The position numbers and the translations under genes were made by a program. A stretch of DNA of 28,261 nucleotides from Dehalococcoidia bacterium (GTDB lineage Bacteria; Chloroflexota; Dehalococcoidia; E44-bin15), in assembly GCA_030667555.1 (NCBI GenBank), contig DAOUVR010000001.1:1-28261 (forward strand), read 5' to 3'. Below are positions 1 through 28,261 of this stretch, piece by piece. Numbering within the stretch: the stretch's first letter is position 1; every line of letters begins with the position of its first letter. Below the pieces are notes generated by a model. It was given only the letters and a program-made list of their open reading frames with translations, did not search any database and was not told the origin of the DNA.

Positions 1-689
1 CCTCCTATAACAGTGGGCATAGGCGACTCTTCCTCAGTCACTGCCTCGGTGGTGCGAATGTAAGTAAGGAGCTTGCTCATAGCGGCTTTTGCCAGGCTAT
101 TCCGATTGGCGATTAGAACTGCTTTGGACATGAGAATTCTGGCTAAGGGGACAAGATCATACTTTGCAAAGCTGCCCACCGAGGCTTCGGCAATTATGGC
201 GAGCTCTGCGCTCTCTGGTGGATAGACCTCAGCAGCCCCCCATATGGGGAGAATGCTGAACCTCCTTAACCTCTGCCTGAGAGCAAATAATTCGGCCAGG
301 TTCTGATATTCGCTTACGATTCGCACCTTTTCAAATCCGTTGTTGATTTCTCCAACAGAGGATACACCGGCATACCTGCTGGCAACTACATACAAATCGT
401 TCTTGCCATAGCCCAACTCTCCCACCTTCACCAGGTCGCCGCTGGGGTATTTGGCCAGGAGTTCCTCCACCCAGTCGAGACCGCATATCCCCAAATCATA
501 ATTTCCGATCGCCACTTGAATGGGGATATCCTTCTCTTGAAATACCTTGGGGAATAGGTCAGGAAATCTGGTGGATGTGGGGCGATAGGAGCGAGCCCTT
601 TCATTATAGCCCGTGAGACCAAGCCCCGCTTTCTCAAGCAAAGCTGCAGTGTCTTGGAGAAGTCGCCCCTTTGGTAACGCCAGCTTCAA
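1..689 (-). CDS. hisG: ATP phosphoribosyltransferase HisG-like protein, N-terminal part (runs off the left window edge)
   Basis: Not in the ORF track; translated by hand from TTG at 689-687: MKLALPKGRLL...FQEKDIPIQVAIGNYDLGICGLDWVEE...YG...RIVSEY, the HisG signature. No stop before base 1. Start overlaps the hisZ stop (TTGA). Confidence 0.85.
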   Translation of the reverse strand, partial: MKLALPKGRLLQDTAALLEKAGLGLTGYNERARSYRPTSTRFPDLFPKVFQEKDIPIQVAIGNYDLGICGLDWVEELLAKYPSGDLVKVGELGYGKNDLYVVASRYAGVSSVGEINNGFEKVRIVSEYQNLAELFALRQRLRRFSILPIWGAAEVYPPESAELAIIAEASVGSFAKYDLVPLARILMSKAVLIANRNSLAKAAMSKLLTYIRTTEAVTEEESPMPTVIG

Positions 690-1921
690 TTGGATTCCTC
701 CATTATCTTCAAGACCTCTGCTTGAGAAGATGCCTTACTTTTTTCCCCCGTAGTCTGATCTACCAACTGGAATAGGCCATGTTTGGGCATAGAAAGAAGC
801 CATCGATAACCAGATGGTTTTTCTTGACCAAAATCCAGCTCGGTAATGTAGCCTGCCTCTCTCAAAAGGCGGGCGGTCTCCAAGCTTGTCTTCAATACGC
901 TCATATCACTGGCCAGGGGCTTGACCAAAACTCTTTGATATGAGATTGCCTCCATCTTTAACATATCCATTAGTCGATCCATATATAGGGCAAATCCAGA
1001 GGCGGGGATGGGTGGGCCGCCCACCAGAGGAATCAAATCGTCATATCTTCCTCCTCCTCCTACCCGCTCTGTGGAGGCATAGAATTGAACCATAATGCCG
1101 GTGTAGTATTCGAAGCCTCTCCCAGAGGTGATGTCGATTTCATAGGGGCAATCCATAGCACTGAGCATTTCAGTAATGCTGGCCAGGTCATTGAGGCTAG
1201 GCTCAAAACTAGGCAAGGCTTTCCCCAGGAGAGCCCTGACATTCCCCACAAATTCAGGCGAGATGCCCTTGACATCCAGTAAAAGGGCTAGGGCTCTCTC
1301 TATCTCAGCATTATCGGTCTTTATTGCACCCAATGCCTTTATGTCTCCCTCCAAGACCCGATCGAATATCTCTGTCTGCTCCGCTGCCCCCAGCCCGAGC
1401 TCCGCTAAGAGCGTCTTGATTAAGCCACCGTGGGATAGCTTCACCATTATGGGACCAATACCAAGCTCTCTCAGAACCTCTAGGGCCAGAAGCATGAGCT
1501 CCACGTCAGCTAGTGGCTCGCTACTGCCGATTAGCTCAGCACTACATTGCCAACGTTCCCTCCGTTCTCTCCCCGTCTCCTCAAAGGTGAAGGTGTTTTC
1601 TACATAGAAAAGTTTCGTTATCTTGCCACTCTCTAGGTTCTCCAGGTAAAGCCTGACAGCAGGGATAGTACCATCAGGTCTTAGAACTATCCTCTCCCCG
1701 CTCCAGCCATCCCAGTCGAGGAAGGAATACACTCTACCAAGCATACCTGGAGTCAGCGTCCCACTTGCAGTGAAAAGGTGGAGATACTCGAGAGTCGGTG
1801 TTCTTATCTCATAATAGCCCCGTTTTAGGCAGGAGTCTCGAAACACCTGCTCTATATGCCGAAACTTGGTCATGTCAAGAGGAAGCAGATCGACCATCCC
1901 TTTACACTTGGATACTTTCAT
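686..1921 (-). CDS. hisZ: ATP phosphoribosyltransferase regulatory subunit HisZ (HisRS paralogue)
   Basis: HisRS-like fold motifs (KGMVDLLP, TPTLE, LRPDGT, RGFEYYTG, GGGRYD), but motif 2 reads FTFEETGRE rather than FRYERPQxGR, so the catalytic Arg is missing. Translationally coupled to hisG. Confidence 0.85.
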   Translation of the reverse strand: MKVSKCKGMVDLLPLDMTKFRHIEQVFRDSCLKRGYYEIRTPTLEYLHLFTASGTLTPGMLGRVYSFLDWDGWSGERIVLRPDGTIPAVRLYLENLESGKITKLFYVENTFTFEETGRERRERWQCSAELIGSSEPLADVELMLLALEVLRELGIGPIMVKLSHGGLIKTLLAELGLGAAEQTEIFDRVLEGDIKALGAIKTDNAEIERALALLLDVKGISPEFVGNVRALLGKALPSFEPSLNDLASITEMLSAMDCPYEIDITSGRGFEYYTGIMVQFYASTERVGGGGRYDDLIPLVGGPPIPASGFALYMDRLMDMLKMEAISYQRVLVKPLASDMSVLKTSLETARLLREAGYITELDFGQEKPSGYRWLLSMPKHGLFQLVDQTTGEKSKASSQAEVLKIMEESN

Positions 1922-1950
1922 CCTTGCCGCCTTTTTACAAAGTTGAGGCC

Positions 1951-1979
1951 ATTCTACACCAATTGCCTTAAGCCTTCAA
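1951..1979 (-). promoter_or_regulatory. sigma70-type promoter for hisZ-hisG
   Basis: Minus strand TTGAAG-17 nt-TAGAAT, about 30 nt upstream of the hisZ ATG. Confidence 0.55.
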
Positions 1980-1980
1980 C

Positions 1981-2159
1981 GCCACCCAGTCGTCCTTGAT
2001 CCGTGGATTCTTTTTGAGGACTGAGGGAGTCCTCTCCCTCAGCTTTCGTGAAGGAATCCTTCACAGAAGGACTTTCACGCCTCAGAAAGAGCCACCTGAT
2101 AGGTGAGTCTTTTGAATCTGGAATCACGTATTAAGGGGCGTTCATATGATTGGTGATGC
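1981..2159 (+). ncRNA. Structured non-coding RNA candidate, 6S RNA-like
   Basis: Ends pair into an interrupted rod (caccc-agtc/gattggtg, ccttgat/attaagg, cgtg/cacg, gattc/gaatc, tttttgagg/cctcagaaa) enclosing hairpins ctgagggag-tcct-ctccctcag, gtgaagga/tccttcac and cacct-gat-aggtg. G-U pairs favour the + strand. Lies between two divergent promoters. Family assignment is inference only. Confidence 0.35.
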
Positions 2160-2183
2160 CTTGCTCTTTCCAAGGGTGCTCAA

Positions 2184-2212
2184 TTGTAAAAAGACCTTGA
2201 CGCAACTATAAT
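2184..2212 (+). promoter_or_regulatory. sigma70-type promoter for nfeD-SPFH
   Basis: TTGTAA-17 nt-TATAAT about 22 nt upstream of the nfeD start. Confidence 0.6.
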
Positions 2213-2234
2213 AAACCTATAAACTTCGGCAGCG

Positions 2235-3542
2235 TTGAGTATGAGAAAGTTTTGGCTTTTCGTTATATTTCTTGGGCTGTCCCTTCTCTTGGTATCTGGA
2301 GAGGTGAGCGCCGAGAGCTCCCAAGTCGATGTACTGAGGGTTAAGGGGGCGATCACTCCGGTGCTGGCTGGCTATATTGACCGGGGGATTGAGCTGGCTG
2401 AGGAGCACGGTGCAACCGCTTGTATCATCGAGATGGATACGCCAGGGGGGCTTGATAGCTCGATGCGCGATATCGTGCAACATATTATGGGAGCCGATGT
2501 TCCTGTAGTGGTCTACATGCCCACGGGGGCAAGGGCTGCTTCGGCTGGGGCCTTTATCACTTTGGCGGCTCATGTGGCGGTGATGGCGCCGGCAACGGAA
2601 ATTGGCGCGGCTCATCCTGTTGCCATTGGCGAGGATGGGATGGATGAGACTATGGAGGATAAGGTGGTAAACGACGCCGTCGCCTACATTAGAAGCATCG
2701 CTGAAACAAGAGGGCGCAACGCTGACTGGGCTGAAGCCGCAGTAAGGGAAAGCAAGTCAAGCCCCGCTTCAGAGGCCTTGGAGTTAGGGGTCATCGATTT
2801 TATGGCCGATAATATGGACGACCTGCTGGCTCAACTCGATGGATGGCAGGTAACACTATTAAGCGGGGAGGTTGTCACCCTGGAGACTGAGGGCGCCAAC
2901 ATCAATTACATCGGCATGGGCTCTGTAGAGCGCTTTCTATTCGCCATCACTGACCCCAATATCGCCTATATCCTTTTAAGCCTGGGTATGCTTGGAATAA
3001 TGCTCGAGTTATTCAGTCCAGGGACGATCTTTCCCGGGGTTGTCGGTGCAATCTGTCTTTTACTTTCCTTCTATGGCTTGGGGATGCTCCCGGTTAACTA
3101 TGTTGGTATCATACTAATAGTTCTTGCCTTTGGCCTGTTTATTGCGGAGATGTTCACTGCAACCAATGGTTTGCTTGCTTTGGGTGGCATCGCTTCTTTT
3201 GCCATAGGCTCGATGGTCTTGATGACCAACCCACTGTTTAGCATAAATCCTGTCCTCATTGCCGGGGTGGTGATCGCTGTTACCGCCTTTTTCATCTTCG
3301 TCATTGCATCAGTCCTGCGCACTCATCGAACACGGCAGCAGACAGGGCGAGACGCGATGGTAGACAAGGTGGCGGTCGCCAGAACGACCCTCGACCCAAA
3401 AGGTAGGGTCTTTGTGCACGGGGAACTCTGGGAGGCGACAGTAGATGAAGGAAAGGTTGAGCCAGGAGAGGAGGTGGTAATAACAAAGGTCGATGGACTA
3501 AGACTAGTGGTAACCAGGAAAAACAAAACAGGAGGTGAATGA
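2235..3542 (+). CDS. nfeD: NfeD family membrane-bound serine protease (long form: protease, TM and OB-fold domains)
   Basis: Signal-like N-terminus; [14 protein letters not shown] (catalytic Ser), IGAAHP, RGRN motifs; several TM helices; C-terminal OB domain ([10 protein letters not shown]). True start may be ATG 2241. Confidence 0.92.
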
Positions 3543-4297
3543 AAGTGGACTGGATAGTATATGTCATAATTGCGATAGTAGTGCTCTTTCTGCTGACGTC
3601 TGCTATAAAGATCGTCATGCAGTATGAAGCGGGCGTGGTGTTTCGCCTGGGCCGACTACAGGGCACAAGAAAGCCCGGACTGCGCTTCATCATACCCTTC
3701 TTTGACCGCATGCGAAAGATAGACACCCGTGTCATTACCATGGATGTTCCCTCTCAGGAGGCAATCACCAGGGACAATGTCACCCTTAAGGTCAATGCAG
3801 TGGTCTACTTCAGGGTGATGCACCCGGAGGCTGCAGTGATCGAGGTCTATGACTACAGGCTGGCGACCTATCAGATAGCCCAGACCACCTTAAGGAGCGT
3901 GCTCGGCCAGTCGGAGCTTGATGAACTGCTGGCGCAGCGTGATAAGATAAATCAGCAACTGCAGCAGATTATCGATGAACAGACGGAGCCGTGGGGGATT
4001 AAGGTGAGCGTGGTGGAGGTCAAGGACGTGGAGCTTCCCCAATCGATGCAGCGGGCTATGGCGGCGCAGGCTGAGGCGGAGAGGGAGAGGAGAGCCAAGA
4101 TCATACATGCCGAGGGTGAGCTACAGGCTTCCGAGAAGCTAGCTCAGGCGGGCGCAGTCATCGGCAGGGAGCCGACAACGCTGCAATTGCGTTATCTGCA
4201 GACCCTCAGCGAGATTGCAACGGACAAGTCTCAGATACTGGTATTCCCCTTGCCTCTGGATCTGCTCAGAGCCTTCATGCCAGACAAGAAGGAGTAA
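3539..4297 (+). CDS. SPFH/stomatin-like (slipin) band 7 protein
   Basis: N-terminal TM; [55 protein letters not shown]. Overlaps the nfeD stop, the classic nfeD-SPFH pair. Confidence 0.93.
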
Positions 4298-4386
4298 GCT
4301 AATAATTTGGCCGAGGGGCAGACTGGATATAACCTGTCCATTGGCTAATTAGACATGGGCGGGCAGCCAAGCGAATTAGGGGAGCA

Positions 4387-6315
4387 ATGGGCCATTTTGC
4401 AGGATATGCCGGAAAAATCTTACGTGTGAATCTTTCGACCGGGGATGTCAACAAGGTCCCGACTGCCAGCTATGAAGAGCTATTTCTCGGAGGAAGGGGG
4501 ATAGCGGTAAAGATCTATTGGGATGAGATTCCCCCAGATATTACAGCCTTCGACCCAGAGAACAGGCTCATTTTCATAACGGGTCCCATTGGTGGCGTTC
4601 CCGGTTTCGCTGGTTCTCGATGGCAAGTTTGTGGAAAATCCCCCGTTAGCAATCAATTCTCCTATTGCAACCTGGGCGGTTCGTGGGGTGCTGAGCTTAA
4701 ATTCGCTGGCTATGATGGCGTGGTCGTTTATGGGAAGGCGGATAAGCCAGTCTACCTGTGGGTCGATAATGATCGTGTAGAAATAAGAGAGGCAACTCAT
4801 CTTGTTGGCCAAGGCGATATTTCGTGTCGTGAGAGACTCAAGGAGGAACTAGGGAAATCGGTGCGGGTGGTGGCTGTGGGCCCAGCCGGTGAAAATATGG
4901 TAACCTTTGCCACTGTTTTGGCGGACAGTGATGCTACTGGCTCGGGTGGATTAGGGGCTGTGATGGGCTCCAAGAATCTGAAGGCCATCGCGGTAAGAGG
5001 GAGCAAGAGAAGGGTTGAGGTGGCTGACGCGGAGAGAGTTACAAAGCTGAGGAAACGGCTGCGTCGAGAAGCAAAGGACAGGCCTGAATTGTACTCAGCG
5101 GTAGTACCCGCGATAGTGCACTCAGATAGGCTCAAGAAAGATATATGTTACGGCTGCATCAGTGGATGTATGCGGGCAAACTATACCGCGATGAGTGGGA
5201 TCACGGGGAAATTCATGTGCCAGGCTGGCCTATTCTATGAAGCCCGAGCTCAACGCTATTATGGCGAAATAAGCGAGGTTCCCTTTGAGGCCAACAAGCT
5301 CTGCGATGAATATGGAGTCGATACCCGTGCCGTTGAGACCATGATCATGTGGCTCTCCAGATGCTACCAGGCAAAGCTCTTAACTGATGAGCAAACCGGC
5401 ATTCCTCTTTCTAAGCTGGGGAGCAGGGAATTTATCGAGACATTCCTGTGGAAAGTAGCTCACCGGGACGGATTTGGGGACCTGCTGGCTGAAGGCACCC
5501 ATAAAGCTGCCGAAACCATCGGCACTAAAGGCCGGGCGTTGCTTACAGATTATATTACTAGGACTGGCTCCAATGCCATCTATGGGCCCAGGTTATATAT
5601 TACAACTGGCCTTTTCTACGCCATGGAGCCAAGATTGCCCATTCAACAGCTTCACGAGATCAGTGCGCTGGCTATGTTTTGGGCTGTGGGGGCCATGGGG
5701 GTGGAGAATATCTACGTTACATCTGAGGTTATGCGGGCCATAGGTAAACGATTCTGGGGGAGTGAAATAGCAGCAGACTTCTCTACATATGAAGGAAAGG
5801 CCCTGGCCGCGGCCAAGATTCAGGACCGCCAGTACGCCAAGGAATGCCTCATTCTATGTGATTTCTGCTGGCCTTTTATTCATAGCACGCTATCTGCAGA
5901 CCACGTCGGTGACCCTACCCTGGAGAGCCAGGTTTGTGCGGCAGTAACGGGAAGGGATTTGGATGAGGATGGTCTATATGAAATTGGGGAGAGGGTCTTG
6001 AATTTGCAACGGGCCATCCTCACCAGGGAAGGACACGAAGGAAGAGATTATGATTCTCTGGAGGAGTTCAATTTCACTAGGCCGCTGAGAGGCGATTATG
6101 GCAACCCGAATTGCATAGTTCCTGGCAAGGATGGCGAGGTTTTATCCAGAAAAGGGATGGTTGTTGAACGGGACCAGTTTGAAAAGATGAAAGATGAGTA
6201 TTACCAAATTCGGGGTTGGGATGTCGCCACTGGTTTTCAAAGAAAGGCTAAACTGGAAAAATTAAATCTTGGCGAGGTTGCTAAGAAACTGGAGGGCTTA
6301 GGTCTTCTAGCTTAA
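4387..6315 (+). CDS. aor: Aldehyde:ferredoxin oxidoreductase family protein (W/Mo-pterin)
   Basis: GYAGKILRVNLS, GGRG, DPENRLIF, KSP, GGSWGAELKFAGYD, GLGAVMGSKNLKAI, CxxCxxxC, CDEYGVD, YYQIRGWD. RBS GGAG. Confidence 0.9.
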   Translation: MGHFAGYAGKILRVNLSTGDVNKVPTASYEELFLGGRGIAVKIYWDEIPPDITAFDPENRLIFITGPIGGVPGFAGSRWQVCGKSPVSNQFSYCNLGGSWGAELKFAGYDGVVVYGKADKPVYLWVDNDRVEIREATHLVGQGDISCRERLKEELGKSVRVVAVGPAGENMVTFATVLADSDATGSGGLGAVMGSKNLKAIAVRGSKRRVEVADAERVTKLRKRLRREAKDRPELYSAVVPAIVHSDRLKKDICYGCISGCMRANYTAMSGITGKFMCQAGLFYEARAQRYYGEISEVPFEANKLCDEYGVDTRAVETMIMWLSRCYQAKLLTDEQTGIPLSKLGSREFIETFLWKVAHRDGFGDLLAEGTHKAAETIGTKGRALLTDYITRTGSNAIYGPRLYITTGLFYAMEPRLPIQQLHEISALAMFWAVGAMGVENIYVTSEVMRAIGKRFWGSEIAADFSTYEGKALAAAKIQDRQYAKECLILCDFCWPFIHSTLSADHVGDPTLESQVCAAVTGRDLDEDGLYEIGERVLNLQRAILTREGHEGRDYDSLEEFNFTRPLRGDYGNPNCIVPGKDGEVLSRKGMVVERDQFEKMKDEYYQIRGWDVATGFQRKAKLEKLNLGEVAKKLEGLGLLA

Positions 6316-7100
6316 TAGTTCTTCGCCTTGAGCGTGACATCCCCGGATATGATAGTCGCCAGAGTTCCGTCAGGGCACCGCAGAAGCAGGTTCCCATCCT
6401 TATCGACCGATTCAGCATAGCCCTCCAAAACCTCATTACCCTGTTTTACCGCAACCTCTCTGCCTTTGGTATCCAGTCGCCGTTGCCATTCCTTGTGGAT
6501 AGGCTCACCGTGGTGCAATGCCTGACATAGCTCTTCGAATTCGCAAAGCAAGGACTCGAGCATATCCAGGCGGGAAACCTCCCGCCCAAGCATCTCCTTA
6601 AGGCTGGTAGCGGTTTCTGAAATCTCCGGCATCGACGAGGGATCGAGATTGACATTTAACCCGATGCCCACGATGGCGGAATTGGCTTGTTCTCCCTGGA
6701 CATCGCTCTCAATCAGGGCACCGCTTACCTTTTTCCCCTCGATAAGGACGTCGTTGGGCCACTTGAGAATCGGCTTGAGGTCGGTAAGCTTCTCAATGCT
6801 CTGGGCAACAGCTAGGGCAGCAATCATGTTGAGCAGGCGAAGCTGTTCAATCTCTGGGTAGAGGATAATGGAGAGCAGAATACTGTCATCTGGAGAGGTG
6901 ATCCACTTGCGGCCTAGACGCCCTCGGCCGGAGGTTTGGTAATCGGCAATGATGATGGTGCCCTCTCTTGCACCGTCTCTTATCGCCTGTTTTGCTACAT
7001 CCATGGTGGAGGAGGTAACCGGATAGTAGAGGGTCTTCTGGCCGATGAATCTTGTCCTTAGGTCGTCGATTGGGTAAGTTGAATACATCTGATTCGCCAT
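6312..7100 (-). CDS. birA: Biotin--[acetyl-CoA-carboxylase] ligase (no N-terminal HTH)
   Basis: SSTMD, QTSGRGRLGRKW, KWPNDVLIEGKK, GIGLNVN and C-terminal SH3-like ISGDV motifs. Confidence 0.92.
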   Translation of the reverse strand: MANQMYSTYPIDDLRTRFIGQKTLYYPVTSSTMDVAKQAIRDGAREGTIIIADYQTSGRGRLGRKWITSPDDSILLSIILYPEIEQLRLLNMIAALAVAQSIEKLTDLKPILKWPNDVLIEGKKVSGALIESDVQGEQANSAIVGIGLNVNLDPSSMPEISETATSLKEMLGREVSRLDMLESLLCEFEELCQALHHGEPIHKEWQRRLDTKGREVAVKQGNEVLEGYAESVDKDGNLLLRCPDGTLATIISGDVTLKAKNY

Positions 7101-7116
7101 TGTATATATAAGAGCC

Positions 7117-7493
7117 GGCCAAGCAAACCTATAAGCCGAGTTCTGTATCCCAACAGTGTTGGGGCGGTGACCATCTATCTAGCCCTGATGTTACCATCAG
7201 GGTCAAGCGACCCACCCGGGGGTTGTAACGAGGCCGGGCGTCCTCTTCCCCGCTATTTGGTCTTGCTCCGGAGGGGGTTTGCCCTGCCCCCGGTGTCACC
7301 ACCGGAGCGGTGAGCTCTTACCTCGCCATTTCACCCTTACTCCGATAAATCGGAGCGGTATGTTTCTGTGGCACTTTCCGTCCCCGATAACGTGAGTTAC
7401 CGAGGCCTGGGAGTTACCCAGCCTCCTGCCCGGTGGAGCTCGGACTTTCCTCCCCCCGATAAATCGGGGAGCGGTCACCCGGTTTGCCTGGCC
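7117..7493 (-). ncRNA. rnpB: RNase P RNA (bacterial type A)
   Basis: Minus strand has the universal elements GAGGAAAGUCC, GGAAAGUGCCACAGAAA, GGGUGAAA, GGUAAGAGCUCACC, GGCAAACCCC and ACAGAACUCGGCUUAUA, with a terminal P1 pairing (GGCCAGGCAAACC/GGUUUGCUUGGCC). Confidence 0.96.
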
Positions 7494-7528
7494 AACTTCA
7501 GTTTACAATAAAGCCGACGCCAAATCAA

Positions 7529-7933
7529 TTAAGTGCGTCTCAATGCCTTGCGGCTTAATGCATCTGCTGCTCTGTTCTGCTCCCTGGGGATGTGGACGAT
7601 GTCAATAGACGGAAATGCTTTCATCAGTCGTTGGGTTTGCTGAAATAGAGGCTTCAGCCCTGGATTCTTTACTCGGTATTCGCCTTTGATCTGCTTCACC
7701 AGAAGCTCTGAGTCAGACCTGACCTCAATATGCTCTGCGTGTAACCTTGCTGCTTCCTCGAGACCTTTGATGACAGCTTTATATTCTGCCTGGTTGTTTG
7801 TGGCGTAGCCAATACTATGCGAGGCCTCGAATATAACCGCTCCTGATTCATCCAGGATGACGACGCCTACGCCGGCAGGCCCTGGGTTGGGCTGAGCAGC
7901 GCCGTCGGTATAGATGGTTATGCGTTTTGCCAT
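7529..7933 (-). CDS. rnhA: Ribonuclease HI (archaeal/actinobacterial-like RNase H1 family)
   Basis: YTDGA..PNPGPAG, TNNQAEY, SDSELLVKQ, HIPREQN..AD; D-E-D-D catalytic set present. Confidence 0.92.
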   Translation of the reverse strand: MAKRITIYTDGAAQPNPGPAGVGVVILDESGAVIFEASHSIGYATNNQAEYKAVIKGLEEAARLHAEHIEVRSDSELLVKQIKGEYRVKNPGLKPLFQQTQRLMKAFPSIDIVHIPREQNRAADALSRKALRRT

Positions 7934-7940
7934 AGGCTAA

Positions 7941-9353
7941 TCACAGCATGAGGATAGTTTCTACGTGGTCGTCGTAGACCACAATGCGTTCGATCAAATG
8001 TTGAAGCAGCGCTTTTCTTGCTGGTGACGTCATGGTGTCCCATCGCTCTCGAAGCTCTTCTAGCTTCTCCAGCATATACTCCTTCCGGTGCTCGGAGGTT
8101 ATCTCCTGCTTTGCTTCAGCTTCAATAAGGGCAACCCTTTGCTCCCAAAGACGCCTCTCTAAAAGCAAATCCCCACTCACAACTCGGAATTCTTCCAGGG
8201 AGATAGCACCCTCGGTCGCCTGGTCGAGGTACTCTCGGAATTTTCGATCCAAAGCCTTCAGCTTTCTCTCTAGCCGCGTGTGCTCTGACGTTTCGTCAGT
8301 GGAATCACGCACCTTAGTCAATTTTGCCAGAGCCTCAGGATTGCTTGAACTCCGTAGTGTGTCGAGCACAAAGCCCTCTAAATCGTCAGCTCTCCTTGTA
8401 TGGTATTGGCAAACGCTTTGATTGGTTCTCGACTGGCACTGGTAGTAGCGATATTCCCCCTTCCTCTTCCCCCCCTTCTTGAGCGTTGTCCAGGTTTGAC
8501 TGCGGTTCACGCCGATCATCCTGTTGCCACAGTATCCACAGTAAGCCAGACCTGATAGGGGGAAAGGCGGCCTTTGGGCGCGAGCCCTTGGTTTTGTCTT
8601 GGCAGTAAGTCGTTCTTGCACTTTGTTGAAGGTGTCATGATTGATTATCGGTCGGTGGCTGTCGGGAACCCTGAAGCCGAAACGGGAGGATGTCCCCAGG
8701 TATGCCCGATTGCGCAGGATATCTCGGATGCCAACGATGCTCCACATGCCGCCTCTTCTGGTGGTGATGCCCTGCTCATTCAGGTATCGAGCGATGAGGC
8801 GCACGCCCATGTTTTTTTGAACATAAAGTCGATAAATGAGTTCTACATTGGCCGCCTCTTCAGGGACGATCTCCAGCCTCTTGTCGGCACCCAGCTTATA
8901 GCCATAGGGTGGCTTGCCCAATCCCTTTCCTCTGACTGCCCTGAGCTTCATCGCCTCCCTAACGGCATCTCCTCTTATTCCACTATGGCGCCGGGTAGAC
9001 CAAATCTGGATAACTATCTCCAAGGGGCTGGCAAGCTCTTCATCGATTGAGAGAACCTTTGCCCCGAGGGCATCAAGCTCGATAAGGCGATACATCAATT
9101 CCTGCGCGTCGGGGTGAAGGTGGCTAAGACTTTTCACCACAACTATAGTGTCCGTTCCATCCCTTCGGATGTAGCTGAGCATGCGCTGATACTGAGTTCG
9201 GCCAAGTTTCCCTGGGGAGCCCGCATCAACAAAGGTCATTACCGGCTGGTAACCCCGTTCCTGGCAAAAGCGAGCAAAGCCTTCCTGCTGCTCCACCAGT
9301 GAGGGGGCTTTCTCAGTTTCTTTGTTTACTCGAAAATAGCCAATCGTTCTCAT
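7941..9353 (-). CDS. Large serine recombinase homologue with a degenerate catalytic domain
   Basis: Resolvase-like N-terminus, PYGY, recombinase domain (IARYLN...WS...IRDILRNRAYLG...HRPII...F.KVQ), Zn ribbon (LSGLAYCGYCG...YYQC...C), coiled coil and LIERIVV C-terminus. Catalytic motif reads YFRVNK (not YxRVS) and SHLHP replaces DRLxR. Confidence 0.85.
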   Translation of the reverse strand: MRTIGYFRVNKETEKAPSLVEQQEGFARFCQERGYQPVMTFVDAGSPGKLGRTQYQRMLSYIRRDGTDTIVVVKSLSHLHPDAQELMYRLIELDALGAKVLSIDEELASPLEIVIQIWSTRRHSGIRGDAVREAMKLRAVRGKGLGKPPYGYKLGADKRLEIVPEEAANVELIYRLYVQKNMGVRLIARYLNEQGITTRRGGMWSIVGIRDILRNRAYLGTSSRFGFRVPDSHRPIINHDTFNKVQERLTAKTKPRARAQRPPFPLSGLAYCGYCGNRMIGVNRSQTWTTLKKGGKRKGEYRYYQCQSRTNQSVCQYHTRRADDLEGFVLDTLRSSSNPEALAKLTKVRDSTDETSEHTRLERKLKALDRKFREYLDQATEGAISLEEFRVVSGDLLLERRLWEQRVALIEAEAKQEITSEHRKEYMLEKLEELRERWDTMTSPARKALLQHLIERIVVYDDHVETILML

Positions 9354-9356
9354 CGT

Positions 9357-10058
9357 CTAGCTCACGTAAAGAATCCTCTCACAATTACCACACTGCACCA
9401 GTTCTTGACTTGCTCTTGCCCGCTGTAACTCTCTCACCGGGAGGACAATTCTGCACCCCTGACACATGCCCTGTTCAACCTTGGCCACTGCCCTGCCCTG
9501 TTTCTTTGTCCTTAGTTCCTCATAAAGCCTCAGGCTCGCTGCATCAACCCTTGAGCCGAGATCTTTTCGCTTCTGTTCAAGGTTAGCCAAGTTAGTGCTT
9601 AACCTATCCTGCTCCCGGGAAAGCTCGGCCTGCTCCTCCTTCCAGCTTTTCTTAAGACTTTTTACCTTCTGGCTTATCATCGCCAAGTTCGCCTGTGCTG
9701 CGTCCATTTCAGTCATTATGTCAAGTACTTTATCCTCCTCTTCCCTCCGTCTCTTTTTGAGATGTTCCGCCTGCTCATGAAGGCTTGCCAGCTCTTTGGG
9801 GTTTTTCACCGTGCCACCATAAAGCTTCTGCTCTATAACGGCGACCTTCGTTCGCAGATCCTCCACCTCCCACTCCCCGGCTCGCTGGCTTGCATTTAGC
9901 TCATCAACGCAGTTCTTCTGTGTGGCAAGATTAGCGCGGGCCTCATCTAGAGCATGGCTCTGGCCTAATCGGCTCTGCACGTTAGACAGAGCTTCCCTTT
10001 TCGCCTCTATCTCCAGGTCAACTTCTTGAAGCTCATATAGCTGCCTTCCTTTGCTCAC
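9357..10058 (-). CDS. C4-type zinc ribbon domain protein (coiled coil plus CxxC...CxxC)
   Basis: LYELQEVD, LYGG.VKNPKEL, long coiled coil, CQGCRIVLP...CGNCERIL. GTG at 10058 with upstream GAGGA is preferred over 10073, which would overlap the promoter's start site. Confidence 0.88.
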   Translation of the reverse strand: MSKGRQLYELQEVDLEIEAKREALSNVQSRLGQSHALDEARANLATQKNCVDELNASQRAGEWEVEDLRTKVAVIEQKLYGGTVKNPKELASLHEQAEHLKKRRREEEDKVLDIMTEMDAAQANLAMISQKVKSLKKSWKEEQAELSREQDRLSTNLANLEQKRKDLGSRVDAASLRLYEELRTKKQGRAVAKVEQGMCQGCRIVLPVRELQRARASQELVQCGNCERILYVS

Positions 10059-10076
10059 CTCACATCCTCTCACCTC

Positions 10077-10105
10077 ATTCTAATTTAGGGTGGGGGGGCT
10101 GTCAA
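10077..10105 (-). promoter_or_regulatory. Near-consensus sigma70 promoter for the Zn-ribbon/recombinase/rnhA/rnpB/birA unit
   Basis: Minus strand TTGACA-17 nt-TAGAAT. Confidence 0.75.
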
Positions 10106-10110
10106 TAACA

Positions 10111-10142
10111 ACAACAAAAATCCCCCTGATAAGTGAGGGGGA
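10111..10142 (-). terminator. Intrinsic terminator after tRNA-Ile2
   Basis: Stem TCCCCCT/AGGGGGA with 8-nt loop, followed by TTTTTGTTGT on the minus strand, about 10 nt after the tRNA CCA. Confidence 0.7.
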
Positions 10143-10151
10143 AGCATTACA

Positions 10152-10226
10152 TGGTGGGCTCGGCAGGATTCGAACCTACGACCAATCGGTTATGAGCCGA
10201 TCGCTCTGCCACTGAGCTACGAGCCC
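10152..10226 (-). tRNA. tRNA with CAT anticodon, most likely tRNA-Ile2 (lysidine)
   Basis: GGGCTCG acceptor, AGCTCAGTGG D arm, ATCGG-CTCATAA-CCGAT anticodon arm, GGTTCGAATCC T arm, encoded CCA. The GGCTCATAACCG context resembles Ile2 rather than elongator or initiator Met; isotype is inferred. Confidence 0.9.
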
Positions 10227-10315
10227 CTGACGACAACACTGTGGCTAAGTTTAAGCTAACCACATCATCCTAGATGAGCGTTAGTTTATTAACAATATCT
10301 CTGATCAACACCAAA

Positions 10316-10344
10316 ATGCTACCACTTTCGCCCAACATTGGCAA
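10316..10344 (-). promoter_or_regulatory. sigma70-type promoter for the tRNA
   Basis: Minus strand TTGCCA-17 nt-TAGCAT with extended TG. Confidence 0.5.
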
Positions 10345-10480
10345 TAGGTTATACTCGTTTATGAAACCTCACTCCATCCTTACGATACCTGCTTCGCAGC
10401 GTTCTCGTCATTCTTGCATGCCCTCTCGCCCTGGGATGTGCTTACAGGGGACACTCCCTGACCTCGGTCAGAAGGGAAGA

Positions 10481-10542
10481 CCCTTCGACAGGCTCAGGGC
10501 AAACGGAGTATCGGAATCCGCAAGGCGGACAGGGCGAACGGA
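10481..10542. repeat. REP-like element (partial copy) with internal direct repeat
   Basis: cccttcgacaggctcagggcaaacgga (10481-10507) matches 23846-23872 at 26/27. cagggc(a/g)aacgga recurs at 10530-10542, flanking the hairpin tccgc-aag-gcgga. Confidence 0.7.
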
Positions 10543-10705
10543 ATAGTGGGGGCGTTCAATTGAAAGCCACTACTGGGATGGCTAACTTCGTTTGGGACAA
10601 GCCTCGCAATAGCGGGAAGATGTCATTCATATATCTAAACAAGATTAGAGTTTTATTTGCTTTGCGATTAGCGCTGCGGGGCTAATAGTGGGATTACAAC
10701 GATTC

Positions 10706-11548
10706 TCAGCTTTCTTGTGAGGTGGAGCGTTTTGCAGCGAAGCGATGGGTGAACGTTTGGCCAAACCCCATAGTTGTTTTATAGCCCACGCCGCTGTAAA
10801 AGGCGAATTCCGCCAACAGGTTTATAACCCTAAGCCAGTAAGCGTCATGCCTCAGCGCGACATACGAGCACGAACCTATGAAACCTACCTGTTTGCCTCC
10901 GGCAATTTCTACCGTACGTGTTTTGAGCTGACATTGGGATATTGCCACACATTCCTCGGCGTAACGCCTTACCTCCCTGGAGATGGTGATTGGTGACACC
11001 GCATTCCATCGGTCGGCCAGGCTGCCAAACACCAATCCTGGAAGCGGCAGAGGCACATTCTTCCCCCCCGACCTAAATGTAGTAGGCGAGGTGAAAAAGA
11101 GCTTGACCCTTCTGGGGGCGCTTCTGGCTTCAAGCAAATGCCCTTGAGCTAGCTCCTGATAGGAGGTTCGTCTGCTCAAGGGATGAGCGCCGCTTTCCAT
11201 GAAAACATCCTTGACTGAAAAGAGGGTGTTCTCCAGTTCAAACTCCTGAGGCAGCGATGGCAGCACTTTGTCAGCCAGCAGGCTTGAGAGACCGTCCTCA
11301 TAGCTGGTGAAGCGCAATATGCAAGCCTGGCCAGCATTGATACGAACTGTTTCTCTCCTCCCATGTAGGCCCATAAGGCCCGACACAGTGAAGGGCTTGG
11401 CCTCACTATCATCGTGTAGCTTGGCTCCCATCATGGGGTCAGCAGTGGCCACAAGTCGAAGAAATAGCGCGTGCGCTGCCTTGCCCAGGTAGGGGGACAA
11501 CAATGCTTCCTTGCGGACTTGTAGCGCGATGACGGCGCTTAGCAGCAT
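10706..11548 (-). CDS. cas6: CRISPR-associated endoribonuclease Cas6
   Basis: GKAAHALFL, KPFTVSGL, F.SPTTFRSGG, P.PGLVFGSLADRWN, GFIG, and G-rich loop FYSGVGYKTTMGFGQ. Confidence 0.95.
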   Translation of the reverse strand: MLLSAVIALQVRKEALLSPYLGKAAHALFLRLVATADPMMGAKLHDDSEAKPFTVSGLMGLHGRRETVRINAGQACILRFTSYEDGLSSLLADKVLPSLPQEFELENTLFSVKDVFMESGAHPLSRRTSYQELAQGHLLEARSAPRRVKLFFTSPTTFRSGGKNVPLPLPGLVFGSLADRWNAVSPITISREVRRYAEECVAISQCQLKTRTVEIAGGKQVGFIGSCSYVALRHDAYWLRVINLLAEFAFYSGVGYKTTMGFGQTFTHRFAAKRSTSQES

Positions 11549-11652
11549 TTCTTTTCGTTACCTCCAGTGAGCTTCTATGCCTAGTGAACTAGGATCCCCT
11601 TCTGACTATTAACGTCCTTTCTCGCAGCCAGCTATGACTTTGAGGCTGTTTC

Positions 11653-12765
11653 TCAAACACTTTGACGGCCGTCAACGCCTTGCAGGCTCATTCTCACCCA
11701 GCCGAGCGGTTCTCTAGCCTGCCCATCTCCAACGAGCCGCCTGGTCTTGGGGAAGACTTTGGGGAATAGCGAGCCCTGCCACTTCTCCAGGTGATAGGTC
11801 TCGACAACCATGCTTACCTCAGCAGAGGTCAACTTGGTCCCCAGGGTCTTGCCCAACCAACCGGTGCCCCAACCGATGGGCAGGAGGAATTCGCCAGACT
11901 GCAGTGAAGCCTGCCTCCTCGCCAACGCCTCGTAGAACCCCTGCAACTTCCAGATGCCGCAATCGCTGTAGAATTGAAGTTCGAGCTTGACTATCTCTGC
12001 GGAGAAGGCACGACAGCGTTCCACCAACTGGTCGAAAAAGTGTCGCCTGCGAAAGTGATACATTCGCCGCACCCTGCGTTCAGGCCGAAGAATATATCTA
12101 TCCAGAGTCAGGGCAGCCTCAATGGCGGTCCCTTTAGGGATCACCTCCAAAAAAGTTGGCTCTCCCCTTGGTTTGAGAGAAGGTGGCTGACCGCAAAGCG
12201 AAAAGACGGTGACCGGCAGTGCTCTGGGCATGACACCATCCTGTGGGTATGCGTCGGTTAACCGCAGGGCACGTAGCAGGTCGCGATGGCTGTCCCTCGG
12301 GTCGTAGTCGAATAGCCCCGCCTCCACCGAGTCATCGGCCTTTCTGGGGTCATTGCGCTCACCCAGCCCGCCCAGCGTGAGTGCGCCGTGGTGGGCGGAC
12401 CAGGCCAGGGCTGTGCGCAGCGCCCCCTTTATCGAGCTTCCGGGAATGTAAAGCCTGTCAAAGGCGTCCTTTACGTGCTCGCGAATATGGTCAGGGTGCC
12501 CTGCGGCGATATCTATCTCATAGGCTTTGACTCGCTCTATCTCCTCTGGGGTCAGCAGAAGGCTCAGCCTCGGATCCACTGCTGCCGCTGTGCGCCTCTT
12601 GTCGTCTATCTCCCCCAGCAGCCGATTCAGGTTCACTACCAGTGCCCGGTTCCCCTCCACAATGAAATCGTAGTCCTGGAGCAACTCACCTTTCCCTGAG
12701 CCGATGTGAATGGGTGAGAGGGTCTCCAGGGTCAGCCGATAGGTGCTGTGCAGCTCACGGCTCAT
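11653..12765 (-). CDS. csm5: Type III-A CRISPR RAMP protein Csm5
   Basis: LETLSPIHIGSG, DF.VEG, YIPGSSIKGALRTAL, LRALRLTD, LPIGWGTGWLGKT; position after csm4. Confidence 0.92.
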   Translation of the reverse strand: MSRELHSTYRLTLETLSPIHIGSGKGELLQDYDFIVEGNRALVVNLNRLLGEIDDKRRTAAAVDPRLSLLLTPEEIERVKAYEIDIAAGHPDHIREHVKDAFDRLYIPGSSIKGALRTALAWSAHHGALTLGGLGERNDPRKADDSVEAGLFDYDPRDSHRDLLRALRLTDAYPQDGVMPRALPVTVFSLCGQPPSLKPRGEPTFLEVIPKGTAIEAALTLDRYILRPERRVRRMYHFRRRHFFDQLVERCRAFSAEIVKLELQFYSDCGIWKLQGFYEALARRQASLQSGEFLLPIGWGTGWLGKTLGTKLTSAEVSMVVETYHLEKWQGSLFPKVFPKTRRLVGDGQAREPLGWVRMSLQGVDGRQSV

Positions 12766-13808
12766 CGAAATCCTCCCCCTCTCTGAACTCCAATAGGGAA
12801 GGCAAACCCGTAGCGGTACACAGGGTGCTTCTGGGGCTCCAGTTCCGGTGTAACATCTACCAGTTCCCCATAGCTAGGCTTGCCCAAGGAGCACAGCACA
12901 GACCCTTCACCGATGAAGCTAGCGGACTTGCGCCTCTGCCCCGCTCGCTCCGGGGAGTTCACCCACCCACCCCACTGAGTAAGCTCGTAGGCAGCGTGTC
13001 CATCTAGGACGCCGGCCTCTAGTTCTTGCAGTGAGGGGTGATAAAGCGAAAGGGTGATGAACGAATCTCCATCTGTAGGCCAGAATGGCGCAAATGGGCT
13101 GGCGGACTCGAACGAAAACTGGCCATAACCAGCGCTCCTTTCGCCACCAAGTCCAGCCTCAGATAAATAGTGTAGTGCGCTTTCCACAAGCCTTTTTGAA
13201 GCAGGGTCTTCAACTTCGAGAAGGAAATAGAGACCACAGCCAGGGGAGAAACCAACCTGTGCGGCATAATAGCTATGTGAAGCCACACCCAGTCGATCCA
13301 CGGCAACCTTGGGCACGGTGTGACGCCGCCACAGGATAGGTTCATCTCCCGCTAGCGGCAAGGCGGTGCGCTCCTGCTGTGTAAGCCATACCCTTCCACC
13401 CTGACAAAAGTTATCCCTAACCAGATGCCCGTCCAGGGGCTCGCTACGAAGTATGGGTTCCAAGATACCCTGGGAGATGAAGCGTACGTCTTTAAGCCGA
13501 ACACTTCCCTTTTCTTCGGTTTCTCTCTCAAGGGGTAGATTGACCATGGGATTGGGGAAAAGAAGCACCTCGCCAGCATAGGGGAACAGGGAGGTGATTC
13601 TGAAAGGTGGCTGCTCCTGAAACTGGGAGAGAAGCTCAACCAACGCATTCTCGCCCTCCCACATTCTCACACCTATGGCCAAAGCGCCAAAAAATGAATC
13701 GGAATGGAAGACTTCGTCCGTAGCCTCAATGCCCAGACTCGCTTCACCGAAGTGAAAGGCCGAGCGGGGCTTAAGCTTGTAGAGCCATATCTCTGCCATG
13801 GTCAACAT
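12762..13808 (-). CDS. csm4: Type III-A CRISPR RAMP protein Csm4
   Basis: FHFGE, FHSDSFFGAL, FRITSLFPY, PKVAVDR, GLGGERSAGYGQF, HPVYRYGFAFP. Confidence 0.94.
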   Translation of the reverse strand: MLTMAEIWLYKLKPRSAFHFGEASLGIEATDEVFHSDSFFGALAIGVRMWEGENALVELLSQFQEQPPFRITSLFPYAGEVLLFPNPMVNLPLERETEEKGSVRLKDVRFISQGILEPILRSEPLDGHLVRDNFCQGGRVWLTQQERTALPLAGDEPILWRRHTVPKVAVDRLGVASHSYYAAQVGFSPGCGLYFLLEVEDPASKRLVESALHYLSEAGLGGERSAGYGQFSFESASPFAPFWPTDGDSFITLSLYHPSLQELEAGVLDGHAAYELTQWGGWVNSPERAGQRRKSASFIGEGSVLCSLGKPSYGELVDVTPELEPQKHPVYRYGFAFPIGVQRGGGFR

Positions 13809-14624
13809 TTACCAGGAGAACGTCTGGCGTAACCAGTTCATCGCCTCCTCTTCCTTAACAATGAGTTCTCTCAGGGACAACCCCTTCTCGAAGGTCTTCT
13901 CCTCCAGATACCGCTCGCGGGTGCGGACGGTCAGTGAAAGCTCCTGGAAAGCGATCTTGCCACTGCCCCGGGTTCCCAGGCCACCGAGATAGTCATCCTC
14001 CAGAAACTGCATAGCGTCCAGCAGGTGCAGGAAACGGTCCACATCGGATTCCTCGTACACGTTGTAAACCAGTTCCAAGGGGGCAAAGATGGCGCCGGCA
14101 GGCACCCGCTCGACCTGGCGGGGAGTAGCCGCCGCGGTAACCCGGTCAAGGGATGTTTCCCATTTGACCTCGGTGAAGGGGAGTTCAGTCCTGGTCCTGG
14201 CCAGCCTTTGTGCGCTGTTCTCGTCAAGGGGCACATCCCGCACTATGAGGCGGGTTGGTAGCACGGCAAACCCTGCCGGTATGCCAAAGATGGGACAGAC
14301 CTGACAGTTTAAGTAGGCTTCTTCGTCGGGTATTCTGTTTCCCTTTTCGTCAAACTTGTAACAGGCATGGATACGAACTCCACCCATTGCCCATTGTTGA
14401 GATTTGTTATAGTGCTTTTCCAGCAGGGAGCGCAATTTTCCCTTTAGCGAGGAGCCGGGGATGTAGGGGCGGTTGGTAAGAGGGTCGCGCACCACAGGAT
14501 TGTCCAAACCGCCAATGGCTAAAGCTCTCCTTGCCGATCTGATGTGGAGGCCGGTTACGATTTCTATGCTGCCGGTGATAAATATCCTTCCATGCAACTG
14601 GATTTTACGTTCGGTTTCTGTCAT
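13809..14624 (-). CDS. csm3: Type III-A CRISPR backbone RNase Csm3
   Basis: TGLHI, IGGLDNPVVRDPLTNRPYIPGSSLKGKLRS (catalytic Asp retained), C..C Zn insert, EVKWE..LDR.T.AA.PRQVERVPAG, DDYLGG.GTRGSGK. Confidence 0.96.
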   Translation of the reverse strand: MTETERKIQLHGRIFITGSIEIVTGLHIRSARRALAIGGLDNPVVRDPLTNRPYIPGSSLKGKLRSLLEKHYNKSQQWAMGGVRIHACYKFDEKGNRIPDEEAYLNCQVCPIFGIPAGFAVLPTRLIVRDVPLDENSAQRLARTRTELPFTEVKWETSLDRVTAAATPRQVERVPAGAIFAPLELVYNVYEESDVDRFLHLLDAMQFLEDDYLGGLGTRGSGKIAFQELSLTVRTRERYLEEKTFEKGLSLRELIVKEEEAMNWLRQTFSW

Positions 14625-14633
14625 TGCACTCCC

Positions 14634-15134
14634 CTAGTCCCTGCCGCCGTGGTAGCGGTGATATGCGACAATGGCCTCAAAGAAATTCACTAAGCGCCTG
14701 AAGGAGTTGTAACGCTCCGTCCCTCCCATATTCGCCTTTTCCCCTGCCTCTGGCTCGTCTGGTTGCTCCAACACGATGTCAATAACGCGGCAAATGACCT
14801 CTCGCAGCTCCTCCACAGGAAATACATCCTGTCCATCCAGTGTTTCCTTCACTTTCTTTGACTGATATGCCAGCTTGGGCTTCAGCAGACGGAGCTCCCG
14901 CTGTGCTTCAGCCGCACTAGAGGGCCAGGTCATCTCGATCATATGAATATCACCGAGGATACCTCGTATTTGATGCGTGGCCAGGTTCATTTCTTTTAGC
15001 TTCCTACCTACACGCTCGGCGCAGTTTACCAGCACCTCGGCATCTCCATCGACAATGATCTTGCGCATTTCCGCTGAAGACACCAGTTTCTTTTGTGGCT
15101 GAGACTCTGCTGAAGACCCTTTCACCTGCGTCAT
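14634..15134 (-). CDS. csm2: Type III-A CRISPR small subunit Csm2
   Basis: THQIR, LKPKLAY, F..LVNFFEAIVAYH. ATG at 15134 with GGAGGG RBS overlaps the cas10 stop (ATGA), so it is preferred over 15167. Confidence 0.93.
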   Translation of the reverse strand: MTQVKGSSAESQPQKKLVSSAEMRKIIVDGDAEVLVNCAERVGRKLKEMNLATHQIRGILGDIHMIEMTWPSSAAEAQRELRLLKPKLAYQSKKVKETLDGQDVFPVEELREVICRVIDIVLEQPDEPEAGEKANMGGTERYNSFRRLVNFFEAIVAYHRYHGGRD

Positions 15135-17551
15135 AGTCCCTCCGTGCGAGTGAGCAGTTTCACCCACCGTGCCGCCAGTGCTATCTGAGGAAGCTCAACT
15201 GACAGGCGCGGGGCTTGCATTAGAGCTTCCCTTATATCTGCCAGTTGGGCTTGGGCCGGGCCTTCTACCCGTTCCATCATGCGGGAAAGATGGTAGGCTG
15301 CGTGCCACATCCAGGGGCCGTAGTGAATCGTTGGCCCATGGAACAGCCGCCTGTCGGCGTTCATCGTCTGTCCTTCGAGGTAGCTTTGGTGAAGCTCCAT
15401 TAATAGATTAAGCAGAGTTCGAGGCGCCTTACCCTGTTCCATCCGTCCATCGATGGCTATTATATCCTTCAAGATATCGCGCCACTCTCTCACCTTCTGA
15501 AACTGTGACCAGTTGAGCGTCTGGCCGAGGAAGGTGAAGGCGTTCTTCCCCGGCATTCGCTTGGCGCCGCTCTCCAAAGATTCTGTGGCTGCTTCAATTA
15601 GTTGATACAGAGGGAAGTGGGGGTCATCAACTGTCGTCCCGCCCGAGATGTGCACCAAGGGGTTGCAGCAAGTAAACTCTGAAAAGTCGCGGTGTATATT
15701 CCAGGCAAGCTCGGCTATCTCACTCCAGCTGATGGTGACAAGAAGGTCATCACCTCCGGTATAGATGGCGTAGACCTTGTCTTTTCCGTCATGGGGGTTC
15801 CTCGTCGCACACACGCTATTCAGCCAGCCCTCGAAGAAGAGACGGAGAAGGAAACTCATTGAAGAGACTCTGGATATGCTGGCATCTTCGCCGAGCCCAT
15901 GTTGGAAAAGCCATCCCACGTCGTCCACATCCATGCGCAGGACACCCAATAAAGGCACCCCTTCAGATGCCTGAGCAATGGTCTCAAAGTCCGCAATCTC
16001 TGCAGGCTCCTCCTTCTTTCGTGGTGATGCCTGGGCTAGAAGGCGAAAGCCAAGCGCTGGTGGATTCTTTGCTGCCTTGATAGCATTGACTACCTCGGTG
16101 CTCAGAAAGTCAGTGGAGTTCAGTTTCAGCAATGTCGCCCCTGGGCCGAGCCTATTCAAATCCACCTGATGGGGTTCATCCAGGAGCCTCACTACAAAGC
16201 CCAGACCAAAGAAGAAGAGCTTCTGCCATCCTTGAACCTGAACATCTTGCTGACCCTCTTGTCTGGGGGCGATAAGGAGATAGTTGGCATCCGCCAGTTG
16301 CTCTCCCAGGTGTTTGAGAGAATGGCACAGGTCACATTCTCTCTCTTCTCCCTCTCCGAGCTTATGGCGCGCATCCTCAGCTCCGCACACCGCGCATATG
16401 TCTGCAGGTTCTCTGGCACCTTTTGGTTTGAGAATCTCTTCATAGAATTCCCCTGGTGCCAGGTCGCCAAATGGCCGCCGCTTTGCCCAGCCAAGCTTTT
16501 TGTGGACACCAGCCCATGCTTCGGAGAAATGGCCGAAGTCCTGCGGGCACAGTTCTTGAGTTGTGAGAGCCAGGCACAGTCCATCGCGGTGATGCTTCAA
16601 TAACGCCTGTGAAAAATCTCTACGCAGCGATGATAGTGTCTGACCGTCGACGTGGTGTGCCAGAATATAAAAGTGCCCCCCGCCAGCATAGAGCAGGTTG
16701 ACGGTGTAGAGCCCTAACTGGCGTAACAGCCACAGGGCTGCTACCTCAGTCAGGAGTTCCAGGTAAAAGGAGCGCCCGCGAAGCCCTTTGGCTACCCCCT
16801 TGGAAGTCTGCGTGTAGAGGAAACGCTGCACGCCGCAAATATCACCGCCTATCAGTGACAGACATGGTTTCTCTTTCGCCGCATCAGAGCTGCCCGCGAG
16901 CAGTAAATCCACCTCAGCCTCAGAGATGCCGGAACGATACAGGCTAAGGGCGATGGCACAGGTGGTGCGGAGATGGTCAAACAGCGAGACATCGGGGATG
17001 TCCGCATTGTAGGCGCTGGGGATGCACCAGGTGAACTTGCACAGAAGGTGATAAAACGTATTGATGAGTGCTGGGAAATCTGTCCCATACAGCCCCGTGA
17101 CCGCTGCCGTTTCTCGGATAAAATTATCCCACAGTTCAGTGTAGGACTTCTCTGGTTCCTTGTCTGTATCTTGCTTGGGAAAGATAGTGTCCCTGTGGAG
17201 ATCCAACGGCTTTAAAGGAAAGTAGAAGGGGCTGCTATCGGTACCAACCTTTGAGAAGACGGACAGGAGCTGTTTGACAGCGGGGTTGCCCTCCTCCTGG
17301 TGTTCTCTTTCTAGGGACGATAGATGGTCTGCAAGCTGAATCAACTTGCTCAAGTAACCGTCAGGTCGGTTATGTGCCGAGGCCAGGCTGGCACTTTGGC
17401 TCCATTTCTGGCCAAAATGGTCCAGGATAAACTGGCGTGAGAGTAGGGCATGGGCCCGGTCCTTCTGTTCGAGCGGGTGAGAAGTTCGCTGCCAGAACTT
17501 CCCTACATCGTGGAGCAAAGCAGCAAGAACGAGGCTCTCTTCTTGGGACAT
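15131..17551 (-). CDS. cas10: Type III-A CRISPR Cas10/Csm1 with HD nuclease and Palm cyclase domains
   Basis: N-terminal LAALLHDVGKF (HD), IPDVSLFDHLRTTCAIA, GGDICGVQRF, LRGRSFYLELL, YAGGGHFY, CxxC..CxxC, LRMDVDDVG and intact YTGGDDL. RBS GGAG. Confidence 0.97.
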   Translation of the reverse strand: MSQEESLVLAALLHDVGKFWQRTSHPLEQKDRAHALLSRQFILDHFGQKWSQSASLASAHNRPDGYLSKLIQLADHLSSLEREHQEEGNPAVKQLLSVFSKVGTDSSPFYFPLKPLDLHRDTIFPKQDTDKEPEKSYTELWDNFIRETAAVTGLYGTDFPALINTFYHLLCKFTWCIPSAYNADIPDVSLFDHLRTTCAIALSLYRSGISEAEVDLLLAGSSDAAKEKPCLSLIGGDICGVQRFLYTQTSKGVAKGLRGRSFYLELLTEVAALWLLRQLGLYTVNLLYAGGGHFYILAHHVDGQTLSSLRRDFSQALLKHHRDGLCLALTTQELCPQDFGHFSEAWAGVHKKLGWAKRRPFGDLAPGEFYEEILKPKGAREPADICAVCGAEDARHKLGEGEERECDLCHSLKHLGEQLADANYLLIAPRQEGQQDVQVQGWQKLFFFGLGFVVRLLDEPHQVDLNRLGPGATLLKLNSTDFLSTEVVNAIKAAKNPPALGFRLLAQASPRKKEEPAEIADFETIAQASEGVPLLGVLRMDVDDVGWLFQHGLGEDASISRVSSMSFLLRLFFEGWLNSVCATRNPHDGKDKVYAIYTGGDDLLVTISWSEIAELAWNIHRDFSEFTCCNPLVHISGGTTVDDPHFPLYQLIEAATESLESGAKRMPGKNAFTFLGQTLNWSQFQKVREWRDILKDIIAIDGRMEQGKAPRTLLNLLMELHQSYLEGQTMNADRRLFHGPTIHYGPWMWHAAYHLSRMMERVEGPAQAQLADIREALMQAPRLSVELPQIALAARWVKLLTRTEGL

Positions 17552-17594
17552 ATCATCTCCGCAATGAGCCCAACCAGGGCCATGGGGTTACCAA

Positions 17595-17629
17595 ATTATC
17601 GCAAGCCCTCGATGAGATGTCAACTTGAC
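17595..17629 (-). promoter_or_regulatory. Promoter of the cas10-csm-cas6 operon with a palindrome over the -35 box
   Basis: Minus strand TTGACA-17 nt-GATAAT (17623-17595). Inverted repeat GTCAA-C-TTGAC at 17619-17629 overlaps the -35. Confidence 0.65.
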
Positions 17630-17647
17630 CGACACGGTAAGAGCTAG

Positions 17648-17848
17648 ATGAGCATGAGAACAAAGATAAAGGAATACCGAGCCAAGCAGAACTTGACGCA
17701 GGAACGACTGGCCGAGATGGTAGGCGTAAGACGGGAAACTATTATCTTTTTGGAACAGGGGAAATATAATCCTTCTCTTAAGCTAGCTCACAATGTGGCT
17801 AATGCTATGCAAACTACTATCGACGAGATACTCATTTTTGGTGATTAG
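17648..17848 (+). CDS. XRE/Cro-family helix-turn-helix transcriptional regulator
   Basis: [41 protein letters not shown] is a typical HTH_3 pattern. Confidence 0.88.
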
Positions 17849-17986
17849 TGTTAAACATGGTATACTACCATATAGTGTGCTCTGAGCCCAGCCAGGTCGA
17901 TTTGGACGGGAAGCAGAAAGGGTAGTAAAGGAGGCTGAGGCGATCATCTGGAGGCTTCTGAGAAATACTATTAAGGAGGAAGAAGG

Positions 17987-19246
17987 TTGAAAGAGCTAAC
18001 AGAAGCTGTGGTTGTAGAGGCGGTTCGACTACCCACCGGGAGGTCGGGTTGGAAGGGGATGGAGAAGGCCGGGGCCTACATGAACGTTTCGTCGCAGGTG
18101 CTGATCGCCCAGGTGATCGAGGGTCTGATGGCGCGGGTGAAGGAGAAATGCCCCGAATTTGACCCCGTATGGATCGAGGATGTAGCCTGCGGGTGCTCGA
18201 TGCAAATCGGCGAGCAAGGCGGGAATATAGGCAGGTTTGCCGTGCTGGCATCGGGGCTTCCGGACGAGGTCTGCGGCTGGACCATCGACCGCTACTGCAA
18301 TGGAGGGCTTCAGGCGATCAACTCTCAGGCACAGGCGATCATGACAGGTTGTGGCGACATCTTCATTGCCTGCGGGGTGGAGAACATGAGCCACTACGCC
18401 ATGGGCTCCCAGGTCCAGGCGGCGATAAAGGCCGGGCTCCCCGTTTCCTTCCACCCCGAGGTTGCGAAGAGAGGAGGGGCTGAGATTCTAAGCATGGGTC
18501 TCTCCGCTGAGACGATTGCTCAAAGGTATGACTACTCGCGCGAGGATATGGACAGGTTAGGGCTGTGGAGCCATCAGAAGGCGGTGAAGGCGATGAGGGA
18601 GGAGGAGTGGTACAGGAAGAAAATCGTGCCCGCCAAAGTAGAGGAGGAGGGCCAGTCACCGGTAATCGTCGATAAGGATGAGACTCCCAGGGCTGAGGCA
18701 CTGGATAACCCTGATGCTGCGTGGGAGAGGATGCAGAAGCTTGAACCGAGGTTCAAGAAGGCGGAAGAGGGAGGGAAGGTAACCGCCGGGAGTTCGTCGG
18801 GCATTGTCGATTGTGCGGCAGCCTGCATGCTGATGTCCAAGGAGAAGGCGAAGGAGTTGGGACTTGAGCCCATGGTGACCATAAGGTCGATGGCGGTGGC
18901 TGGTGGCGAGCCAAAGATACAGCTTCTCGCCCCAATACCGGCGATGAAGAAGGCACTCGCTCGTGCTGGGGTCACGATGGATGATATGGAAGTTTTTGAG
19001 CCCAATGAGGCCTTTGCATCACCGGTCATGGCCTTCTGTGACGAGTTCGGCATAGCCTATGACGACCCGCGAATAAACCCTACAGGTGGAGCGATAGCCA
19101 TCGGGCATCCAATAGGCTGTTCTGGCGTCCTCTACTTCATCGAGATGGTTCACTGGATGGTGCGCAACAACCTCAGGTGGGGTATGCAGACGTTGTGCGG
19201 TGGTGCGGGATGTGGCATCGCCACCGTAGTGGAGAGGGAGAAATAA
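17987..19246 (+). CDS. Acetyl-CoA C-acyltransferase (thiolase)
   Basis: DRYCNGGLQA (Cys), GVENMS, NEAFA, GGAIAIGHPIG (His), TLCGGAG (Cys). TTG start with AAGGAGG RBS. Confidence 0.94.
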   Translation: MKELTEAVVVEAVRLPTGRSGWKGMEKAGAYMNVSSQVLIAQVIEGLMARVKEKCPEFDPVWIEDVACGCSMQIGEQGGNIGRFAVLASGLPDEVCGWTIDRYCNGGLQAINSQAQAIMTGCGDIFIACGVENMSHYAMGSQVQAAIKAGLPVSFHPEVAKRGGAEILSMGLSAETIAQRYDYSREDMDRLGLWSHQKAVKAMREEEWYRKKIVPAKVEEEGQSPVIVDKDETPRAEALDNPDAAWERMQKLEPRFKKAEEGGKVTAGSSSGIVDCAAACMLMSKEKAKELGLEPMVTIRSMAVAGGEPKIQLLAPIPAMKKALARAGVTMDDMEVFEPNEAFASPVMAFCDEFGIAYDDPRINPTGGAIAIGHPIGCSGVLYFIEMVHWMVRNNLRWGMQTLCGGAGCGIATVVEREK

Positions 19247-19297
19247 GGTTAAACAGGAAAGCTCCCCAAGGATTCGTGTGGTAACGAAATTAAAAAT

Positions 19298-19344
19298 GCG
19301 AGAGCAGCACCCATTCCTATAGCGGGTTTGGAAGCTGCTTTCGC
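19298..19344. terminator. Hairpin between convergent genes, probable terminator
   Basis: 11-bp stem gcgagagcagc/gctgctttcgc, followed by ATTTTT on the minus strand. Confidence 0.5.
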
Positions 19345-19347
19345 TAT

Positions 19348-21351
19348 TTAGCGGTCAATTTCAGCGATTACTGGTAGATGGTCGGAGGCAGTGCTCACCG
19401 GCACGTGAGCACCGCTCGCCGTCAGGTCGGGAGAGACCCATATATAATCGATACGTCTGTCGGGATCGAAAGAGGGAAAAGTATATTCTGGAGGGTCTAC
19501 TCCTGCCATGGCGTCTATAAGGCCAGCGACCTGCAACATCTCCATCTCAAAGTGACCGGGTTCCGCGTTCAGGTCTCCCATTAGCACAGTACGCACTTCA
19601 CCCTCCCAGAAGGCAATGATGCTATCGGATTGCTTCTGGCGAATACTTGAGTCTCCCTCGATGTGATGATAGTGGGTGTCAATAACCTGGAGGCTATAGC
19701 CGTTGCCCAGTTCTATCAGTGCCGCAGTGAAGCCCCGCAATACGAATAGATCGCGCGGTGGCAGATCATGCTGGGTATATCTTACGATAGGGTAGCGGCT
19801 GAGGATTGCATTTCCCCAGAAGGGGTCTGCTGTAGGTCCAAAAATATATGGCAGGTCGAGCCGCTGCGATAGCCATGTCAGCATATCGAGTCTGCCAGTG
19901 ACTACCCAGCCCCTGGATATTTCTTGCAGCGCTACGATATCGGGATCGCTGTCCTCGATGACCTGTGCCAGGGCCTCCATATCCAGACGCCCCTCAGTGT
20001 TGAAGCCGTTATGCAGATTATAGGTCATTACGCGAACCGGAAAGCCTTCACCGTAGACCGCAGTCGGCGCTCGCCAGGTGACAGCCCCTACCAGCGGTAG
20101 TATCAGCAGGAGTAGCGCCAGCGCTGGTGCCAGCCATACCCTGCGGGGGAGCCTTATCCTCTGGCGCAGGCCTGTAGATGCACCTAAGGCGCAGGCTGCC
20201 ACAACGAAAGCTGCTAAGGGCTCTATGATGGTGTTTGTATAAGGAAGATTCATGTCATAGCCCGCATAGTAGCCGAAAAGAAATAGCAGCAAAAGGAACA
20301 TACCCAGACCATTGGCCACATTGATGCTAGAAAAGCCCGCTTCCGGGGCGCTCTCTCCAATACCAATGAAAACCAGAACGATTAGCAGCGATAACAGTAC
20401 TTGTCCGACCAGGAACAGTACGGCTGCTGGCACCTCGACTTGAGTGTACTGCAACGCCAGAATGACAACCAGACCAAGGCCGCAGATCAGGGCCAGGGGC
20501 CATGAGGTTCGCGGTCTCCAACGTAGTACCCATACTGCGGCGATTAGACCAACTAGTTGCCCTATCAGTATCCAACCGAAGGCCCGAGGTAGTTGCCAAT
20601 CGGTTAGCACTGCCAGACGGGCTATGTTCTGGAAAATTACCAACTGAAGGAACAGGAAGGGTCCGATAGCCAACCAGGTAAACGACTTTCCCCTTGGCAC
20701 TCCGTAAGCTGTGGTATCGGGCGTCCCGGCAGCATATACATTCCTCGTAAGCGTCATACCTGCCAATATTATCCATTGAACTAGTACCAGGAACAACGTC
20801 AACAGCAAGGGCAGTAAACCTGCCTGCCAGACTATATCATAGGTATTAAAGGCGCCGTGAATGGCGGTATCCAACATCAGACCCACTAATAGTGCCATGG
20901 CAAGGTGGCCCATGCTTCGGCGGCCACGGCTACGTAAATTGCGCAGGTAAGGCGGTAGGAAAAGAACGAACAGCGCCGTTGCCACCATTGCCAGGATTAA
21001 ATGGACCAATGGCGCACCCGGGCAAATCTGCATGACTAATCGCAATAGACCTAGTCCGCCGGCGGTGACAACCACTACCAGGCGGTTGCCCAGCAAGCGG
21101 CGGAGCGGCCCTGCCAGGAAAGCGGTAAGGAATACGATAGTGATAAGTCCGCCAGCCTCTATTGCGCCCAGGCCCATTCGGTCGCCCAGCAGCCAGACAA
21201 CACCAGGCACCAGCACCCTCAGCACCTGGAGCCCGAAAAGAACCGTTAGCGCTAGAAGACTTAGCTCAGTCAACAGGGGTCGGTCTGCCAGCCATCCGAT
21301 GCCGGGCAATAACCTGTTTGTTTTACTTGCAGTCTCAGCTTCATCGTTCAT
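19348..21351 (-). CDS. Multi-TM membrane protein with a C-terminal endonuclease/exonuclease/phosphatase (EEP) domain (CWH43/PGAP2-interacting-like architecture)
   Basis: About 430 aa of hydrophobic helices, then TYNLHNG, ALQE, GNAILSRYP, GDLNA, RIDYIW and SDHLPV. Confidence 0.85.
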   Translation of the reverse strand: MNDEAETASKTNRLLPGIGWLADRPLLTELSLLALTVLFGLQVLRVLVPGVVWLLGDRMGLGAIEAGGLITIVFLTAFLAGPLRRLLGNRLVVVVTAGGLGLLRLVMQICPGAPLVHLILAMVATALFVLFLPPYLRNLRSRGRRSMGHLAMALLVGLMLDTAIHGAFNTYDIVWQAGLLPLLLTLFLVLVQWIILAGMTLTRNVYAAGTPDTTAYGVPRGKSFTWLAIGPFLFLQLVIFQNIARLAVLTDWQLPRAFGWILIGQLVGLIAAVWVLRWRPRTSWPLALICGLGLVVILALQYTQVEVPAAVLFLVGQVLLSLLIVLVFIGIGESAPEAGFSSINVANGLGMFLLLLFLFGYYAGYDMNLPYTNTIIEPLAAFVVAACALGASTGLRQRIRLPRRVWLAPALALLLLILPLVGAVTWRAPTAVYGEGFPVRVMTYNLHNGFNTEGRLDMEALAQVIEDSDPDIVALQEISRGWVVTGRLDMLTWLSQRLDLPYIFGPTADPFWGNAILSRYPIVRYTQHDLPPRDLFVLRGFTAALIELGNGYSLQVIDTHYHHIEGDSSIRQKQSDSIIAFWEGEVRTVLMGDLNAEPGHFEMEMLQVAGLIDAMAGVDPPEYTFPSFDPDRRIDYIWVSPDLTASGAHVPVSTASDHLPVIAEIDR

Positions 21352-21603
21352 TGTCGTACCTTGCCGAGCATAGTTTCTTGACTTGATGATAAATGCATTG
21401 TCTGTGGTTAACGTGCACTGTAGCAGACTGTATCTGCTGGGTCAATGCTGGGAAGGCCAAGAGGCCGAAATCCACAGAAGATTTTCTTGCCAGCCTGCAA
21501 ACAAATGGCTTGTCGTCTTCAACAGTTATAAACGGAACTGCAAGATGTTATAATACCGTGAAGTACGCTATAAGCCCAGTCAGGCGGATAGGGAGAGAGC
21601 ATA

Positions 21604-22005
21604 ATGAATTATTTTGCCTATGCCTCTAATCTAAATCGTAGTCAGATGTCGGAACGCTGCCCTGATTGTCAGCCCAAATTCATAGCTACCTTGCCAAATC
21701 ATAAGCTGATATTTGCTGGGTGGTCAAGAAAGCGGCATGGTGCAACTGCCAGCATCAGGCCATTTCAAGGCGAGAAAGTTATCGGGGCTGTTTATGAAAT
21801 ATCAGACAGATGCTTGAGGTCGCTGGATAAGCATGAGGGCTACCCTACTATTTATAATCGGGTGAATAAGATGGTGATAACAGAGGATGGTGAGCGTGTG
21901 GAAGTCATAACCTACATTATGCGGGAGCAATCAGAGGAGACACAGCCTTCACTGGAATACGTGGCGGTGATTCAACAGGGTTACAAAGACTGGGGGATTG
22001 ATTAA
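21604..22005 (+). CDS. Gamma-glutamylcyclotransferase (GGCT/AIG2-like) family protein
   Basis: YFAYASNL..QM..RCP, G.VYEI, LDKHEGYP..Y, PS.EY...I..GY. Extended -10 TGTTATAAT at 21546-21554. Confidence 0.88.
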   Translation: MNYFAYASNLNRSQMSERCPDCQPKFIATLPNHKLIFAGWSRKRHGATASIRPFQGEKVIGAVYEISDRCLRSLDKHEGYPTIYNRVNKMVITEDGERVEVITYIMREQSEETQPSLEYVAVIQQGYKDWGID

Positions 22006-22038
22006 ACCAGGTGGATTTGGAAAGGGAGAAGGAAAAGA

Positions 22039-22380
22039 ATGCAAGTGAAAAAGACATACAAGAACATTAACCCGGAGATGCTTTATGACGAGGTGCAAGA
22101 CCTTATCCTGAAGCAGGGCGCAATATTAGGGGAAAGAAAACTGGAAACATACTCGCTTCCCGGTGGGTCAGCGCACGTTTCCCGGGCGACTCTTACATTC
22201 AAAATGCAGGGACGGGAAGGCAAATCCGAAAGGGATTGCATCAGCATACATATCATAGGGTCAGCGGTCGGCGAAACAAAAATGATGCTAGATATGGATG
22301 AGAAGGTGTTTCGTCCCGCCAATGTCTCGGTGTTGGAGGAGGACCTCGACTTTATCTTTGGCTCCTACGAGATAAAGTAA
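22039..22380 (+). CDS. Hypothetical protein (113 aa)
   Basis: Clean ORF with a purine-rich RBS (GGAGAAGG), co-oriented behind GGCT. No family recognised. Confidence 0.7.
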   Translation: MQVKKTYKNINPEMLYDEVQDLILKQGAILGERKLETYSLPGGSAHVSRATLTFKMQGREGKSERDCISIHIIGSAVGETKMMLDMDEKVFRPANVSVLEEDLDFIFGSYEIK

Positions 22381-22500
22381 TTAGTAACCAGTGGTTGTAT
22401 TCATGACAAGCTGGGTAAAGCTTGTCGGTAAGCCCTTCATCATATTGTGCCAGCGCTACTGGCGACGCGCAGAACGAAGCTTTGAGGAGGTGAATCTCGC

Positions 22501-23682
22501 ATGAAGTTCGAAGGTGTAGATTACTATAATGTCGATGAGTTGCTTTCCGATGAAGAGAAGATGACCAGAAACATGGTGAGGGATTTCCTGGAAAAAGAGA
22601 TTGAGCCGCTTGTTGTTAGCGCCTTCCACCAGGAGGAGCCGTTGAATATGCGGGAACTGGCTCCGAAGATGGGGGAGCTAGGCATAATTGGCGCTGTTAT
22701 TCCCAAAGAATATGGGGCCGCTGGAGCCAACTATGTGACGTTTGGGCTTATATGCCAGGAGTTGGAAAGGGTGGACAGCTCTCTTAGAAGTTTTGTCGGT
22801 GTTGAATCAGGGTTAGTGATGTATCCCATATGGAGTTTTGGGTCCGAGGAGCAGAAGAATAAGTGGCTGCCATTGATCTCCAAAGGAAAAGTCATAGGGT
22901 GCTTTGGATTAACGGAGCCAAACCGAGGCTCGGACGTAGCATCAATGGAAACCGTGGCTAAAAAGGATGGCGACAAATGGGTTATCAATGGAACAAAACA
23001 GTGGATAAGCGAGGCGTCAGTCGCCGACATCGCTGTGGTTTGGGCACGGACCGATGATGGAGTAAGAGGGTTTCTGGTGGAACGAGGCACGGAAGGATTT
23101 AGCCAAACCTTTCAGAATCACAAGGGCTCAATGAGGGCCGGCGATGTTGGCGAACTGGGGTTTTCTGACTGCGCGATACCCGCTGAGAATGTTCTCCCAA
23201 AAACAGACGGGGCAAGGTCCACCTTTATGTGTCTAAACCAGGCACGATATGCAATAGCATGCGGGGCGATTGGGGCTGCCATGGATTGCTATGAGACCGC
23301 CTTGAACTACGCTAAGGAAAGGGAGCAGTTTGGGTCGCCCAGTGCATCCTACCAACTGGTACAGGATAAACTTGTGACAATGTTGATAGAGATTACGAAA
23401 GGGCAACTCTTAGCCTACAGGTTGGGCAGGCTTATGGATGAGGGTAAAGCCAGACACCAGCAGATTTCTATGGCCAAGAAGAACAATGTTTCTGTTGCCC
23501 GCATGTGTGCCAGGACAGCGCGTGAACTGCTTGGGGCAAATGGGGTATCTCTAGATTATTCTCCGATGAGACACATGGCGAATATTGAGTCAGTGTATAC
23601 GTATCAGGGCACCGATCATATACATACACTCATTCTGGGGTCTGATATTACTGGCATCCCAGCATTCACCAGGACGCAATGA
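22501..23682 (+). CDS. Acyl-CoA dehydrogenase, glutaryl-CoA dehydrogenase-like, with the catalytic Glu replaced by Gln
   Basis: ELERVDSSLRS, GCFGLTEPNRGSD, NGTKQWI, LNQARYAIA, YAKEREQFG, LLGANG, MRHMANIESVYTYQGT. RBS GAGGAGG. Confidence 0.88.
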   Translation: MKFEGVDYYNVDELLSDEEKMTRNMVRDFLEKEIEPLVVSAFHQEEPLNMRELAPKMGELGIIGAVIPKEYGAAGANYVTFGLICQELERVDSSLRSFVGVESGLVMYPIWSFGSEEQKNKWLPLISKGKVIGCFGLTEPNRGSDVASMETVAKKDGDKWVINGTKQWISEASVADIAVVWARTDDGVRGFLVERGTEGFSQTFQNHKGSMRAGDVGELGFSDCAIPAENVLPKTDGARSTFMCLNQARYAIACGAIGAAMDCYETALNYAKEREQFGSPSASYQLVQDKLVTMLIEITKGQLLAYRLGRLMDEGKARHQQISMAKKNNVSVARMCARTARELLGANGVSLDYSPMRHMANIESVYTYQGTDHIHTLILGSDITGIPAFTRTQ

Positions 23683-23789
23683 TGCAGCCGGTGCCCCTCT
23701 GCGTGATTGGTGGTGGCTTGCCGCCTCAGAAAGTATTTGAACTGCAATTTATGTCTACCAACAAGTCAGGGAAATATATGTCCTTTTTC

Positions 23790-23871
23790 CCGTTCGTGGT
23801 GAGCTTGTCGAACCATGAACGGCCCTTCGGTTAACTCAGGACAGGCCCTTCGACAGGCTCAGGGCGAACGG
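23790..23871. repeat. REP-like long palindromic element between convergent genes
   Basis: ccgttcgtggtgagcttgtcgaa pairs with ttcgacaggctcagggcgaacgg (21 of 23 positions, counting G-U). Internal partial copy cccttcggttaactcagg. Right arm is repeated at 10481-10507. Confidence 0.75.
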
Positions 23872-23909
23872 ATTATAAAATATGTTTCTAAGCTAAGATG
23901 GGAATTACC

Positions 23910-25085
23910 TTAGATTATGCCCTCGTCGGCAAGTTTGCCTATTTCCTGATCGCTGTACCCTAGAAGGCCGCAATATATCTCCTGATTGTGCTCGCCCAGG
24001 AAGGGGGCGGGAGTTGTTGCGTTACCCGGCGTTTTCGACAATTTGAGAGGGGAGCCAGGCACCTTAACCTTGCCCGAAATAACCTGTTCTACTTCAATTA
24101 GCATGTCGCGACTTAGTAGATGAGCGTCATCGACCACTTGCTCGAATGTTGGAACCGCGGAGCACGGCAGATGAGCATCGCTGAGCATGCTAACGATTTC
24201 CTCGACACTTCTTGCGCTGGTCCATCCCTCTATGATGGGCTGGAGTTCATCGACATGCTGGGCCCGCTGGTTCCACGAACCGTACTTTTCTAAGCCAATC
24301 AAGTCCTCTCGTTCTATGACGCGCAGGAAGTTGTTCCATTGACCAACGTTGCCGACGGCTATGATTATATGTCCATCCTTGGCGCGGTACACCTGGCCCC
24401 TATTTCCATGTCTGCGGGGGACCTCGCCTGCCATAAAGTACTGAGGCAGACCTGTGACAGCGGTGGTAGCCCATACTGAATCTTGCATCGATATATCGAT
24501 GTATTGGCCTTCACCTGTATTCGACCGGTAGTGCAACGCAGCTAGAATAGAAATGGCGGAATAGAGGCCAGGGAAATAGTCCCCCAGCGGCATACCCGTT
24601 AAGAGCGGGTCGCCACCTTCTACTCCGGTGACACTCATAAGCCCTCCCATGGCCTGGGCGATGGGGTCGTATGACGGACGGGCGCTGTATGGGCCGGTAT
24701 GTCCAAACCCTGACACGGAAGCGTATATCAATCCGGGGTTTACCTTCTTCAGTTCTTCGTAGCTAAGGCCTAGCCTTTCCATTACCCTAGGGCTGAAGTT
24801 CTCGACCACCACATCCACCTTTTTCACCAACTCTTTACAGATCTCCTGCCCCCTCTTAGTTGATATGTTCAAGGTGATGCTTTTCTTACCTCGATTCAGG
24901 ATGATGAATATGCCGCCCTCACCTCCCTCGGTACGCGGAGGGTCATATCTTATCGCATCGCCGCCTCCGGGTATCTCAACTTTGATGACCTCCGCACCGA
25001 GGTCTGCTAGCTGCAGCGTGCAAAAAGGGCCGGCAAACACCCTGGTGAAATCCAATACCTTTACATCTTCAAGCGCTTTCGACAA
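23910..25085 (-). CDS. Family III CoA-transferase (CaiB/BaiF), copy A
   Basis: VLDFTRVFAGPFCT.LADLGAEVIKVE, NRGKKSITLN, VVENFSP, GFGHTGPY, PLGD (catalytic Asp), GEGQYIDISM, PAPFLGEHN. TTG start with GGAGG. Confidence 0.94.
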   Translation of the reverse strand: MSKALEDVKVLDFTRVFAGPFCTLQLADLGAEVIKVEIPGGGDAIRYDPPRTEGGEGGIFIILNRGKKSITLNISTKRGQEICKELVKKVDVVVENFSPRVMERLGLSYEELKKVNPGLIYASVSGFGHTGPYSARPSYDPIAQAMGGLMSVTGVEGGDPLLTGMPLGDYFPGLYSAISILAALHYRSNTGEGQYIDISMQDSVWATTAVTGLPQYFMAGEVPRRHGNRGQVYRAKDGHIIIAVGNVGQWNNFLRVIEREDLIGLEKYGSWNQRAQHVDELQPIIEGWTSARSVEEIVSMLSDAHLPCSAVPTFEQVVDDAHLLSRDMLIEVEQVISGKVKVPGSPLKLSKTPGNATTPAPFLGEHNQEIYCGLLGYSDQEIGKLADEGII

Positions 25086-25273
25086 CTATATCTCCTCCAT
25101 TGAATTTGCTAAGAATGAATCTATTGTAGTATACCACAGCCCAGTTTTACTAAAGGGCTTGTTTGATACGCGTGCAGTTGAAGCCGCTTTGTAGGGATAT
25201 CATGTGAGTTCTAGCTGTTGAAAGGCTGTTGAGGTTCTACCGGATGCCGGGCAGCAGCCGATAGGATCAAAAT

Positions 25274-25348
25274 TGGCTCCCCGGGAAGGATTCGAACCTA
25301 CAACCTAGCGGTTAACAGCCGCCCGCTCTACCATTGAGCTACCGGGGA
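25274..25348 (-). tRNA. tRNA-Asn (GTT)
   Basis: TCCCCGG acceptor, GCGG-CTGTTAA-CCGC anticodon arm, GGTTCGAATCC, encoded CCA. Confidence 0.95.
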
Positions 25349-25393
25349 ACCTATTGTTCATAATGATGTCATGAGAAGACGCTGGTTGCCTTA

Positions 25394-26581
25394 TTATATT
25401 ATACCATCATCGGCTAGTTGCCTTATTTCTTGCTCACTATACCCCAGGACATCGCAGTATATCTCGTGGTTATGCTGGCCAAGGAAAGGAGCGGGGAGTG
25501 TCGGGTCACCTGGCGTTTTTGACAATTTAAAGGGAGAGCCAGTCACCTTGACTTTACCCGAGATAACCTGGTCCACTTCGGCCACCATGTTTCGACTCAG
25601 AAGTTGAGGGTCATTGGCCACCTGTTCAAATGGAGGAACCGGTGACGCTGGCAAGTGAGCATCGCTGAGCAGCTTAACTATCTCTTCTATAGTCCTTTCT
25701 CCAGTCCATGCCTCCACCAGGGCACTTATTTCCCCCGAAACTTCCGTTCGCTTTGTTCGGTCTACATACTTTTCAATCTCTAACAAGTCCTCTTTCCCCA
25801 TAACCCGCATTAGGTTTTCCCATTGTCCAATGGTGACAACGTTTATCACCACATCGCCATCCTTGGCGGGAAAAACACCAAAGGTACCAAAGTAGCGATT
25901 GCCATTTCTCTGCGGAATCTGGCCGGTCCCATAGTACACGGCGGCCGCCCCCGCGCCGGCAACATCCCATGTGCAGTCCTGCATCGATATGTCGATGTAT
26001 TGGCCTTCGCCCGTTATCGACCTGTATTGCAACGCAGCTAGAATAGAGATTGTATTATAGAGGCCAGCGAGCATATCCGATACTGCCACCCCAACCATAG
26101 TAGGCGGGCCGTCAGGAAATCCATTTTGGATCATCAGCCCTCCCATGGCTTGAGCTATTGTATCGTATGCTGGTCGTGCACTGTAAGGACCGGTGTGCCC
26201 GAACCCTGACGACGAAGCATATATCAATCCAGGGTTAATCCTGCTGAGTTCTTCATAACCAAGGCCAAGCCTGTCCATTACCCCGGGGCTAAAATTTTCG
26301 ACTACAACATTCACCTTTTCAACCAACTGTTTGCATATCTCCCGACCCTTCTCAGCGGCTAGATTCAAGGTGATGCTTTTCTTGCCACGATTCACGCTGA
26401 TGAACATATAGCTCTCCCCGCCCTCTGTCTGGGGATCGTTCGTTCTCGATGCATCTCCCTCCCCGGGTATCTCGATTTTGATTACTTCCGCTCCCAGTTG
26501 CGCTAATTTGAATGTGCAAAAAGGGCCGGCCAGGGCCCTGGTGAAATCCAATACCTTGATATGCTGCAGTGCTGTAGCCAA
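25394..26581 (-). CDS. Family III CoA-transferase (CaiB/BaiF), copy B
   Basis: Same motifs as copy A, with VSD carrying the catalytic Asp. TTG start with GGAGG. Confidence 0.94.
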   Translation of the reverse strand: MATALQHIKVLDFTRALAGPFCTFKLAQLGAEVIKIEIPGEGDASRTNDPQTEGGESYMFISVNRGKKSITLNLAAEKGREICKQLVEKVNVVVENFSPGVMDRLGLGYEELSRINPGLIYASSSGFGHTGPYSARPAYDTIAQAMGGLMIQNGFPDGPPTMVGVAVSDMLAGLYNTISILAALQYRSITGEGQYIDISMQDCTWDVAGAGAAAVYYGTGQIPQRNGNRYFGTFGVFPAKDGDVVINVVTIGQWENLMRVMGKEDLLEIEKYVDRTKRTEVSGEISALVEAWTGERTIEEIVKLLSDAHLPASPVPPFEQVANDPQLLSRNMVAEVDQVISGKVKVTGSPFKLSKTPGDPTLPAPFLGQHNHEIYCDVLGYSEQEIRQLADDGII

Positions 26582-26611
26582 GTCACCTCCTATTGCTGTA
26601 TATTCTACAGA

Positions 26612-26685
26612 TGGCTGCCGAGCCAGGATTCGAACCTGGGCTTAGGGATCCAAAGTCCCCCGTGCTACCGCTACACAACTCGGCA
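26612..26685 (-). tRNA. tRNA-Gln (TTG)
   Basis: TGCCGAG acceptor, GGGGA-CTTTGGA-TCCC anticodon arm, GGTTCGAATCC, encoded CCA. Confidence 0.94.
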
Positions 26686-26774
26686 ATTTCTTGCCATTTT
26701 GCGTCCTAATTTCTCTTTGGACTTAACGCTTTTCAGTGTTGAGGAACAGCTATAGATGCCAGCGCTCGAAACAG

Positions 26775-26860
26775 TGCCGAAGGTCGGGATCGAACCGACA
26801 CGGGAGTCGCCCCCCAACGGTTTTTGAGACCGTCGCGTCTACCTATTCCGCCACTCCGGC
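26775..26860 (-). tRNA. tRNA-Leu (CAA)
   Basis: GCCGGAG acceptor, GGTAGACGC D arm, ACGGT-CTCAAAA-ACCGT, long variable arm, GGTTCGATCC. CCA not encoded. Confidence 0.94.
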
Positions 26861-26905
26861 CTTTTTATCTACGTCACGCCTCTCAAAGAGTTGTTGGTTG
26901 CTTCT

Positions 26906-26981
<76 letters not shown>

Positions 26982-26989
26982 CCAGAAGT

Positions 26990-27019
26990 ATTTTATGTTC
27001 TCGCCTATTATGATGTCAA
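26990..27019 (-). promoter_or_regulatory. sigma70-type promoter for the tRNA-Phe/Leu/Gln cluster
   Basis: Minus strand TTGACA-18 nt-TAAAAT just upstream of tRNA-Phe. Confidence 0.55.
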
Positions 27020-27060
27020 CAATGAGGGAAAGGCAAGGCGAACTGTGGTATAATTTCAGC

Positions 27061-27561
27061 GTGCCTCCACCAAGCATCAACCGAATCGGGCAAGTGCTGA
27101 CCCATCGCTACCTCACTCTTTTCACCAGGTTTGCGCTGGGAGGGATATTTATCTTTGCCGGAGTGGCCAAACTAGGACAGCTTCAGGGGTTCGTACAGAT
27201 TGTCCACGAATATGAAATCCTGCCCTACTCGTTGGCACAGATTTACGGCTATGTACTTCCTCCACTGGAAGTAGCTATCGGCGTTTTTCTGGTCTTAGGA
27301 TTACTATTAAGAATCAGCTCCTCGGTGAGCATCCTGGTGCTTATCAGCTTCGTTATCGCCAAGGGCATAATCTTTGCCAGGGGGATGGAACTGCCCTGCG
27401 GCTGTTTCGGCGATGTAGCAGTGATGCTGGGGTCGCAAACTCTAGTCCTCGACTTTTTCCTCTTTGCCCTGGCTTTCCAAATACTATTTCACCGAGGCGA
27501 ATTTTTCGCCCTGGGACCATGGCTCAAGCGCCGCCGGGCGCTGCGGGCGCCTTCTCCCTAA
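27061..27561 (+). CDS. DoxX/MauE family membrane protein
   Basis: RFALGGIFIFAGVAK, LPPLEVAIG.FLVLGL, CGCFG motif. GTG 27061 lies 6 nt after an extended -10 (TGGTATAAT, 27046-27054); the ORF-track start would overlap the tRNA promoter. Confidence 0.85.
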   Translation: MPPPSINRIGQVLTHRYLTLFTRFALGGIFIFAGVAKLGQLQGFVQIVHEYEILPYSLAQIYGYVLPPLEVAIGVFLVLGLLLRISSSVSILVLISFVIAKGIIFARGMELPCGCFGDVAVMLGSQTLVLDFFLFALAFQILFHRGEFFALGPWLKRRRALRAPSP

Positions 27562-28255
27562 GCCATTCCCTCGCCTCCTCAACCCGGCCAAGTTCGGCTA
27601 AAGCGATCCCTTTATTGAGGCGTGCCTTGTTATATTCTGGGTTCAACCTTATCGCCTTATCATAACCTTCGATGGCATCTGCCCACTCCCCCAGTTCAGC
27701 AGAACTATTTGCCACGCTATGGTAAATATCGGCGACAAGCTCCCTGTCTTCCCATTCCTCCCTTTGCGGAGTGTCCTTATGCTCATGGTAGTCAAAGCCG
27801 TAGGGGAGACTGTGCTCGATATCGATGGAGCGCGACCCCGCATGGAGTACAGTGAACACGTGAGGCCCAATACCAAAGGCATATTCCAGGTGAACTGTCT
27901 TTACCTCAAGTCCGAATCTCTGGGCGAGCACGTTAAAAAGGACGGTTAGTCCCAGGCAATTGCCCACTGGCTCTGTTTCAGCAAGCTGGGCATCGATAAC
28001 ATCGTTTAACTTGAAGCTGCCGCGCTGTTGGTAGCGATGATGTTTAGACTTCCATAGCCAGTGGAAGATTTCCTTTGCCCTTTCTACCTCGCTTCCTTTT
28101 AGGCTGTGAGCGATTTCCTGGCATAACTGGTCTGTCTTAGCCATATAGCGATTGAATTCACGCACCTCGTTCACTCCTGAGGCGATCAAAGCTCCCTGAG
28201 CAAGGTCCATTTTTTCGCTCTCTAATAACATTTTCCCCAACTCAGCCGGTTCCAT
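27524..28255 (-). CDS. Transglutaminase-like domain protein with C-terminal TPR repeat (SirB1-like architecture)
   Basis: GNCLGLTVLF...HVF Cys/His core, then TPR (AIEGYDKAIRLNPEYNKARLNKGIALAELGRVEEA). Confidence 0.7.
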   Translation of the reverse strand: MEPAELGKMLLESEKMDLAQGALIASGVNEVREFNRYMAKTDQLCQEIAHSLKGSEVERAKEIFHWLWKSKHHRYQQRGSFKLNDVIDAQLAETEPVGNCLGLTVLFNVLAQRFGLEVKTVHLEYAFGIGPHVFTVLHAGSRSIDIEHSLPYGFDYHEHKDTPQREEWEDRELVADIYHSVANSSAELGEWADAIEGYDKAIRLNPEYNKARLNKGIALAELGRVEEAREWLREKAPAAPGGA

Positions 28256-28261
28256 TCAAGG

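Follow-up and report, generated by a model that had tools for sequence, protein, structure and literature searches.

Large serine integrases, which have been studied intensively as genome-engineering tools, are to our knowledge known only as enzymes of mobile elements. Those described, among them SPbeta SprA, Bxb1, PhiC31, Listeria A118/LI and TP901-1, share one domain order, in which a resolvase-type N-terminal domain is followed by the alpha-E helix, a recombinase domain and a zinc ribbon into which a coiled coil is inserted. In true integrases, each half of the att site is held by the recombinase and zinc-ribbon domains. Tn3/gamma-delta resolvase also serves as a repressor and, at sites II and III of res, forms non-catalytic architectural dimers, providing a precedent for the binding of uncut DNA, either in regulation or within a nucleoprotein complex.

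The gene described here lies within a 28,261-nucleotide stretch of DNA from a Dehalococcoidia bacterium, which is referred to as the window. Its product has the domain order of the large serine integrases listed above, but lacks both the Ser nucleophile and the Arg/Asp catalytic cluster, and its constraint has shifted off the catalytic domain. Unlike integrases of mobile elements, the gene has no att sites, cargo or prophage; it is present in single copy at a fixed locus and is inherited vertically. Tn3/gamma-delta resolvases stay active, are small and carry a simple helix-turn-helix, whereas the sequence of the present protein indicates that catalysis has been abolished, and its DNA-binding apparatus is of the large serine recombinase (LSR) type. 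The best curated-model matches are the NCBIfam models for XisF, CcrA and CcrB, the developmental and SCC cassette LSRs. The scores (73-87 bits) are far under the cut-offs of 375-900 (XisF, 80 versus 375; CcrB, 87 versus 900), and thus the protein is not a member of these groups. No curated family or defence system for it was found in NCBIfam or PADLOC, and a full-text literature search turned up no account of an LSR family that is catalytically dead and domesticated.

The gene immediately upstream encodes a protein with the coiled-coil hairpin and C4 zinc ribbon of the CT398/CdsZ/HP0958 (FlgZ)/MSMEG_4306/ML1638 family. This family has been reported to bind sigma-54/RpoN in Chlamydia and Helicobacter and, according to a 2026 preprint, is predicted to lie across RNA polymerase beta-prime (bioRxiv 10.64898/2026.07.15.738315). 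Its linkage to rnhA and the RNase P RNA in other phyla has been documented (PMC3372290), and a recombinase-like partner is mentioned in neither of these two sources.

Domain architecture and genomic setting

The open reading frame runs for 470 codons without a stop or frameshift, its product begins with MRTIGYFRVNKE, and the GC content across it (0.51-0.54) equals that of the window. All three Pfam domains score above their curated cut-offs: Resolvase (PF00239, aa 4-118, 53.9 bits versus a cut-off of 23.3), Recombinase (PF07508, aa 164-250, 70.1 bits) and Zn_ribbon_recom (PF13408, aa 265-334, 54.1 bits). The four zinc-ribbon cysteines, C272, C275, C306 and C315, are invariant among 78 homologues. 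An AlphaFold2 model built from a 78-sequence alignment has a mean pLDDT of 82.6 and places long helices at residues 353-380, 386-414 and 420-440, which form the coiled coil, with C-terminal strands after them. The predicted structure therefore contains the coiled-coil arm within the zinc-ribbon domain that the LSR structural family needs, and this region aligns to that of LI integrase in a PDB sequence match. The first-pass annotation had described the recombinase domain, four-Cys ribbon, coiled coil and C-terminus as intact over the 470 residues, and the Pfam matches, the invariant cysteines and the model all agree with that description.

A comparison of the model with Bxb1/A118 integrase had been suggested earlier. 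Its best Foldseek matches are structures of the full-length SPbeta, Bxb1 and PhiC31 integrases bound to DNA, together with the C-terminal domain of LI integrase (E values of 1e-20 to 1e-14). Large serine integrases are the top PDB sequence matches too. Also among the Foldseek matches were 1gdt, 5cy1 and 2r0q, which we take to be structures of the Tn3/gamma-delta resolvase type. The N-terminal domain of the model superimposes on the TP901-1 catalytic domain with a TM score of 0.70-0.72; the low global TM scores are those expected of a flexible multidomain protein. Thus, the N-terminal domain has kept its fold and has lost its active site. The features of the locus are listed in Table 1.

Table 1. 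Features of the LSR homologue gene and its surroundings (window coordinates)
Feature	Position	Strand	Basis or remark
Dead LSR homologue gene	7941..9353	-	470 aa (P0001); Pfam Resolvase + Recombinase + Zn_ribbon_recom; Foldseek
Degenerate resolvase-type N-terminal domain, aa 1-118	9000..9353	-	PF00239; TM to TP901-1 catalytic domain
Asn10 codon AAC at the Ser-nucleophile position	9324..9326	-	HMMER alignment; position variable across family
S77-H78-L79-H80-P81 in place of the D-R-L-x-R cluster	9111..9125	-	Alignment to gamma-delta resolvase and TP901-1
Alpha-E helix, linker and recombinase domain, aa 119-255	8589..8999	-	Most conserved part
Zinc beta-ribbon domain, aa 256-340, four invariant Cys	8334..8588	-	PF13408
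Coiled-coil arm and C-terminal strands, aa 341-470	7944..8333	-	AF2 helices 353-440, strands 454-468
CT398/CdsZ/COG1579-type gene (coiled-coil hairpin + C4 zinc ribbon)	9357..10073	-	Pfam PF24481 + PF02591
RNase HI gene (rnhA)	7529..7933	-	Pfam RVT_3 and RNase_H
rnpB, RNase P RNA class A	7116..7490	-	Rfam RF00010, 297 bits
Sigma-70-type promoter TTGACA-17-TAGAAT, ahead of the operon	10077..10105	-	11/12 matches to consensus
tRNA-Met (CAT) and terminator hairpin, upstream of the operon	10121..10226	-	

The gene is packed tightly between its neighbours, as had been noted: it starts 3 nt (9354-9356) past the stop codon of the zinc-ribbon gene, whose product matches the NCBIfam CdsZ model below the cut-off, and it ends 7 nt (7934-7940) before rnhA. 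A search of the flanks for direct or inverted repeats returned only short matches at chance level, in keeping with the earlier remark that cargo and att-like repeats are absent. This arrangement recurs throughout the class. At 42 loci, the zinc-ribbon gene is directly upstream, typically at a distance of 0-8 nt, and rnhA is usually directly downstream. Among the best 80 of 517 species-level loci, counting those with room on the contig, the zinc-ribbon gene lies within 200 nt upstream in 76 of 77 (the remaining gap is about 240 nt), rnhA is directly downstream in 56 of 72, and rnpB is within 1.2 kb downstream in 51 of 72. In some lineages rnhA is missing and the LSR homologue gene abuts rnpB directly. 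In three relatives that do not carry the gene (one genome of the same family and two of the same order), the zinc-ribbon gene abuts rnhA-rnpB, pointing to either a clean insertion or a clean deletion.

In the 160 nt upstream of the zinc-ribbon gene, the 38 loci compared share only a promoter, TTGACAGC-N13-TAGAAT, and a T-rich tract upstream of it, and no long conserved dyad was seen there. The promoter (TTGACAGC...TAGAAT) is kept at most loci of the same family and is found in similar form in several other families; its repetition elsewhere in the window's genome was not telling. The tRNA-Met gene is upstream of the operon at only 11 of the 38 loci. Contigs from RNA libraries cover the LSR homologue gene at low depth, mostly from relatives, and one of 212 nt (2 mismatches) spans its junction with rnhA; DNA carry-over might account for any of these contigs.

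Several further observations concern the surroundings. In RNA libraries, the depth over rnpB was about 10,000-fold above that over the open reading frames. The gap between rnhA and rnpB (7491-7528) is just 38 nt, and no sigma-70-like promoter was detected in it. As the near-consensus operon promoter is conserved across families, rnpB may be transcribed with the operon and processed from its transcript. A gene for a BirA-type biotin-protein ligase (6312-7100, minus strand) converges on rnpB, and a 642-aa open reading frame lies at 4387-6315 (plus strand). Directly upstream of the tRNA-Met gene is a type III-like CRISPR-Cas effector cluster (10706-17551, minus strand) comprising Cas6 (10706-11548), RAMP proteins (11653-12765 and 12762-13808) and open reading frames up to one of 806 aa, with Pfam applied to Cas6 and one RAMP protein. 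Cas6 also adjoins the operon in two relatives (loci L005 and L006).

Loss of the active site and descent of the family

The first-pass annotation had read the nucleophile motif as carrying Asn in place of Ser and the DRLxR cluster as replaced by SHLHP. Both readings were confirmed by HMMER alignments, in which N10 falls onto the Ser nucleophile of TP901-1 integrase and gamma-delta/Tn3 resolvase, and S77-H78-L79-H80-P81 falls onto D67-R68-L-G-R71 of the resolvase. Of the active-site Arg/Asp set (R8, R45, D67, R68 and R71 in resolvase numbering) and the SG motif, the window's protein has kept R8, and R52, D77, R78, R81 and S46-G47 have been replaced. The loss is not peculiar to this protein. In 116 close homologues, position 10 is hypervariable (T, A, S, E, L, G, D or P), H predominates at position 78 (R68 of resolvase), and P does so at position 81 (R71). 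When 81 representatives of this family, referred to below as the dead family, were compared with the 19 nearest active relatives, residues V9, S10, S46, G47, R52, D77, R78 and R81 were conserved in 89-100% of the active set versus 4-26% of the dead set; Ser occupies position 10 in 100% of the active relatives versus 13% of the dead family, and R78 and R81 are conserved in 100% versus 4-5%. The boundary between the two sets is sharp: among the 150 best representatives, all of those scoring above about 165 bits are without the catalytic motifs, and below this score canonical proteins with xYxRVS and (F/L)DRFGR begin to appear. Within the N-terminal domain of the dead family, Y6, C30 and F41 are invariant and G5, F7, V71, L79 and W118 nearly so. 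These residues are mostly hydrophobic, and no new polar pocket is evident from them.

Since none of the orthologues at the locus keeps the YxRVS/DRLxR set, the loss is family-wide and the gene is not a recent pseudogene, the alternative that the first-pass annotation had raised. In a maximum-likelihood tree, the active/dead label needs two changes, of which well-supported branches force just one, and the AU test does not reject monophyly of the dead set (p = 0.12). Judged from the sequences, the catalytic residues were lost before the family diversified.

More than 100 homologues covering the full length of about 470 aa, with identities down to 41%, were obtained in a protein search, and those with a named source are annotated as Dehalococcoidia or Chloroflexota metagenome-assembled genomes. 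Within the same taxonomic family, 19 of 24 genomes carry one intact orthologue (52-93% identity). Exactly one match each at E <= 1e-40 was found in 220 of 401 sampled Dehalococcoidia genomes, a count that includes the unpublished genome G244 (219 of 400 when it is excluded). The distribution is nearly all-or-none by taxonomic family (28/28, 27/27, 23/26 and 8/8 versus 0/11, 0/12 and 0/12). Several lineages, among them 3 of the 24 genomes of the same family, have lost the gene cleanly, and it is therefore dispensable there. In approximately 350 Chloroflexota genomes outside the class, no member of the dead type was seen, and only two of these genomes gave matches (about 1e-36). One contains two full-length copies with canonical YTRIS...VDRLCRSVR motifs, which are thus ordinary active LSRs; in the other, the match is broken by a TGA, with its N-terminal part unaligned and its motifs unreadable. 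In an exhaustive search of 1.84 billion cluster representatives, 188 proteins passed E <= 1e-30, compared with 28,068 LSR-like ones at E <= 1e-3. When species-representative genomes were scanned with a pattern, 517 loci were confirmed, and the best 80 of these all belong to metagenome-assembled genomes named Dehalococcoidia, Dehalococcoidales, Chloroflexota or similar. The 85 named records are likewise all metagenome-assembled genomes, with no cultured host among them.

All full-length orthologues have intact frames without internal stops, and conservation extends across the class to about 30% identity. Pairwise identities of the LSR homologue and of the zinc-ribbon protein rise and fall together (Spearman rho of 0.93, 861 locus pairs), a value that we take as a description and not as a test, as kin are not independent. 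The single copy, the fixed locus and this co-divergence with the neighbour show that the gene is not mobile, and the alternative of a patchy, mobile gene, which had been raised at the outset, fails. The nearest active relatives are found in phage-like contigs, one adjoining a gene of the Cro/cI helix-turn-helix type and another lying among many small open reading frames with a DNA methyltransferase gene; these contexts fit descent from a mobile-element integrase.

One divergent homologue (419 aa; genome G031, L042:1288-2547) keeps the recombinase and zinc-ribbon domains, and over 245 aa it shares 43% identity with the window's protein. A Resolvase domain could not be recognised in it, and its gene lies beside neither the zinc-ribbon gene nor rnpB; a PIN-domain gene is nearby. 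In the genus of this genome (g25), matches at about 1e-60 are present in 22 of 22 species. This homologue may represent an offshoot of the dead family that has moved to another locus and been reduced further.

Shift of constraint towards the DNA-binding domains

Nei-Gojobori estimates from five genomes of the same genus as the window (dS of 0.16-0.47) gave dN/dS values of 0.22-0.26 for the LSR homologue, on par with those of both neighbours (0.15-0.39 for the zinc-ribbon gene and 0.17-0.45 for rnhA). A within-genus value of about 0.25 is only moderate constraint. By domain, dN/dS was 0.26 in the N-terminal domain, 0.16 in the alpha-E helix and linker, 0.15 in the recombinase domain, 0.19 in the zinc ribbon, 0.40 in the coiled coil and 0.17 in the C-terminal tail; with every domain below 0.41, the purifying selection that the first-pass annotation had proposed looking for in the C-terminal domains is present. 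Together with the shared loss of catalytic residues, the fixed locus and the co-divergence, it lends good support to the view put forward there that this is a domesticated, catalytically dead LSR.

Over longer distances, the two sets of proteins are conserved in different places. The two sets are equally divergent overall (mean pairwise identity of 31% in each). The mean pairwise identity of the N-terminal domain is 23% in the dead family versus 40% in the active relatives, while that of the linker and recombinase domain is 45% versus 31%, and that of the zinc ribbon is 40% versus 36%. As the active set was picked by similarity to the dead query, its similarity in the recombinase and zinc-ribbon domains should be inflated, making the contrast conservative. 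In the 78-sequence alignment, 35 of the 39 invariant columns fall within residues 142-319. Residues conserved only in the dead family are N215, T221, Y222, R224, G226 and H233 (within 215-233) and, in the zinc ribbon, R284, W288, G294 and Y303; the conserved residues of the recombinase and zinc-ribbon domains are in part fold determinants common to active LSRs. Thus, the catalytic domain has lost constraint and the DNA-binding recombinase and zinc-ribbon domains have gained it.

Possible roles of the protein

These results suggest that the gene encodes an anciently domesticated, catalytically dead LSR, which probably acts as a nucleic-acid-binding protein (the nucleic acid probably being DNA) together with its operon partner. 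The ancestor would have been a large serine integrase of a phage or mobile element, captured early in the Dehalococcoidia between the CT398/COG1579-type zinc-ribbon gene and rnhA-rnpB. It would then have lost its whole active site and been inherited vertically as a single-copy host gene, with selection now falling mainly on its recombinase and zinc-ribbon domains. The rest of the protein, namely the dead N-terminal domain, alpha-E helix and coiled coil, would be retained as a scaffold, probably for dimerisation, and the protein would most likely bind a conserved nucleic-acid target, probably duplex DNA as a dimer, leaving it uncut. Most likely, it does so in concert with the translationally coupled zinc-ribbon protein: the LSR homologue essentially never occurs without the zinc-ribbon gene, whereas the latter occurs without the former, and this one-sided dependence and the 0-8 nt junctions suggest that the two proteins work together. 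Structure prediction of a complex of the two scored 0.00, which counts neither for nor against binding.

No candidate binding site was found at the locus, in the conserved promoter region (38 loci) or genome-wide. A genome-wide dyad scan did bring up a double-hairpin repeat of about 50 nt, GTAGTTGCC-[GCCTGAT..ATCAGGC]-[GCCCAAT..ATTGGGC]-GGCAACTAC, which was ruled out as a class-wide target as it is limited to two genera, the present genus and one other of the same family. The window's genome has 7 copies with exact arms, all outside the window and often near contig ends (C19:3788-3838, C29:418-467, C40:6160-6209, C64:9467-9516, C83:1212-1261, C98:2392-2441 and C162:5121-5170), with compensatory changes in the second hairpin. 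Copies often lie beside CCCTCTCCC..GGGAGAGGG hairpins (18 copies), and the repeat looks like a REP/MITE-type element.

Other roles have to be weighed against a non-cutting binder that works with the zinc-ribbon protein. The dead integrase could sit on a conserved chromosomal attachment site, which might lie within or close to rnpB or the operon, and thereby block the integrases of related phages, which corresponds to the dominant-negative inhibitor considered in the first-pass annotation. The phage-borne nature of the nearest active relatives would fit such a guardian of attB, a conserved host attB would explain why the recombinase and zinc-ribbon domains are so highly conserved, and the dispensability of the gene in some lineages is often seen with defence genes. 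However, strictly vertical, single-copy, fixed-locus evolution like that of a housekeeping gene is unusual for defence genes, PADLOC gave no significant match (only a marginal 18-bit hit), an att-like site was found neither at the locus nor in the promoter region, and the coupling to the zinc-ribbon gene is left without an explanation. We therefore consider this role unlikely. A retargeting of the domains to structured RNA or an RNA:DNA hybrid, within a pathway involving RNase HI and the RNase P RNA, would account for the persistent linkage to rnhA (56/72) and rnpB (51/72) and for the lineages in which the gene is directly next to rnpB. We know of no LSR domain that binds RNA, and this counts against such a role. 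Moreover, the linkage of the zinc-ribbon gene, rnhA and rnpB is older than the insertion, existing where the LSR homologue is absent and also in other phyla (PMC3372290), so that the adjacency may be inherited and not functional. As rnpA is present in 37 of 41 related genomes with or without the LSR homologue, the idea that the protein replaces RnpA was rejected, and RNA or R-loop binding in general appears distinctly improbable.

That the protein is still a recombinase, using some other nucleophile or forming a regulatory subunit for an active serine recombinase whose gene lies elsewhere, might be argued from the invariant Y6, the frequent R8 and the minority of the family with Ser at position 10. 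Yet no possible nucleophile is shared across the family, which has lost the Arg/Asp cluster throughout, no inverted or direct target repeats are found at the locus, and most relatives have just this one match. As the window's genome (81% complete) contains no other Resolvase-domain gene, partnership with a resident active recombinase is unlikely, and we give continued recombination very little weight. Least credible of all is a decaying remnant without function, a pseudogene in the making: the gene has indeed been lost in several lineages, but its frame is intact in all full-length matches, dN/dS is 0.22-0.26 in every pair, and it is conserved class-wide down to about 30% identity.

Within the reading of the protein as a non-cutting nucleic-acid binder, a more specific role can be offered only tentatively, and on balance it is doubtful: the dead integrase might team up with the RNA-polymerase-associated CT398/COG1579 zinc-ribbon protein in a two-protein module and be the sequence-specific anchor of that module on DNA. 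Its att-reading domains would then bring the zinc-ribbon protein to particular chromosomal sites, and RNA polymerase or a sigma factor with it. If true, an integrase would have given rise to a kind of transcription or chromosome-organising factor not known before.

The family appears to be an LSR-derived pseudoenzyme that about half of the sampled Dehalococcoidia keep as a host gene. As far as the literature search shows, it would be the first case in which a bacterial host has reused the DNA-recognition apparatus of an LSR without recombination, and it would provide a natural instance in which an LSR recognises its site without catalysis. It also gives a way into the poorly understood CT398/COG1579 family, with which it is strictly coupled.

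Follow-up and report, generated by a model that had tools for sequence, protein, structure and literature searches.

What could a complete type III-A CRISPR interference operon do on a stretch of chromosome where neither an array, nor adaptation genes, nor an effector gene for cyclic oligoadenylate (cOA) can be seen beside it? The question arises from 28,261 nucleotides of DNA (the window), the longest contig of a metagenome-assembled genome (MAG), G000, of an uncultured marine-sediment Dehalococcoidia bacterium. Our analysis suggests that the operon, though reduced, still works in type III-A interference and is an ordinary reduced or split locus whose arrays probably lie elsewhere, and we give this reading a probability of roughly 0.6.

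Genomes and searches

The MAG comprises 1.17 Mb in 183 contigs, is 81% complete and represents only about 50-70% of a congener-sized genome; because it is so fragmentary, absence elsewhere in this genome is not demonstrable. We compared it with four sister species of the same genus (G001-G004), among which G003 is 97% complete and has an intact Csm operon, and with G008, a 97% complete member of a sister genus. A general scan for CRISPR arrays covered the MAG itself, while the repeat searches targeted a single repeat family, the best 150 first-look candidates being scored in each genome. Family assignments were judged against the curated NCBIfam cut-offs. Known effectors were sought with six profiles (Csx1_HEPN, Cas_APE2256, SAVED, Cas02710, Card1_endonuc and Cas_NE0113), NucC, CorA-type effectors, Cam1 and Csx23 lying outside this set.

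The operon and its surroundings

The genes cas10-csm2-csm3-csm4-csm5-cas6 run from position 17551 down to 10706 on the minus strand (Table 1). A preliminary description of the window had called all six intact, and indeed the reading frames are unbroken and every gene scores above its family cut-off. Its account of the layout is also borne out: csm5 overlaps csm4 by 4 nt, csm3 abuts csm4, and csm2 overlaps cas10 by 37 nt if csm2 is taken as the longest open reading frame, its true start possibly lying further downstream. The promoter claimed ahead of cas10 is present as a consensus match, with an extended -10 TG, and would lie 44 nt upstream of the cas10 ATG.

Table 1. Features of the Csm-Cas6 operon and its immediate borders in the window.
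Feature	Position	Strand	Evidence or remark
tRNA-Met, downstream boundary of the module	10152..10226	-	ARAGORN; Rfam
Intergenic region behind cas6	10227..10705		Dispersed REP-like elements and tRNA-Met promoter
cas6, pre-crRNA endoribonuclease	10706..11548	-	PF10040, PF19308; TIGR01877 61.3 bits (cut-off 58.65)
csm5-cas6 gap, 104 nt	11549..11652		Same position holds csm6 in the closest canonical outgroup, L020
csm5	11653..12765	-	TIGR01899 105.5 bits (cut-off 38.3)
csm4 (Cas5)	12762..13808	-	TIGR01903 221.2 bits (cut-off 55); Csm4_C
csm3 (Cas7 backbone RNase)	13809..14624	-	TIGR02582 220.5 bits (cut-off 90)
csm2 (Cas11 small subunit)	14634..15167	-	PF03750 E = 4.5e-22; TIGR01870 47.8 bits (cut-off 30.6)
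cas10/csm1, 806 aa	15131..17551	-	TIGR02578 equivalog 602.9 bits (cut-off 170); Pfam HD, Csm1_B, Cas10 palm2
Predicted sigma-70-type promoter, TTGACA-17-GATAAT	17595..17623	-	11/12 consensus positions; consensus match only
XRE-type HTH gene, 66 aa, divergent	17648..17848	+	PF01381 E = 6.7e-15

Cas10 carries an HD nuclease motif (LLHDVGKF, with the HD at residues 14-15), two Palm domains with the cyclase motif YTGGDDLL, and a Cys4 zinc finger. These motifs are conserved in the eight orthologues, GGDD and the first Palm motif in all eight. The best PDB match of Csm3 is the Thermococcus onnurineus protein (E = 2.8e-43), to which its Asp41 aligns as the catalytic residue, wild type in 6muu and mutated from Asp to Ala in 6o7h. 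Cas6 has the Gly-rich loop GVGYKTTMGFG in the alignment of orthologues. By motif reading and by alignment with the orthologues and with the T. onnurineus protein, Cas10 appears to keep both HD and GGDD, and Csm3 its catalytic Asp, as had been proposed. With Cas10/Csm1 and Csm2-Csm5 in one operon, Cas6 alongside and these catalytic residues in place, the locus is confirmed, as far as its sequence can tell, as a real and intact type III-A interference operon encoding a Csm complex and Cas6. As a separate observation, the catalytic Asp of Csm3 is replaced by Gln in a sister lineage.

The flanks had been described as free of CRISPR-related genes, and annotation finds housekeeping genes only. On one side lie hisG, hisS, nfeD, SPFH, AOR, birA, RNase P RNA and RNase H, together with a large serine recombinase, a CT398-like Zn-ribbon gene and tRNA-Met. 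The other side carries the XRE-type HTH gene, thiolase, a membrane protein of the EEP family, GGACT, acyl-CoA dehydrogenase, two CoA-transferases and tRNAs. The XRE-type gene is a possible regulator of the operon; it stands beside cas10 in G001, G002 and G004 as well, a place taken in G003, L019 and G008 by a gene of the AF_2141 family.

There is no CRISPR array and no direct repeat family in the window, and the covariance model of the cognate repeat (R1), run with filters off, finds no match, so that the absence of a local array stands on both the repeat scans and the model. We considered whether the region behind cas6 might be an eroded array and rejected this: across the MAG its 35-nt tandem unit is found at 6 sites, the CCCTGAGCCTGTCGAAGGG unit at 18 and the GGCGTTCAATTGAACGCC palindrome at 8, and the cognate-repeat model, again with filters off, finds nothing there. 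In a related strain a 227-nt replacement occupies positions 10463-10642 of this region.

Inheritance and ancestry

How old is the association of the module with this site? The gene order from thiolase through cas10-cas6 to tRNA-Met and the Zn-ribbon gene recurs in G001-G004, G012, G008, L019, L026 and L027, so that the chromosomal site is the same in all four of the sister species and also in two other genera. Identity of Cas10 to its orthologues is 80-91% in G001-G004, 59% in L019 (a metagenome contig), 56% in G012 and 50% in G008. The ratio dN/dS is 0.09-0.29 for cas10, csm3, csm4, csm5 and cas6 and reaches 0.48 for csm2, and dS of the operon falls within the range of the flanking housekeeping genes. 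Given the shared site, the purifying selection and a synonymous divergence like that of its neighbours, the module has been inherited vertically, at one site and under purifying selection, through a clade of marine-sediment Dehalococcoidia.

These data bear on the idea that the module is a decaying relic here, its array and adaptation genes lost recently and its interference genes intact merely for lack of time. Partner loci are indeed not found in G000, and arrays and type I systems vary among the congeners, as this idea would expect. However, every branch leading to a congener has a dN/dS well below 1, the module has survived a divergence with dS above 1 between genera, and none of the eight orthologous operons contains a stop codon or a frameshift, the sole break, in csm5 of G002, being a run of 10 N from scaffolding. 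We therefore regard a relic as improbable.

The preliminary description had called for a Cas10 phylogeny and a comparison of neighbourhoods. In the tree the Cas10 clade, which is syntenic across relatives, forms a monophyletic group (100/100) within a wider set of canonical III-A loci. Its closest outgroup loci have the canonical layout, with csm6 between csm5 and cas6 and with cas1 or an array beside cas6. Among the nearest loci in Chloroflexota, L020 (Cas10 42% identical) and L028 (Cas6 43% identical) are homologous to the window's operon throughout; the order in L020 is cas10-csm2-5-csm6-cas6-cas1, whereas the window has neither csm6 nor cas1, and in L028 at least 7 repeats form an array that lies about 320 nt behind cas6, whereas the window has no array. 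The Cas6 relatives L032 and L033 likewise adjoin arrays. The ancestor of the module was a canonical locus, from which csm6, cas1/cas2 and the adjacent array have been lost.

Guides and adaptation genes

Where, then, might guides come from? The preliminary description suggested that they act in trans from distant loci. Within G000 nothing of the kind was found: the genome-wide scan yielded no CRISPR array, the repeat searches yielded no cognate repeat, the profiles PF01867 and PF09827 found no cas1/cas2 in this 81% complete MAG, and type I-C and I-E genes and repeats were not found in it either. Tandem repeats at the ends of seven contigs (C37, C59, C78, C171, C1, C161 and C178) were tried as arrays and proved to be coding or tRNA repeats.

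At the level of the genus the suggestion fares better. Cognate repeats of the AATCCTCGNAAGGGGATTGAAAC type lie remote from the Csm operon in G004, with at least 5 repeats at the start of a contig as well as solo copies, and G001 has three copies, equally remote. Common to the remote sites of both species is the repeat family of the outgroup, an AATCC-YCGNAA-GGATT hairpin followed by GAAAC. In addition, G004 carries cas1, cas2 and cas4 in a type I-C-like locus that has an array of its own. The type I-E system of G008 includes an array of at least 12 repeats, which Cas6 and the Csm complex may or may not use. Guides in trans are thus supported by the remote repeats and adaptation modules of the relatives, with nothing found in G000 itself; similarly, the proposed whole-genome search found no array and no cas1/cas2 in the incomplete G000, but reveals arrays in G004, G001 and G008 and cas1/cas2 in G004. 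An ordinary split locus, the arrangement that the preliminary description had set against its own proposal, is partly realised in the relatives, since distant cognate repeats and adaptation modules occur in congeners.

We also compared particular sites. On one side of the type I-C site of G004 (contig C139), G000 has other genes where G004 has the array and the cas genes, and on the gltX side the contig ends inside gltX. The genes beside the G004 array on its contig C62 have only paralogues in G000. Neither the spacers of G004 and G008 nor the long inserts of G001 match anything in G000. A match to GGATTGAAAC near the Csm locus of G003 was set aside as a chance match because it falls within a mazF-like gene that belongs to a small island at tRNA-Met.

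How would such a module work? From the families of its proteins, we expect that the repeat from which Cas6 would cut pre-crRNA is 37 nt long and of the type GTnnGAAAnnnnCTAATCCTCGNAAGGGGATTGAAAC, with a 7-bp stem and a GNRA loop, and that cleavage would leave the 8-nt tag AUUGAAAC. The crRNA would be bound by Cas10-Csm2-Csm3-Csm4-Csm5; on pairing with a foreign transcript, Csm3 would cleave the RNA and the HD domain of Cas10 would cleave nearby single-stranded DNA, while the Palm/GGDD site probably still produces cOA, for which there is no recognisable receptor. Guides would presumably be drawn from arrays elsewhere on the chromosome, as in G004 and G001, and new spacers could be supplied by co-resident type I adaptation modules where these are present. 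In G000 such partner loci may either be unassembled or have been lost in this species.

Against this reading of a reduced or split locus stand the empty searches of G000, the targeted searches of G003, which in spite of its completeness and intact operon show no cas1/cas2 and no cognate repeat, and those of G008, G012 and G002, where the cognate repeat was not found, the only array of G008 being the type I-E one.

These same results invite the alternative that this species and G003 truly have no array and retain the module for a host function, the Csm complex being loaded with non-canonical guides for RNA-guided regulation or for surveillance of self and non-self. Such guides could, for instance, come from solo repeats or be cut by Cas6 out of transcripts flanked by repeats. 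Solo cognate repeats, and repeats flanking ordinary open reading frames, do occur in congeners (G001:C1 and G004:C62), where the genes that they surround encode small membrane proteins in G001 and an NPD-like protein in G004. Moreover, arrays and cas1/cas2 were found in only some carriers, and the module has stayed in place across genera, with purifying selection acting on it and no catalytic motif lost, as a host function would predict. Yet the repeat searches found no cognate repeat, solo or otherwise, in G000 or G003, no candidate guide was identified, and MAGs often lose arrays, the array of G004 itself lying at a contig break. We consider this alternative unlikely. Its boldest form is more doubtful again: here the Csm-Cas6 set would be a vertically inherited core that outlives its arrays, and the G000 species and G003 would be fully active without arrays, taking guides from solo repeats or repeat-flanked host transcripts and controlling transcripts of the host or of resident elements rather than serving adaptive immunity. 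Co-option for regulation with non-canonical guides, which the preliminary description had raised, finds no direct support in our results.

Effectors and receptors

A second suggestion was that a cOA effector acts in trans. The six CARF, SAVED and Csm6-type profiles came up empty in five genomes of the genus, 97% and 99% complete ones included (the SAVED search had no positive control), so that this suggestion finds no support, and tblastn with the Csm6 of the outgroup gave no hit in G000. The whole genus appears to use a Cas10 with both HD nuclease and cyclase and without a recognisable cOA effector.

It could instead be that cOA, or SAM-AMP, is sensed by a receptor that belongs to no recognised family and is encoded nearby or elsewhere. 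Two candidates present themselves, namely the co-conserved membrane protein of the EEP family and the AF_2141-family gene that relatives carry immediately upstream of cas10. Retention of GGDD and the first Palm motif throughout the orthologues speaks for such a receptor, as does the failure of the genus searches to find a known effector family; in addition, synteny between the EEP gene and the module extends over three genera, and in G003, L019 and G008 the AF_2141-family gene lies ahead of cas10 and shares its strand. On the other hand, the EEP gene is also found in two genomes of the family without Cas10 (in G021 with different neighbours, in G024 on a contig too short to read the flanks), and its product resembles a polytopic membrane phosphoesterase. 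The AF_2141-family gene is absent from G000, and its product resembles winged-helix proteins, not CARF or SAVED domains. A receptor is possible but not needed, because Cas10 retains its HD nuclease, which makes a cOA effector dispensable. We thus see only a small chance of such a receptor, although it is compatible with a reduced or split locus and both can hold together.

Comparison with known systems

The locus shares with the canonical III-A systems of T. onnurineus, Streptococcus thermophilus, Staphylococcus epidermidis and Lactococcus lactis the order cas10-csm2-csm3-csm4-csm5 together with cas6, and likewise the HD and GGDD of Cas10 and the catalytic Asp of Csm3. It differs from them in that csm6 and any other CARF effector, cas1/cas2 and a neighbouring array are all missing, with a short gap at the place of csm6.

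The novelty implied by the preliminary description was overstated, since type III loci lacking effectors or arrays have been documented (Hoikkala, Graham and White 2024, PMC11229360). The same paper documents sharing of components in trans and cyclase-positive loci without effectors, and cites sharing of crRNA, adaptation and interference across types. Those loci, too, have a cyclase-positive Cas10 with no known effector in the locus, and their arrays and adaptation genes lie at other loci, as in G004 (type I-C and a separate cognate array) and G008 (type I-E). In contrast to them, Cas10 here also retains HD, the module is not scattered but fixed at one site and vertically inherited across several genera, and no partner locus was found in G000 or G003. 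If the ordinary reading is true, this is another type III module that relies on remote arrays and adaptation genes, and it adds little beyond annotation. Mildly useful is the finding that, in several genera of streamlined sediment Dehalococcoidia, a CRISPR effector module has been passed on vertically at a fixed site, whereas arrays and type I partners have been more fleeting. The Cas10 with HD and cyclase but apparently no recognisable cOA effector throughout the genus, and the Asp-to-Gln change in Csm3 of a sister lineage, are of similarly modest interest.

Expression

Short contigs in Logan from one cold-seep metatranscriptome library match cas6, csm5/4, csm3, csm2 and the 5' end of cas10. 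The matches are 90-95% identical and therefore derive from a congener. Taken from this library and from one probable-DNA 'RNA-Seq' library, so that DNA carry-over is possible, these data give a weak hint that the operon is expressed in a congener.

Conservation and origin of the module

Our analysis agrees with the preliminary description of the operon: its six genes are intact open reading frames, all above the type III-A equivalog cut-offs (Table), they overlap and abut as had been described, and the TTGACA-17-GATAAT promoter, which has an extended -10, lies 44 nt 5' of cas10. The active-site motifs that it had named are likewise present by sequence. Cas10 carries HD (residues 14-15), a Cys4 zinc finger and GGDD, all three of which are conserved in 8/8 aligned orthologues, and it also has the first Palm motif; Csm3 Asp41 aligns with the T. 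onnurineus Csm3 Asp that is Ala in the cleavage-dead structure PDB 6o7h.

Coordinates of the module, its surroundings and related loci
Feature	Location	Strand	Remarks
cas10	window 15131-17551	minus	intact; type III-A equivalog cut-off passed
csm2	window 14634-15167	minus	intact; type III-A equivalog cut-off passed
csm3	window 13809-14624	minus	intact; type III-A equivalog cut-off passed
csm4	window 12762-13808	minus	intact; type III-A equivalog cut-off passed
csm5	window 11653-12765	minus	intact; type III-A equivalog cut-off passed
cas6	window 10706-11548	minus	intact; type III-A equivalog cut-off passed
REP-like elements	window 10445-10600 and 23846; G000 C40, C96, C132, others
RNase P RNA	window 7116-7490	minus	bacterial class A, 297 bits; between birA and RNase H gene
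Large serine recombinase	window 7941-9353	minus	packed between Zn-ribbon and RNase H genes
G004 type I-C-like locus	L018:6980-15583 (G004:C49)
G004 cognate array and solo repeats	L034:1-2400 (G004:C62)		array at contig edge
G008 type I-E locus	L075:3079-12615 (G008:C79)		array extends to contig end
AF_2141-family gene	L009:17911-18537 (G003); L019:9255-9932; L015:9106-9882 (G008)

The order thiolase, HTH or other small gene, cas10 to cas6, tRNA-Met/Zn-ribbon, serine recombinase and RNase H is shared by the remaining species of the genus, 4/4, at 80-91% Cas10 identity, by two more genera in the family (Cas10 identity 56% and 50%), by one JGI metagenome contig (59%) and by two further MAG contigs, and no Cas10 was found in the 18 other family genomes searched. 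For cas10, csm3, csm4, csm5 and cas6, comparisons within the genus give a dN/dS of 0.12-0.29, and for csm2 0.25-0.48; the EEP gene and the recombinase, among other neighbours, have similar values. The dS of the module (0.07-0.37 to congeners G002-G004, 0.5-0.7 to congener G001) is within the spread shown by the housekeeping genes of the flanks, and the relatives rank alike by identity for Cas10, EEP and thiolase. The Cas10 phylogeny and neighbourhood comparison that the preliminary description had proposed yield a monophyletic clade (100/100), nested among canonical Chloroflexota III-A loci, with its members at the same site. Taken together, the shared site, low dN/dS, neighbour-like dS, conserved motifs and Cas10 tree show that the module has long been passed down vertically and has stayed functional.

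The nearest outgroup by Cas10 (L020, 42% identical) reads cas10-csm2-csm3-csm4-csm5-csm6-cas6-cas1, whereas the window has a 104-nt gap at the position of csm6, and REP-like elements and a tRNA where an array would stand; Cas6 relatives at 43%, 37% and 29% identity directly adjoin arrays of 36-37-nt repeats. The clade derives from a canonical locus through loss of csm6, cas1/cas2 and the local array.

In G012, from another genus of the family (locus L014), and in the JGI contig (L019), which form a sister lineage, the catalytic Asp of Csm3 (GGLDN, aligned to window 14502-14504) is replaced by Gln (GGVQN/AGVQN) and Cas10 HD and GGDD are retained; this Csm3 would be a naturally cleavage-impaired backbone. 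In congener G004, L011:9206-9856 (C23) matches no more of the XRE HTH protein than its first 30 residues, and of the thiolase residues 331-419 alone, which points to a deletion in the stretch from cas10 to the EEP gene in that species.

Probable guides in trans

The preliminary description had suggested a genome-wide search for partner loci, and the result differs between the MAG and its congeners. In G000, the MAG that contains the window (80.9% complete, 183 contigs, N50 7.6 kb, the window being its longest contig, whole), we found no CRISPR array, no cas1 or cas2, no type I-C or I-E genes and no copy of the relatives' repeats. This absence is weak evidence, because the assembly spans 1.17 Mb as against 1.6-2.4 Mb in congeners. 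In G004 (99% complete) we found a type I-C-like locus (cas3, cas8?, cas7, cas5, cas4, cas1, cas2) with its own array. Another of its contigs opens with an array of at least five repeats of 37 nt, GTGGGAAAGATGCTAATCCTCGAAAGGGGATTGAAAC, and solo copies occur as well. G001 holds three copies of a repeat nearly identical to it. This repeat family is the one adjoining the outgroup Cas6 genes, and many Chloroflexota MAGs have arrays of it, with up to 39 repeats. A complete type I-E system is present in G008, from another genus of the family (97% complete), and its array has at least 12 repeats. When we searched 34 family genomes with a covariance model of 21 cognate repeats, strong matches came from G004, G001 and a single Cas10-less genome only, and none from G000, G002, G003 (97% complete), G008 or G012.

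What emerges is a split system at the level of the genus, in which the interference module stays constant and the arrays and adaptation modules lie at distant sites and vary. Among the interpretations offered in the preliminary description, guides supplied in trans is therefore the best-supported, and co-option for regulation found no support. That the core Csm-Cas6 module is retained without any array and fed by non-canonical guides cut by Cas6 seems to us improbable, at odds of roughly one in eight; the likeliest carrier to lack arrays altogether is G003.

Several details of the repeats and partner loci deserve mention. The I-C-like locus of G004 is possibly degraded: its cas5 reading frame spans no more than 109 aa and has an additional HD fragment next to it. 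An NPD-like oxidoreductase gene in L034 (G004:C62) lies between two degenerate solo repeats of the same strand (1050-1086 and 2363-2399), and a further, high-scoring solo repeat is at G004:C68:11174-11210. The G001 repeats (L035:1214-1871 = G001:C1:36213-36870) are 328 and 293 nt apart, versus about 75 nt usually, and each long "spacer" holds a ribosome-binding site and a small two-TM reading frame (72 aa; about 77-86 aa); possibly these repeat-flanked genes give transcripts processed by Cas6.

Effectors and expression

Type III-A immunity through the Csm3 RNase and the Cas10 HD ssDNase works without a cOA effector. Since Cas10 retains its HD, no such effector is needed here. Across the five genus genomes, profiles for Csx1_HEPN, Cas_APE2256, SAVED (searched without a positive control), Cas02710 (the Csm6 HEPN family), Card1_endonuc and Cas_NE0113 had no match, nor did the outgroup Csm6 against G000. 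Two neighbouring genes were considered as candidates. One, the EEP-family gene close to the operon, encodes a polytopic membrane protein whose C-terminal domain is a phosphoesterase, and it is also present in genomes without Cas10. The other is an AF_2141-family (PF27374) gene of roughly 210 aa that immediately precedes cas10, in the same orientation, in G003, L019 and G008 (57% identical between G003 and L019); it is winged-helix-like and absent from G000, where a divergent XRE HTH gene takes its place. Loci of this kind are already known: effector-less, cyclase-positive type III loci are common, 133/1113 even among HD-less loci, and sharing of components in trans is documented for type III (PMC11229360).

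Sequencing runs containing the window sequence are marine sediment, cold-seep and vent metagenomes, and none of the RNA runs searched for the G000 organism contains it. In one cold-seep metatranscriptome library, short contigs 90-95% identical cover cas6, csm5/4, csm3, csm2, the cas10 5' end, the HTH gene and thiolase. This hints that the operon is transcribed in a congener, but these contigs may also stem from DNA carry-over.

Flanking regions

Besides RNase P RNA and five tRNAs, the flanks contain genes for housekeeping and acyl-CoA metabolism, and the window holds no CRISPR array, as had been claimed. Between cas6 and tRNA-Met (10227-10705) lie short repeated motifs, among them a 35-nt motif that stands in three tandem, spacer-free copies in a congener. 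An eroded array could be imagined here, but we reject it: all three motifs recur MAG-wide, at 6, 18 and 8 sites, as a dispersed intergenic REP-like family (CCCTGAGCCTGTCGAAGGG, CCCTGTCCGCCTTGCGGAYTCCGATAC and the palindrome GGCGTTCAATTGAACGCC); the cognate-repeat model, run over the window with filters off, has no match; and in a closely related strain from another metagenome 227 different letters replace 178 at 10463-10642. The region is a variable intergenic stretch with dispersed REP-like elements and no array, and the reading frame at 10274-10546, which overlies these elements, is spurious.

The serine recombinase is syntenic across genera (63-90% identity, dN/dS 0.15-0.26), and its N-terminus, YFRVNK, has Asn at the position expected for the nucleophilic Ser. 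On the 3' side of tRNA-Met, G003 carries a 1.55-kb island (L010:6150-7745, G003:C4), missing from the window, that encodes a MazF/PemK-like toxin along with an RHH antitoxin; a direct repeat of tRNA-flanking sequence, GGATTTTTGTTGTTG..TTGACA, marks its borders.
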